DNA of 62,305 bases, counting the filler, from Basidiobolus ranarum (Eukaryota): the NCBI GenBank assembly GCA_040143965.1. It is 8 parts of 8 records of this genome, joined end to end, with 100 filler letters (N's around TTAATTAATTAA, not from the genome) between each part and the next. Parts side by side here need not be neighbours in the genome. Positions count along the whole stretch, not along the records: positions 39,052 to 46,743 come from JASJQH010001080.1; 7 more parts are not named here. One strand, written 5' to 3'. Within the stretch, counting starts at the first letter, position 1. Each line of letters opens with the position of its first letter. Below, piece after piece: positions 1-62,305 of this stretch. The notes beneath the pieces were generated by a model, which was not told the DNA's origin, searched no databases, and worked only from the letters and a program-made list of their open reading frames with translations. Position numbers and translations under genes: made by a program.

Positions 1-204
1 GCCTCTTAAGCATGGGTGAAAATTTGAGATGATTTGGAGAAGTTTTGAGAAAATAGTGAAAATTGATAAACGTGATCTAATTGATATTTCTATCAATTAG
101 AGCAATAAACACACGTTTTTGAATGACAGAATTGAGTACTAAATAGTCAGAATATGAATAAACTAACTACTAAATAATGAGTTGCTATTTACCTAATTTC
201 AACA
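1..204 (-). repeat. Partial copia LTR (family A)
   Basis: Reverse complement of the repeat at 5448; ends in ...CCTAATTTCAACA, i.e. the TGTTG terminus on the minus strand. Confidence 0.75.
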
Positions 205-310
205 CTACCATGGATTGATAAGAAAACCCTGGCTTTAATTTGAGTCATTTTGGTGCATAATTGGATGCAAATTTGATCAAATTTACGTTGCGATAAATTG
301 GTGTTTCTAC

Positions 311-670
311 TGATCAAAGTGCTGAGGGGCTTGGAAGTGTTTTGGACAAGATTTAGATTTGTGAGTTAGAAACTTAGGTTTCATTGAATTGAACAAGTCC
401 TATTTATAGTTTACTATAAAAGAGGACAATTGGACATGCTTAGATGATAACAAACATGCCTGATAAGCATGTCTGAATTTTTGAGATGATTTGCACAATT
501 TTTGAGAAATTAGTGAAAATTGTTAAAAGTGATCTGATTGCTATATCTGTTAAAAAGACCAACAAACAGACATTTATAAATGGCAGAATTGAGTGCTAAA
601 TAATCAGAACATCAATAAACTAACTACTAAATAATGAGTGTTTATTTACATATTTTTAATATTTTGAACA
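311..670 (-). repeat. Copia LTR copy (family A)
   Basis: Homologous to 6840-7182 and 37892-38244. The intervening 205-310 resembles the copia RT segment at about 35506-35610. Confidence 0.7.
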
Positions 671-1244
671 TGTTCATTTATTCTTATAATGTGACAATTT
701 AGCTGAATTAGTTTGGCCTGGATTTTCTTCATATAAAGTAGTAGCATGCTTTTATCTTCATCTAATTTAGGTGAGTGACTTCAATAATCATATAGTTATG
801 GACTTGATTGTAGAGGTAGCCTAACACTCTGCTTCTGGAGTGGACAGGGCTTAAGCTGCTTTTATACTTCATTTCAGGTCTTGACAAGGCCAAGTTGAAT
901 TTAGAGTTTATTGCTGGTTATAAAATGCTGCACCAGTATGCACTTCATTTTTGATTGTACTTATCCTGTTATGTTGATTCTTTTGCTCTCCAGATTTGCC
1001 AGTGGTTCCTAATATATATGTTGAGATAATGAAGAAAACTTTTGTTTAGTTAATGTCCAGCATATTCATTTTCTCATTGGCTAATTCTTGGAATTTACCT
1101 AGTTTCCTATTATAACTTATATTTTTGCTCTCCACTGCTTGCCAATAGTATAAGCCTACCATCCAGTTCTATTAATAGTTAGTGGATCTTTATCAGTGGC
1201 ACTTTTTGTTGTGATAAGATCATATGTTTCTTCAAAGTAGAGTC

Positions 1245-4200
1245 TGTTGATATTAGGCCAGTAGCAACTCATTATTTAGTACTTAGTTTATTCGTATTCT
1301 GATTATATAGCACTCAGCTCTGCCATTCAAAAATGTGTGTTTATTGTTCTAATTGATACAAATATTAATGGGATCATTTTTCCAATTTTCACTATTTTCT
1401 CAAAACTTCTCCAAATCATCTTGAATTTTCACCTATGCTTCACAGGCATGTTAGTTATGATCTGAGCATGTCCAAAAGTTTTATTTCATAGTAAACAACA
1501 AATAGGAAATATTCAACTCAACAAAACTTAAGTGTCTAATTCACAAATCCAAATCTTGTTCAAAACACTTCCAAATCTCCTAGACACTTTTTTAAGAGTC
1601 ACTATTTTAAATTTCAGCTGCATTTGGTTTAAAGTTTTCTAACTAGTAGCCAGATGATGATCCATCAGCTCATTGCAGGAGAAGAAAAAGAGCCAAAGGG
1701 ACCATCAGAAGCCATCCTTGCCTTTCACAAGAACCAGAGGAAATCACTCTCTATGCTCTGTCTACATCTTAGAGACTCTGAATTAAGGCACCTAAAAGCA
1801 GCTAAAACTGTCTAAAATCCTTGAGCAACACTTAAGGGACTATATGAGATTAAATGTCTGGCTAATAGGCTTCAATAGGTGAAAATTATTCTCAATTAAG
1901 ATGAATTCTAATGATTCTATGCTTAATCATATAAGTTGGATAAAACCTATAGTAGATCAGCTCTCATCTATTGGAGCACCTCTAAATGAAGACAACATAG
2001 TCGCAACACTACTTTGGAGCCTGCCAGACAAGTTTGGGAATCTCATAATTGCCCTAGAATCAAGCTCAGAGCCATTAACAATGGAATGTTTTGGTGCTAG
2101 GCTTTTGATTGAGAAATTAAGGAGATCTAATTCTCAGCAAAATAGTGTAATCAGGCATTCTTGGAGCTGTAAAACTTTCAATAGGCTTCAGTGGTGCCCC
2201 TATTAGGGATCAATCCTCAGCAAGTATTGCAAGAAACCAGGTCATTGAATCATAGATTGCAGAAAAAGGACTTTTGCTAAAAAGCCAAGATCAGAACAAG
2301 AAAGTCAAGTAAGCACTGATAGGGATCAACTATTTGGGTCTGCCCCATCAGAAACAACTAAAGAAGACTCAAAAACATGGTACACTGATTCACGAGCTTC
2401 CAAGCATATGTCAAACAAGCAAGATTGGCTTTCCAATTAAAACCAATTGATACAAAGAAAATCTACTTAGATGATGACTATGCACTAGATGCACTTGATA
2501 AGTTCACAGTTTTGCTCAATTTAGACCCAAGCTCAGCTACACCATCTTCAAAATTGCATAATGTATTCTATGCATCAAATATACCCAAGAATCTACTCTC
2601 AGCAAGACCAGCAACAGCTCAAGGACTAAATTCTGAGTTCAGCAAGACTGGATACACTACCATATATCAGAATAACACCAAATCACCTACTATGATCAAA
2701 ACTTAAAGCTTTTACAAGCTAGAAATTCACAATGGCATTCTGGGCAAGCAATCCTGGCCAAAACTGGTGAAATAAGCTGCCAAATGTGTCATAAAAGATT
2801 AGGCCACATTGGGGAACTAAAACTGACCCAAATGATACAAAATCAGCTTGTTTCAGGCTTAAAAACTTAAATTTTAACTAAATTGGATCTCTGCTAATGT
2901 TGCATATATGGATAACATCATAGACAGCCATTTTCAAACTCTGGAGGGATCAAATCCACTCAGAATCTTGCCCTGATGCACTGTGACCTATGTGGGCCCA
3001 TGAAAAGATCTCACCAAGTGGAAAAAGGTACTCTATGACCATTATTGATGACAAAACAAGACATACTTGGGTGTTCTTTCTTAAATCAAAATCATAAGCC
3101 TTAGCTACATTCAAGCATTGCACAGCAGCGGTAGAGAATGAATTGGCACAAAAATAAGGTTACCAAGGAGTGATAATGGTATAGAATACTGCTCTAAAGA
3201 CTTTACTAGCTTTTGTTCTGAACATGGAATCAAGCAACAAACCACTGTACCTCAGACCCACAGCAAAATGGAGTTGCTCAATATGCTAATAGAGCCATAG
3301 TGGAGATGGCAAGATCAATGTTGCATGATCCAAAGTTAAATTACAAATATTGGGCTGAATCTGTCTCCACTCCAGTCTATATCAAAAACAGATGCCCAAC
3401 AAGGTTGCTACAAAATCCTACTCTGTTTGAAGCTCTATAGGATGAAAACCAACTGTGGATCATCTCAGGATCTTTGGTTGCACATTATATTGGCTAATTC
3501 CAGCTCAAAAATGCTCCAAATTGTAGCCTAGAAGCTGAAAATGCTTATTTCTTGGTTACTGTGATGGATCTAAGGAATACAAGCTGTTTGATACCAAAAA
3601 TCAGAAGTTAATTTTATGCAGAGATGTGATTTAGGAAGCAAAAGCAAATTTATTACCTCAAATCACAGATCTGGATCCACACAACACAAGCAGAACTATT
3701 CAGGAAGTGTCTGACAGTATTTCAGCTTTATCTGAGCTCTATTCAACGAAAATTACAGTCCCAATTAAATCAGAGGCTGATTCAGGACTCAAAAAATTAT
3801 CCAAAAGGAGAAAAAAGCCAGAAAACTGGTAGAACACTTCTAATGATGATGTATAAGCATATGCAGTATTCAATGATGGGCCTCAGACTCTAAATCATGC
3901 TCTGAAGTGTGCAGAATTAAATTTATGTGAAAAAGCAATGATGGATCAGTTTTCATCACTTAAGGACAATAAAAGGTGGGTTTTAAGTCCATTACCATCA
4001 GGGAGAAAGCCAATAGGCTGCAATTAGGTCTACAAAGTCAAAAACCTAGCTGATAGAATCATACAGAGATAAAAAGCAAGATTAGTTGTAAAAGGCTATT
4101 CCTAGACTCCAGGAGCTGATTTAACAGAACTTTTGCTCCAGTAGCTAAGTTTAGCTCAATCCAATCAATCCTGGGGCTCTCAGTTGTCCATTACCATGAT

Positions 4201-5876
4201 TTACGGCAAAGGGATGTAAAAACAGCCTATCTGACGGGAAAAGCAGAATCATAGATCTATATGGTGCAATGGGATGGATTTGTTGAGCCAAACATCCTGA
4301 TATGGTCTGTGACTGCAAAAATTGCCATATGGACTCAAGCAAGCATCCAGGCCATGGGCAACAAGATATATATATAATTCAAATCACCTGAATTTCAAAA
4401 TTGCACCGCAGATCACAGTATCTACATCAAACAACTGTATAGGATCCTTATCTTGGCACTTTATGTGGATGACTTGATCATAGCCACAAATAATCTAGAA
4501 GTACTTAATTAGATAAAAAGTTGCCTAGCAAGCCAATTTCAGATGACTCACAGGGGTGAATTAAGTTATAATCTTTGAATCCAAATCAAGAGAGAAGCAT
4601 CCAATCAGAAAATCATGATGATCACTCTAGACATACCCTATACATCCCAAAATGCTTCAACATAGAGAATAGCAAGACTCTGTCAACACCAATGAATTCC
4701 AATGTGAAGTTAATCACAATTTCATCCCATTTGGCACAAAATGACTCAAATCAAAGCCAGGAGTTTCCTAATCAATCCTTGGTGGCTAGTTTAATGTATG
4801 CAATAGTTGAATCTTGTCCAGATATTGCTATGTAGTGGGACCAGTCAGCCAATATTTCCAAAATCCAGGATCTGATCACAAAGCTGCAGTAAAACAAATA
4901 TTCCAGTATTTGAGTGAAATGTTAGATCTAGTTCTAGAATACTCTGCTACTGCTGACAAACTTATTTTTCAAGCAGACAGTGATGCAGACTGGGGAAGAT
5001 ATGTTAATGATAGAAGATCAACAATTAGGTACACTTTTAAAAAATGGAGCCTTAACTTGAAATAGTTAGCAGCAACCAACCATAGCACTTCCCACTACAT
5101 AAGCAGAGTATATGGCTGCAACTGCAGCTACACAAGAAGCTATTTGGTTAAAGAAGTTATTTACACACTTAGTATATATGCAAAAATGTGCTATTATTGT
5201 AGTTGATGATAATCAAAGATGTATTTTGCTAGCTAAGAACCTACATTTCATGCTAGAATAAAACAAGTAGATATTAGGCATTATTTTGTCAGAGAAGCAA
5301 AAGAGAATGATTTGATTGAACTTATCTATGCCCTACTGAATAAATGATTGCTGACACAATAACCAAACCTTTAGCTGAAGTTCAAGCTTAATTATCAAGA
5401 TATACGTCAGGTTTAGGTGAAATACAAAATAATTAAGTGAGTGGAAATGTTGAAATTTGGTAAATAGCAAGTCAATATTTAGTAGTTAGTGTATTCATAT
5501 TCTGATTACTTAGCACTCATTTCTGCCATTCAAAAATATGTTTTTATTGCTCTAATTGATATTTCTATCAGTCAGCTAACTTTTACCAATTTTCACTAAT
5601 TTCTCAAAACTTCTCCAAATCACCTCAAATTTTCACCCATGCTTAACAAGCATGTTTGAAATGATCAAAGCATGTTCAATAGTTCTATTCCATAGTAAAG
5701 TATAAATAGGTTGTATTCAATTCAACAAAATCAAGTGACTAATTTACAAATCCAAATCTCTTCCAAAACAGTTCCAAATCTCCTAAACACTTTCCTCAGA
5801 GCCATTACTTTAAGTTTCTGCTGCAATTTGTTAAAAGTTTTCTAGTTAGTAGCCAGATGATGATTCATCTTCTCAA
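1245..5876 (+). mobile_element. Degenerate near-full-length Ty1/copia LTR retrotransposon
   Basis: Direct repeats at about 1245-1672 and 5448-5876, both starting TGTTG. Gag fragment (IVATLLWSLPDKF, CCHC remnant), protease remnant (WYTDSRASKHM), integrase (DLCGP, QNGVA), RT (LYVDDL) and RNase H (DSDADW, IRHYFVRE) lie in copia order. Purine-rich tract before 5448; many stops and frameshifts. Confidence 0.9.
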
Positions 5877-6839
5877 CTAACTGAGTAAGCTTAGTGTGAA
5901 CAGAGCATTCCCTGTCAGTTGAAATATATAGTTCTATCCACAGTCAGTTCACCACTACACTACCATTTGCATAGAACTATTCATCAACCCTCTGCCAATA
6001 CATCAAAACCAACCAAAAGTAATAAGACAAAAAGATAAAGTCTTTAGTATAGAGGGTATCCCCCACCATTTGAAATCAAAAGATCTATTGTCAAAAGCAT
6101 TCCATTACTCCACTGTCATTATGATATTACTATTTGTTCACTCTCTACCATCCCAAACACTCAATTACTTTGATTAACTGCATGTACCTTTTACTTAAGA
6201 AGAATGGTAAATCAATTTCATCACTTTTAGTCATTTCATTATTTTCTTACCACTTATTCAAACCTGCTCAAATGAAAAGGTATTCTTTGCAGGGTTGCTT
6301 ATAAGGAGTTTGACCAAGGAAACACTATCTGGAATCACTCCAATTGCAGTTATAGCACATTTGTGCATGGAACCAACATTTGTAAACAACTTCTTTGACA
6401 TGTTACCATCATTAGGTTTTCAAATCTAACCGCCATGGACTGATATGATAGCTCTTGGCATTAGTCTTGTTTAATTTGAGCCAAGTCTCACAATATTTTG
6501 ATTAATATGATATTGTGATCCATTGGGTTTGATTCACCCTTGCTTTATACATTGTTAGGGAAATTCTGGATATTTTCCACATAGATAGCTATATATAGTA
6601 TGTTTTTGAGATTAGGTTTACTTCCTGACTTATACTACAAGAAGTAACTTAATTTAACAGAAGTACAGTGGTTCTGAACAGATTTGCATCTGCTTATGTC
6701 ATGCCCTTCACTCATGCTTTAAGCCTTAGAGCAACTTTAGTGTTCACAAGCCATACAAGTCTAATCTGATCAAAGTATCCATCTAATTGGGTTACATAGA
6801 CTAATTATAATTCTTTAGAGCCAAGAATTATAGAAGATT

Positions 6840-7567
6840 TGATTAAAGTGTTCAAGGGGCTTGGAAGTATTTTGGACAAGATTTGGATTTGTGAATTGGC
6901 CACTTAAGTTTTATTGAATTGAATATGTCCTATTCATAGTTGACTATGAAATAAAACTTTTGGACAGGCTTAGATCATATCAAACATGCCTGTTAAGCAT
7001 GGATGAAAAGTTGAAGTGATTTGGAGAAGTTTGGAGAAAAAAGTGAAAATTGGTAAGTGATCTAATTTCTATCAATAAGCATAATAAACACATGCTTTTG
7101 AATGGCAAAACTGATTGCTAAATAATCAGAATATGAATAAAGTAAGTACTGAGTAATGATTTGCTATTACCTAATCTCAACAGTCCCACTCAGCTAATTA
7201 TTTTGTATTTTTCTTAAACCCAACTTATATCTTAATGATTCAAATTGTGCTTTAGCTATAGGTTTGGTCAAGATGTCAGCAATCATTTCTTTAGCAGGGC
7301 AATAGACAAGTTCAATTATGTTGTTCTCTATTGCTTCCCTAACAAAATGATGCCTAATATCTATCTGCTTTGTTCTGGCATGAAATGTAGGGTTTTTATC
7401 ACACAAACTACAACTTTGATTATTTTCAAATATAGTGATAGCATGCTTTTGCCTGTATCCAAAGCCTGTGAATAACTTCCTTTTCAATATGGCTACTTGT
7501 GTAGTACCAGAGGCGGCTGTATCTGTGGCTTTTATAGTGGAAAGTGCTATTGTTGGTTGCTTCTTAC
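6840..7567 (-). mobile_element. 3' end of a second copia element (RNase H fragment plus 3' LTR at 6840-7182)
   Basis: ORF 7194-7487 has KNPTFHARTKQIDIRHHFVRE...EMIADILTKP; followed on the minus strand by GAGTGGGAC-TGTTG and the LTR. Confidence 0.85.
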
Positions 7568-7568
7568 T

Positions 7569-7724
7569 AGACTCATTCCATTTTATTGAGCCAGATCAGG
7601 CCGGCTAAAAAGTGTGCCGGCACAAATTGGCATGATTGGGCACTATCCGGCAAAATGTTATTTACCATGTTGGAAACAGTTTATTTTACTTATGTGGTAT
7701 GGTTAAGAAAAGTACATTTAGACA
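7569..7724. repeat. Interspersed repeat at contig end; probable transposon terminus
   Basis: Highly similar to 38777-38951; both begin TAGACT and run into a contig break. Confidence 0.7.
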
Positions 7725-7824
7725 NNNNNNNNNNNNNNNNNNNNNNNNNNNNNNNNNNNNNNNNNNNNTTAATTAATTAANNNNNNNNNNNNNNNNNNNN
7801 NNNNNNNNNNNNNNNNNNNNNNNN
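7725..7824. other. Artificial contig linker (44N-TTAATTAATTAA-44N)
   Basis: Identical 100-nt spacer with stops in all six frames; recurs seven times in the window. Confidence 0.98.
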
Positions 7825-8146
7825 AAGGTCACCTGATCATCCTTACATCATCTCTCTTTGTATTGGTCCTTGTAGTCCCCAACACCCCAACACTTGAACT
7901 TGCCACATTATATTCCCTATTCAGTATATTATGTTTCACTCTGCAATATCTATATAAGCCCCATGTATTCCTTGATCAGACCTCAGTCTGATCAACACCA
8001 GTTATCAATAAAGATTCTTGCCAAAGTATCTTCCTTGACCAGTCTTGTCTTGTCTTGTCTTGTCTTGTGGTCTACACCCAAGTACTCTCCTGCCTTCTAG
8101 CCTCTTGTTGTTGTTTCCAGTCCTTGTCCAGTTCCTTATTGTGACA
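7825..8146 (+). repeat. LTR-like repeat family C (ends ...GTTCCTTATTGTGACA), with a (TCTTG)n tract
   Basis: Same 3' end at about 27439-27565 and 31253-31364, with a short trace ending at 58456; the sharp CA terminus is typical of an LTR. Confidence 0.65.
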
Positions 8147-8249
8147 GAAGGTAGTTTTCTGGCCCTAACAGTTTTCTGCAATTTGATAAGGATTCACTCC
8201 AGGTCATCCAAAATTCACATTCATAGGGCTTATGGAAGCTTGAACATGA

Positions 8250-8560
8250 CCACTTCCACAAAGCAGGTTATAGAGAGAACTAATTAATGATACATTTTGC
8301 CATGCTGTTGGGCTATGATGGGTGCTGGGCAATGTGAAAATTGCAATACATGCTCATTGCAAATGAGTAACATTTGGGTTCATTACTGATTTTTGTCACA
8401 ACAGCAAAATTCCAATTTGTCATGAGTTTAAGGCAATTTGGTTAATCCATGTACAGGATTTTCCTGGATGGATACAGCTACTTACTAGAGCCACTAGTAG
8501 ATGTGTGCTATGCTCATGGGTTATTATGGATGAAGAGCAATGCAAATGAGGGCCTCATAT
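8250..8560 (+). pseudogene. Possible pogo/Fot1-type DDE transposase remnant
   Basis: RIFLDGYSY..LVDVCYAHGL loosely matches the RLLILDGHxSH...C motif of DDE_1 transposases; heavily decayed. Confidence 0.3.
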
Positions 8561-9792
8561 ACTCATCAAGAATGAGTAGAACTTAAGCTTAACTTATATT
8601 ACCTTCATAGTTGCAAATTACAATTAATCCTCACTTTATAGCAATGAGATCAATGTATGTTATTAGTCCCTTATATTGTAGTTTCAGTCTCACATATTGG
8701 CATACAACATTATATGAATAAGCCATCTGTACAGATGGAATATTTCTGTTGTTAATAGTAGACATTATGAAACCTAAATAACAGTGTATCCAAAATATGC
8801 AAGCCAATGGCCAACTACTTATTGCAAAAAAGGCCATATCCAGGATGAGGATTGTGGAATCAGGATTGAATTGCTATTAATAAATTTCCTTCAAAACTAC
8901 AATTGGAATCTCATAGGAATGCCATTGAATAATCCATACACAAGCAGCCAAAATCCAAGTTGATGGCATTATTCCGGCTCTCAGATGGTTTTCCACCAAT
9001 TCTAACAGGATCCAATCTGGGTCATCCAAAATTATTGAGCAGAAGTCACTTGGATTATATGTAAGCTCATATAAGTTCTGATCCTTTTCTCCCCAAGCTA
9101 TATACTTCTCATTTTGATCAGTGATGATGCATCCTGACTGATCAGAATTGAATCTTAGTCCTTCTTGTCTAAAGAATAGAAGAATAGTTCTTCATTACAA
9201 ATATAAGGTAATAGAATAATTTAAAAATACTGAGGTACATCCTGAGACTTCAGAATCATTATATGATTATATAAAAAATTTAACAAATTCAAGGAATATG
9301 CACATCTGTGCAATCACATATCTCTAACGCAACAGTTAATATTAAGAGTATCTACAGCAATAAGGGGTTGGTCTTGACTAGGAATTCATTTCTTTATGGT
9401 TGAAACGGATAATGCTATTACAAAATGCTTGACTAAGCAACTGCAACGCTTCATATAAGAACATAACTTCGACGTGACTCTTAAAACGCAGCCCCTGTAG
9501 ATAAATAAACTATAGTTTGTGCGATTTTACAAACGCCAAAGTGACCTGGCCAGTCACAAAGTGAATCCATCTGATATACGAATCGCTAGAATACCGAGCT
9601 CATTTTAGTATCAATTCTCGATTTGAAACCAATAATAAAACATCGCGACTTGCATTGCATTTTGAAGGACTGCTTCATTCCTGCATTTTTATCACAGTAA
9701 AGAAACTACATATTTCTCAGCCCACTCCTCTACCATTTTACAAACTTGTCTGGTTGCTCTTTGTCCTTTCCAAAATTGATTTCACGTTAAAG

Positions 9793-11823
9793 ATGTCACA
9801 GCCTCACTTATCAAGAGAGCTAATTCCACTCATACTTGTATATCTTGTACACGAAAAAAATACGCTCCATTCCTTGCTCACAGTGAACAAGTTGTTTTTC
9901 AGCGCAGCTGCACCGATTTTGTACAAGAATCCTTTCCGTTCCTGCTTTTGGCGTAAACAATCGGAAACCAAAAAGCGAGAGATTCTTTACCTTCTCTTAG
10001 CCTCAGCTAACCTTCTACCTGAACTAGAAAAATGCACAACAAAAATACTGAGACGGGACTTTACAGATTGGGAGCCTCCAACTGCCCCGTTTACAGTGAA
10101 TTACCTAGATTACTACACCGAGGTTGATTACTCTGAGTGGAAGGGTATTTCCACGGAATATCTTTCTTACATTGTAAGTAACTCCAGTGAAGACTTTGGG
10201 TTTGGCCATATCATCAACCACTTGTTTTGCAAATACAATGCAGAAAAGATCAAGAGTATTTGTTTACCAATATTGGATATGAAACCTTACTTACCAATAG
10301 CTTCGAAAATGTCTACTTTGCGAAGAATTGAATTTTGCAGGGTTCATGGAGATGGTGTCTGTGGCACCAACGATGAAAATATCGTGACAATACAAGATGC
10401 AATCGAGTTTGTCCAGATTCATGTTGCCACTTTCGGCAGCACCTTAACTGAGATCAAAATCCCAGATTTTAGTGACTTGGGGCATGATGGAATTCAGTCG
10501 GATATACAAACAGAAGATATAATAAATATCCTCAAACGACCTCAAGTAATTGACGCCCATGATTCTTATAATTTTTGCCAGCATCTTCAAGGCTCTACTC
10601 CTGATAATCTCCGGGTCTTTGGAGGCCCACTTATGTATCCCGCTCGACAAATCCAAGATTGGGACTCGGCATCTTTATTCCAGCGCTGTCCCAAATTGGA
10701 AAAAATCCGATTTAATCCGTCCCAGGCAAATAGCTTTAGATGGGCAGCAGAGAAGCGTGCCATACTCATGGATTCTGGTTCTGAATCTAATAATGTGTTA
10801 GATGACAAATTGGCTCCTCTGCAAGATGTCGACATGATGTGTAAGCATTGCCCCGCTCTTCCCATTGTGCAGGATATTGTGTATGCTTTCAGGTATACGA
10901 TCAAGAATATCACTGCGGTAGATAATCATCACAGTAGGCTCGACCCTGACCCACTCTGTTGGGATTGGTTGCTACCTAACCTTGTGAAGATCCATATCAG
11001 GGAAGCTGACCTATCTTTGTTTGACTTTGGATCACTCAACATGTGCCCATCTTTGGAAGAACTTCACTTAACGGACAAGTATGCCTATCGTAGTAGTAGC
11101 ACCGTAACTGAATTCGGCCCAGTACTTATGCTACCAAACCTTCGAAAAATTCGATTGGAGTTCGGAATGTCTGCTAAATTTGATTTTGGCTCTCTTCAAT
11201 ACTCACCGTTACTAGAATCACTCATACTTCATGAGACAGGCTCATCTCTTCCATTGCGGTCAGCGGATTCACCTTGCTGGACTTGGTCCTGGGACTGGGA
11301 CTTGCCAAATTTGAAGGAATTATATTTGTCTGGCGAAGCAGCAGTCCTCTTTCAATTCCGCTTACTGGATTCATGCCCACCACTGGAGCGTCTCCGATTG
11401 AGTATCGAAGGATTCCATCGATCATTATCCTTAGATGAGATACCTCAAACTGACTTATCTTTGCCACTTGGTCCCGCAGATCAAGCGGGATTAAGAGATA
11501 TACCTAATTGTAAGTCACTCTTCTTCCTCAATGGAGGGTGGGAACTCTCCGGGAAGACTTTATCTGCTATCTTACAGCGATACATGCCTCATGTAACGGA
11601 AATTCAACTTACTGACACTCTGGAATTAACTGTTGCTGATGTCATAAATGTAACCCAAAAACTGAACCATGTTCAGTATGTATACTCTACATTATGTTTG
11701 ACAGATACTGATATCGAACAAAGTGGAATGCATGTGAAGGACTCTGGTCGACCTAGTACAGGGTGGAGATGCATGGGCACCATCGACTCTGTGACATACC
11801 ATATGGTTCAAATACCAAATTGA
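9793..11823 (+). CDS. F-box-like / RNI-type leucine-rich repeat protein, paralog 1 (676 aa, intronless)
   Basis: N-terminal LSRELIPLILVYL..TLHSLLTVNKLF..ILYKNPF F-box-like motif and LPNL/CPSLEEL-type LRR units; first true ATG at 9793 aligns with the paralog start. Confidence 0.75.
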   Translation: MSQPHLSRELIPLILVYLVHEKNTLHSLLTVNKLFFSAAAPILYKNPFRSCFWRKQSETKKREILYLLLASANLLPELEKCTTKILRRDFTDWEPPTAPFTVNYLDYYTEVDYSEWKGISTEYLSYIVSNSSEDFGFGHIINHLFCKYNAEKIKSICLPILDMKPYLPIASKMSTLRRIEFCRVHGDGVCGTNDENIVTIQDAIEFVQIHVATFGSTLTEIKIPDFSDLGHDGIQSDIQTEDIINILKRPQVIDAHDSYNFCQHLQGSTPDNLRVFGGPLMYPARQIQDWDSASLFQRCPKLEKIRFNPSQANSFRWAAEKRAILMDSGSESNNVLDDKLAPLQDVDMMCKHCPALPIVQDIVYAFRYTIKNITAVDNHHSRLDPDPLCWDWLLPNLVKIHIREADLSLFDFGSLNMCPSLEELHLTDKYAYRSSSTVTEFGPVLMLPNLRKIRLEFGMSAKFDFGSLQYSPLLESLILHETGSSLPLRSADSPCWTWSWDWDLPNLKELYLSGEAAVLFQFRLLDSCPPLERLRLSIEGFHRSLSLDEIPQTDLSLPLGPADQAGLRDIPNCKSLFFLNGGWELSGKTLSAILQRYMPHVTEIQLTDTLELTVADVINVTQKLNHVQYVYSTLCLTDTDIEQSGMHVKDSGRPSTGWRCMGTIDSVTYHMVQIPN

Positions 11824-12346
11824 ACATGGACAAGATTTTCTGTATGTATCTAAAATATATAACTAGTGGCAGTTATGTTTCCTACAGAAGTCCAGAGAAC
11901 GCAACAGAAAGTATAGAGGTATTTTATCAATATATAACCATCGTTAGTACGTCCAATTTGGATTATGGTGTAACATATGCGCACCAGATCTAACTACTTG
12001 TAGCTAGTATAGGCTCCTAGTATACAGATTTTCATTCATAAACTTTAGTATATAGAATAATTTAAAATAAAGAGAAGTAATATAAAAATACTGAGCTATT
12101 TGATTTTCCATAGCTACTTCGGCTATGCAGCCTTAAAGACGCATCTGCATCAGCTATGGAGATAAATTCATGTGATTGTTATGAATTGGAGTATCAAGTT
12201 AATTTTAGTACATCTGAAACTAATATTTTAGAAACGTAGATGACTGTATTCAGTTTTGAAGTATGTTCTACATCATATACTAATTCTCTTCTGGCTTAAT
12301 TATATTCGTATGGTTCCTCATTCTCTCCGAAGTTGAGTTTACCTAA

Positions 12347-14362
12347 ATGATATCACAACTTGCTTTATCGGAAGAGTTAATCGCACTCATCATTTCACAT
12401 CTTGCACGCGAAAAACACGCACTCCATTCTTTACTTACTGTCAATAAGTTATTTTTCAATACAGTTACGCCTGTTCTATATCGAAATCCTTTCCGTGCAT
12501 GCTTTTGGGGTAACCTTTCAGAAACTAAAAACCGAGAGATTCTGTACCTTCTCTTAGCTTCAGCAAATCTTTTACCCGAACTGACAAATTCCACAACAAA
12601 AATACTGAAGTGGGACTTTACAGAATGGGAACCTCCAACTGCTCCATTTACAGTGAATTATCTAGATTACTACACCGAGGTTAATTTTTCTGAGTGGAAA
12701 GGTGTTATTCACACTCAACCATTCTCTTCCGTGCTAAGTGACGTTAGCTTTGGGTTTGGCCAAATTATCAATCACTTGTTTTGCAAGTATAATGCAGAAA
12801 AGATTAGAAGTGTTTGTTTCCCAATATTGAACATGAAACCCTACTTGTCAATAGCTTCAAGATTCTCTTCTCTGCGAAAGATCGAGTTTTATAGGGTTCA
12901 TGAGGATATACTTTTCACCAACGATCAGAATATCGTGACAATACAAGATGCGATCGAGTTTGTCAAGATTCATGTTTCCTCTTTCGGTGGAACTTTAACG
13001 GGGATAAAGATTCCGGATTTTACTGACTTGGAGTGTCATGGAATTCAGTCAGAAGTACTAATTGAAGATATCATCAATGTCCTCAAACGACCTGAGGTAA
13101 TTGAAGTGAATGACTCGTATCAATTTTGTCAGTATCTAGAAAGCCCTGGTATAGACCATATCCGAGTCTTTAAGGGCCCATTCATTTGTTACTCAGGAAG
13201 AATACGAGACTGGGACTCAGCATCTTTACTTCAGCGTTGCCCCAAATTAGAAAAAGTCCGCTTTAGTTTGAGTCGAGCAAACAGCTTTAAATGGGCGGTG
13301 GAGAGGCGTGCCGTACTCTTAGGATCCGGCTCTAAATCAAATAGTATATTAGATAGCCAACTGGCTCCTTTGCAAGATGTAGACATAATGTGTAGGCATT
13401 GTACTGCTCTTCCCATTGTGCAGGATATCGTCTATGCTTTTAGGGATACGATCAAAAACATCAATGTGATAGATACTCTACTTACTGGGCTCATCCCTGG
13501 TACTCTCTGTTGGGATTGGTTGCTACCGAACCTCGTGAAAATCCGAATCAGTGAAGCGGATTTTTCATTATTTGACATGGGATCACTCAACTTGTGTCCA
13601 TCTTTGGAAGAACTTTACCTAATAGGTGAGTACGAGTATCGTAGTAGTAGTACTGTAGCCGAATTTGGCCCAATACTTAGACTACCAAAACTTCGAAAAA
13701 TTCAATTGGAGTATGGAATATCTTACAGGTACAACCTTGCCTCTCTCGAGCACTCACCGTTACTAGAATCCCTCATACTTCTAGAAAAGGGCTCACCTCT
13801 TCCAATCCGACCAGCCGATTCACCCTGCTGGACATGGACTTGGAATTGGAGTCTGCGACATTTAAGGGAGATGTATCTGACAGGAGAGTCAGCTGCTCTC
13901 TTTCAATTCCATCTTTTGGATTCATGCCCACCGCTAGAGTATCTCAGCCTGAGCATCGAGGGATATCATCAGCTATTATCCTTGGATGAGATGACTGAAG
14001 ATTATTTAATTTTACCCCCTAGACCCATGAACCAGGAAGGATCAAGAAATGCGTCGATATTTTGGCTGTATGGAAAGTGGGATCTCTCTAAGGAGATGTT
14101 ATCTTATCTCCTACAACGATACATGCCCCATGTCACGGAAATCCATCTTAATGATATTGAGGGATTAACCGCTCTAGATGTTGTAACGGCGACCCAAAAA
14201 ATGGAGCATATCCAGTGCGTATATTCTACGTTATGTTTGACAGATACCGATATTAAACAAAGCGGAATGCATTTGAAAGAATGTATCCCGCATAGTAGAG
14301 AGGCTAGGTGTGTAAGTATGATCGGTTCCGTGAATTATCATATGGCTCATACATCAGACTAA
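12347..14362 (+). CDS. F-box-like / RNI-type leucine-rich repeat protein, paralog 2 (671 aa, intronless)
   Basis: Colinear with 9793-11823 over the full length, with long identical blocks. Confidence 0.75.
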   Translation: MISQLALSEELIALIISHLAREKHALHSLLTVNKLFFNTVTPVLYRNPFRACFWGNLSETKNREILYLLLASANLLPELTNSTTKILKWDFTEWEPPTAPFTVNYLDYYTEVNFSEWKGVIHTQPFSSVLSDVSFGFGQIINHLFCKYNAEKIRSVCFPILNMKPYLSIASRFSSLRKIEFYRVHEDILFTNDQNIVTIQDAIEFVKIHVSSFGGTLTGIKIPDFTDLECHGIQSEVLIEDIINVLKRPEVIEVNDSYQFCQYLESPGIDHIRVFKGPFICYSGRIRDWDSASLLQRCPKLEKVRFSLSRANSFKWAVERRAVLLGSGSKSNSILDSQLAPLQDVDIMCRHCTALPIVQDIVYAFRDTIKNINVIDTLLTGLIPGTLCWDWLLPNLVKIRISEADFSLFDMGSLNLCPSLEELYLIGEYEYRSSSTVAEFGPILRLPKLRKIQLEYGISYRYNLASLEHSPLLESLILLEKGSPLPIRPADSPCWTWTWNWSLRHLREMYLTGESAALFQFHLLDSCPPLEYLSLSIEGYHQLLSLDEMTEDYLILPPRPMNQEGSRNASIFWLYGKWDLSKEMLSYLLQRYMPHVTEIHLNDIEGLTALDVVTATQKMEHIQCVYSTLCLTDTDIKQSGMHLKECIPHSREARCVSMIGSVNYHMAHTSD

Positions 14363-15538
14363 GAAAGGTCAATGGATGGAAGACCTGATTACTGTGATTT
14401 TCCCCTAAGATTTAAAGATTCTTATACATGCTCCGAGAATGATCGGACAGCTATATAAATATTTTAGCAACATTTAGCCATAGATTACAGTGTTTTAGAT
14501 GCAGATCATGAGTGGTACAAGAGCTAAAAATTCCGTATGAGATATTAAATTACTAATGTTTTAATTTCCAGTTTAAGCAACACTTGTCTTTAGATATTTC
14601 TGCTTAATAAGCTCACCAGTGTATAAGATTATGACCTAGAAACATGCGATCCTGATTTTAATACTTGATGTTATTCTACACCTGCCTCAATATTTGCACT
14701 CGCCATATTTATGAATAATAATGAAGATATGATATGATCATTTATATCTGGTGAAAGGTTCGCAGTTGTAAATGGACTCTGGGTACTAATCACTTCATAT
14801 ATGTAACTACAGAATACTGTTGGACCCAATGCATTATACTTGTTTTGCCTGATATCTCTGCATTCATGATGGCCTTATACAATGTTTATGTATAATTGGG
14901 CCCATTTCGGAGCACGAAACTTAGGAGTTCATTGACTATATATTCCTCCAGGTATTCGTTTAGCTCTCAATGCTTCTAGAACTTGTATGGGATGAGTTTT
15001 GTCATAATATTTTATGCTAATACTCATTCTGATTTTCATCTCTTTCTGGCAATAAATATTTGACCTTTAGCATGTATATTGTGGGTATATTTTTATTATG
15101 CTTATTACCATCAACAAACGTATTCTAGCTGTATTCAGAGCCAAAAAATAAAATTAATTCTCCTCACTTCACTTCAACAAATGTACAGTTGTGAATAAGC
15201 ATATATAACGCCAAAATCTGAACACTATTTATCCCAGATATCAGTATGACAAAGTTGCTATATATACCATACTGCATGAAACATATACATTTTGCAAATA
15301 AATGTTTCTTCTCATTTCTGCTCACCGTAATTAACTGATCAATTTGGGCAAACATATATCAAGTGTTCAGCCTATTTAACACTGTAAACAAAATTAAAGA
15401 ATCTGTCCAGGGAATTCCCATACATGCATATACCTGATTGCTCTATATAGACATAAATAACTAAGTATTTAGTTATTTGATATTTCACTAAGATAACACT
15501 ATATATTCACAAGAAAAATTACTTAGAATATGTTTACA

Positions 15539-15638
15539 NNNNNNNNNNNNNNNNNNNNNNNNNNNNNNNNNNNNNNNNNNNNTTAATTAATTAANNNNNN
15601 NNNNNNNNNNNNNNNNNNNNNNNNNNNNNNNNNNNNNN
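15539..15638. other. Artificial contig linker
   Basis: Same 44N-TTAATTAATTAA-44N spacer. Confidence 0.98.
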
Positions 15639-15717
15639 CTACTAATATGATGCTTTTGATCTGCCACCATCTGATCCTTTTGCCGAGTCTTTTTGAATTC
15701 CCCTAGGAGTGGAGACG

Positions 15718-18022
15718 CTAAACGGCCTTTTTGGAATCTGGTTTAAGAGGACAATGGAAAATAAGGAAACCGGAAAATTCAAGCTCACTCTCAATGAAAT
15801 CTCTTTCAACGTGGGCAATCTGACTTTCGTTGAGCTGCTGTGAATTGAGACGCTTATAACCTAAAGCTAACACGCGACTACCACGTCGACTGTAGTACTT
15901 ATAGATCTCTTCGTACCTTTCAGGGACACGAGTTAACATTTTTTGTAAAACTTCGGGGGCACCTTTAACAGCAACGAAGTATTGACGACTATGACCTCCA
16001 GGAGATTGAATCTTAGAGATGGTAGACATACGTTTCAAAGCGGAAGAGAATTGGAATCTTCTAAGGATATGAAGAGTTGAGTCCTTATATTCCATGGAAA
16101 CTACACGGTCACCCTTTTCCAGATTCCATCCAATAGCTTCTAGAGAAACCTTTTCCATTGGATCACCGACTACTCCATCTTCGAGGAGAACCAAAGCATG
16201 GGCACCAGCCAAAGTCAAAATAGAGTCATGAGGAACAATCTTAGGCTCCAATAAATTCAAGGGATCTTTTCCAAGACCAGCAACACCCTCAACTACCAAA
16301 TTTTCACCAGTCAAGGTGCCAGTTTTGTCGAAGCAACACACATCTACCTTTCCAGCGAAAGGAATACGGAATGGTTCAGTACAGAAAATAGCATATCTTG
16401 CCAAGGCAACCAATGATGAATTAACAGCTAGAGAAAGTTCCATGGGTAACTCAGGAGGCACAACGGAAGTAATGATTAAGATGCAATCCAAAACCAATTT
16501 GGACCTTGTCTTGAGACCATTCTTAGTACCTTCAATCCAGACGTAGGCTGATGCAGCAATAGCAAACATCAACAAGAAAAGAATAAACATAAATGCCTCC
16601 ATATTGTTGGCCGACACTCTCTCAGTACTATAGATCATAGTACGAACAAGCTTTCCTTGGGCAGATCCAAATCCAGTACGTAAGACATAAGCGATACAGC
16701 CACCATCTGGGGCAGCATATTCAGAGCTTGGAGGAGTGACTTGTAAAATCTTAGTACCACCGAACAGCATATGGTTTTTATCAACATCGTCAATATCCAA
16801 AATATCTTCAGGATTACGTAAGGAGATTGATTCTTTGAGTAGAGGAGTAGATTCACCAGAAAGCATTGCTTCATTAACAATGCACGAGCCATCCACCAAA
16901 ATCATATCACATGGTACTGCAGTTTCTTCTGTGGATCTTACAATCGAGCATAAATCGCCAGGGATTAATTCATCAGATTGAACTTCGATCCATTTACCAC
17001 TACGACGAGCGTGGATCTTGAATGGTTGCATGGATAATGAGCGGAATTCTTTAAGGGTCTTCAAACGTTGAAAGACTACAGTTGATTCGAACACAAGCAA
17101 CATAACTAAAGTGAACAACGAGTAATACCAGTAATCATCTAAGCACCAAAGAGCCACGCAGAAAAGCTGGAATACAAAGAATGGGGCAACAAGATGCTCG
17201 GCAAATAACTCTTGGAAAGTAGGAAGTGGAATATCAAATCGATTGTGACCGTACTTCGTCAAACCAGTATGAATTGACTCTTCATTCTCCAAACCTTTAG
17301 AACTCTGAAAGACTGAAAGAGGTGGTTGATTTTCGCAAGGATATTGGAGTCTTTCAAAAGATTGTTTCTCCTTCGAATAGATATACTTCTTCTTTTGGAA
17401 GAAGAATGATAATTGCTTACCCTGTATGATAAAAGAAGCATATTAGTTAACTACTTCTCAAAAATAACATAGTTCATACTCTCTTCACCTCATCTATTAT
17501 AAGGTCACAAATTGCGCTGGATCCACGAGATTTAATAGGGGTAACTTTGATAAGCTTGGCTTGGAAAGGATCGTATTCCTTATGTGAAGAAAAGAATATT
17601 AGCAAATAGTCACATACATCTGAACATTTCAAATATACAAACTTATATGCATATTTTACTTACTCTTTTACAAGTCAATAGGGTGTAAATGTCAATACTC
17701 CATTGGCAAATCAGGAAAGAAAGTGCATGAACGGAAAGCATTGCGATGATGGAAACAAAAGTATACTCTTGAGAACCGAGGTATTCATCATATTTGAATA
17801 AATATATGTATAACCAAGACGGATAGACTGGCAAAAACGGCCAAACATATGCATGCCAGAAACGCGGCCGTAGCGTGTACAAAGTAGCGGCCGTGATGGA
17901 TTTTGAAGCAACAAGCCTTTAAAAAATGAGTTAATTTGATGAAGCATTATTGATAGCTTGAATTTCCCACATATCCTGTTATTACAAACTCATTTTACAC
18001 TTATGGATAAAGAAACTCACAT
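15718..18022 (-). CDS. SPF1: P5A-type ATPase (Spf1/ATP13A1-like), multi-exon, C-terminal half missing
   Basis: PFFVFQ, LSGES, PPELPMEL, CFDKTGTLT, FSSALKRMS and KGAPE motifs; upstream exon LRPRFWHAYVWPF. Reading frame stops after CPLKPDSKKAV. Start coordinate inferred. Confidence 0.88.
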
Positions 18023-18568
18023 TTTGTTACTAACGAGTCCACACTTCGATGGTGTAAAGAAGAGAAACTGCAGTACGTCCAAAAATTCCTGTTATTTTAA
18101 GAATAATTACTTCTCGCGCCTTCTAAATCTCCACAATTAACCGATATCCCGAGCGTTTGATCTTTTTCAATCAGATCAAATTTGGAACCATTTCTACCAA
18201 TCGTTGGGTTTATACCGTTTGTCAATCTCACATTATGCGACTAATCATCAATAATCAATAGTATATTGATTTGCTTATCCAATCAAATACTTCCAAGTAA
18301 ATACTGGTATATCTCAAGCAGACACTTTTTTAAGCAAGATTATTAAACTGAATATAGGTAGCTTCCGCAATTACAGGCCCCTAATTGAGATCTTTTCGAT
18401 ACATCAGTAAATGTGAATTAGACTACATGCTATGTTAAAATGTGTGCTTAAGATATCAAATTGGCATAAAACAAACTGCTGATATTCCACGCCTGCCTAA
18501 TATATTATTTATTCGGCGAGTGAGCATTTAGCTATCTTCTACCACAAGCTTAGCTACACGAAAGTTAA

Positions 18569-20479
18569 ATGGCTCCAAAACGTAAAAAAACTAAGAGCAA
18601 CTCTAAAAGTTCTCAGGATTCATCCAAGACTTCGAAAAAACGGGTGACACTATTAGTGTTAGGAGATATAGGACGGTCACCTCGCATGCAATATCATGCC
18701 CTTTCTTTTGCAGAGCACGGCTACTTCGTTGATTTTGTTGGCTATGAAGGTATGCTTTCTAGGTCAGCTTTAAGTGACTAGTTAAAATCGAGAGGTTTAC
18801 CTTTTTACTCGTAGGTTCACTCCCTATGGAAGGTATAACGAACTCTTCTTTCATTCAACTCCATTACATCCAAGCACCTTGGAAGCTACCACCAGGTCTA
18901 CCAAAGCTAGTTTTCCTTCTTTACGCGCCGTTCAAAGTGTTGTTTCAAATCATTCAGCTGTTCTGGATATTGCTCTTTACCATATCTCGACCAAACTATA
19001 TATTCCTTCAAGTACAGTGTGACCTTCAGATGTATTATTTTCTTTCAACTAAGAGCTAATGTTGTTACGAAATGTAGAATCCGCCTGCCATTCCAACATT
19101 ATTTTTAGCTCAATGCGTTGCTCTTTTAAGGGGAGCCAAATTGATAATCGATTGGCATAATTTTGGATATACTATACTTGCGTTAAATCTGGGAATGGCC
19201 AGCTTCGTGGTCAAATTTGCCAAATGGTAAGCAAAGATCCCTTGCACAACAAACGAATGAAACTAATTTTTTTATATTAGGTACGAAAAGGTGTTTGGGC
19301 GCAAGGCATATGCTCATCTTTGTGTTACTAAAGCCATGGCTAAAGAGCTTCAAGAAAATTGGGATATCAAGTAATTCACTTTAACTAACTTCTTCTGGAC
19401 CATATTCCCAACTCAGCCAACGTTTTTAATGATTTAGGGGAAACACTGTAACATTATACGATCGACCACCAACTCATTTTAGACGTTTATCAGTTGAAGA
19501 AATTCACCATGTAAAGTTTTTTCAATAATCGAATGTCTGCGTTTTACATATTTTGACGAAAGTTGCCCTTTAATTGTGCAGTTCCTTTCTCGACTGAATC
19601 TCCGTGAGCAATTGATTCAACAAGGAGCTGATCAAGATTGGATAGTTCGTGATCCTGGCGCTAACAGTACATTGTTGACGACAAAAGCAAAGCGAGATTC
19701 CCAGGCTCGATATATATCCGATCGTCCGGCTTTGGTTATCAGCAGCACGAGCTGGACTGAGGACGAGGATTTCTCTGTTCTACTTGAGGCAGCGAAAGAG
19801 TACAACCAAAGTGCAAGCCAACCAAACTCTGGACTCCCTAAGTTGATTTTCATAATCACTGGTAAGGGACCACTTCGTGAGATGTATGAACGGAAGATAC
19901 GAGACTTACGCATGACACATGTGTGTATTGGTACTATATGGCTATCTGCTGAGGACTATCCATATCTTTTAGGTATTCTGGAAAATGCACTATTTTGAAT
20001 TTATGGAGATTTACTTATTCACCACATTGTAGGCGCTGCAGATCTAGGTGTTTGTTTGCACAAATCGTCCTCAGGACTGGACTTGCCGATGAAAGTAGTT
20101 GAGATGTTTGGCTGTGGACTCCCTGTTTGTGCGATTAACTTTCATTGGTATATCTACTCTTAACTCTATCGAATCATACCACGTGACTAACCATTTTCTT
20201 TCCGTTGTAAGTCTTGATGAACTTGTGCAGCACGAAAAAAACGGCTTGATATTTAATGACCAGCAGGAGCTTTATGAGCAACTAAAGGTAAATTATCAAG
20301 ATAGTTTTGAGTGTGTATTCCCTGACTAACACTCTTTTGTATCTTACACACAGATGTTGTTTTCTCTCAAACTTGATCAGAATCCGAAGTTGGAGCAGAT
20401 GCGCCGGAATATCGCCCAATTTCAACGAGTTAGATGGTCTGATAATTGGAATCAAGTAGTCCGTCCATTGATCAAATAA
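18569..20479 (+). CDS. ALG1: Chitobiosyldiphosphodolichol beta-1,4-mannosyltransferase (multi-exon)
   Basis: [51 protein letters not shown] and [14 protein letters not shown] motifs across GT-AG introns. Confidence 0.93.
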
Positions 20480-21510
20480 AACCGTGATTAGAACGAACCT
20501 GTCTATGATTTGTATCTAGTCACTCAATATGAACAGTACTAGATTCGCGAATTTACATAATAAACAGGAAATGTACTGAATGGTTTGTTTATTCAAAGAT
20601 ATAGAGTTTCTACCATCTTTTTTGATCTAGCTCGCAATCCATGTTTCTGCCACTATATTCAATTGCTTTGTTATCGCAAATTTATTTGCTGCCAAATCTT
20701 AGTGTAACCAAGTGAATTTCTGACCATTATGTAAGATGAATCCTAGAAATTTCCAATAGGAAGCAAAAAGTTAGCTTAAAGAGGTGCTGATATTGAATTA
20801 GGAGAGAATGGATTATGTTCTTTTGGAGGAAGCGAGCTTAAAGGATAGTTGCTCTGCCTTCAAACTGCGAGCAAATAGATTACAGATGTTTAAATATGAA
20901 ATAAGAATTAAAATTCATGGTAATCTATTGAAAGTTCCTTCTTATTGATTGTACTGGGTAGATATTCATACAAGACCGATATTTTTGCGTTTCATGATGT
21001 CTGTCAGTCCTGGTGAATGCCAGGAATATGGAGAGGTATGTTTTCATTTTGAATTGTAACCAATAGATACATTTGTAAAAATTATAGTGCAAACGTGTTC
21101 TAGTGACAAGTAGTACAGGGATGGTGCTTAAATATTCAATATTCCGATCATCAGCATTTGCTAAAGCCATGGAGCATTTAGCTCTCAACTAAATTCGCCT
21201 AATACTGTAGTAGAATTTCACCTGCATAGCCTTTAGTTTGCGATGACAAATGTAATGCGTACAAGTCATATTTACGGTCTAACCTTTATTCATGGCTTCA
21301 CAGTTGCTACGAGGAGCTGCGACACTCCATAAGCCATGTAGTGACGATTTCAAGAGATCCTAGAAAACACTAGTTGATTAGTAATATCTCGATTACATAA
21401 ATGAAGTAGCGTGACTGCGGATTTCCCTACTGATTGTAATATATAAGTGGAATTAACGTGTAACAAGATGACAGAATATCTTATCCACGTAGCCAAGAGT
21501 AAAATACATC

Positions 21511-22724
21511 ATGAATCCTGACCAAAGTAAGTCTTCTATTTTTTTTCCTTTCAAGCGATAACATAAACTGTATCTAACTTTGATATTATGGTGTATAGTT
21601 ACGTTCACGGTTTCATACAAAGGAAATCCTTACAATATATCCCGCCCCTTGAAATCTACTGTAAATGATTTAAAAGAGCACATCTATGAACTAACTAATG
21701 TGGAACCTGAGTACCAAAAGCTTCTCTTCAAAGGTAAATTAGCAGCCTCCAGTTTAAATAGTAAAACCATTTTTTAATCCACTGCAACGTCTCAAATTAC
21801 ATCAGGTAAATTGAAAGAAGAAAATACTTTAGAGGAAAGTAACTTGATAAACGGAAGTAAGGTTATGCTACTTGCAACTTCTCCTACTCAAGTACAGAAG
21901 ATTCAAGAATTAGACGAACAAGCAGTTAGTAAAATTCCTTTTGACCGAGTGATACCACGTAATGTTCGGGTAAGTAGTGACAGTACTGTCATTTTTTCAA
22001 ATTTTGGTAAGCTGACATGTTTATTAGCCATATAAGCCTATACGGACGAGTCAAGACAATCAGTATACATTCCATCGTATTGAGGTATTGCCCGAATTTT
22101 CACAACAAGATCGAGCACACGAGCTGCTCCAAAAGCTCAAAGATGATATAGGAGTCCGAGAAATCATGAAAAAATATAAATGGTCTGTTGGTTCACTCAT
22201 CGAACTCTCTCCATTAGAACGCACGATTCTGGGATATAATAGGAATAAAGGAGAAACGGTGGCTATTCGTTTACGTACAGATGATCTTGAAGGATTTAGA
22301 AGCTATGATATGTTACTCAAGGTGCTACTACATGAGCTAACTCATATGGTTTGGTCAGAGCACGATGAGAATTTTCATCAGCTTGATCGTAAGCTCAATA
22401 AAGAAGTGGGTATGTATTGTTATATCGAATATGGTACTCCATTCTTTCTTTGCATAATGCTAACAATCGTTACTTTTGAACTCACTAGTTGAGCTGAATT
22501 GGACCAAATCTTCTGGGAAGACTCTTTCGAGAAAGATATATTTTGACCCTGACGATGTATCATATGATGATTCGACACAAAGTGGGCCAAGAGTTTTAGG
22601 TGGCGCCGCGAGAGATTCATCGCTAACAAAACGTGAGATCATTGCTAATGCAGCTACATTACGCTTAACCGCAGCTGAAAAAGAAATGGAGGAAGGATGT
22701 GGCTCTAGTAATACTAAGAAGTAG
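21511..22724 (+). CDS. Ubiquitin-like domain plus WLM metalloprotease (Wss1-like), multi-exon
   Basis: UBL-like N-terminus (TVNDLKEHIYELTNVEPEYQKLLFKG); WLM motifs LGYNRNKGE, IRLRTDD and HELTH zincin; exon 1 is ATGAATCCTGACCAAA|GTAAGT. Confidence 0.85.
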
Positions 22725-22950
22725 TGGCAACGTTTTTGTAGTCGCCATATGTAATTTTATAATATCGTTCATCACTCTCACCCTATTTTCAAACAACTTA
22801 TAATATGAATCGAGTAGCAACCTAGTATGCTTCCAATTGAAAAATAACACCACTTCAACGTTCCCTAATAGATTTGCGTTTCTTTATTCCAATATCTATT
22901 ACTTACAATAAAATAAAGTAGAATCATGCAAATTGCTCATGGTATAACAA

Positions 22951-23349
22951 TTAGCGATTGTATAATTTCCATCTAGCAAGCAATTCACGACTGGCAAGCT
23001 CCTTGGCTGGATATTCGAAGCCAAAAACGAATGGACTATAGAATATGAAAATAACAACGGTAGCCGAAAGAGCGGCGATCACTACGACCCATTGAACGAA
23101 TTCCGAGCGATTTTTGGTGAAAAAATCGATCAAGAAAGTGAACATGAAAATTGCGTAGTACAGGGCTGGGAAATAATGATGTAGGTATGTAACTCGTCCC
23201 ATTAAAAAGAATGGGAAATAATGGAAGAACCATCCCATAAACAACAGTCTTCCAACTGAAAAGAATTCATTAGATCTACTGGCATTGTCGAAGAGTTGTA
23301 TTCCTCTTTTTTGCATAGCTAAATATAATCCAGTAATAAAGCCGAACGC
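22951..23349 (-). CDS. Dolichyl-phosphate-mannose protein O-mannosyltransferase, C-terminal part (5' cut by contig end)
   Basis: GWFFHYFPFFLMGRVTYLHHYFPALY is the PMT C-terminal signature (PMT2-subfamily-like). Confidence 0.88.
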   Translation of the reverse strand, partial: AFGFITGLYLAMQKRGIQLFDNASRSNEFFSVGRLLFMGWFFHYFPFFLMGRVTYLHHYFPALYYAIFMFTFLIDFFTKNRSEFVQWVVVIAALSATVVIFIFYSPFVFGFEYPAKELASRELLARWKLYNR

Positions 23350-23449
23350 NNNNNNNNNNNNNNNNNNNNNNNNNNNNNNNNNNNNNNNNNNNNTTAATTA
23401 ATTAANNNNNNNNNNNNNNNNNNNNNNNNNNNNNNNNNNNNNNNNNNNN
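23350..23449. other. Artificial contig linker
   Basis: Same spacer. Confidence 0.98.
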
Positions 23450-24350
23450 TTTTCTTCAATGAATATGGTATCTCTGGAGTGATGGATTGATTTGTGCCAG
23501 CAATTAGGAGATGATAGCCTTTGTTCTGATATCCTAGTAGGATACATTTAATTGCCCTTTTGTCCAATTTCCTATGCTGGGGTTTAGGAATATGAGCATA
23601 TACTATTGATCCAAAAATCTGAGGTGATTTGGATTAAGCTTGTTTTGAGTCCAGATTTGAATAGAAGTTTTAGAGTCATGGTTGCTAAGTGTTGGACTTC
23701 TATTTTGGAGATATGTAGCTGTTAAAATAGCTTCACCCCAATAGGTCTCAGGCATATCTGAATCAATCAGCATTGTACATGCTTTGTCTACTAAAGTCCT
23801 ATTCATCTTCTCTGCAACTCCAATTTGTTCTGCACTATATGGAATAGTAATTTGCTGCTGAATTCCATTTTCTTGACAAAAGTTAGTCACGGCTTCATTG
23901 CTAAATACAGTTCCATTATCACTCCATAGGTATTTGATTTTTCTTCCTGTTAAGGTTGTAACCATTGCTTCATATATCTTGAAATATTGAAACACTTCTC
24001 CTTTGCTTGACAGAAGTTGTGAAACTGTGAAGTGAGATTTATCATCAATAAAGATGAGTAAATATTGTTGCTGAGTTGGTGTCCAAGCTTGCATTGGGCC
24101 AGATGAGTCTGTATGAATAAGATACAATAAATCTCTGGCTTTGCTAGCTCCTTCTTTTGGAAAAGGTCTTCTGGTGATTTTCCCTTCAATACACCTTTCA
24201 CATGTAGTAATAACTGAGGGCTTAAGATCTGTTCCAGTAGATGGGCTATTTTTATATAATAGTTTCACACTATTATAGATTAGAAGACCCAAGCACTGAC
24301 ATCAAGTCATCCAGTTTCCAGAAGTAATTGCTGCAAAGTTAGAAACAGTC
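23450..24350 (-). mobile_element. Ty1/copia integrase remnant
   Basis: CERCIEGK, IHTDSSGPM, SDNGTVF and EQIGVAEKMNRTL (rve domain); truncated by stops. Confidence 0.85.
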
Positions 24351-24849
24351 TCAGTTATTGGTGCAATATCCAGGTGAATTAGATTCCCAATTCTTGTTCC
24401 AGTTGTTACTATCAAGTCCATTGATTTGTATATGGTTACTTTTCCTTTGCTGAATTTTATTGGGAAAATATGGGCTGTTTGGAGGAACTTTAGAAAAGTG
24501 GAGTTGTGAATAGCTTTGTGAGATAATATTTATTGTCCAGAAATAAAGCATTTATACATCTTGGTGGAAACACAGAAAACTAACACTGGGGTTGTGCTCA
24601 GAACATCTGTGGGAGTAGAATGATCTATCTTTGGGGCAATTTGGATGAGCTTGAAATTTCCAATATGGATATGCTAATTCTCACATTATTCACATACATA
24701 TATAACATATGTTCGGATTTTCAGCTATGTGATATTTGACTAAGTAATGTTAACTAACTTATATGTGATATATGAAATAGTTAGGTTTACAAAGATAGAG
24801 ATAACAAATATGAAGATGACAATAAACTTCAACAGATTTTTTCCAATTG

Positions 24850-25270
24850 AGATCACAGGCAAGAAGGCAGAATTCTGCAGCATAAGTTCAAGCAGACTTT
24901 GACCCTTGTTTGAGTGCATGGAGCTTGGTGGCTGAAGTTGTTTCCTTGTACGAATCTAAAAATGTAGCTTCCAGCTCAGCAAGAAAGGCAACAAAGCTTG
25001 AAAGAAGTGGAGATTGACTTTCCATCACAGTAGCAAACCCAGATAGAGCTGTTCCTGATAATAGTGCTTCTACTAGGCCTACTTGTGCTTGGTCAGAGGG
25101 GTAGCAATGGGGATGTAACTGGATGATGAGCTTTACTTGGTTGATAAAATTGCAATAGTTTTTGGCAAGTGCTATCAAACTTATTTGATAAGGAGAACTT
25201 GGGATCAGGACTTGGATTTGTGGGATAGTTGGATGCAGCTGGATTCTGTACTTGGGCAAGAGAAGCACAA
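24850..25270 (-). mobile_element. Ty3/gypsy-type retrotransposon gag remnant
   Basis: FINQVKLII..YPSDQAQVGL..LLSGTAL..F.AFLAELEATF..ATKLHALKQG matches the retrotransposon gag pattern. Confidence 0.7.
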
Positions 25271-27438
25271 AGTTCTTGATTTTCTTGCTAAAGCTGAGTA
25301 AGGACTTGCATGATAGCTTCCATTGGGGGTGCTGGCATAGACATAATATTGACTGTGTGGGGAGAGTGAGGTTTTAAAGCCACAAGTTTCTCTAGGAATA
25401 ATAAACACAATGAAATGTCCAACTTTTGTTGAAGAAATGCTCTAGCACAAGTTTAAGGATTGTCACTATAGCAAAACTGACACAATTTTAATCTATTTTG
25501 GATTAACCATTTACTTACAGTCATAAATTTGTCAAGTTGAATTTGATTTTAATCATTTTTTTCAGTTTCAAGAGTGAAATTTCAAGATCTTGCACTGCAT
25601 TCTTCCTTCATACTTTTGAAAATACTCCTGAAGCACTTTGACTATTTTGACACATCCTTGTAGTGTGACACTACTGAGGGTGCTTTGTGGCATTTGTGTG
25701 GCTTTTTGCTTGCCTTTAAGTTTGGGGCTAATTTCAACACTTTGAAAAGTATCAATTGAGGTAGGAGAGCCATGAGTTTTATTTGCTGGTGTTTTGGCTG
25801 GTTGAGAGGCACCAGGTGTTGGATAGACTTCCAAATTCAGTACTCTTCCAACTGGTGTACCTGGTTCCATGGTGAAATTAATCTTTTTTGCCAGTATATC
25901 TGACTCTGGAAATGCAGATCTTGTAATGATGTGAAGAATTTGGTAAGTGGGACAGTAAAGCCTAAACTCACTGGCTCCTTTGTTTTTCCCTTGGGCTTAC
26001 TAACTTCCTGCTCCTTGAATACTTCCTTAGGTGCTTTTTTTTCTTTTCCAAGTCAATAATTGCTTACATTTTTGAGATGTTTCATGAATAGACCTATACT
26101 TGCCCAAATGCCATTTGCTTGCACAAACCCTGGATAAGCCACATGAATTAAGACAAGAACCTTCAGAGTAATGCCCAGTTTTTGGTTTTTCCACAATTGG
26201 CTAAAATTGAGGTGATTTTGGGTAAGATTCTGCACAGTTTTCAAAACGTTAAACCACTCAGCATCAGAGCAAGTGATGGCAGCTCTGACATTGAGTGTCT
26301 TTTAGTTTCCTGGTCCTCCTATGAGATTTCTACCTCCATATGCCCAAGCAATTTTGGGTTGCTGTGTAAGCTTGGCAGCCCAATGTATATTCTGCTCTGC
26401 TAGCTTGTTATGGTGATGTTCATATGAATGGTGTGGAATTGATTGAAATCCTGTATGAGAATGGATGGATTGACCAGCATGTCACTGTAGCTCCTATACA
26501 GCATTCTGAAGGTCTTGTATCAATGTTGAGTGGCTCTTGAATTGTTGACTAGTTGCCTCAGAGTGCAGCATTGATTACGCTATTGCAGTGTTAATGTTTG
26601 TCATGGCCTGTATAGCAGCTTTGTAGTTTTTACTTATGATTGCATACAAATAAGTACAGTGTTCTGCCTGTGAATCACTTGTTGTAGTAATTCTATCCAA
26701 ATTTTGTATGGAGGGTTGTTTAATTGAGGGCAAAGTAGCCATTTTAGAAGTTGATGGTCTTGATGGTGTTTCTATTGAACTTTGCTCAACTATAGATTTA
26801 CTATATAATTGGGGGATTACAATCTGTTCACTTGCACTATTACTGGCATCAAATACAACTGGGAAATTGATTGATGCTTCATCATTACTTGTGTTAACTT
26901 CTGGCCCCTAACAGAAATAGAATCAATTTGATCTGGATTGGATACACCATTCTGGATTACAAAACCATCAGAGAACCATCAAAATATTGGTGGCTTACAT
27001 TCTGCCAAGTATTCTTATGGTAAGATGGTGGCTTCTTGATGGTATCTTGATAATATTCATGCATGTTAAAATATTGATCATCATATTTGGCATGTATTAT
27101 TTTATTTCTAGCAATTTTTGCAAAAATTTAATTTTTAAGTGTCAAATTACTGTGTTTACTTATGTAGGAATTTGAATTCTTATGCAAGCCCTTATTTAGA
27201 TACTTTAGACTCTGTATATCAGCCATAATGAGAATCAAAAAATACAAGGATCTTGTTGTGTTTAGTCTCTACATATGCACATACTTGACTGATTGGAGAT
27301 AACTCAGCAACATTAATATGCTTTACCAGCAAACTAATGGTGGAAAAATTGCTAAGGATTGGCACTATTGATTAACATGGACACTTGGCAAATAGCCATC
27401 ATAATTCTGATCTTGGCATACTTACCCACTGCATCTAT

Positions 27439-27565
27439 AAAGATTCATGCCAAAGTATCTTCCCTGTCCAGTCCGGTCTTGTCCTGTAATTTACATCAAA
27501 GTAAACTCCTGCCTTCTAGCCTCTTGTTGTTGCTTTCAGCCCTTGTCCAGTTCCTTATTGTGACA
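27439..27565 (+). repeat. LTR-like repeat family C fragment
   Basis: Aligns with about 8010-8146. Confidence 0.65.
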
Positions 27566-27729
27566 ATAGCTGAGGCTTGTTACAATTGACAATGAGAATA
27601 GGCTGTTGAATTTTGGCAAATTTACATAAAGAATTCAGCCATATTATCACCAACTTGCAGTCAACAAATGACCTGCCACAAGTAGATGTGTCATTGCTTG
27701 AAAAGATTACCTCTTGGCTGAAATGATAA

Positions 27730-29640
27730 TACTGCATATCTCAAGCTATCTCACCAAGAAGTCTGTCTCCCAGCTTTCTTAGAAATACCATCAGATTATG
27801 CCACTGACAGATTAGTCCTAATTATAGATGTACTTACTCTGTGTCTATAGATTGGGTTCTGTTGCTGTTATTGTGCTCAAACAATGCAAAAATATGTGAG
27901 CACAGCTTAAAAAGGCCTTTATTGGAATGTAAATATGCTCTGGAGGCTCCTGAACCTATTGCATTACATGCATCACTAATCTTGCTGACACATTGCTAAT
28001 CAGATTAGCATATGGTAAAACTGATGATTTCACATGAAGCATCAGTTCACCATGAGCACACTCTATGGGGAACTCCCAGGATGTAGAGCAAGGGCCTATA
28101 ATCTCTAAGAATTGTGAAAGATGCAGCATGGAATGTATTGAACTCTTGCATAGATTCAGTCTATCTTCTTGAAATATGTAATAAAGTTTTTCATATCTGA
28201 TTACAAAATCTTTGCACAGCCACTATATCTTACTCAGTTCTGCCAATGTGAGTTGATGTCATAAAAATATATTAACAATATCCATAAACAACTCCCAATG
28301 CTGTCAATACTAATCAGGCATAACTCTTTTCAAGATTCTACTTGCATATATACATATCCAATACTTCCAGTCTTTGCATTTGAAAAAACGGCTAGATGAG
28401 TGGATATTGATGGGAGTTCTGGTAAAATATAAAGGTATATTAATGTTTTCAAGCATTTTCCAAATTGATTCAAACTTTGATCCTATCTTAAATGGTTCAT
28501 TCATATTGAATTTTGCATTATATAGCTGAATAAGTAGTATTTGAATGCTGTTAAACAGTAAGTGCATAGTCCCTAATGGGAACCTCTTACTCCAGCTGAT
28601 CCCCTGTAGCAATATAATCTTAGGCTTATGGCTAATACCAAGTTTGATGTTAGACTGACTATTTGGTTAATTGGTATCAGTGAGCATGTTGAAGTCTGAC
28701 TGGGCTCTTGATGGTCAAGTCATAGAGTTTAGTATTGCATTTGGATAGTAGTAAAGCCTTTGCCTGATAGAGCAAACTCCAGTGATTTGACAAAATCTGC
28801 AGCAAGATAGTGGATTGTGCCCATAGAAACCTCCATGTTTACTGATGACAGGAGTGTTGCCAATACATACAATGATATCAGCTTCAATAAAATATTCACC
28901 TATCTGATCCCCATTATGTGACCATTCAAATTCTGCAATAAAAGATTAATTGAGTGTGAGACTACCCAGAGCCAATGCAAATGCATGATTGTATGTGTTC
29001 TCAAAGAAACCTTGACTTTTCAGATTCTGGTAGTGATAGCCATGAAGTATATCAGTAATACCATCAGCTTTATGATAAGCACTTTGGTATTGGAGCAATG
29101 ATCTATATTTGGGTGATTTAATCAAAACTTCAAGATGGGGAATCAACAGTATGTGAGCCAAATATAAATGATATTTATCTGATTCAGTGATTGCCAATTG
29201 TGTGCCAACAGTACGTGACTTCAGGCTTCTCAAATCACCAGTAAAAGTCAAACAACCATTTGGACATGAAGATAGTTTGATTACTGAAGGATTATAAGTC
29301 ATACAATTGACAAGTGTTTTCCACTTGTACCAGGTCTGTGGCAAGCAACAGTTGCTAATCAACTGGGGCAGAAGTGTCATAAAGCCACTAAGCACCTGGT
29401 TGCCATGATTGGATTGAATTCTCCACTCCTCAATTATCAAAGCTGCTTCCTTTACAGTAAGTGGTATGAATGGACTGATGCTTGCCAATAACAAAGTGTC
29501 TGTAGCACAACCATCACCTTCTTCTTCAACTTCTGCTATACTACCATCAGTACTGGAATAACTAAGGTCAACATCTAGCAGCATGTCCTCAAAGTTGTCT
29601 GGAATTACTGGTTCAACCAGAGGTTCATTTCTACCCAAAT
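27730..29640 (-). mobile_element. Decayed CACTA/EnSpm (Transposase_21-like) transposase
   Basis: CPNGCLTF, DILHG, GHNPLSCCRFC-like segment (about 28790-28830), TMHL and IPLYFTRTP..FKCKDWK motifs in the expected order; many stops. Confidence 0.6.
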
Positions 29641-30081
29641 ACTCTGGTCATATAACTTTGGTAACTCCACAGTATTTTGACTTTTGGCAGTGTTAAAAAA
29701 ACTTAGCAAAGCACAGCCAGTGGACTCAGTGGGCAAAACTAAAGTTGATTTTGTCCACTTTTTGCTGTTGATATTAACCAAGCTTTGTGCAGTGGGTGGC
29801 TTTTCACAGTGACCATGCTGTGTTTGTTTTTTCAATGAAGACTCCAGCTTTCATGGCACAAGAATTTGTGACAATAATAATAGGGCCACTTTAAATGTTT
29901 GTGTTGTGGCATGAGAAAGATATTGTAGAAAAAAGAACACCTTCTATGTAAGGGTGATCTCTTAGGTATATCACATCAATATCATCAGCTGAATATGAGA
30001 TGATGTCACAGATGAGTGATCAGGGGATTCACAAGATATTTTGGTAATTAATGGCAATTTTGGTTCATTATAAGCTGTTTC

Positions 30082-31152
30082 TGTTGAAATTAGCATTGCC
30101 TAAACACCTATATAGTCATATATGGCTTAGTACTTAGTTATCTTATAACTCACTAAGATACTAGCAATTATTCTCAATCAGAATTTACTCAGAATATTTT
30201 GACCAACTTAGAAGTTCTCAGATATATTTATTTTTCCAACTTTGTGCTAGAGGCCCCAAACTTTGCACACATGTTACTGGGACCTTCCTTAACACATTCT
30301 ACATATTAGTTTGTTTACATCTTGACAAAACTATAAATGTCAACTCTCTACTCAATAAATCAATAAGTGAAAACCACCAATTCCTCTGATTCTCCAAACC
30401 ACTTACAACAGGCGCCCAAATACTTTAACAGGTTATGAGCCCTGAGCTTGCACTCTCCATAATGTCTACTTCTCAAATTTATGGAACTTTTCCCTCTTCT
30501 GAAAAATTGGATGGAACCAATTATCAAGTTTGGAAAATTAAAATGAAAATGCTGCTGCATGAAAAGGGACTTTGGGACACTGTTGTAGGAGAAGAAAACA
30601 ATGCAAAACCTTCTGAAACCAAAGTTTTGCTCCAGGTTAAAAAAGAACAAAGTGCCTTTAGCACAATTTGTCTTAAGGTTAAAGACAAATTGCTAATTCA
30701 ATGTTCAAGAGCTAAAACTGCCAAGAAGGTAGGAAAAGCCTTGGAAGACACCTACCAAACATGTTCTGCTGCCAACCAAGATGCTTCTAAGAAGACAATT
30801 TTTTAACTTAAAGACAAAGCCAGGAGAAGACATTAAATCACTAATTAATAGAGTCACTATTTTAGTGGATGAAATGGAATGCATTGGAGTACCTACTACT
30901 GATCAAGATATCATAGTTATAGTCCTGAATAGCCTGCCACACAATTTTCAGAGCCTAGTAAAGGCTCTAGACTTAAGAACTGAAAATTTGACCTTAAATT
31001 AGGTATTTGGCAGTCATCTGGATGAAGATTTATGCAAATAAAGATTCAATCAAAAGAATGAAGAAAATGCTTTAATAGGCAATGGGAAACCTTCCTATAA
31101 AGGTCAAAAGCACTTTAAGAAGAAAAGTAACACATTCTGTGATTACTGTAAA
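30082..31152 (+). mobile_element. 5' end of a copia element (family B): LTR 30082-30430, PBS 30431-30444, gag
   Basis: TGTTG...TTAACA LTR followed directly by GGTTATGAGCCCTG; gag has KLDGTNYQVWKIKMKMLLHEKGLWDTV and VLNSLP. Confidence 0.88.
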
Positions 31153-31252
31153 NNNNNNNNNNNNNNNNNNNNNNNNNNNNNNNNNNNNNNNNNNNNTTAA
31201 TTAATTAANNNNNNNNNNNNNNNNNNNNNNNNNNNNNNNNNNNNNNNNNNNN
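31153..31252. other. Artificial contig linker
   Basis: Same spacer. Confidence 0.98.
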
Positions 31253-31364
31253 TCTTCCCTGTCCAGTCTTGTCTTGTCTTGTCTTGTGGTCTACACCTGA
31301 GTACTCTCCTGCCTTCTAGCCTCTTGTCATTGATCCAGTCCTTGTCCAGTTCCTTATTGTGACA
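31253..31364 (+). repeat. LTR-like repeat family C fragment
   Basis: (TCTTG)n tract and ...CCTTATTGTGACA end. Confidence 0.65.
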
Positions 31365-31486
31365 GGGAACATCTTCCTCTATGATAATGAGGTCATAACT
31401 TTGAATAGCAAGAAGCAACCAACCATACTGCTTTCCACTTCAGAAACAGAAAATATGGAGGCCTCTGCTACCACACACAAGGTTAC

Positions 31487-31835
31487 TGCTAAAGTATTTG
31501 GGGGCCTGTTGGAAGTGGTTTGAAGAATTAAAGGCATTGGAGGTTTTCACTTGGTGCTTTATTGATTAGCACGTTGACATTTATGGCTTTGTCAAGGTGT
31601 ACACAAACTAACATGTAGAATATGTTAAGAAAGGTCCCAGGAACATGTGTGCAAAGTTTGTGGCTTCTAGCACAAGTTTGAAATAATCTATATATCTGGG
31701 AACTTCTAAGTTGGTAAAAATATTCCAAGTAAATTCCAATTTAGAATAATTGATAATATCTTAGTGAATTATAAGATAACTAAGTACTAAGCTATATATG
31801 ACTATATATATGTTTAGGCAATGCTAACTTTGACA
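31487..31835 (-). repeat. Solo LTR of copia family B
   Basis: Reverse complement of 30082-30430; flanks GTTAC / GTTAA resemble a 5-bp target-site duplication with one mismatch. Confidence 0.8.
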
Positions 31836-31844
31836 GTTAAAAGG

Positions 31845-32494
31845 TTATGGAAGTTATTTAAGGGCACAGAGTACATCCAAATATATGCTATTAGTGCATT
31901 AAAAATTATTGAAGTATTGTTTCATTAGCTGAAAACCCTACATATCTTGCTTGAAATTCACATGTAGATATTAGACATCAAAATAAAAGTGAAGCAATGC
32001 AGTGAAACACAACAAGCTAGTCTATTGCCCTACTGAAGAAATGATTGCTTAAATCATAACCTAACTTTTTGCTAAAGCACCTTGTCTATTAATGAGAAGC
32101 AAGTTAGGTTCAAGAGAAATACAGAATGATTATTTAGGTTGGAATGTTGAAATCATGAAAATTGCTACTTGTTATCTAGTAGTTAGTTTATTAATATTTG
32201 GAAGAGTTAATCCTAATTCTGACATATAAAAACATGTGTTTGTTGCTCTAACTGATATATATGCCTATCTGGTTAATTTTACCCTATTTTGCTATTTTCA
32301 CAAAATTTCTCCATATCACCACAAATTTTCACTGCTGTTTCACAGGAATGCTTTTGTGATCTAATCTGGACTAATAGCTCTATCTTACAGTCAACTATAA
32401 ATAGGACATATGCTACCCAATGAATCTCAGGTGTTTCATTTTACAAATCCAAATCTTATCCAAAACACTTCAAAATCTCCACAACGCTATTATC
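31845..32494 (+). mobile_element. Copia RNase H remnant plus family A LTR (about 32146-32494)
   Basis: HVDIRH and YCPTEEMIA remnants, then a TGTTGAAAT LTR homologous to 5448. Confidence 0.7.
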
Positions 32495-33399
32495 AAACTT
32501 GTACCTATATAGTTCCATCAACTTGCTTTTTTACCTTCAGGGCCCATTTGCAATCTGTTTGCTTTCTTCCTGATGGTGAGGACTTGAGATGCACATTGTG
32601 TTTTATCTAACTTTTAATTATGTACCATCAATCTTGCCATCTCCACTATGATTCAATTAGCATGTTCTGTATCTTGGTTTGCTGTGATTTCCTCCACACA
32701 GTAATTTGTTACTTGACTTCATGTTTGGAGCAAAAGCTAGCAAAGTCAGCAGAGTAATATTTTCCACTAGTAGCCCTCTTACATATCCTTATTTTTGTGC
32801 CAATTCTTTCTCCCCCACTACTTTCTAATGCTTGAATATTGCTAAGGCCTGCAATTTAATTTGAGCAGGATTACCCTAGTGTATGCTGTGTATTTATAAG
32901 TAAGATGAGAAAATACCATTTGCTACCCTGAGAGACATTTGTGATAGCCCCCATTGATTGGAAGCAATCAGAGTAAGATTCTGAGTGGATTTAATCCCTC
33001 AAGAGCTTGAAATGGATGTCATGAAGTTTCCATAGATGTAACTATTATGATTTGCTGAATCATAGTAACCTAAGTATCTGTTAACTTACACAACATTCAG
33101 TATTATGAGTGAATCAGTACTAGCAGACTACCAATATTATCCCCAGATCAATATTAACAATTCCATTGGTTACAGTTATATAGTAATCAATCAGTATTAA
33201 GCAGCAGTCTTATGATGTGCCAGTACTTAGTCATAGTTGGTCACATCATTGTTCTACAACCATATTCCATGGAAGCTCATAAAATCATACTCCTACCCTT
33301 CTATTAGGTCACATGATTATATTGACCCTGCCATCCCATTATGTATGGAGATCTGCCATGGAACAAATTATTACCTAGTAGTCCCAACTTTGGTATCCT

Positions 33400-35197
33400 T
33401 TGAGCCAGTTGCAGCAAGGAATTGCTAATGCTAACCACAATCCACCAAAACTAACTATGTAAGTAAGTACCATGAGTATGAAACTTGAGTGGTATCATGG
33501 CAAAGCTTTTGAAAATGTTGGAACTTTGATCTTTCAGCTTGAGGAAGCCTTTAAAGTCAATGGAGTTCAAAATGCCAGCAAGCGACACTATGTAGCCTAC
33601 TATCTGATCACTGCAGTCTTTCAATTTTATAACTACAGAGCAAGAGCTGCAGGTACAAGAGAAATAGCAGCAATCACTACTTGGGAGCAGTTTAACATTG
33701 AAATTCATGATGGCTTTGAACCTCCCCATCTGCTGCTAATAATTAGAAGAAAATTAACATAGTTGAAGCAAGCAAAGACTGTGTAGGAATATATATACAA
33801 ATTCAGAAGCATAATGGACCATATCTACTGTATGCTTCAGCAAGACCAATTGCAACATTTTGCCCTAGGATTGAAAGGAATAACCAGGATAGAAGTAGAC
33901 TACCAAGCCCCAAACACCTTACAAAAGACAATCAAGATTGCAATAACCTATGATGCAGACATATATGGTGAGGGAAGACTATTAGCTACTGAGAACAAAC
34001 AACACTGAAGTTACCCCATGAGACCAAAGGAAAGAACTCCCATCATGATTAATTCCAGTAAAGGAGAGCTCACTATTGAAAAATGTAAGCAAAGACAATT
34101 ATGCTTCACATGCCAGAAGAAGGGACATTATGCTAGATATTGTCAGCATAGAAAGCCAAAGGAGAGTAAGAAAAGCTTTAACACTGTTGAGACTCTGCAG
34201 GCGTTAGAAAATAATCTGGTAGACAAAGCTGAGCCCACTTTGCAACACATTGCCAAATATCTTTGCAATGTGAAGAAGAGCTCAGGAAGACTGCTATGTT
34301 TGAATGGATTTATATGTGGGGCTAATGCCAGAATCATGATGGACTTAGGTGCATCACATGGGTTTATATCATCCTAATTTGACAACAAAGTACTAATCTA
34401 CTCAGATCCTACACCAAATACCGGAGTTTCTACTGCAGATGGAAGAGTAAACTGTCTACATTACATTGCTAGTCCCTGGTGTATCACTACAGGGGACTAA
34501 GAGGATTATATACAAGCTTACTTGTTTGACAGCTGTAAGCTTGACTTAGTACTTGGAAGGACAAGGCTATTTCAGCATAATACGTTTACTAGCTGGAAAA
34601 CACATGAGATTACTGTGACAAAAGAAGGCAAGAATTCTCAGCTTACCCCAGCTAAAAGGGAGTATAACCCTATCAAGACTAGCCTGAAGAATGATGTATC
34701 TACCGGTAAAAGCTGGTTTGGCCATACAGTCAGGAAAAATCAAGATATGTTTCCAATTACTATATTACAAGACAAGGAGTCAAATGATATCCCATTTGCA
34801 ATAAAAGAAGTAATGAAAGAGTATTATGATATGTTCCCAGAGGAATTAACAGAACTTCTATCTGCCATAGAAGTAGAACATGCAATAGATACAGCAGACA
34901 GTGAGCCTGTGAGAAAGCATCCTACTACATCAGTCCCTTGGAGCTACAAGAAGTTAAGAAGTTGATTAACCAACTCTTGGAGCAAGGATTCATAAGACTA
35001 AGCAAGTTACCATGGGGAGCACAAGTCTTGTTTGTCAAGAAGAAAGATGGAACCTGAAGATGGCTTGTTGATCATTGGGCACTGACCTCAGTCACTCTTA
35101 AGAACTGAACATCTTATCTGTAGGTTAGCAGAGCTACTGGATCCACTTGAAGGAGCCAAAATAGTAAGCAAAATTGAACTTGCATCAGGCTACAATC
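33400..35197 (+). mobile_element. Decayed Ty3/gypsy internal region (gag, protease, start of RT)
   Basis: CCHC knuckle CFTCQKKGHYARYC, aspartic protease MMDLGASHGFI, VEHAIDT and PWGAQVLFVKKKDGT RT motifs; interrupted at 35198 by a copia LTR end. Confidence 0.85.
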
Positions 35198-38100
35198 TGA
35201 TAAAAGTATTTAGGGGACTTGGAAGTGTCTTCGACAAGTTTTGGATTTGTGCTTTAGACTCTCAGGTTTTATTGAATTGAATATATCCTGTTGCTAGTTT
35301 ACTATGAAATTGGCTTTCAAAGTTTTGTGCATCAGGAGTAGGAGAGTATTCCAGAACTAAATCAAAAGTTCCTCTCAAATACATGAATATTTGATTTACT
35401 GCAGTTTTGTGCTCAGATCCTGTACTTTTGAGATATTGGCTGACAGTTCCTACCACCACAGCAATCTCTGGACATTTTCCAACAATTGTGTACATCAAAC
35501 TACCCACCATGGAGTGATAAGGGAACTCCTGGCTTTGAATTGAGTCTTTTTGGGCCAAACTGGATGCAAATTTGATCAATTTCACATTGGGATCTATTGG
35601 TGTTGATACAAGCTTACTACTCTCCATGTTGAAGTGCTTTATATAGGATGTATCCAGACTGATTCAGTATGATTTTTTGAAAGGGTGTTTTGCTCTTGAT
35701 CTTGGTTGCATGGAAATAACCCAATTCACCCATATAAGTCAAGTCATCCACATATTGAGCCAAGATACAGATCATATTTCTGGTTGTTTTCATGTAAATA
35801 CTTGACCTGCTAAGCATTTTTGGAATTATAGTGATTCTTGACCGGAATATATCTTGTTGTAACAAGCTGTGGGTGCTTACTTGAGTCCATATGGCAATTT
35901 CTGCAGCTTACAGACCATATAAGGATGTCAATCAATCCATCTGTTGGCCCATTTAGATCTCTTCTTCAAGATATCCATCCAGAAAGGCTATTTTTGCAAC
36001 TATTTGATGTAAATCAAGGTTATGGATGGCTGAGAGTGCCAGGATTAATCTAGTTGAGCTATACGTAGCTACTGGAGCAAAGATTTCATTAATAGCCACA
36101 CCTGGAGTCTGGGAATAACCTTTTGCAGCCAATCTTGCTTTGTGCCTTTTGCTAGTTCCATCAGCTTAGTGTTTAACTTTGTGGACTCATTTGCAGCCTA
36201 TTGGCTTTCTCCCTGATGGTAATGGACTTAAAACCAATGATTTATTGCTCTGAAGTGAAGCAAACTCATCCAACATTGCTTTTCCCCATAGTTATGATTC
36301 TGGACACTCCAGCGCTTGATCTAGAGTCTGTGGCTGATCATGGAATGCTGCATAAGCATCTACATCAAAAATGGGAGTGTATCACCAGTTTCCCAGCTTA
36401 TTTCTCCTTCTGGATGATCTTCTGGCTTCTGAATCATCCTCTGATGTCACTGGGACTACAATTGTGGTTAAATTGGGCTCAGATACAGCTGGAGTTTTGT
36501 CAGACACTGCCAGAATAGTGCTCCTTATGTTTTCTGAATCAAGAACTGTAACTTGAGGTGGAAATATGCTTTTTCATGAAAAATCACATCTCTGCATTTA
36601 ATTAACTTCTGATTTTTGGTTTCAAACAGTCTGAAGTCCTTTGATCCATCACAGTAGCCAAGTAATAATAATTATCTGCTTTTAGGTTCCAATTTAGAGC
36701 ATTGTTGAGCTGCAATTATGCAATATGCTGTGCAACCAAAGATCAAGAGATGATCCACACTTGGTTTTGATCCATATAGGGCTTCAAATGGAGTAGAAAT
36801 CTGTAGCAATCTTGTTGGGTATCTTGTCTTGATATAGACTGTATTAGTAACAGATCCAGCCCAATATTGGTATTCTAACTTTCAATCATGTTACATTGAT
36901 TTTGCCATCTCCACTATGGTCCTGTTAGCATGTTCCGCAACTCCATTTTGCTGTGGAGTATAAAGTACAGTAGCTAGTTGCTTAATTCCATGTTTAGAAC
37001 AAAAACTAGCAAAGTCTTTAGAGCAGTATTCTTCACCATTATCACTCCTCAGTACCCTTGTTTTTTGTGTACTGATTCTTTTTTTACCATTGCATTGTAG
37101 TGCTTTAACGTAGCTACAGTACTTACATGATTGATTCGTTCCAATTTTAGCTTTTTGGCAAAAATCCTTTTTCTAACAAAACTTGCAGATGATTGATTTT
37201 GTATTAGGGGCACCATTATTGAAGCCTGTTGGTTGTTTTACATCTCCAAAAATGCTTGTTCTGCATTGTTTTACTGAGAATTAGATCTCCTTAATTCCTC
37301 ATTGTTAAGCCCAGCATCAGCATATTCCATTGTTAATGGCTCTGATCTTGATTCTAGCGCTATTTTGAGGTTCCCAAACCTGTCTGGTTGGCTCACAAGT
37401 AGTGTCATGACTAAGGCATCTTCATTTAGAGGTGCTCCAATGGGTGAGAGGTGATCTGCCTTAGTTTTGAACCAATAGATATGATTAAGCATAACATCAT
37501 CAGAATTCATCTGATTTGAGAGTAATTTTAACTTAACATATTGTCCATTAGCCAGACTTTTAGTCTTGCTTAGTCCCTCAAGTGTTTTGCAAGCATTTTG
37601 CATGTTTTTGGCTGCTTATATGTGCCTTAATTGAGAGTCACAGAGATGTAGATAAAGTGTAGAGAGTGCTTTCCTGTGCTTCTTGTAAAAGGCAAGGATA
37701 GCTTCTGTGGTATCTATTGCCCTGTTTATTATCCTATAACAAATCCCCAAAGGTCCTTGTCTTCTTGCACCATTTGTATCTTGAACTTCCAAAGGTGAAA
37801 GTCTTCACCATCAAACTTAACTGTGGATGCAAAAACATTGGTAACAGCACTTGTAGACATTCCTTTAACAGCTAGCTTGGGGCTCATAATCTGATAAAAA
37901 TGTTCAGGGGATATGGAAGTGTTTCGGACAATATTTCAATTTGTGAATTAGACAATTAACTTTTGTTAAATTGAATATGTCCTCTTTATGGTTTGCTACA
38001 AATTAGGACAATTGGATGTGCTTAGATCATAACAGAAATAACTGTGAAGCATGAGTGCAAAATTTGAGGTGACTTAGAGAATTTTTGAGAAAATGGTGAT

Positions 38101-38244
38101 AATTGGTGAAAGTGATCTAATTGATATTTCTATCAATTAGGGCAGTAAACACCCTTTTTTTAATGGCAAATTTGAGTGCTAAATAATCAGAATATGACTG
38201 AGCTAACTACTAAATAAAGAGTTGCTATTTACCTGATTTCAATC
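35198..38244 (-). mobile_element. Degenerate copia element (family A) with internal deletions
   Basis: 5' LTR 37892-38244, PBS GATTATGAGCCC at 37880-37891, gag (37271-37860), integrase remnant, RT (AQYVDDL; YHSMVGSLMY) and a truncated 3' LTR at 35198-35310. Confidence 0.85.
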
Positions 38245-38456
38245 AAATCATAATAAACATGCCTGTTAAGCATAGGTGAAACTTTGAGGTGATTTGGAGA
38301 AGATTTGACAAATAGGGAAAGTTGGTAAAAGTTATCTAATTGATACTTCTATCAATTAGAGCAATATACTCACATTTTTGAATGGCAGATTTATGCGCCA
38401 ACTAATCAGAATACTAATAAACTAAGCAACTACTTGCTATTTACCTAATTGCAACA
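38245..38456 (-). repeat. Partial family A LTR
   Basis: Repeats the terminal ~210 nt of the adjacent LTR and ends TGCAACA. Confidence 0.7.
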
Positions 38457-38776
38457 AAATCAGAACCAAGTTAGACTTGAAGATATATCCAAGACCACCT
38501 TTCAGTTAAGAAATTGAAACAGTAAGTATCTTGGCATGAGACTTAAAATCACCAATGCACCATCAACTTTGCTGACATCAATGCTAAATGTCTTTGCCAA
38601 GTACTCAGTACAGCTTACATTATATACTTGCGTGACATCTTAATCTTTATCAAGAATAAGGAAGAACATGAACTAAATTTAAGAAAGGTCTTTGAGAAAT
38701 TCTAAGCTACACTAACTTGGTGGAAAACCCAGCATGTGCAATTCTTGATGAACTAAGTGGAATATCTAGGACACAT

Positions 38777-38951
38777 TAGACTTGTTCCATCTTATTGAGC
38801 CAGATCAGGCCAGCTAAAAAGTGTGCCAGCACAAATTGGCATGATTGGGCACTATCCGGCACTATGTTATATACCGTTTTGGAAACAGTTTATTTTACTT
38901 TTGTGGTATATTTTAGAAAAGTACTTTTAGACATTATTGCACATTCAAAAG
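38777..38951. repeat. Second copy of the contig-end repeat; probable transposon terminus
   Basis: Matches 7569-7724. Confidence 0.7.
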
Positions 38952-39051
38952 NNNNNNNNNNNNNNNNNNNNNNNNNNNNNNNNNNNNNNNNNNNNTTAAT
39001 TAATTAANNNNNNNNNNNNNNNNNNNNNNNNNNNNNNNNNNNNNNNNNNNN
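38952..39051. other. Artificial contig linker
   Basis: Same spacer. Confidence 0.98.
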
Positions 39052-39603
39052 TTTGCTCACGGTAGTGACTGCTTCCGGGATTTGTCTTGACAAACAAATA
39101 GTAAAATGTTGAAATGTCATACTTTATGCACTTCTATACCTAAGTTTAGTCCAAGCTTTGATTGATAGCCATAAATGAACGTTAATAAGTAATTTCCGGT
39201 ATCAGTAATGCGTTTCGAATGTTGACTGGTATACATTCTTAGAATATTTTCATACTTATGATGTTTACAAGATAGGAAAGAGAAAAGAATGTACTACTCT
39301 AATTACTATTTATGTTTTGTGGAAGTAGCTTAGTCCAGGACTAAATTAGGCGCTAGTTACTTGATTTACAACGATAAAATATTTATTACATTATTCAATT
39401 GAACACAAAAAAAACATTTCGAAATTACTACAGTTTGGTTAACATCAAGACAAGAAACAGCTGACTCCAGGTCAGTAAAGTATTGGTTGTACATTGTGGG
39501 TTACGTACAGGTCATATGAATAGCGTGAATCTTCAGATTGCTAGTGATAAAGCTGCTAATTATAAGTTAAATTAAATGGAACGCTAGCCTTGTTGTACTG
39601 AGT

Positions 39604-39990
39604 TCAATTACTGAGAGAATCTACACCATTACTTATTAATGATCGGAGGTGGTCACGCAAGGAAACGCTTCGCTTCTTGGTGTGACCACAGAACCACCTT
39701 CCACATAAGTCATGTAAATCCCGCTTATCATTCATGGTAGATGGTTGTTCATGTACTATTTGCTCTTCAATTTTTACAGCAGTCGTCCGCTTAGAATCAG
39801 TGTTGGCTGTTTCGACTTGAACAACTACAGAGATTTCTTCACGTTTGGTATGACCGCAGAACCATCTACCGCACAAGTCATGAAGATCCCTTTTATCTCC
39901 TGCTACCGATTGGAAATGTTGATTTGTAGGTAAACTTTCTACGGTCAGAGTAAGAACAATAGAGACTACGAAGATGCTGATAAATTTCAT
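39604..39990 (-). CDS. Secreted Kex2-processed repeat peptide precursor 1 (2x DLHDLCGRWFCGHT)
   Basis: Signal peptide MKFISIFVVSIVLTLTVES|LP; cores at 39847-39888 and 39679-39720, each flanked by KR ... KR/KKR. Confidence 0.92.
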   Translation of the reverse strand: MKFISIFVVSIVLTLTVESLPTNQHFQSVAGDKRDLHDLCGRWFCGHTKREEISVVVQVETANTDSKRTTAVKIEEQIVHEQPSTMNDKRDLHDLCGRWFCGHTKKRSVSLRDHLRSLISNGVDSLSN

Positions 39991-40062
39991 GACTGTATTG
40001 GAAAGATACGTAGTGCTGATGTTGTAATAGAACTGATTGAAGAGTATCGCTCTGGCGCCTAG

Positions 40063-40316
40063 CTACTTATATGGTTTAACGGTCATATCTCGGGTAAAAT
40101 GCATTTCATCGGTTAATTCGTGATTCTCAGTCGCCTGATTCCTAGAATATTGGATTTTACAGATTAATTTAGATGATTCCTTGGGTAAATATCTTGATGG
40201 TGTCAAGAGACATCTCAGAAAATAAGGTTTTGACAGGCTAGTGGGCTTAGGCATTTCTCAGAACAAATATGATGAGACAGTGAAATCCCAGATTCTCAGT
40301 TGTTGGATTCCTTGAA
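40063..40316 (-). promoter_or_regulatory. Representative promoter of the precursor genes: TATAAGTAG plus several TTCnnnGAA palindromes
   Basis: TATA at 40063-40071 (paralogous sites 41073, 42236, 43253, 45072, 46335); TTCnnnGAA at 40139, 40255 and 40308. Confidence 0.65.
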
Positions 40317-40629
40317 TATATATTATTTTGTACAAGTTGACCTTTTTGATAGCGTGATTTTAAAGCATTGATTCTCGCCCAATATCACGATCAATTTATC
40401 CAGATATAGATTTGAGTATAGTAGAATATTCCCAATTTAGTAGATTCACAAAATGCCAATAAATTATATTAACACCAGATAGTTTATTAAATGTTAATTG
40501 AGAGTCAAGAAAGGGGGAGTATTCAAAATCACCACAGGTATGTTGACAAAAAGATAAGAGAAAACTGACTCCCGGACAGTAAAGTAATTAAATAATATGA
40601 TTAGTTAAATGCGGTAATAACTATGATGT

Positions 40630-41001
40630 TCAACTACTCAGATTGTGAGCAATTTCCTCCTTATAAGATCTAAGATAGTTGCGAAGAATAACGCTTCTTT
40701 TTCTTGTATGTCCGCAAAACCATCTGCCACAAAGGTCATGGAGATCTCGCTTGTCGCTAGTAAGTGATTGTTCACGCACTGTTTGCCCCTCACTTTTAGT
40801 AGAGTGGTTGGTGGACGATGATTCGCTTGACCCTACTGGAGATTGATTCTCACGTTTAGTGTGACCACAGAACCACCTGCCGCACAGGTCGTGTAAGTCT
40901 CTCTTGTCTCTTGCTAATTCTTTGGTACCTTGACCCATAGGCAGGCCTTGAGCAGCCATAGTGAAGACAAAAGAAGCAACTAACATGGTAGCAAATTTCA
41001 T
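40630..41001 (-). CDS. Peptide precursor 2 (2x DLHDLCGRWFCGHT)
   Basis: ATG at 41001 (MKFATML...AQG|LP); dibasic-flanked cores. Confidence 0.92.
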   Translation of the reverse strand: MKFATMLVASFVFTMAAQGLPMGQGTKELARDKRDLHDLCGRWFCGHTKRENQSPVGSSESSSTNHSTKSEGQTVREQSLTSDKRDLHDLCGRWFCGHTRKRSVILRNYLRSYKEEIAHNLSS

Positions 41002-41965
41002 GATGGTATTGAAAGATATTTGGGGTTGATATGTTAACAGCACTATTTGATAAATCTCACACTGTCACCTAGCTACTTATATAGTTTAGCGACTTTTTCT
41101 CGTGTGTTGGAGGCAAAAATCAGGTTCATGTTGCGGAGTTGATTGATTCCCAGAACGCGTATCAGGTGACACACATTGGCGTAATATGAATTAAAGTATT
41201 CTGCCTGCTATATTTCTTTACCAAAGTTGTAATATTAAACTTAATTGAAAATCATTCATGTACGCTGACTTATGGTTTTCATCTTCCCGTATTGGAGCAC
41301 GCTTCTGAATGCTAATCCCACTTTCAAACTTGTACTGTTCACCAGGCAACATATCAGAATAGGATTCTCTACCTTCATTACTTTTATATGCTACTGAAGC
41401 AGCAAGAAAACTAAAGCGAATCGCATGATTCTTGGAAAAAACTGGGAAGTATACCATCCCGATATCTAATCTCTTTAATAGTGTAACTATCATTCTGCGA
41501 AGGTTATGAAATCAATTAAATGATTCGTGTTTCTCACTTGGTTGATTCCCAGAATACAAATTTGGTGACACCACAGAACAGGTACCTCTACAAAATCAAT
41601 TTTATTCCGCTAATCTAAAATTATTGACTATACTAACTATCTTCACTATCTGACATGCTCTAGTCAACACGCGTTTAGGATAAAAATGGTAGAGTGAATT
41701 TTAGCATGAGAGACGATAATTCAAGTCAAATATTAAGGTATTCCACTTTATATACAACATATTGTTAAGTCAGTTAGTTTCTAACAAATATACATCTCTA
41801 TACCAAATGCTCTCTTGATGTACGACATACAGATATTAATAAATTGAATACGAAAGGAAAAAGTTCAAAATTATGTCAGTTTAGCTAGTGAAAAAGTATC
41901 AAAAAACCACGGTTAACGGAAGATTGCTTGTGCATTGATGGCGATGATCTTAAGCATATGTATTG

Positions 41966-42172
41966 CTATGAAATACTGAAATCAACTGGGGTATTACTTT
42001 GCCCTGCTAAAGGGATTTCCGCACGCCTAGTGTGGCCACAGAACCACCTACCACATAAGTCATGAAGGTCTCTTTTATCTTCCGCTGCAACCTTGAAATC
42101 TAGATCCAAAGGTAGACTTTGTACTGTTAAAGTGAGAACAGTAGAAAGTAAAAGTATACTGGTCACTTTCAT
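41966..42172 (-). CDS. Peptide precursor 3 (single core, 68 aa)
   Basis: MKVTSILLLSTVLTLTVQS|LP...DKR-DLHDLCGRWFCGHT-RR; stops within the spacer region. Confidence 0.85.
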   Translation of the reverse strand: MKVTSILLLSTVLTLTVQSLPLDLDFKVAAEDKRDLHDLCGRWFCGHTRRAEIPLAGQSNTPVDFSIS

Positions 42173-42827
42173 AGTTATATCAGAAATATAATGAGTCAAT
42201 AGAACAGTTTGAATAGCATCATCTCCTCATTTGTTTACTTTTATAGTTCAATAGCCATGGCGAAGACAAAATGCATAAAGTAGTGGTTTGATTCCTAGAA
42301 TGGTACGTTATACAACTAATCTGAATGTCACCAACTCTACTGAATATTTCAATAATCAAGAGAGGCACTTTTGTTAAATATTTCTTAGAAAAAATACGAT
42401 GAGACAGTGTCATTGATTCACTTGTTGCATTCCTAGAATATCCAGTGATACAAAGTGATATCTCTAACCATTTCAAGATTAAGCAAGTTACCTTTTAAAA
42501 TGTCCCGGTTGCTTTATCCGGATACATTGACGTTTAACATGATATGCATATAATTCAGAAATACTAGTGATATTTTTAATTTGTTCTGGCTAAAGATCAC
42601 TAGATAATGATCGATGAACGATAATTAAGAGGAAAATATCAAAATTTATTTTAATTACTTGTTTGTTGACAAAAAGGTTGGTAATAACTGACATCTGGGG
42701 CGTGGAAATGTGCTTGATATACTACTTACAGAGATATAGCCATATTCCCAAAGGACTAAAAAGGTAGCAGTAGGTAATAAGTTGCTTTATGGTGTAGTGC
42801 TTAACTGTGGAAATAGTTCACATGTTC

Positions 42828-43208
42828 TTATTTTGTGGATCTGAGATTGTTACGGAGTATAACACTTCTTTTTCTGGTATGCCCGCAGAACCATCTGCCA
42901 CATAGGTCATGTAAATCTCGCTTGTAACTTGTGGTGGTGAGCAATTGCTCATTGACCGTTGTCTTTTCAATCTTAGTTTGTTCTGAATCGACAATTGGGG
43001 ATTCATCTACACCCACTATAGAGGCTTCTAGGACAGATGTTACTGAAGATGCATCCTCGCGTTTAGTATGGCCACAGAACCATCTGCCGCACAGATCGTG
43101 TAAATCTCTCTTGTCTCCTGCTATTGTTTGGACGCTTTGGTCTATAGGTAGGCTTTGAACAACTAATGATACAACAGTAGAAGCAACAGCTAAGGTGGAG
43201 AATTTCAT
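42828..43208 (-). CDS. Peptide precursor 4 (2 cores, shortened tail)
   Basis: MKFSTLAVASTVVSLVVQS|LP; the upstream ATG at 43247 lies only a few nt from the TATA box, so 43208 is preferred. Confidence 0.92.
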   Translation of the reverse strand: MKFSTLAVASTVVSLVVQSLPIDQSVQTIAGDKRDLHDLCGRWFCGHTKREDASSVTSVLEASIVGVDESPIVDSEQTKIEKTTVNEQLLTTTSYKRDLHDLCGRWFCGHTRKRSVILRNNLRSTK

Positions 43209-44161
43209 GGCTGAGAAAGTGAATCGTGAAGAATGATACTCGGACATCTAGTTACTTTTATAGTTTAGTCAACATATCTCAAAGTGCTTCTCAGTTGGCT
43301 GATTCCCAGAATACAAATTGAGTAGTACGATCCGTAAATGGATGGAGCAGGTTAAGCTTTCGTGCAAAATCGAGTGCATCCATAAGACATTGGATCAGAG
43401 GTTATCGAACCTTGGCTCAACGTAATAATATAATAATGACAACAAAATAGTATGGCGTAGATTATCGGATTAACTACACATACATATATAACAGATAAAT
43501 TCAGAGTGAAGATTGTCCATCATTATCCACTCCGGCGAATATCTCAATAACTTCAAGAGATATCTCTAAAGTATGTTTCGGTAATTTGACTACTTATTGA
43601 ACTTACCGAGAATTTCTTAGTAGAAATACAGTGAGACAGTGTCAGCTAGATTCGAAGTGGTTGAATTCCTAGAATAACACAAATTGACATTTCATACAAT
43701 ATGAGGATAAAACATGTTAATCTCCCTAGAATTTCCGGATTGGTTTTTCTCATAGCCATTTTCTACTTGGATATATGCATAAGAACATCTACGATAAGTC
43801 AATTCTTGTGAGATATTAGATGAACTATCACCATGTTCTTATTTTAGCGAACATACAAGGAAGAGAAGCGTAATTCTTCGCGTGAGCCTATCTAACTATT
43901 CCATATATATTCAATCATGAATACTCTGAGTTAATGATCGGCTATACACAGGCTGGAAATATGCTTACATAACCAGGTCAATTCTGGTTTAAATATACTC
44001 ATCAAACTGGTATATGTTCGAAGTATAGTACTCTGTGAATGAGGCTAATAAAAGTTAACCGTCACATTATCTCATACTACTCATTCTAAGATGTCTTCAA
44101 GAAGGAATATAAATATCTGCTGCTAACTTTACTTTAATAACATTGAATCAAGATTACACCT

Positions 44162-44551
44162 ATGAAGCTCTCCAGTATGATTATTACTTCTGTCATTCTT
44201 ACTCTGACAGTTCAAAGTCTACCTACGGGTCAAATCTTCAATGGATTAGCTGGAGACAAGAGAGACCTGCATGATTTGTGCGGCAGATGGTTCTGTGGTC
44301 ATACTAAACGTGGTGAAGAAGAATCCCTAACGAGCTTAACTGATGCAGCAGTCACCAACACGGAGCTAAAGACTCTCACCAAGACTGAGGAGCAGAAAGT
44401 ACATGAACAGTCATCCACTACTAACGACAAGCGGGATTTACATGACCTTTGTGGTAGATGGTTTTGTGGCCACACTAAGAAGCGAGGCATAACTCTACGT
44501 GATCATACAAGGTCTGAACTCAAGAAAAGTATAGAACATTTACGTAGATGA
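44162..44551 (+). CDS. Peptide precursor 5 (2 cores)
   Basis: MKLSSMIITSVILTLTVQS|LP; KR-flanked cores. Confidence 0.92.
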   Translation: MKLSSMIITSVILTLTVQSLPTGQIFNGLAGDKRDLHDLCGRWFCGHTKRGEEESLTSLTDAAVTNTELKTLTKTEEQKVHEQSSTTNDKRDLHDLCGRWFCGHTKKRGITLRDHTRSELKKSIEHLRR

Positions 44552-45169
44552 AGACTGTAACACGAAGCAGTCTTTTAATAGTGTGAATTTGTTTGTGAGT
44601 GCGATATACACAATTCGTCAAATGATTAGTTCAGTTGATACATCCTACATTTCACCTACTAATTTATCAAGCCATTCATCACTGACCCGGAGTCAGTTAT
44701 CTTACCCTTGCTTCAACAATACTGTTGTAATTTTGTACTCTCTTTATTTGACAAATAATTGAAACAATAAATATTCTAATATCGACATGCTTTGCTTAAA
44801 ACAGAGTGTTATTCATCGCAGTTATCTCCAATATGTGATAGAACATATACCGGACAGCCAAAGTAGCTGAGTATTATATAGTAATACCGCTACAGGGTCA
44901 GATATTATAATCGCAGGTAATGTGTTTAAATCCATCCAAGTTTAATCCGGTTGAAATGTACTAAGTTGGAATGTAATTCATTCGAATCACAAAATGTTCT
45001 GGGAAAGCAGATACTCAGAATTACTGATTGCTCCAATGTTTACTATACATTCTCAGAAAATCACTAAAACGTATAAGTAGCCAACAAATAGAGCATACAT
45101 CCTCCGATCTCGTCACTTCTTCTATATCATCGACACTACAACAAACTTGACTATCTTTCCACTGCAATA

Positions 45170-45628
45170 ATGAAGCTTACCAGCTTATACGTCGCCATTA
45201 CTCTGTTTACCTTGACTGCTCAAAGTCTACCTATGGGACAAGGCTACACGGCATCAACAGCAGATAAACGAGACTTACATGCCCTATGTGGAGGATGGTT
45301 CTGTGGCCATACAAAGCGTATGGAAACATCTCAGGAGAGTGGACTAGGCTTACCAATTACCAACTCCAAAAATGGAGCTCATATCAAAGAGGAAGATAAG
45401 GAACTCTATACACCCAACGACAAAAGAGACCTACATGACCTGTGTGGTGGGTGGCTTTGTGGACACACAAAGAGAAGTATCACCTTACGTGGCAACATCA
45501 TCTCTGCAATAAAGAAGAGTGCAGAATACTTAAACGATCAAATCCTTTACAACAAAGCGAGGTCAGAAATAGTAAAAGATGTTAACCATCCTGGCCTTGA
45601 TCGTTTTTGTGGAGGCTGGTTCTGCTGA
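45170..45628 (+). CDS. Peptide precursor 6 (variant cores DLHALCGGWFCGHT and DLHDLCGGWLCGHT; C-terminal degenerate LDRFCGGWFC)
   Basis: Same signal and pro-region architecture with substituted cores. Confidence 0.9.
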   Translation: MKLTSLYVAITLFTLTAQSLPMGQGYTASTADKRDLHALCGGWFCGHTKRMETSQESGLGLPITNSKNGAHIKEEDKELYTPNDKRDLHDLCGGWLCGHTKRSITLRGNIISAIKKSAEYLNDQILYNKARSEIVKDVNHPGLDRFCGGWFC

Positions 45629-45815
45629 TGCATTAGCCACTTTAACAGTATATATATAGCTAATTCGAACATGTAATATTTAATTTTGACAATGGTTTCT
45701 CACTGCGATTTTGGCATCAAAATAAAAGAAGTTGGTTTATGTTGAGATTGAGAGCTATTAAATCCACTATATCTACTTTATAAAGAGAGTTTATATGTAT
45801 ATTATATGTTAGTAG

Positions 45816-45875
45816 GGAAGACGAGATCTACATGACCTATGTAATAACACTAAACACGGAGAAATATCGCTGGGG
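45816..45875 (+). pseudogene. Remnant of a peptide core (GRR-DLHDLC-NN-TKHGEISLG)
   Basis: AGA CGA GAT CTA CAT GAC CTA TGT at 45819-45842; preceded in frame by TAG, with no signal peptide. Confidence 0.7.
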
Positions 45876-46409
45876 ATCATGGTGGTATTACCATTATATA
45901 AACTACGTATTGAAATTTCAAGTCCTTATGCTGATACAAACACTCCAGACATTGAAGGAGATTTAATGATAGCATAGCAGTATATTCTGTTATTAAGAGT
46001 TACTTTGACTATCGAAGGCACTGCAGAGATCAACCAGCTCTATCGTCATAAAATCGAATATATCGATTTTGTGTCACTTAATATTCTTGGAATACATCAA
46101 CTGAGAATCCGGAATGACACTGTTTCATCGTATTCTTTCTAGGAGACACCTACTAAGAGCAATAATCAAACAAATGGTAAAAATGTATTTTCTGAGTTAT
46201 TACACGGTATTAGCAAGATACTCACTAAAATCAGGAGCCATCTAACTTAGCCTGTACAACCTAAGGTTCTGGGAACGAGGCGAGAGAGTATCGCAAATGA
46301 TATGTATTTTACTCGAGATGCGGCCTCTAGATTATATAAGTAGTTAGGTGATAGAACGACAGTCTTCAAGTAATTCTGTTGCAACATCAATCTCAAGTGT
46401 TCTTCAAGT

Positions 46410-46743
46410 ATGATTATGAAATTCATCAGCCTATTTTCGGTTTTTACGGTTCTTACTCTGACCGTACAAAGCCTGCCTGCAGATCAAAACTTTAGAGCTG
46501 TCGCAGAAGATAAAAGAGATCTTCATGACTTGTGCGGAAGATGGTTCTGCGGTCACACAAAACGCCAGGAAATCTCTGAAGATGATAGAAGCGAAATACC
46601 GATTATTAACTCTAAGCAAATTACTCCTAAAATGGAGGAAACAGTGCATACACAACCACCTACCGTCGGTGACAAGCGAGATCTACATGACTTGTGTGGT
46701 AGGTGGTTCTGTGGGCACACTAAGAAACGAAGTGTTTCCTTAA
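46410..46743 (+). CDS. Peptide precursor 7 (2 cores; 3' end cut by contig end)
   Basis: (MI)MKFISLFSVFTVLTLTVQS|LP; two KR-flanked cores, then KKRSVSL into the linker. Confidence 0.92.
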
Positions 46744-46843
46744 NNNNNNNNNNNNNNNNNNNNNNNNNNNNNNNNNNNNNNNNNNNNTTAATTAATTAAN
46801 NNNNNNNNNNNNNNNNNNNNNNNNNNNNNNNNNNNNNNNNNNN
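46744..46843. other. Artificial contig linker
   Basis: Same spacer. Confidence 0.98.
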
Positions 46844-48599
46844 TATACTAATGAAAATGTCTCAGATTAGTGTAATATAGTAGTGCTTTTGGTTTTATTT
46901 ATGTACATTTTATAATTCAAAGTAGAAGCTCATCGATATAAGCCAAGAATTGAGGAGCGTTGGAAAAGATTGCTATCACTGGCCTTTTGAACATCGCTAG
47001 TACCAAAAACCGATGAAGTTTTTCTAACGGGATTTTGCTAACTTGAGTGAACTAAACACAAAACTACCATGTATAGGGTAATCTTCTGTATTCCATATCG
47101 ACTTGGTAGCTTTCTATGTATCTAAACGCTTCAAGGAAAACCACACTGGGTTCTATGCTGTTATACTGCTCTGAACGATACATAACATTGCTGACATAGA
47201 AAAGGAAAGTATATGAGCAGTTGAAGTGTCAACTAATAGGATTAGTCTGTAGCAAAATTAAAATGAATTCGAACGATTAGGCCCTGGTTCAGCTTTATCA
47301 TATGAGTTGTAAGACATTCTTCTAATAGTTCTTCTCTCTTCATGCAATGAATAAAAGCAGACAACAGCAACCAAATTGAATGAATGGCCTACAACTTAAC
47401 TATGCCAATATGGGCTTTGGGGTGCTGATATATTCCAACTGCTTGCTCTCAAGCCCCTGTATCAGAGTTCTTCGTTCTTTTAGATACCGAATATTACCAA
47501 ATCAGTGATTCAGTTTTACATAACTTCTCGACATCTACCTAGAACTTCACACCGTTATGTATAGAACAGGGTAGGTGGTGTTTTTGGTATTTCACAACTT
47601 GTATTTGAATTCTCCTTGTTGGACAGGAAGATCCATCAGATAAATCCATTCTTGATTGGCCTTATTTCTCATGAACATTTACTGTAGTAGGACATGCGGG
47701 ACTTTTTCAATTCTTGATATCGCACTGACCTTACCGGATCTTGGTCACACCTTGACTCATCTTTGTATTCAGGTTTTAGGGGTGAGAGCGAAGCGATGAT
47801 TAGGGTAACATTCGGAGAATCACCATCTCTCTTGTCCCTGCTCCACATATAACACACTTCACCATATTAAAAATCGAGCATGGCTTAACTCTCTTTGCCC
47901 CTTATTTACGATCAATTTCGGACATAATCACCTCAGATCCATACTAATCATTCCACAGATATTGGATGTTTTGTGCAAGCTACACGCTTTTCTCATCTGG
48001 GAGGATTGAAAGGAAATGTGCTTGTAGATTATCGAGATTCAATGTTGTTCGCGATAGAGATTATATACAATCAGTTCTAGGTGCGCATCTAAAGTCGCCA
48101 GACCTAGGTGGATGCTCAATGGTGACACCATTAATAATATCAGTAGCATGGTGTAGATTTTCATGTGTCATCGAGCTCTTACTGTGGTTACAAGTTAGAT
48201 GGTTGGCTGGTTTATGTGCTACATTTGTATAAAAAAATGGCTCAGCTTAGACGAAGCAGTTCATGTGATCAATGCTCGCTCATCAGGGAGTTATCACTGG
48301 ATTTTATTGTAATCATGCATTGAGTTATTAACTGGGCCTCTTTTGCGAAATCCAATCAATCAGCATGGAATTAGAAATCTGAAACCAAGCCGGAGCTGGA
48401 TTCTTTTGGAATGGGATTTTAATGGTGAGGAAATTCCGTTTCCGAAGTCATGGATTAACATTAAAATAAACTTTAAAAAGCATCATTTTCGCTACCGTAA
48501 CTTTTCTACGACAGAGGAGGGCTGGATTTCTTTTTCTTTACTTTAATTCAATCCTTGTGTAAATTCCAACTGAATACTATTGACGTCACATAAATAATT

Positions 48600-49358
48600 A
48601 TGAAAGTAGTGGGATTAACTGGTGGTGCCGCTTCAGGTAAACTTTCATTAGTTGGGGTGATCTTTTTTTTCTTCTTGCTAAACTCAATCTTTCAGGAAAG
48701 AGTAGTGTGGCCAAGATCATCCGTCAAGAAGGTTATCCTGTATTAGATATAGATAAACTTCTTCACCTTACTCCTACCAATCCGTCGAAAGCATCAACTC
48801 TGTTTAGGTGGTTCTTCAGAATACTGAGTTTAATAAAGAAATATTCCCAGGCAAAAGTCAACACGACTTTGGGACCCAACGATTTAAGACGGATTCTTTT
48901 GAAATGGGTGTTATGGAAATATATCACTGGATACCGAATGGTATTTGTTAAATCAAGGTTGCTGTATGAACAAGGTCTATCGCGCTTCGTCAGTGCTGTT
49001 ATAATGGTTTATTGGTGTGTATCTTTTTTCTGTGGTGTATTCTCCAATGGTCTGTTAACATTAACAACTTTTAAATAGTACGAAGGAAGTCATGATTCAA
49101 CGTCTTATGGAACGAGATGGGTGCCACGAAAATCTAGCTGTCTTGCGCGCAGAGCCCAACGGTTGGATTGAGAAGAAGCGACAGATGGCTGACTATGTAA
49201 TTCATAATTCTGACTCTTTTCGAAATACCGAGAGTCAAGTACTCCTTGTTCTGGATAAATTGCGCCCTTCTTGGACATCATCCATCATTCCTTTACTTGT
49301 ACCTACTATAATGGCTACCACAGTTTTAGGATTCTGGATAAAGTCTCGACAGCTTTAG
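48600..49358 (+). CDS. Dephospho-CoA kinase-like protein (divergent; 2 introns)
   Basis: Spliced N-terminus MKVVGLTGGAASGKSSVAKII..GYPVLDIDKL (P-loop), RLLYEQGL, IQRLMERDG, ADYVIHNS and a C-terminal hydrophobic anchor as in fungal Cab5. Confidence 0.75.
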
Positions 49359-51466
49359 GATCGATTTTTGGTGATATATTTTTATGTGTATGTTTGTAAT
49401 CAAGATAACATCTATAGTTCTTGTATAAAGCCTTTTTCTAAATATACTCCATTCGAAAGCATGTTAAAAATTCTGACCAATGATAAAAATATGTTGGCTT
49501 GTATCTGTCAAAGAGTAATGCAAGCAATGATATTAGTATGATAAAGCAGCAGAACTTTCCGTCTAGATGCATTGTAAAGAAGTATTGATTCCCTTAACAT
49601 AGTACATAGAAAAAGAAAATCACCTTTCCCCATCGTTCCATCCTGCACGGAGATAAAATTCAAAATCGACAATACAGTATTATTAATCCGCAGTATTTTA
49701 TATTAATACTAGCCCATTTGATACTTCATAAGCGTATTGCATTGATTCTATAATCTTAGGGTGAGATTAACCTACGTCAAGGAGGAATAGTGCATTTGGT
49801 TGGATTGTTATTTATTTATTCATTTTCCATTTTCCATTTATACCAAAAGAATTTACACTTCTTATGCTTGTGATACTACCTGGCAAATACTACCCTAGTG
49901 AACGAGCACAGTATTCTAATATTGGCATCTAGAGCTATGTAATACAGTATTATAATGGCACACTGAAGGGATGGTATTTAGAGAACAGTTGAGAAGTACT
50001 AGCGAGCATGGCATGCATGGTAATTGTGAATCCTGCATATTTCAAGTTTAAATGGTATGGTGGTACAATTGATCCAGGTGGGCTATATATATACATATAT
50101 ACAAAAAAGATATTAACTCGTTTACTAGTATCAACATCAACAGTAAGGTGTGAGTGCAAGTAGCCAGTCCTAAAACGGAATAGAGACCAGATAATTAAGA
50201 TCCACTACTCCAATGTCCAAGCAGGGATATAAGTTACCAGAAACTATGATCCACTCCTACTCTGTTCCAAATTAGTAAATCAACAGCTACACTGGAGGTG
50301 TGACATCTCATGGATACGTGGATTTTTCACGAAAAGTAAAAAGAAGCCTTTACAGTATGTTGATGCTGAGGTACCCTCTTTAAGAATGAATTAATATCTT
50401 TTGAGAGTTACCGTGAAAGACAATCAGTAGTAGTGTTGCATTCGAAGAAGGCCTTCGTTGGTGAATTACTGGTTAAGCTACAAATCCAATTTCAGATAAC
50501 GCCTTAACAATTGGTATAGTATAGGAGTTGATTTTCAACTCCCAATCACCGCACTTCAGTTATAGATAGGCTCTATATATCACCAAACAAAGTGGATTGA
50601 TGCTATTGATTGAGAGGCAGTCACAGCATGTGTCACGTAATTCGAATCAACATATTGAGGGTTTGCGACAAAAACAAATAGCACGCAGATCTTGTTGTTA
50701 AGGTGCATTTACAGGGATCGCTTACTTCCATAGTGATCTAAAAGCAATACTAGATACATTGCGAAAGGAGAAGTTATTGTGGTTCAGAGTTATTATTGCT
50801 ATTGATCTATTACTGTAGGAAGGCCGAGTGAGTGAAGGGTACTAAATCATTTAGACATTGTAGGGTAGCAAAGTTGAGATATCTTACCCTACCGAGTGTA
50901 TGTCCAAGTCCTCTCTTCTCGTTGGTGATGGTGTGAGTAGTTGATCCAATGGTATCCTGTAGATTCATTATGCAAATATAAATATAAATCGGAAACTGTA
51001 CATAAAGAAGAAGCTTGAAGTAGCATCAGTCAACATTCTCCACTTACTCTACTGTAGTTTGAATCGGCTCTGGTTCGTCCAAGAGTTTGTTGATTTGTTC
51101 GTGGAGGTAGAGTTCTGCAGATTGACGCATCTATTTCATCTCCTGCTACGGTATTCTTCTCCGCTAATTCTAATTCTCCCACATATTGCATACGCTCAAA
51201 ATATTTCCTAGTGAAGCCCTAGTACAAGCCCCTCATCAACTTCAATCTGACAATTCAGATTGCTTTGCAACTATTTAATTCACAGTGTATCTTGCTTTCC
51301 TGGTTTTCTGCAGTTTTTGGATTTCTTTCTATTCCTCAGCTGTAGTTTCTTTAACTTAGTGACTCGTGACCTGACTTAATTCTAAATATCCTCCTCAAGT
51401 ATCCAGTCACCATAGGTGACCCTTATAAGAGGTCCCATCAAGTTTTTATAGCCAAGTCAGTAAACA

Positions 51467-53234
51467 ATGATGTCCACCACTAGTGGAGAGAACCCGCCTA
51501 TATACAAAACCATCGGTCTTATTCTTGCTGTATCCAGCGGTAAATTATCCTTTCAGTACGACGGGGTTGCATTAACTTCGCTAACTACTATTGTGAAAGA
51601 TAGGCTTCTTCATTGGAAGTAGCTTTATAATAAAGAAGAAAGGGCTTTTGCAATCATACGCTGCTGGTAAGAGTGAATCTCCCTCATATTACACAACCAT
51701 CATCTATTAACCAGGATTTCAGGTGGTGTTCCAGGCGAGGGACATCAATATCTAAAATCTAAGCTATGGTGGGCTGGAATGATTTTGAGTATGTTCCCTT
51801 ATTTTGTTTGACTACGGCTTATTTACTAATTAATTTTCAACATCAGTGGTTGTAGGAGAGATACTTAATTTCGTTGCCTATGCATTCACCCCGGCCATTC
51901 TAGTCACTCCCTTAGGGGCTTTGAGCGTCGTTGTCAGGTATGTTATACTCCTAACTAGTAAAATATATACAATCTGCTGATCTCAACTCTCCTACAGTGC
52001 TATACTCTCAGCTGTTTTCCTCAACGAAAAACTCACATTTGTAGGGAAAATTGGGTGCGCTATCTGCGTGGTAGGGGCTATCATTATCGTGTTACATGCA
52101 CCAGAGCAGAACGCTCCACCGACAATCGCAGCATTTATGGAATACGCAATATCTCCAAGTAAGTATGTTCCCGCAGGTGCAAGTTTCATTGTGATTTTGC
52201 GACTTATCATCAAAATTTCCCCTACTTTAGTATTCGTCACCTACGCAATAGTCGTTATTTTGATCAGTCTTTTTTTGATCTTTAAAATTGCACCTAGGCA
52301 TGGGAAGAACAATATGCTAGTGTATATTAGCGTTTGCTCACTTATAGGTTCTCTTTCTGTAGTCTGTACTCAGGGACTTGGTGCTTCGATTGTGTACTCT
52401 ATCACTACTGAAAACCAGTTCAAGCATCCTTTCATTTACGCTCTGTTGATATTTGTTATTGTTACGCTACTGATTGAAGTAGACTACTTGAACAAAGCGT
52501 TAAATCTATTCAGTACTGCAATTGTGACCCCAGTGTACTATGTAATGTTCACTACCTACACCATCCTCTCGACAGCTATCTTGTTTAGAGGCTTTCATGC
52601 AGAACCATTGAGTATTGTCACCGCAGTATGTGGCTTCTTAGTAATATGTGGAGGTGTACTTTTACTTCATATTTCTAAGGAATCAGAAGAAGCAGTTAGC
52701 GAAAGTCGTAACGAGTTGGATTCCGAAATGGGGCAAATCGAAAAACTCCCTCCAGCAGTCTTAGCAGATTCAGGGCGGATAAGATCAATTAATGGTGGTA
52801 GTCAAGAGCCTGTGGTGCCGATAAATCGTTCTACCGAACACTTGCCACTTCACCAATCATATAATATATTTACCCCTTCTCAATCATCTCCTCTCGCACG
52901 TAGAAAATCTAGTTCCGGGATCAGACGTACAACTACTACGATAGGCCCTCCCAGTGGCTTCGACTCGATCAGACGTACTCGGAGTAGAAGAGCCTACACT
53001 CTCGAGAGTGGATACTCGAGAAACCCAAGACAGATAGGAGTTAATGATTGCCAATTAGCATTGATTCCTAGTGCTGCTCCTGGGTTGTTGCCCGGTGTGA
53101 CCGTATCTAGAATTCGTTCGATATCATCGTTGAAATCTAATCGAAGTACTCGTTCAGATCATTCACGGACCGCGGTCCATCCTCAAGACACCGAAGGCAA
53201 TGTGAACTTGATTACCTCCCCTTCGGACAGCTAG
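51467..53234 (+). CDS. NIPA/DUF803 family magnesium transporter (multi-exon)
   Basis: IGLILAVSS, SFIIKKKGL, YLKSKLWWAGM, NFVAYAFTPAILVTPLGALSV, VYISVCSLIGSLSV and YLNKALNLFSTAIVTPVYYV. Confidence 0.9.
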
Positions 53235-53899
53235 TCTTTGTTCTCTAATGAAATATGTAATTTAATGGTTATCAAATCGATTTATAGAATGATTCTATTA
53301 TATTCCACTCCACTCCACTCCAACCCAACTTATTCTATCCTTTCCTATCCAATCCTATAGCTAATAGAACCCATCCACTCTCATAGGTTCAACATATCTA
53401 GTATGATGCTTGCTAGAGAGTTTCTTGTGAATTCGTTGGTCCATTTTGAGATATCCATTTCCTACCTATCTGACCAGTTTTTGCTGCCCTTCCTCCCACT
53501 AAAATTATAGAGTTTTTGCTTGTAAGTTATTTTTGGTATAAATTCACTCGGTCACTACAGGTACCAAAGTAATTCAGATGTAGGAATCACATAGTGAGTA
53601 TGCAAGAGACATCATCTTAATAAAAGGTTGAGATGCTACTTATATACGAGGTGATGGAATAAGTGCCATCTTAGTAGTATTACATGAACCTCGATCATTT
53701 CAAAATCATGATATATTCTTATTTATTTGGATGGATTCAAATGCTAGGGCTAATGTGATGAGTTCAAATTTATTACTAAAAGGTGAGTTGGGTATCAAAA
53801 ACTGATAACTATCATAGGATTCAACCAGTGATATCGGGAAAAGTTGCTTCTTATCCAGCAATACATTTGTGCTTCGTAATTTTGAGTATGTTTGCTGTT

Positions 53900-54527
53900 T
53901 TACTCGCCATTGGGGAGTAGCCACCTTCGAACTGCCCAACGCACCAAATACTGTCTTGTGGTGATCTTCGTTGTCGTAGCGTAGAGTTCTGTGGATACTG
54001 TGGGAGCAAGCAAGTGTTGGGTAGGGATGAATCCCGGTGATATAGGACTGAATGGTGGTGCACAGGTATAATCATTCTGCGGAGATATTGAGCCATACTC
54101 CTTTATCAAGTCTTCACTAATTTTCATCCATGCTTGCTTTAAACTAGGGTCAAAAAGAAAGACCACCGCCGTAATGGTTCCAGGACTAGCAGCAGTGATC
54201 ACACCACCGACATAGACCCAATATGGAAACTCTCCTTGGTGGTAAGTATAGACTGCATTTATTAGTTCGAACATGCGGGTGAATAGCGATATCATTGGGT
54301 ACCAGGCCACTCTGTATGCTGCCTGTTTGATGGATTCAAATGCGCTTCTTTGAGTAATACTAGAGAAAGGAACCTTCTTTCCCCCTCCGAATTCTAGTTC
54401 TATTTCTCTGGATCGGGCGTATATCTTCTTTAGGACCACAATAATCGTGAAGGCGAAGTATGTGACTGCTATTAGTACCCAGATATAGTAACTTGCCCAT
54501 TCCCATATATACCCATCAAGAAGACCT
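53900..54527 (-). CDS. 7TM / GPCR-like membrane protein, C-terminal part (cAMP-receptor/Git3-like; 5' cut by contig end)
   Basis: Three hydrophobic helices with RVAWYPMI and GTITAVVFLFDP (TM6/TM7-like) followed by a cytoplasmic tail. Confidence 0.55.
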
Positions 54528-54627
54528 NNNNNNNNNNNNNNNNNNNNNNNNNNNNNNNNNNNNNNNNNNNNTTAATTAATTAANNNNNNNNNNNNNNNNN
54601 NNNNNNNNNNNNNNNNNNNNNNNNNNN
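54528..54627. other. Artificial contig linker
   Basis: Same spacer. Confidence 0.98.
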
Positions 54628-54821
54628 CTGTTAAAAAGAAAAGAAAACTCTTCCCAGGGCATGTGCTGGCGTCTCCGATTTACATCCTCTGAGCTTGATT
54701 ACATTGGTCATCAGGTTAAGTATGGATATGATCCAGTATTATCACAATATCTTAAAAGATTGATGTCTTGATTGTCACTTTGTTTAGATTAGTATTTAAG
54801 CTAAATAAAGTCCACACCATA

Positions 54822-54982
54822 TGGTGCTTTTCATCCCCCCTAACATCTTGACTTTATCTTTGAATATTATATTCTAACTTGGCTTATTTATTTATTGACT
54901 TTGTTTAAATTGATAAATAAATAGTACACCTTCTGGTGTTTATCATCCCCCTAACCTTCTGGTGCTTTTCATCCCCCCTAAC
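54822..54982. repeat. Three copies of TGGTG(C/T)TT(T/A)TCATCCCCC(C)TAAC
   Basis: Copies at about 54822-54844, 54934-54955 and 54960-54982. Confidence 0.7.
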
Positions 54983-55526
54983 TCACTAACCCTAAGATAT
55001 GCCTCTTGCCACCTCTCATGTTGATAATATGTGTCTTACAAGAAGTGTAGTTTTCATGGTACTTGTGGTTTTTAAAGATGTGATAGTTGAAGGTACCAAC
55101 TGTATGGAAAAATAAAGAAATCAGAGTCAAGAAAGGTAAGTATTTCTTAGATGTAGTGCAACCGCAAAAATCTTTCAAAATTTGTGCTATGAAAATCAAA
55201 TGCACTTGATAAACTCACTCATCGAAGTCGCTACCTGAATACTAATAGCATTGGCATAAGCAAAGCAACAACACTACGCTTTCAAAAATTATTGCCGGAA
55301 TGTATCGGAAGCAGTATGCGCAACTATGTGACTACTTGCCTCATATTTATTAAACAATTAGCATTTATGTTTGATGGGAAATACACTAGAATCACTTGTG
55401 AGAGATAGTGTATTTACGCATAGAGTAAATAAGAAATAGGCGTAATATATTGTGAGAGAGTTTATTACATTTCAATGGTTAGAGGCGCATCAACTCTTAC
55501 TGACAACCTTGGCTATAGCCACAGCT

Positions 55527-56777
55527 CTACATCTTTGCTGGTGGATCGAGAACGTAATAGCCCAATCTAGGAAAGTGCACTACAGTATCCACACCCTTCC
55601 CAGATACCTTGTGAGGTCTGATGGCAATTTGGTCAACATCACAACCAACAATAACACCAACTACTGGTATTTTTCCAGTGTCGTCAGGAATCACCATAAC
55701 AACCTCTCCAGGCTTCCTATCATTACTATTCTGGGTGTCAGCGAAAGCCTGTACGGTAGCCTCTGTCCGCTTGGCAATTTCGATGGCCTCTTCTCCAGAC
55801 ATAGCACTACCTGCGTCGTCATGTCTCTTGGATTTGGTAAATTGTGTCAAACGCTGGAACCACTGCTTTATCAATGGATAGGTCTCCCATTCTTTACCAT
55901 ACACGTCCGGAGCCATGTTTAATCCGGTGAGGAACCAAGGATTCATATAAAGATGAATATCACCAATACTAGGGGTTTCCGTATCAGCAACCCATTCACG
56001 ACCATCTGAAAGTATATCCTCCAGTCTCTTGAGGTGAACACGAAGATGATCTTTCATAAGAGGTTTGGCACGAGTGGCCTCAGCAGGGTCAATTTCACGA
56101 CCTCTGTATTGAGAGCGGTCTTTAACAAACTCAGGAGCAGATTTAGCAAGTAATTCCCAAGGAATCAAAGATGCCGAAGTTTGAAAGAATGAGCGCTGAA
56201 ATATGGCACAACATGTGTTAATACTCAGACTAAAAACTTGGAGAATATATAACTTACATCTGTCCATTGAGCAAGAGATTGAATAATGCCGACATCTTTC
56301 TTATCGGACCCTTTACGGCAAGGGTAGAAAGAAGGTTCAGGGAATCTAAGTTTGAAATAATGATAATAATTCTGAAAGGTTAATACTTACAAGGATATCT
56401 TTCGAAAATAAGTAGAATATAAGAACCTCTTTTCTAATTCGTCCAGAATCAGAGCGGTATCACAGTATACGTCGGACCCGATTTGCAAAACAGGGATTCT
56501 TCTATAACCATGGGCCAAAGGGTCAAGAGTACTGAGAAAAGGAATATACTGATGTTTAGGGTCAAGTCAGAATGAAACTTTACTAGATCTAAGCTTACGG
56601 TCTGGGGAGTATCCTGGGCTGTTCAACTGATACCCATGGAATGGACTTGAAATCTAAAGCCTGCCTAATTTTCTCGGCATATGGGGAGTCTAGAAAGGCT
56701 TAGAACAGAGTACTTGTAAAATCAACGACCGAATCCTACTTACTTGGATAATGGTGAAGGATAACTGTTTGGGACAT
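55527..56777 (-). CDS. Glutathione S-transferase family protein (multi-exon)
   Basis: MSQTVILHHYP, SPYAEKIR, GYRRIPVLQIGSDVYCDTALI, PSIGDIH N-cap and C-terminal VVHFPRLGY. Confidence 0.85.
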
Positions 56778-59700
56778 TTTGAATATGAAATGCAGTGGCC
56801 AAATAAGTGAAACACCTTATATACGAGATTTCTTATTAGCACGCTTATGTCATCCTGTTTGTTGTGTCATGATATGCATAAGTACGATGTCAGCTTCAAT
56901 CCATTTCGGATAGGAGGACCGACAATTAGAATTCAAAACTCAAGTGGACATAGTTTGAGGAGGATCGCCTGGAATAACATCGATGAAGCGCCATTGCTTC
57001 GAGTGTCTTTTGGGTCGTTGGTACATTTAGGGTATAGCTTATTTGCGTTTCGATTTAGTCAGCATATATTACTTGCAACCAATTGCTGACGATAGAGATA
57101 GCAGTGCGTATGCCACAATTCACTGGGACGGTTACACCAGTCTGGATACCCTTTTGAAGGGTACAAAGAGGCAGCTGAGATATGGTGTTGAAGGACCTTG
57201 ATTTGGATACGTTCCAGCGATTAACAATAGACTACGAGTGCCGAATCCTCCGAAGCCTTGCTTACGAATAAATTCCTTAAGATAAACCACGGATTATATT
57301 ACGGACTCTTCCCAAGTAATACTAAAACGTTATTCTGGTCAAGCTCTTCAAGTTGGTTATTCACATTGGGTATTCATCGATATCAGCGACGATAATAGCG
57401 TGAACATGCGACTAATGATGCGGTATTCTGGCGATATGCAGGCTGCGCCACCTGGTGTGGACTTCATTCTCCCTTACTAAGCAGATCTCAACACTCAATC
57501 CTCGATGGCCTTAAATGGCATGATTTGTAAGTAGTAAAAGCTATTGAAAGCCCAGTACTACTCCCGGGTAACCCGCACCTTGATTCAGAAAGGACACAAG
57601 ATAACGCCAATTTAGTTCTGGATTGTTGATTGGTGGAATATTCGATATGATAGCAGATTGAAAAGAATTTCTTGGAGATATTTTGAAAGACAATCGAGCA
57701 AGGCAGTAGTAGCAGTCTAGCATGCATTGTGATATAGTAAGTAGAATGATCCTTAATCAGATTTCTCTCATACTCCAATCAAGAGAAGGAGCACCGTATT
57801 GGTAGGATTTCTTACGAATGAATTACGCTCATTGCTCATTACTAAGGTCACCTTAGAGTATTGTATTCAATGTTGTGGGAAAGGGCCGTTTTCACCAAAT
57901 CATACTCACTCCATGGCTTTGATGGTGATAAACTGGAAGTAGTCAGCAATGCTCACCAATTGGGATTGTTACCGCTTTTAGAATAGGTTGATTTGTTGGG
58001 TAGTCTAATTGGCCTTCAACAAAGGATGATTTCCCTGGATATGGTGCAACTCTAGGAATGCTACACAAAAATGCTCAGGTTTTCTGTAACTACCCCCATT
58101 TAGTCTTAATCTCCGTTGTCCGTATCGAGTTGGTAATCCAAGAATCTCATCCAACAACACCAGCTGGAGAATTAATGTTGTGAGCTACTTCGCCCCCAAA
58201 TGAGCCCTTCATGTACGTAGCATTAAGTTACAAACGAAATGAACAGGTGCACAAGAATTGAGGGTATTCCTAATAATTTACTATCTGGAGCAGGTTTGAG
58301 CAGTATGATTGGGTTCGATACCAGTTTAAGGAATAAAGTTTTAGGAAGCTTATTACGATTGGCTTTAAGACAACCAAAAACAGCGGCTATGTCAAATTTG
58401 CCCTTGCCGCAGATAAGACATGGATAAGGTTTTGTTGAAAGTTCCTTATTGTGACACTTTGCACATTCTTGAATGATTTACTCATATCCTAGAGTGTATC
58501 CCAATTTTGAGGTGATATATAAACAATTAATGATGCCAGCCATCTTAGAAGTGATAATGAGCTTTTTGGATGCTTGAAGATGGAGGAAAAAATGGAATGC
58601 AGAAAATTATATTGAACCAAAATACAGATCAAAAGGTGCTTAGATTAAAAATGGTTTCTCTAATTCTGACTTAAAGATATATTTATTGTATGAGCATTGA
58701 TGAAAAACAAAAAGATTCAAACTGAGTATGTAGAAAAATCAGTGGAAGAGCCACATTTAGTTCATAAGTATGCAACTATCTAAATTAGGTAAAAATCAAT
58801 GAAAAGAAAGTATCTGCATAAAAATAATATCAATATGCTGAATATGGGTATACTGGGCAAAGCATGCTACAGTCAGATATTCTTTGTAAACAGGAGGTAG
58901 ATTGGCAATAATGGATCATGACTTAACTCTGTAATAAGATGGCTGGAAGCTTGCCGCAGTAGGTAAAGACATTCAATGTGGCCATGTATCACTGTACGTT
59001 AGGTTAGAAAATCTTTGCTTCGAAGTATGGCATAAATTAAATATGCTTCTAATGAATTCTTTGTGCTAGCTTGATTCTACCCTCAGCATATCAGAAACAT
59101 ATTGCCTGGAGTGTCCTTGAAAAATCATGTTGATTCATGCGCTTTGCTACCTTTGCATCCAGATGCTGCTCTACTCAAATTATGGTAACTAAGCTCTCAA
59201 GAATGTTTCAGGAAATCAATTCGATCATTGCATACCAAGAACAGTATGTGTTCATCGCACATTCCATACTTGTTATAGTTACAAGGTCTTAATCTAGAAA
59301 TCAGTATTCAAGAAAGTGACATTATGAGATATAGGGTATGGGCCTGAATTCCCTATACTCTCTCCGATACTCTCTCTGATAGGCAAATAGATAGTTGATC
59401 GTCAATACTGAATTAACAAAAGGGAGATATGTAGAGAGTATATAAAGACTTGCTGTTGCGCTATGTCGGATTACTCCGACAAAAGGGAAATGCAAATACC
59501 ACCTGAATATAATTACCTGCCGCAAAGAACGGGAGAAGAAATACTTACAGTAGAAACTAGGACTAGTGATATTGTGCAAGATAAAAAATGTGATATGAAG
59601 CAGAAGTGTTTGTACGATGCCTGTGGGACAGGAACAAAAGCCTTACACTGAAAAGAAATTGTTTAAATGTGGGCAATAATCCATCAATCGATACTTATGT

Positions 59701-61963
59701 ATTATATTGATTAGATTCACTCCCTTGCATTGCAAAAAATTGCTTGCAGCTCTAACATGGGATTGTATGATAATTTTGTTTTCAGTAGCTCCTCTACTGT
59801 CTTTCACTACTATATAATAAAGGTTATCTTAATTTTATCATTTTAATACAAGAATATTTATCTAGTAAGTATGGCTATATTCAAGTGTAGATATTTTGTC
59901 ATGTGCGAAACAATGGTGCTTCTACACATTATTTTAGCACCATATACACTTCATCAGTAGTGAGTATTATGATCCTGAAAATGAGTCTTATATCTGTGAA
60001 GATCCACTGTAAACTGCACCAACTAAATTTACCAAGTTTTCCACATCTATTGCTAGCAAATAGTCACATGCTGAAATCAGAATAGGACAAATATGAACAC
60101 ACATACTTCGAATACTTGCCTTAAAAAACTCTATGTGAAGCCTCGTATTTCTGACTGCACTCACTATCACTTGCCTCTCATCAAAATGCAACAAATTGTT
60201 AGCCATACTTGCGTCTTAAATTCAGCTGAGTAATGAGCAGGGTGCAAGGTACAATCAATAGTTTCAAACTTGGAGAGTATCTGGAATGCCAATAGCTAGT
60301 ACTGGTAACCAGCCAATGCTTCAGATGATAGTCAACTGCACAGAAACACGGTTCATAACTATTTGCATAAAGTATTCATTCAATACAACAGATTTGAATA
60401 TTCGATAGCCAATTGCTTGCTTTGGCCAATTGACATGCACTTTTAGTCTGGAAACATACCAGATTATGTCTTGTATAGCAGTATAAGTCTGATATAAGTC
60501 AATTAACACGTATATCGTTAGTGGAACTCTATATTCCAGTTTGAAGAGTCTCATCAAAAATCAATATGCCATTGAAGTGAGTTTGATTGTTGCTCAAATT
60601 TCCTGCACTGACGACGAGTTTGTGTGCTTAAAATCACGAGTGGGGCATATAGAATAAGTGCAACGATAAATATTCCACTCGTTTTATCGGAGTTTTATAC
60701 TAGGACTGTTGCAAGTAACGATAGCTATAATACGCAACATTATTACTCCATATGGCAGTTATTTTCATGGGTATTCAGTGATATCAGGGCATGGCAGCTA
60801 GTGTATGTTGATGAGCGTCTAACGCGCTACCTTCTCTAGGTAATTTCCAGGTGTGGTTATTGCTAATAAAGACAATACATTACTTTACGTTCAACAAGCA
60901 TCCATTCTTGCCTTGTGATTTCTAGAGAACAGACAGCTTTTCAATAGCATCCCTTGAAATAAATGGTTGATTATTGTTACAGAATCAAGCACGCACTAGA
61001 GGCTGTATGATAGTTCCATCCAATAAGCGGATCAAGCCGGTCACTAATACAATTTGACGCGAGTACTTCAATTTGAAATCTTGCACCATAATTCGGAAAT
61101 ATTTCAATTTCACGATTGTAGATGCAATCAATACGATAGTGAGCGTGTTCAATGATGTGGAGTAGACAGGTTCTGTCAATCGAGTAAGTAATAAGCATAA
61201 CTTATGACGAAATAATGGCATAAGATTCTACTTTTCTTACCAATAGACAACCAGCTAGGCCATCTTCTAGTGTACCAGAAATATCATTTTTAGGATGTGC
61301 TCTGATGATAATCCGAAAATTGGATCCCAATGATGTGATTTGGATGGACCAATAAGGCAGTTGAGGTGTGTGGACAATCATCACAGAATGCCCTAAAATG
61401 ATATACTCTACTCAGTATAAACACCTTTTCTTGCAGTGGCTTCAATTATATCAGTCTCCTAGGCTTTATTAATGTCCAAGTAGTGTTTGTGGGAAGGTCA
61501 AACGGCATAGGGACAGAAGAATGTCCGCATACTCTACTGAATCCTGCTTCGACAAGTAGGCCAGATTCGTATGGTGATTTGTCAGAAACGTCCTGAAACT
61601 TATGTCTAAATAGCTGAGGTGCACAGTGTTTACGAAATATATAACTCTACAAGCACGGAATTTCAGTTGCTGGTTAAGCAATTTCTTCCGGTATGAATCT
61701 TGATCCCCCATCTACCTTACTGTATGTTTAATAAAGTGCGCATCTCAAGTAAGGATTATAGTCCTGACTTTTGGCGATTTCTCAGATGCAAACTAGTATC
61801 TGTACTACATCGCGTGCCAACGCAAACGATTGGCAGACACTATGATGAAATAAAGCTACCCAAAGGCAATAAAGTACCATCATTTATGGTTATAAAGAGA
61901 GCATAGCCTTACCGTTAAGTGCATCAAGTCTTTTTACTCGATATCTGTATCTTCATCAGAGAG

Positions 61964-62305
61964 ATGGTTTTCGAAAAAAAGAAAAACCTGCACGAAAGCA
62001 GCTCCCAAATCCTATCCGCGAGCCATGAGCAATTTGACCACATTGAGAATTATGACCCTACTCTCAACTGGACTGCAGAGGAGGAGAAGGCATTAGTTCG
62101 CAGAGTTGACATTCGTATAATGAGCTGGATTGGTCTCATGTTCTTCTTCCTTCAGTTGGACCGCGGTAATGTTTCGAACGCATTAACTGACAATTTTGCC
62201 GAGGATCTTGGTATGACAATTGATCAAATCAATCTTGGCACTATTGTCTTTGTACTTTCCTTTGTTAGTCTGGAGATCCCTTCAAATATGATTATTCGTC
62301 GAGTT
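61964..62305 (+). CDS. MFS transporter, anion:cation symporter (allantoate permease-like) family, N-terminal part
   Basis: WTAEEEKALVRRVDIRIM..LQLDRGNVSNALTDNFAEDLG..EIPSNMII; open to the window end. Confidence 0.88.
   Translation, partial: MVFEKKKNLHESSSQILSASHEQFDHIENYDPTLNWTAEEEKALVRRVDIRIMSWIGLMFFFLQLDRGNVSNALTDNFAEDLGMTIDQINLGTIVFVLSFVSLEIPSNMIIRRV

Follow-up and report, generated by a model that had tools for sequence, protein, structure and literature searches.

The window (the whole stretch of Basidiobolus ranarum DNA analysed, 62305 bases) comprises eight contigs of ~7.7 kb, with spacers N44-TTAATTAATTAA-N44 between them. The array lies on the contig at 39052-46743, where seven paralogous ORFs are found, g1 to g4 on the minus strand and g5 to g7 on the plus strand. 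The encoded precursors are arranged in the order signal, pro-region, KR-core-dibasic pair, spacer, KR-core-dibasic pair and tail. The first-pass annotation had claimed seven ORFs of this layout and had guessed a source of zygomycete grade; all seven lie where it placed them, the layout agrees with the sequence, and the guess is borne out by the source, B. ranarum. Its count of seven holds with the reservation that g7 is incomplete and ends with the contig. The precursors are the sole genes on this contig, which is only 7.7 kb long. There are no Rfam matches on the contig, and neither tandem DNA repeats nor transposon features were found on it. The remaining small ORFs are antisense or overlap promoters, and for the four non-family ORFs tested nothing in Pfam scored above cutoff.

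On the minus strand g1 (39604-39990) encodes a precursor of 128 aa with cores at 39847-39888 and 39679-39720, and g2 (40630-41001) one of 123 aa with cores at 40858-40899 and 40705-40746. The precursor of g3 (41966-42172) is truncated to 68 aa, with one core at 42029-42070; a second core was sought downstream, and none was readable. P0010, from another contig, is the full-length relative of g3 and has two cores. g4 (42828-43208, 126 aa) has cores at 43065-43106 and 42876-42917, the second of which is preceded by YKR. Its family-conserved Met is at 43208; an alternative in-frame ATG upstream at 43247 adjoins a TATA-like site and is unlikely to serve as the start. On the plus strand g5 (44162-44551, 129 aa) has cores at 44264-44305 and 44435-44476, and its public model, K7432_012430, starts six codons further upstream. 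The 152-aa precursor of g6 (45170-45628) carries the cores DLHALCGGWFCGHT (45272-45313) and DLHDLCGGWLCGHT (45428-45469), and closes with a long tail whose last residues, directly before the stop codon, are FCGGWFC (45605-45625). This degenerate copy is preceded by a single Arg, without a dibasic pair. Lastly g7 (46416-46743), with cores at 46518-46559 and 46680-46721, is cut by the end of the contig.

When the window was scanned in all six frames for C-x4-C-[GA]-H, 13 matches were obtained, all 13 in the contig of the array. Eleven are the peptide DLHDLCGRWFCGHT and two are the variants of g6. Together with the degenerate copy, read from the g6 ORF, these are the 11 identical cores, two variants and one degenerate copy that had been annotated. 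The 14-residue peptide is present 13 times in differing codons, so that a chance origin is impossible.

The array is real, as first described, but it is an incomplete picture of a genus-wide family that has at least 22 genes on nine contigs in B. ranarum, with 42 cores in total; the contig studied here carries one of ~3 paralogous clusters. Each protein has two cores, save g3 and P0021 with only one, and the position of the first core is constant, at residues 35-48. Among the 42 cores of the 22 proteins, 31 are identical, KR precedes every one (42/42), and 41 are followed by a dibasic pair (KR, KK, RK or RR). The H-x2-C-x4-C-x-H tetrad is nearly invariant, and L2, L5, G7, W9, F10, G12 and T14 are as strictly kept as the Cys and His positions. 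No core of this type (type A) contains Tyr (0/42).

Relatives of the family were found in Basidiobolus only. In B. meristosporus CBS 931.73 at least five gene models contain KR-DLHDFCGGWFCGHV-KR. A second type (type B) is present in both Basidiobolus species; it reads KR-FWNMRYYCGGWVCAH, with the form KR-FWNMRYYCGGWVC[AM]H, and shares a C-G-G-W-x-C-x-H ring with the 14-mer family. Both Cys and the His are retained in type B, where a Met also stands three positions ahead of the first Cys.

Purifying selection on the cores is extreme, whereas the spacers are left to drift. Synonymous sites in the cores are saturated (pS 0.82-0.90), nearly all synonymous codons occurring with the amino acids unchanged (pN 0.009-0.036), whereas pN is 0.40-0.43 in the spacer, 0.31 in the signal plus pro-region and 0.33 in the tail. 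The saturation indicates that the paralogues are old. Gene conversion as the keeper of core identity was rejected, since synonymous sites are saturated while pN is 0.01-0.04.

Upstream of the genes there is a conserved promoter box, exemplified in g1 by 40123-40147 on the minus strand, that reads roughly TTCTRGGAAT-CA-N3-CAACTGAGAA. Six of the seven genes have an exact TTCT[AG]GGAA 103-173 nt upstream of the ATG, with first bases at 40147, 41155, 42300 and 43311 (minus strand) and 44997 and 46267 (plus strand); the box of g5 is a degenerate version. Distal copies of the box lie 266-553 nt upstream of g1, g2, g3, g4 and g7. The window contains eight exact matches to TTCTRKGAAW, all eight in the contig of the array, against 2.71 expected, and eight were reached in one of 100 shuffles. 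A TATA-like site, TATAWAAGTA, lies ~45-75 nt upstream of the ATG, as in g2 (41074-41083, minus strand); exact matches are found at 41074, 42236 and 43253 (minus strand) and 46333 (plus strand). Five of the six matches in the window fall in this contig, against 0.71 expected. Four promoters have ~70% identity in common over 81-165 nt. The box and the TATA-like site have been kept despite the saturation of synonymous sites, and are therefore read as functional promoters. An extra TATAWAAGTA is present at 41379 (minus strand), with no gene beside it.

The N-termini follow the pattern M-[KR]-x, a hydrophobic stretch of ~14 residues and (V/A)Q(S/G)-LP. Signal peptides were called by a hydrophobicity heuristic (Kyte-Doolittle) only; of 28 family proteins, 26 have a 12-residue N-terminal mean of 1.66-3.09, and the other two are truncated gene models. 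Five ORFs with a signal-like start passed a scan of the whole window, four of which are family genes. Structure prediction points to unfolded precursors: with the family alignment as input, AlphaFold2 gave a mean pLDDT of 49.3 and pTM of 0.23, and the ESM Atlas model has a pLDDT of 0.49 and pTM of 0.14.

The core had not been recognized as any known peptide, and it has no similarity to a family in Pfam or to anything in the PDB, prokaryote genomes or JGI metagenomes, nor does its sequence occur in the paper texts searched. Weak matches were obtained to zf-RING_13 (PF17977), with 14.6-27.1 bits over 10-22 of the 68 profile positions. These are below the curated cutoff in all six window proteins; the cutoff of 25 bits is exceeded by a single protein, from B. 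meristosporus, whose 27.1 bits are the sum of two short fragments. Identity as a RING or zinc-finger domain was rejected, there being no full-length match above the curated cutoff. Other weak similarities are to Prok-RING_2, UPF1_Zn_bind and a C2H2 finger in the PDB (E 0.33).

The precursors resemble the prepro-alpha-factor of Saccharomyces cerevisiae (MFalpha1/MFalpha2; Kex2, Kex1, Ste13) in having a signal, a pro-region and KR-flanked identical peptides of 13-14 residues with spacers between them, and MFalpha2 has two peptide copies only. The family differs by the two cysteines of its peptide and by 22 genes rather than two. The six window proteins have no match to Pfam MF_alpha (PF04648) or MF_alpha_N (PF05436) at E up to 10, and the Ste13 signature X-Ala/X-Pro is absent after the Kex2 site, D-L directly following KR in all 13 window cores. 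In an ESM Atlas feature search an MF_alpha cluster ranked fourth (score 0.79), as a lead only. The two-cysteine alpha-pheromones of Sordariomycetes, Leotiomycetes and Dothideomycetes (...PCW type, RFCHLPGQGCSK in Xylona), as described in PMC6339444, are likewise Kex2-released peptides of ~10-14 residues with two conserved cysteines and Trp. They are unlike the 14-mer in sequence and cysteine spacing, their precursors bear Ste13 signatures and they belong to Dikarya lineages.

[quoted passage not shown] KEPs are secreted unfolded precursors with repeated cores between dibasic sites (PMC6339444; PMC7329392); by sequence the family has both the signal-like N-terminus (by the heuristic) and the near-identical dibasic-bounded units. 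The pipeline of Le Marquer requires at least three repeats per protein, below which some alpha-pheromone precursors fall (PMC6339444), and the procedure of Umemura is described as 'fundamentally the same' (PMC7329392). The present family has one or two cores per protein, so that it was probably missed by KEP surveys, although B. meristosporus members may be among the KEPs listed; three repeats is a search cutoff and not a biological definition. The Basidiobolus KEP type S-3, as characterized in PMC7329392, is rich in Tyr and Asp and does not fit the Tyr-free 14-mer core. Candida albicans Ece1 (the candidalysin precursor) and Ustilago Rep1 are also secreted polyproteins that Kex2 cleaves at KR (PMC7329392), but their products are amphipathic or hydrophobic, have no cysteine ring and come from a single gene each. 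The class of precursor is already known; what is new is this peptide family only.

We incline to the view that the genes encode Kex2-type prepropeptides, releasing a disulfide-ringed 14-mer as an extracellular self-signal. Judged from the sequence, the product is probably a processed, secreted 14-mer; its assignment as a self-signal is tentative. We infer secretion, cleavage, disulfide formation and role as follows. The signal peptide of ~19 residues would bring the unfolded precursor into the ER, with cleavage likely after ...VQS. Local pairing of Cys6 with Cys11 in each core would generate the six-residue ring CGRWFC. A Golgi Kex2-type convertase would then cleave on the C-terminal side of the KR preceding the core and of the dibasic pair that follows, and a Kex1-type carboxypeptidase would trim the trailing basic residues. 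The released peptide would be DLHDLCGRWFCGHT, with a monoisotopic mass of 1656.69 Da when oxidised and a net charge of about -1, and spacer and tail would be carrier sequence.

The single likeliest role would be an extracellular self-signal of autocrine, density or developmental kind. All 14 positions are fixed across old paralogues, and in the sister species a variant of its own is likewise fixed, which suggests that a specific partner reads the peptide. Against a signalling role, 22 genes are far above the dosage needs of known fungal pheromones, a number that suits stoichiometric products. To our knowledge there is no known peptide signal in the Basidiobolus lineage. More speculatively, the 14-mer, DLHDFCGGWFCGHV of B. 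meristosporus and the FWNMRYYCGGWVCAH type might all be ligands of a dedicated pheromone- or quorum-like peptide signalling in Basidiobolus; if so, a ribosomal peptide signal would have been demonstrated beyond Dikarya for the first time.

The same precursor and processing could instead supply a 14-mer whose targets are other organisms (microbes of gut or soil, grazers or a vertebrate host) as a toxin, antimicrobial or host-hormone mimic, which we consider rather unlikely. A dosage of 22 genes suits a product needed in bulk, and the C-x4-C ring, with three residues after it, equals in size those of oxytocin/vasopressin and urotensin II. Basidiobolus, an opportunistic pathogen, inhabits dung and the guts of amphibians and reptiles (PMC9391592, PMC10386755); the Coprinopsis kep knockouts reported in PMC9769878 were without phenotype, leading their authors to suggest roles in biotic interaction. 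However, the 14-mer is slightly acidic, unlike typical cationic antimicrobial peptides, and it has no similarity in Pfam or the PDB to toxin or antimicrobial families. Arms-race effectors usually diversify, whereas these cores are kept almost without amino acid change.

It is distinctly improbable that the 14-mer is a secreted zinc or copper binder ('metallophore'), with His3, Cys6, Cys11 and His13 as ligands in place of the disulfide. The spacing of the nearly invariant tetrad would be compatible with a metal site too, zinc-binding modules are the only weak database similarities, and type B keeps Cys, Cys and His together with its Met. Stoichiometric action would also account for the massive gene dosage, and a zinc or copper carrier made on ribosomes and freed by Kex2 would be the bolder alternative to signalling. 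Yet the similarities are short and sub-cutoff save in the one protein with two summed matches, and oxidation of the two cysteines is to be expected in transit through the ER. The non-ligand positions are equally strict, and a simple chelator would have no need for such conservation.

We give similarly little credence to the cores being RiPP cores that are modified further after Kex2 cleavage (for example by Trp, Cys or His cross-links, as in dikaritins and amatoxins), the active compound then not being the plain 14-mer. Dikaritin precursors (ustiloxin UstA, phomopsin, asperipin) have the same layout of a signal peptide followed by cores between Kex2 sites (PMC7329392 for the ustiloxin type), and Basidiobolus genomes are described as unusually rich in secondary-metabolite genes (PMC10386755). 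But dikaritin cores are four-residue Tyr motifs, cyclised by DUF3328 oxidases encoded nearby, and Tyr is the cross-linked residue of the known dikaritins (PMC7329392); the present core has 14 residues, all conserved, where 4-8 residues are typical of the class, and is Tyr-free. As a neighbourhood for DUF3328 (UstYa) the 7.7-kb contig offers only precursors, while dikaritin surveys span 15 genes.

It is very improbable that the proteins escape cleavage and act whole, each a small secreted protein bearing two Cys-His knuckles, or that the ORFs belong to a repeated element and have no function, given that the dibasic flanks are kept like the cores while the sequence between drifts, that no fold is predicted, that the signature of selection and the conserved promoters rule out junk, and that the contig is devoid of transposon features, tandem repeats and RNA families.

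Two decayed gene fragments are also present on the plus strand of the contig. One (43840-43881) reads EHTRKRSVILR, corresponding to the end of a core and the start of a tail, and the other (45819-45884) reads RRDLHDLCNN..., a broken core.

The array contig (39052–46743) contains seven small open reading frames, as the first-pass annotation had claimed. Four are on the minus strand (g1–g4, at 39604–39990, 40630–41001, 41966–42172 and 42828–43208) and three on the plus strand (g5–g7, at 44162–44551, 45170–45628 and 46416–46743); g7 runs off the end of the contig, and is hence partial. Scanning the whole window in all six frames recovers the expected 11 identical copies of the 14-residue core DLHDLCGRWFCGHT together with two variants, DLHALCGGWFCGHT and DLHDLCGGWLCGHT, both located in g6. 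The degenerate copy is also present, as the sequence FCGGWFC that closes g6 immediately before the stop codon. As had been noted, g3 is the exception, having one core and an early end; a second core was sought downstream and not found. In the same scan the pattern C-x4-C-[GA]-H matches 13 times in the window, and all 13 matches fall within the array contig. The sequence evidence supports well the precursor architecture that was originally proposed. Two decayed gene fragments lie on the same contig (45819–45884 and 43840–43881), from which it follows that the array evolves by birth and death. The other small open reading frames of the contig are antisense to the genes or overlap their promoters. 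The four of these that were tested gave no Pfam match above cutoff, and neither Rfam families nor tandem DNA repeats were found on the contig.

The array is part of a larger family. With g5 as query, a search of 5.8 billion proteins returned 21 matches, comprising 16 from B. ranarum (with K7432_ locus tags) and the window's own five. The length of g3 is below the range of this search, so it was added to the count separately, giving 22 genes on nine contigs. Across the 22 proteins there are 42 cores, and 31 of these are identical. KR stands ahead of each of the 42, and behind 41 of them is KR, KK, RK or RR. In a maximum-likelihood tree the nearest relative of most window genes is a gene on another contig, not an array neighbor. 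Three such cross-contig pairs are strongly supported, and g3 and g4 lie within unresolved forks. The seven subtypes are therefore older than the duplication of whole clusters, and a single ancestral array, now present in about three copies, would appear to have given rise to the 22 genes.

Amongst the 13 window cores nearly all synonymous codons are in use with the amino acids unchanged. There are five codons for leucine, three to four for glycine and both for cysteine, histidine and aspartate, and four arginine codons are used for the flanking R. Proportions of synonymous (pS) and non-synonymous (pN) differences were calculated by region for six genes by the Nei–Gojobori method. For the two cores with their dibasic flanks pS is 0.82–0.90, i.e. 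saturated, with pN of 0.009–0.036. The corresponding values are 0.69–0.71 and 0.40–0.43 for the spacer, 0.58–0.59 and 0.31 for the signal peptide plus pro-region, and 0.77 and 0.33 for the tail. Since the synonymous sites of the cores are saturated and pN is low, the identity of the cores reflects purifying selection that has acted over a long time on both the peptide and its sites of cleavage. The same saturation rules out gene conversion or recent duplication as its cause. This pattern is the signature expected of a precursor in which the core would be the sole important product.

The upstream regions retain a box of ~25 nt, TTCTRGGAAT-CA-N3-CAACTGAGAA (in short form TTCTRGGAAT...CTGAGAA), and a TATA-like element TATAWAAGTA. 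An example of the box is located at 40123–40147, with equivalents upstream of g2–g7. Its exact 9-mer lies 103–173 nt upstream of the ATG in six of the seven genes, with a degenerate copy in g5, and a further, more distal copy of the box accompanies five of the genes. All eight exact window matches to TTCTRKGAAW are on the array contig, where 2.71 are expected, and eight were reached by 1 in 100 shuffles. Allowing one substitution the enrichment is weaker, with 20 of 54 matches within the array contig, which is 12% of the window. For TATAWAAGTA the contig holds five of the six window matches (expected 0.71). The promoters of g1, g2, g4 and g7 are ~70% identical across 81–165 nt. The conserved box is thus a candidate shared regulatory element. 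That it and the TATA-like site have been kept despite saturated synonymous sites argues for genes that are live and co-regulated.

Searched with a profile, 1.84 billion representative proteins gave seven matches at E values up to 0.001, all seven from Basidiobolus. Word-index searches against a set of 5.8 billion returned 21, 3 and 25 proteins, where every match with a named source is again Basidiobolus; no relative outside the genus was found in the profile search or among these source-named matches. In Basidiobolus meristosporus CBS 931.73, KR-DLHDFCGGWFCGHV-KR is found in at least five gene models, one with two cores, and the Phe5/Gly8 state of this species is also present in some B. ranarum copies. 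A second and more distant precursor type (type B) has the form KR-FWNMRYYCGGWVC[AM]H; a protein may carry as many as three copies, the final one often being C-terminal. It occurs in both species, in the proteins P0025 and P0027 of B. ranarum and P0028 of B. meristosporus, and is conserved between them. It shares the element C-G-G/R-W/F-x-C-x-H with the window family, its own ring reading C-G-G-W-x-C-x-H. Two public models of B. meristosporus, P0022 and P0026, each have two signal-peptide-like segments and look like the product of a gene caller merging two neighboring small genes; the count of copies for this species is thus probably too low. As a degenerate DNA pattern, H-D-[LF]-C-G-[RG]-W-x-C-G-H gave no matches in prokaryote genome contigs or in JGI metagenome contigs, and the type-B pattern gave none in JGI metagenomes. 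Given these empty searches of prokaryotes and metagenomes, acquisition from bacteria by gene transfer was rejected, as was an environmental distribution.

The window proteins have no Pfam match above cutoff, with weak short matches to zinc-binding modules, and in a PDB search no match is better than a C2H2 finger (E 0.33). The B. meristosporus protein P0030 scores 27.1 bits against zf-RING_13 (curated cutoff 25) only through the summing of two core fragments of 10–22 residues, and is likely to be mislabeled as a RING protein by automatic annotation. AlphaFold2 with a 21-sequence alignment gives no fold (pLDDT 49.3, pTM 0.23), with helices predicted for the signal peptide and weakly for the tail but nowhere else. 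The ESM Atlas model is as poor. In an ESM Atlas feature search a yeast alpha-factor cluster is placed fourth (0.79), which is a lead only. The tail behind the second core, e.g. 39604–39675 (minus strand) in g1, has the form S-[VI]-x-L-R-x-x-L-R-S... and is moderately conserved across g1–g7, with a helix weakly predicted; rather than being mere filler it might serve in sorting or constitute a second product.

KEX2-processed repeat proteins (KEPs) have been the subject of two surveys, one covering 250 fungal secretomes (PMC6339444) and the other 1461 fungal strains (PMC7329392), the latter by a procedure that it describes as fundamentally the same. According to PMC7329392 the most KEP-rich of the 1461 strains is B. 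meristosporus with 43 KEPs, so the class and its abundance in Basidiobolus were already known, and the phylum most densely populated with KEPs is Zoopagomycota. The one Basidiobolus KEP type described there, S-3, is rich in tyrosine and aspartate, whereas the window-family core is free of tyrosine. The pipeline of PMC6339444, as set out there, requires at least three repeats; the window family shows how such repeat-count thresholds in KEP surveys would overlook families amplified by gene and not by repeat. The K7432_ locus tags appear in the available text of neither survey. CGRWFC, CGGWFC and the full cores were absent from the main texts of the literature searched, though a B. meristosporus member may be listed in a supplementary KEP table. 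Literature searches on Kex2, pheromone, RiPP or secretome topics in Basidiobolus yielded nothing about the 14-mer family. The initial statement that the core was not recognized as a known one agrees with the lack of any matching Pfam family, PDB fold or paper main text. As judged by these comparisons the family is new, genus-restricted and heavily amplified, and belongs to a class already known, that of secreted peptide precursors of the Kex2 type.

We infer the processing, secretion, disulfide and function of the 14-mer from sequence. The best-supported mechanism for the DLHDLCGRWFCGHT precursors, by analogy, is a route like that of alpha-factor and the KEPs. The signal peptide would bring the precursor into the endoplasmic reticulum, where Cys6 and Cys11 may pair locally within the core. 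A Kex2-type protease would cut behind the KR ahead of each core and behind the dibasic pair after it, the trailing basic residues would be trimmed by a Kex1-type activity, and DLHDLCGRWFCGHT would be secreted. The oxidized peptide has a predicted mass of 1656.69 Da and a charge of about −1.

The evidence constrains the role of the peptide without settling one. A signal is ranked first, because the constraint on all 14 positions and the species-specific fixed variants favor a specific recognition partner. The very high gene dosage favors a stoichiometric role as effector, toxin or metal binder, as do the kep knockouts of Coprinopsis, described in PMC9769878 as lacking a phenotype. Metal binding in particular is kept alive by the His-x2-Cys-x4-Cys-x-His tetrad. 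The acidic charge speaks against a classical antimicrobial peptide, as does the absence of diversification.

An early-diverging fungus, Basidiobolus is associated with the gut of amphibians and reptiles and is occasionally a human pathogen; to our knowledge nothing is known of its signaling and secreted small peptides. While the class is unsurprising, the peptide itself is a sharply delimited candidate for signaling or defense in such a fungus, and one that lends itself readily to testing. The 14-mer is an exact candidate molecule, cheap to synthesize (14 residues, one putative disulfide) and held constant by selection in 31 of 42 gene-encoded copies; for comparison there are the natural variant of the sister species and another ring type. 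These features make peptide signaling, defense or the handling of metals by a non-Dikarya fungus directly testable.

The 62305-base window, from B. ranarum (Basidiobolomycota in the NCBI taxonomy), comprises eight contigs of ~7.7 kb separated by N44-TTAATTAATTAA-N44 spacers (7725–7824, 15539–15638, 23350–23449, 31153–31252, 38952–39051, 46744–46843 and 54528–54627). As it is a chain of short contigs, no feature should be read across the joins. The G+C content is 32–42% throughout. The other contigs carry eukaryotic gene fragments of an ordinary kind, including a GST-like open reading frame and two housekeeping gene fragments, both long open frames, one carrying P-type ATPase domains (15718–17442, minus strand) and the other a NIPA magnesium-transporter domain (51981–53234, plus strand). 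A neighboring contig has a retroelement fragment with an integrase core domain (rve, E 8e-09; 23603–24301, minus strand).

Follow-up and report, generated by a model that had tools for sequence, protein, structure and literature searches.

We identified seven neighbouring small genes in Basidiobolus ranarum, a frog-gut fungus, each of which encodes a secreted precursor carrying the same predicted 14-residue peptide with two cysteines. Purifying selection acts very strongly on the peptide and on its dibasic flanks, while the synonymous sites and the other parts of the precursor have diverged to saturation. We consider it probable that these genes constitute a tandem array of intronless pre-pro-peptide genes, whose product would bind one conserved partner, most probably as an extracellular signal.

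The window, i.e., the whole stretch of 62,305 nucleotides that was analysed, consists of eight contigs joined by linkers, with lengths of 7724, 7714, 7711, 7703, 7699, 7692, 7684 and 7678 bp; therefore, the other genes in the window are not neighbours of the peptide cluster. The contig with the whole cluster (39052-46743; 7692 bp) is flanked on each side by an artificial linker composed of N runs and linker letters (44 N, TTAATTAATTAA, 44 N), and it ends inside the peptide-gene array. The first four genes are located on the minus strand. Gene 1 (39604-39990) encodes a precursor of 128 amino acids with core 1 at 39847-39888 and core 2 at 39679-39720; gene 2 (40630-41001), one of 123 amino acids counted from the ATG of MKFATML, with cores at 40858-40899 and 40705-40746; and gene 4 (42828-43208), one of 126 amino acids with cores at 43065-43106 and 42876-42917. 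Gene 3 (41966-42172) encodes 68 amino acids with a single core (42029-42070); it is truncated compared with its closest paralogue, the two-core P0010, and a search for a second core downstream of it found none. The remaining genes are on the plus strand. The 129-residue precursor of gene 5 (44162-44551; cores at 44264-44305 and 44435-44476) is identical to residues 7-135 of the B. ranarum protein K7432_012430 at NCBI, gene 6 (45170-45628) encodes a diverged member of 152 amino acids with cores DLHALCGGWFCGHT (45272-45313) and DLHDLCGGWLCGHT (45428-45469), and the precursor of gene 7 (46416-46743; cores at 46518-46559 and 46680-46721) is interrupted after residue 109, where the contig stops.

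A degenerate back-translation search of the window retrieved 13 cores at 39679-46721, on the strands of these seven ORFs, with two cores in six genes and one in gene 3; the number expected by chance was 0 (100 dinucleotide-preserving shuffles). Eleven of them encode DLHDLCGRWFCGHT and both variants belong to gene 6, so that the amino-acid invariance claimed in the earlier note holds for these 11 cores and fails for the two of gene 6. The precursors begin with a hydrophobic signal of about 20 residues and a short pro-segment that closes with D-K-R; the 14-residue core and K-R come next, followed by an acidic or Ser/Thr-rich, fast-evolving spacer, a second D-K-R and core, and K/R-K-R with a tail. 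In 7/7 genes the signal part comprises M-K and 15-17 hydrophobic residues, ending in (V/A)-(Q/E)-(S/G)-L-P; an N-terminal ER signal peptide is predicted by inspection of this region and by the helix that AF2 places at residues 2-18. All 13 cores are preceded by K-R (12 by D-K-R), start with D-L directly after it, and have KR, KK(R), RK(R) or RR on their C-terminal side.

The pooled pN (Nei-Gojobori) was 0.029 for core 1 and 0.033 for core 2, all of it from gene 6, versus 0.394 for the spacer, 0.360 for the pro-segment, 0.278 for the signal and 0.308 for the tail, in pairwise counts that are phylogenetically non-independent. The pS values ranged from 0.49 to 0.93 across partitions and were highest in the cores; because synonymous sites are saturated, omega is given only as pN/pS ratios derived from the pooled proportions, which were about 0.03-0.04 in the cores and 0.38-0.73 elsewhere. 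The KR codons displayed a pN of 0 with a pS of 0.77-1.04. Furthermore, a minimum of 23 synonymous changes, and 0 non-synonymous ones, separate the 11 identical cores (P ranging from 2e-17 to 7e-13 with the transition bias), with two to five codons in use at 13 of the 14 positions, Trp alone being unable to vary, and their pairwise codon identity (0.445) is close to that of random draws on the codon usage of these genes (0.411). Comparison of each gene with the nearest of its paralogues from a different contig showed differences at 5 of 182 residues in the cores and at 69 of 235 in the spacers (Fisher p = 3e-14). The earlier note gave three codon strings, which correspond exactly to both cores of gene 1 and core 1 of gene 5, and its description of cores rich in silent differences between highly diverged spacers agrees with these values and with spacers of 35-47 residues containing indels.

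The earlier note had further attributed this identity to purifying selection on the peptide, and the pN contrast (the opposite of the refuting outcome that the note had named), the 23:0 changes, the codon identity and the outside paralogues bear this out; gene conversion, recent duplication and assembly collapse are excluded by the first three. Conversion is indeed common in tandem arrays, and the assembly is fragmented into small contigs, but identity without selection, including the possibility that these are non-genes, has a negligible probability and is already refuted by the synonymous-site data: these sites are randomised, no pair of the 11 identical cores is identical in DNA (3-12 of 42 bases differ, mean 8.0), the longest similar DNA tracts between gene copies are only 63-87% identical, cores lie at least as far apart inside a gene (10.5 differences in 48 nt) as between genes (9.1-10.5), and 7/7 genes have kept their reading frame, signal peptide, dibasic sites and promoter. 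The locus constitutes a clean case of a selection-frozen peptide against saturated synonymous sites.

The family comprises at least 23 genes with 44 cores in B. ranarum, 31 of these cores being identical. Relatives are present in Basidiobolus meristosporus, with DLHDFCGGWFCGHV in 6 of 7 cores, and the major peptides of the two species differ only at positions 5, 8 and 14; no member outside Basidiobolus was found in any search made. The family was amplified via gene duplication, not via added repeats inside one gene. Four genes of the window pair with a gene on another contig in the tree (starred support), genes 1 and 6 group with outside genes with lower or unresolved support, and the placement of gene 4 is unresolved. 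The Arg codon before the core is AGR for core 1 in 6 of 7 genes and CGR for core 2 in 5 of 6, and the distances between first cores (9.6) and between second cores (9.1) are slightly smaller than those between first and second cores (10.5); therefore, the internal duplication is older than the gene duplications.

The upstream regions also display common elements. The sequence TTCTRGGAA occurs between 40139 and 46275, always on the strand of the downstream gene, and its proximal copies are located 95-173 bp upstream of the ATG in gene 1 (40139-40147), gene 2 (41147-41155), gene 3 (42292-42300), gene 4 (43303-43311), gene 6 (44997-45005) and gene 7 (46267-46275), with distal copies at 41546, 42430 and 43666 and only a degenerate version in gene 5. 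Nine of its 10 matches in the window fall in the cluster, the window expectation being 1.44, with at most 4 in 100 shuffles. Further, a TATA-like box, TATA(A/T)AAGTA, aligns upstream of 7/7 genes, at a distance of roughly 60-90 bp from the ATG; the example of gene 1 lies on the minus strand at approximately 40047-40080, a position taken from direct repeat family D5, which spans genes 1 and 2. A promoter element common to the seven genes (degenerate in gene 5) suggests, at the sequence level, co-regulation and high output.

By the pathway of alpha-factor and KEP precursors, signal peptidase would cut the precursor in the ER, a Golgi Kex2-type protease would cleave after each dibasic pair, a Kex1-type carboxypeptidase would remove the C-terminal K/R, and a Cys6-Cys11 disulfide would close the six-residue ring CGRWFC. 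Each two-core precursor would yield the 14-mer, an anionic peptide of 1.66 kDa, in two copies, with a calculated mass of 1659.8 Da when reduced (disulfide formation would lower it by about 2 Da) and a charge of -1.1 at pH 7 (-2.1 for the Gly8 forms). The peptide would then bind a single conserved partner in a sequence-specific manner, most probably as a pheromone or as an autocrine/density cue. In pheromone and neuropeptide precursors the mature peptide is frozen and the pro-regions are free-running. Since the peptide is frozen here, with drifting pro-regions and only three differences between species, a signal is the most likely mode of action, and the earlier note's reading as a receptor-bound ligand is plausible. 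The conservation pattern is not discriminating: it would be matched by any peptide with a single fixed target, by one that binds metal and by the core of a RiPP. Pheromone genes are usually few, and at least 23 genes for one peptide point to bulk production, with which a structural or defensive function, or a nutritional one (metal), would also be compatible.

Several known systems share traits with these precursors. As in the KEPs surveyed by Le Marquer et al. 2019 (PMC6339444) and Umemura 2020 (PMC7329392), they are small and secreted, with near-identical short peptides each between KR, RR or KK sites, variable spacers, and no Pfam domain, no family reaching its cut-off. B. meristosporus is given as the most KEP-rich of 1461 strains, with 43 KEPs (PMC7329392). 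In contrast to KEPs, the present proteins contain two cores (one in some genes) versus the threshold of at least three repeats described for the surveys (PMC6339444, PMC7329392), and their copy number was raised by gene duplication and not by intragenic repeats. The family therefore falls outside the operational definition of these surveys and is probably not listed there, which reveals a blind spot: a precursor is discarded below three repeats, even if its peptide is amplified via gene copies. Additionally, DLHDLCGRWFCGHT does not fit the Basidiobolus type S-3, described by Umemura as Tyr- and Asp-rich (PMC7329392).

The comparison was extended to ascomycete alpha-factor-type precursors, including the two-cysteine alpha-pheromones of Sordariomycetes, Leotiomycetes and some Dothideomycetes. 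Common traits are the pre-pro layout, the Kex2/Kex1 processing logic (putative here) and the drifting spacers, as well as a mature peptide that is conserved, 10-14 residues long and contains Trp and two Cys, as in the alpha-pheromone examples of PMC6339444. Unlike alpha-factor, these precursors have no Ste13 X-Ala/X-Pro dipeptides after KR (a signature described in PMC6339444), belong to a Zoopagomycota lineage, and are encoded by dozens of genes versus one to three, and their cysteine spacing is C-x4-C versus C-x6-7-C in alpha-pheromones. MF_alpha and MF_alpha_N were not among the Pfam matches for genes 1 or 6 at E <= 0.01, and in a language-model feature search the MF_alpha cluster ranked fifth (0.81), below the lead threshold of 0.9.

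Among other functions, we regard it as unlikely that these genes encode RiPP precursors, in which the core would be the substrate of tailoring enzymes (e.g., for Cys/Trp/Phe/His cross-links), the product a modified natural product, and core conservation the result of enzyme recognition and bioactivity together. Ustiloxin-type (dikaritin) precursors also combine a signal peptide with repeated cores between Kex2 sites (PMC7329392), the invariant residues include the chemically reactive C6, C11, W9, F10, H3 and H13, and Basidiobolus has been described as rich in secondary-metabolite clusters (PMC7466969; 2025 preprint). However, DLHDLCGRWFCGHT contains neither Tyr nor Ile and so no Y-x-I-x motif, the dikaritin motif given in PMC7329392, and Table 1 of that survey reports a DUF3328 gene beside 0 of 185 Zoopagomycota KEP genes. 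On the 7692-bp contig, no DUF3328 (UstYa) gene was seen and no ORF of at least 110 amino acids was found besides the peptide genes, although the contig is short and a nearby enzyme gene could lie beyond it.

An antimicrobial peptide, or a host-directed effector or toxin, produced in large amounts in the gut of amphibians or reptiles seems distinctly unlikely. The fungus lives among gut bacteria (PMC7466969, PMC12400927), and amplification to at least 23 genes fits a product needed in quantity; the peptide is nevertheless short and anionic, unlike cationic amphipathic AMPs. Moreover, the contrast between core and prepro conservation is the reverse of the antimicrobial and toxin pattern. In amphibian AMP and conotoxin families the prepro is usually conserved and the mature peptide hypervariable.

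It is very unlikely that the peptide is a secreted zinc or copper scavenger, with His3, Cys6, Cys11 and His13, and optionally Asp1 and Asp4, as ligands in H-x2-C-x4-C-x-H. These six candidate ligand residues are retained in the majority peptides of both species, the differing positions 5, 8 and 14 being non-ligand, and a scavenger would suit bulk production. Weak similarities to zinc-finger motifs, namely to zf-RING_13 for gene 6 (21.3 bits, cut-off 25) and to a C2H2 finger in the PDB (E 0.4), point in the same direction, but all of them are below threshold, Gly7, Trp9, Phe10 and Gly12 are equally conserved, and cysteines in secreted peptides are normally oxidised. We know of no KEP-derived metallophore.

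Finally, the protein could stay uncleaved, as a small secreted one with a fold in which the two cores serve as structural repeats; with two Cys pairs in each protein, inter-repeat disulfides would be possible. This is highly improbable: AF2 with a 21-sequence alignment yielded no globular fold (mean pLDDT 49.3, pTM 0.22, spacer pLDDT 34-46), the spacers vary in length, the dibasic flanks are invariant, and single-core genes exist, namely gene 3, P0021 and the B. meristosporus models P0023 and P0024.

Regarding the favoured reading of an extracellular signal, peptide signals are, to our knowledge, well known in Dikarya and essentially unknown in early-diverging fungi, and the only mating signals that we know of in these lineages are trisporoid apocarotenoids. 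We tentatively raise the possibility that the looped 14-mer, produced from dozens of genes under common regulation, serves as a pheromone or self-signal that is species-specific; if so, a peptide signalling system would be described for the first time in a zygomycete-grade fungus (Zoopagomycota). Disulfide-closed six-residue rings are found in animal neuropeptide and hormone precursors of the vasopressin/oxytocin and urotensin II types, which resemble the present ones in dibasic processing (predicted here), in pairing a conserved mature peptide with pro-regions that vary, and in a ring of the C-x4-C type with aromatic and basic residues; in contrast, PDB and exhaustive protein searches gave no significant match that would demonstrate sequence similarity to them, there is no amidation signal, and the producer is a fungus. 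B. ranarum is a widespread vertebrate gut associate that causes occasional human and animal infections, and in a bolder version the C-x4-C ring peptide may act as a hormone mimic on the amphibian or reptile host. The family offers a concrete candidate signal that is cheap to synthesise, as a single 14-residue peptide, together with a natural variant series consisting of the Gly8 forms and the B. meristosporus form. A further feature of gene 6 is its long tail, which carries a third Cys loop, CGGWFC, at its end (45608-45625) with no preceding dibasic site; the same tail is also present in paralogues P0020 and P0027.

The seven small peptide-precursor genes (g1-g7) occupy an entire contig (39052-46743) and are arranged in two blocks of divergent orientation: g1 (39604-39990), g2 (40630-41001), g3 (41966-42172) and g4 (42828-43208) lie on the minus strand, and g5 (44162-44551), g6 (45170-45628) and g7 (46416-46743, cut at the contig end) on the plus strand, with start codons spaced 1008-1246 bp apart. 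All products start with M-K and a hydrophobic stretch running to Q-S-L-P or a near variant, followed by a 12-residue pro-segment, K-R, the first copy of the 14-residue two-cysteine peptide (core 1), K-R, a spacer of 35-47 residues, K-R, the second copy (core 2), K/R-K-R (K-R in g6) and a tail of 15-52 residues. The product of g5 is identical to residues 7-135 of the NCBI protein K7432_012430 of Basidiobolus ranarum. Two genes deviate from this plan. Gene g3 carries one core with a stop 20 residues past it, and no second core was found downstream; its closest paralogue, P0010 on another contig, has two cores, and g3 is a copy cut short or else a gene that functions with a single core. Gene g6 belongs with the paralogues P0020 and P0027 to a diverged subfamily with Gly at core position 8 (the Gly8 form) and an extended tail that finishes with a third Cys loop, DRFCGGWFC, at its C-terminal end; this CGGWFC-type loop has no dibasic site ahead of it in any of the three, and would therefore stay on the tail peptide. 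At the start of the tail, directly after core 2 (e.g., 39604-39678, minus strand), the motif K-K/R-R-S-V/I-x-L-R-x-x-L-R-S has five columns conserved in 90% or more of 21 members of the family and is modelled by AlphaFold2 as a helix (pLDDT ~56-64); it may be another product in its own right, or a signal for sorting or processing.

By degenerate back-translation, 13 core sites were located between 39680 and 46720, all within g1-g7, against none expected from 100 shuffles. Eleven of these translate to the canonical DLHDLCGRWFCGHT, and the other two are the g6 cores, DLHALCGGWFCGHT and DLHDLCGGWLCGHT. Thus, the description of the core as invariant in the earlier note holds for six of the seven genes and fails for g6, where both copies are variant; the three codon strings that it quoted correspond exactly to core 1 and core 2 of g1 and core 1 of g5, and its central observation is confirmed.

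Selection on each part of the precursor was assessed by Nei-Gojobori synonymous (pS) and non-synonymous (pN) proportions pooled over all gene pairs. The values of pS and pN were 0.93 and 0.029 in core 1, and 0.84 and 0.033 in core 2, every non-synonymous core difference involving g6, and pN was 0 in the KR codons (pS 0.77-1.04); the corresponding values were 0.64 and 0.278 in the signal, 0.49 and 0.360 in the pro-segment, 0.70 and 0.394 in the spacers, which are as highly diverged as had been proposed, and 0.82 and 0.308 in the tail. Raw pN/pS is therefore ~0.03-0.04 in the cores vs 0.38-0.73 in the remaining parts, the core ratio falling below that of the spacer. Since pS exceeds 0.75 (saturation), Jukes-Cantor-corrected dS and dN/dS are undefined for the cores, KR codons and tail, and proportions and counting tests were used in their place. 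The reading of purifying selection on the peptide is supported both by this partition and by three tests free of distance correction. First, the 11 identical cores vary in codon at 13 of their 14 positions, which requires at least 23 synonymous changes with no replacement, an outcome with a neutral probability of 2e-17 to 7e-13 (18.6-29.7% of point mutations synonymous, kappa 1-8). Second, codon identity at degenerate positions between core pairs is 0.445, vs the 0.411 that codon usage in the non-core parts of these genes predicts, so the silent sites are essentially randomised. Third, each gene was compared at the protein level with the most similar paralogue from a different contig, the pairs being 72-83% identical; differing residues amounted to 5/182 in the core and 0/26 in the K/R pairs, vs 69/235 in the spacer, 34/120 in the signal, 23/83 in the pro-segment and 39/145 in the tail, and the core-spacer contrast gave a Fisher p of 3e-14, these counts coming from pairs that are not fully independent.

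The same silent-site divergence, together with the distances between cores, excludes recent duplication, gene conversion and assembly collapse as sources of the identity, in agreement with the earlier note. The DNA of the core is never the same twice (3-12 of 42 bases differ), the longest similar tracts between gene copies reach 63-87% identity, and the divergence between the two cores within a gene (mean 10.5 of 48 nt) is as great as that between cores from different genes. As 42-48 nt of saturated sites are too few for a tree, first and second cores were compared by a distance matrix and a diagnostic Arg codon. The Arg codon ahead of core 1 is AGR in 6/7 genes and that ahead of core 2 is CGR in 5/6, with g6 as the exception in both cases, and core 1-core 1 (9.6) and core 2-core 2 (9.1) distances are slightly lower than those between core 1 and core 2 (10.5), indicating that the internal core duplication is older than the gene duplications. 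Further, a maximum-likelihood tree paired g2, g3, g5 and g7 each with a gene on another contig with starred support, and grouped g1 and g6 with genes from outside the array, where support was weaker or unresolved, leaving g4 unresolved; these pairings indicate that the subfamilies predate the duplication of the array.

The family appears to be undescribed and is restricted to Basidiobolus in the searches made, fungal secreted-peptide precursors as a kind being already known. A word-indexed search of 5.8 billion proteins returned 21 matches, a profile search 23 of 4059 candidates, a search among shorter proteins 2 of 149 candidates, and an exhaustive phmmer search of 1.84 billion representatives seven matches at E <= 0.001; in all protein searches, the credible family matches came from B. 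ranarum or B. meristosporus CBS 931.73. A 1728-aa phmmer match outside Basidiobolus (E 7e-4, 27% identity) was taken as spurious, a chance match. In B. ranarum the family comprises at least 23 genes with 44 cores, 31 of them canonical and four of the Gly8 form. Among the B. meristosporus models, DLHDFCGGWFCGHV is found in six of seven cores, a count that may be inflated by fused or overlapping predictions; P0022 and P0026 repeat their signal-peptide sequence internally, as if the annotator had merged two tandem genes of one core each; the unit of this species may be a one-core gene. The majority cores of both species are the same at positions 1-4, 6, 7 and 9-13, and differ at 5, 8 and 14. In a Protein Atlas search with P0028, a B. 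meristosporus homologue, the top score was 0.88, for a fungal cluster that carries no name; none of the scores reached 0.9, and they serve as leads only. The core strings DLHDLCGRWFCGHT, CGRWFC, CGGWFC and DLHDFCGGWFCGHV were absent from the searchable literature, and literature searches combining Basidiobolus, pheromone and Kex2, or Zoopagomycota and pheromone receptor, turned up no paper on the family among the matches listed.

As predicted from sequence, the genes encode precursors with a pre-pro-peptide architecture. Signal peptidase would act first, a Kex2-type protease would then cut behind each dibasic pair and a Kex1-type enzyme would trim the ends, as in the established alpha-factor and KEP (Kex2-processed repeat protein) pathway, with a predicted yield of two 14-mer copies per precursor (1659.8 Da reduced, ~2 Da lighter with a disulfide; charge -1.1), each probably with a CGRWFC ring closed by a disulfide between Cys6 and Cys11. 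A mature peptide held constant while its pro-regions diverge freely is characteristic of pheromone and neuropeptide precursors, whereas toxin and antimicrobial families usually show the reverse. Given this pattern and the species differences at three positions, the core peptide most likely acts as an extracellular signal on one conserved partner, and it is a plausible candidate for a receptor ligand. So large a number of genes points to bulk production and leaves room for other roles. With a low probability, the core is a RiPP, i.e., a substrate of tailoring enzymes: the precursor architecture would be the same and the conserved residues are chemically reactive. The short array contig, which ends within the array, shows no DUF3328 gene, and a DUF3328 partner is known for 0 of 185 Zoopagomycota KEPs in Table 1 of one survey (PMC7329392). 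An antimicrobial or host-directed effector peptide would suit the gut lifestyle and the gene amplification, but it is unlikely for a peptide that is anionic and invariant in its mature part. Metal binding is less likely still: the H-x2-C-x4-C-x-H arrangement has all its ligand-type residues conserved, but the only supporting similarities are sub-threshold. Pfam gave nothing at threshold for g1 and g6, the weaker matches to DUF7586 (20.1 bits, cut-off 27), Int_N (18, cut-off 27) and zf-RING_13 (21.3, cut-off 25) being discarded as noise, and a 23-residue core segment searched against PDB sequences gave three non-significant matches, to a C2H2 finger and to antibody knob domains (E 0.4-1.6). It is unlikely that the protein stays uncleaved and folds, as AlphaFold2 modelling of g1 with a 21-sequence alignment gave no confident fold (mean pLDDT 49.3, spacer 34-46, pTM 0.22).

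Regarding known systems, g1-g7 are not members of MF_alpha: g1 and g6 do not match it in Pfam, Ste13 dipeptides are absent and the Cys residues are spaced differently. As far as sequence can tell, the family operates in the same way as KEPs. Both KEP surveys (PMC6339444, PMC7329392) require at least three repeats; two-core genes therefore fail the operational definition and were probably left out of the published catalogues. The Basidiobolus-specific KEP type S-3 (Umemura, PMC7329392) is described as Tyr- and Asp-rich, unlike the core of g1-g7.

The upstream regions of the seven genes share a TATA-like box. The element TTCTRGGAA occurs 10 times in the window, vs 1.44 expected and a maximum of four in 100 shuffles, and nine of these sites (within 40139-46275) are on the array contig, each in the same orientation as the gene that follows it; 6/7 peptide genes have a TTCTRGGAA(T) copy 95-173 bp ahead of them, with second copies farther upstream. 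A looser element, TTCNNGGAAT, has 12 matches vs 2.6 expected, nine of them on the array contig. TTCTRGGAA(T) may resemble a TTC-N3-GAA half-site pair, and its GGAAT part a TEA/ATTS-type site. This distribution of motifs suggests that one transcription factor may drive the entire array.

The eight pieces of the window follow in order of size (from 7724 to 7678 bp; G+C 34-39%), and the N runs at 7725-7824, 15539-15638, 23350-23449, 31153-31252, 38952-39051, 46744-46843 and 54528-54627, each composed of 44 N, TTAATTAATTAA and 44 N, are linkers and not gaps inside one locus. The extent of the array contig agrees with the longest contig, 7692 bp, that the protein database gives for products encoded in the window. 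As the contigs are separate, inference of gene neighbourhood across the linkers is invalid, and the P-type ATPase, the NIPA transporter, the retroelement fragments and the 7TM-like ORF seen on other pieces do not neighbour the peptide array. The last of these (53900-54526, minus strand) encodes a multi-pass membrane protein resembling the last helices of a fungal GPCR and is cut at the contig end; it gave no Pfam match at E <= 1 and no PDB sequence match at E <= 10, and, being on a different contig from the array, it was dropped as an adjoining receptor. Candidate Ty1/copia-type retroelement ORF fragments (gag, integrase and reverse-transcriptase), judged by eye, are spread over three contigs at 23603-24292 (-), 30435-30806 (+), 34018-34965 (+), 35262-35627 (-) and 37271-37603 (-). 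Finally, two paralogous ORFs of ~670-720 aa adjoin on one contig (9655-11823 and 12347-14362, both plus strand); the Pfam scan, run on the first ORF alone, gave a weak, sub-threshold match to LRR_4 (23.3 bits vs a cut-off of 27), and they look like a duplicated F-box/LRR-like pair.
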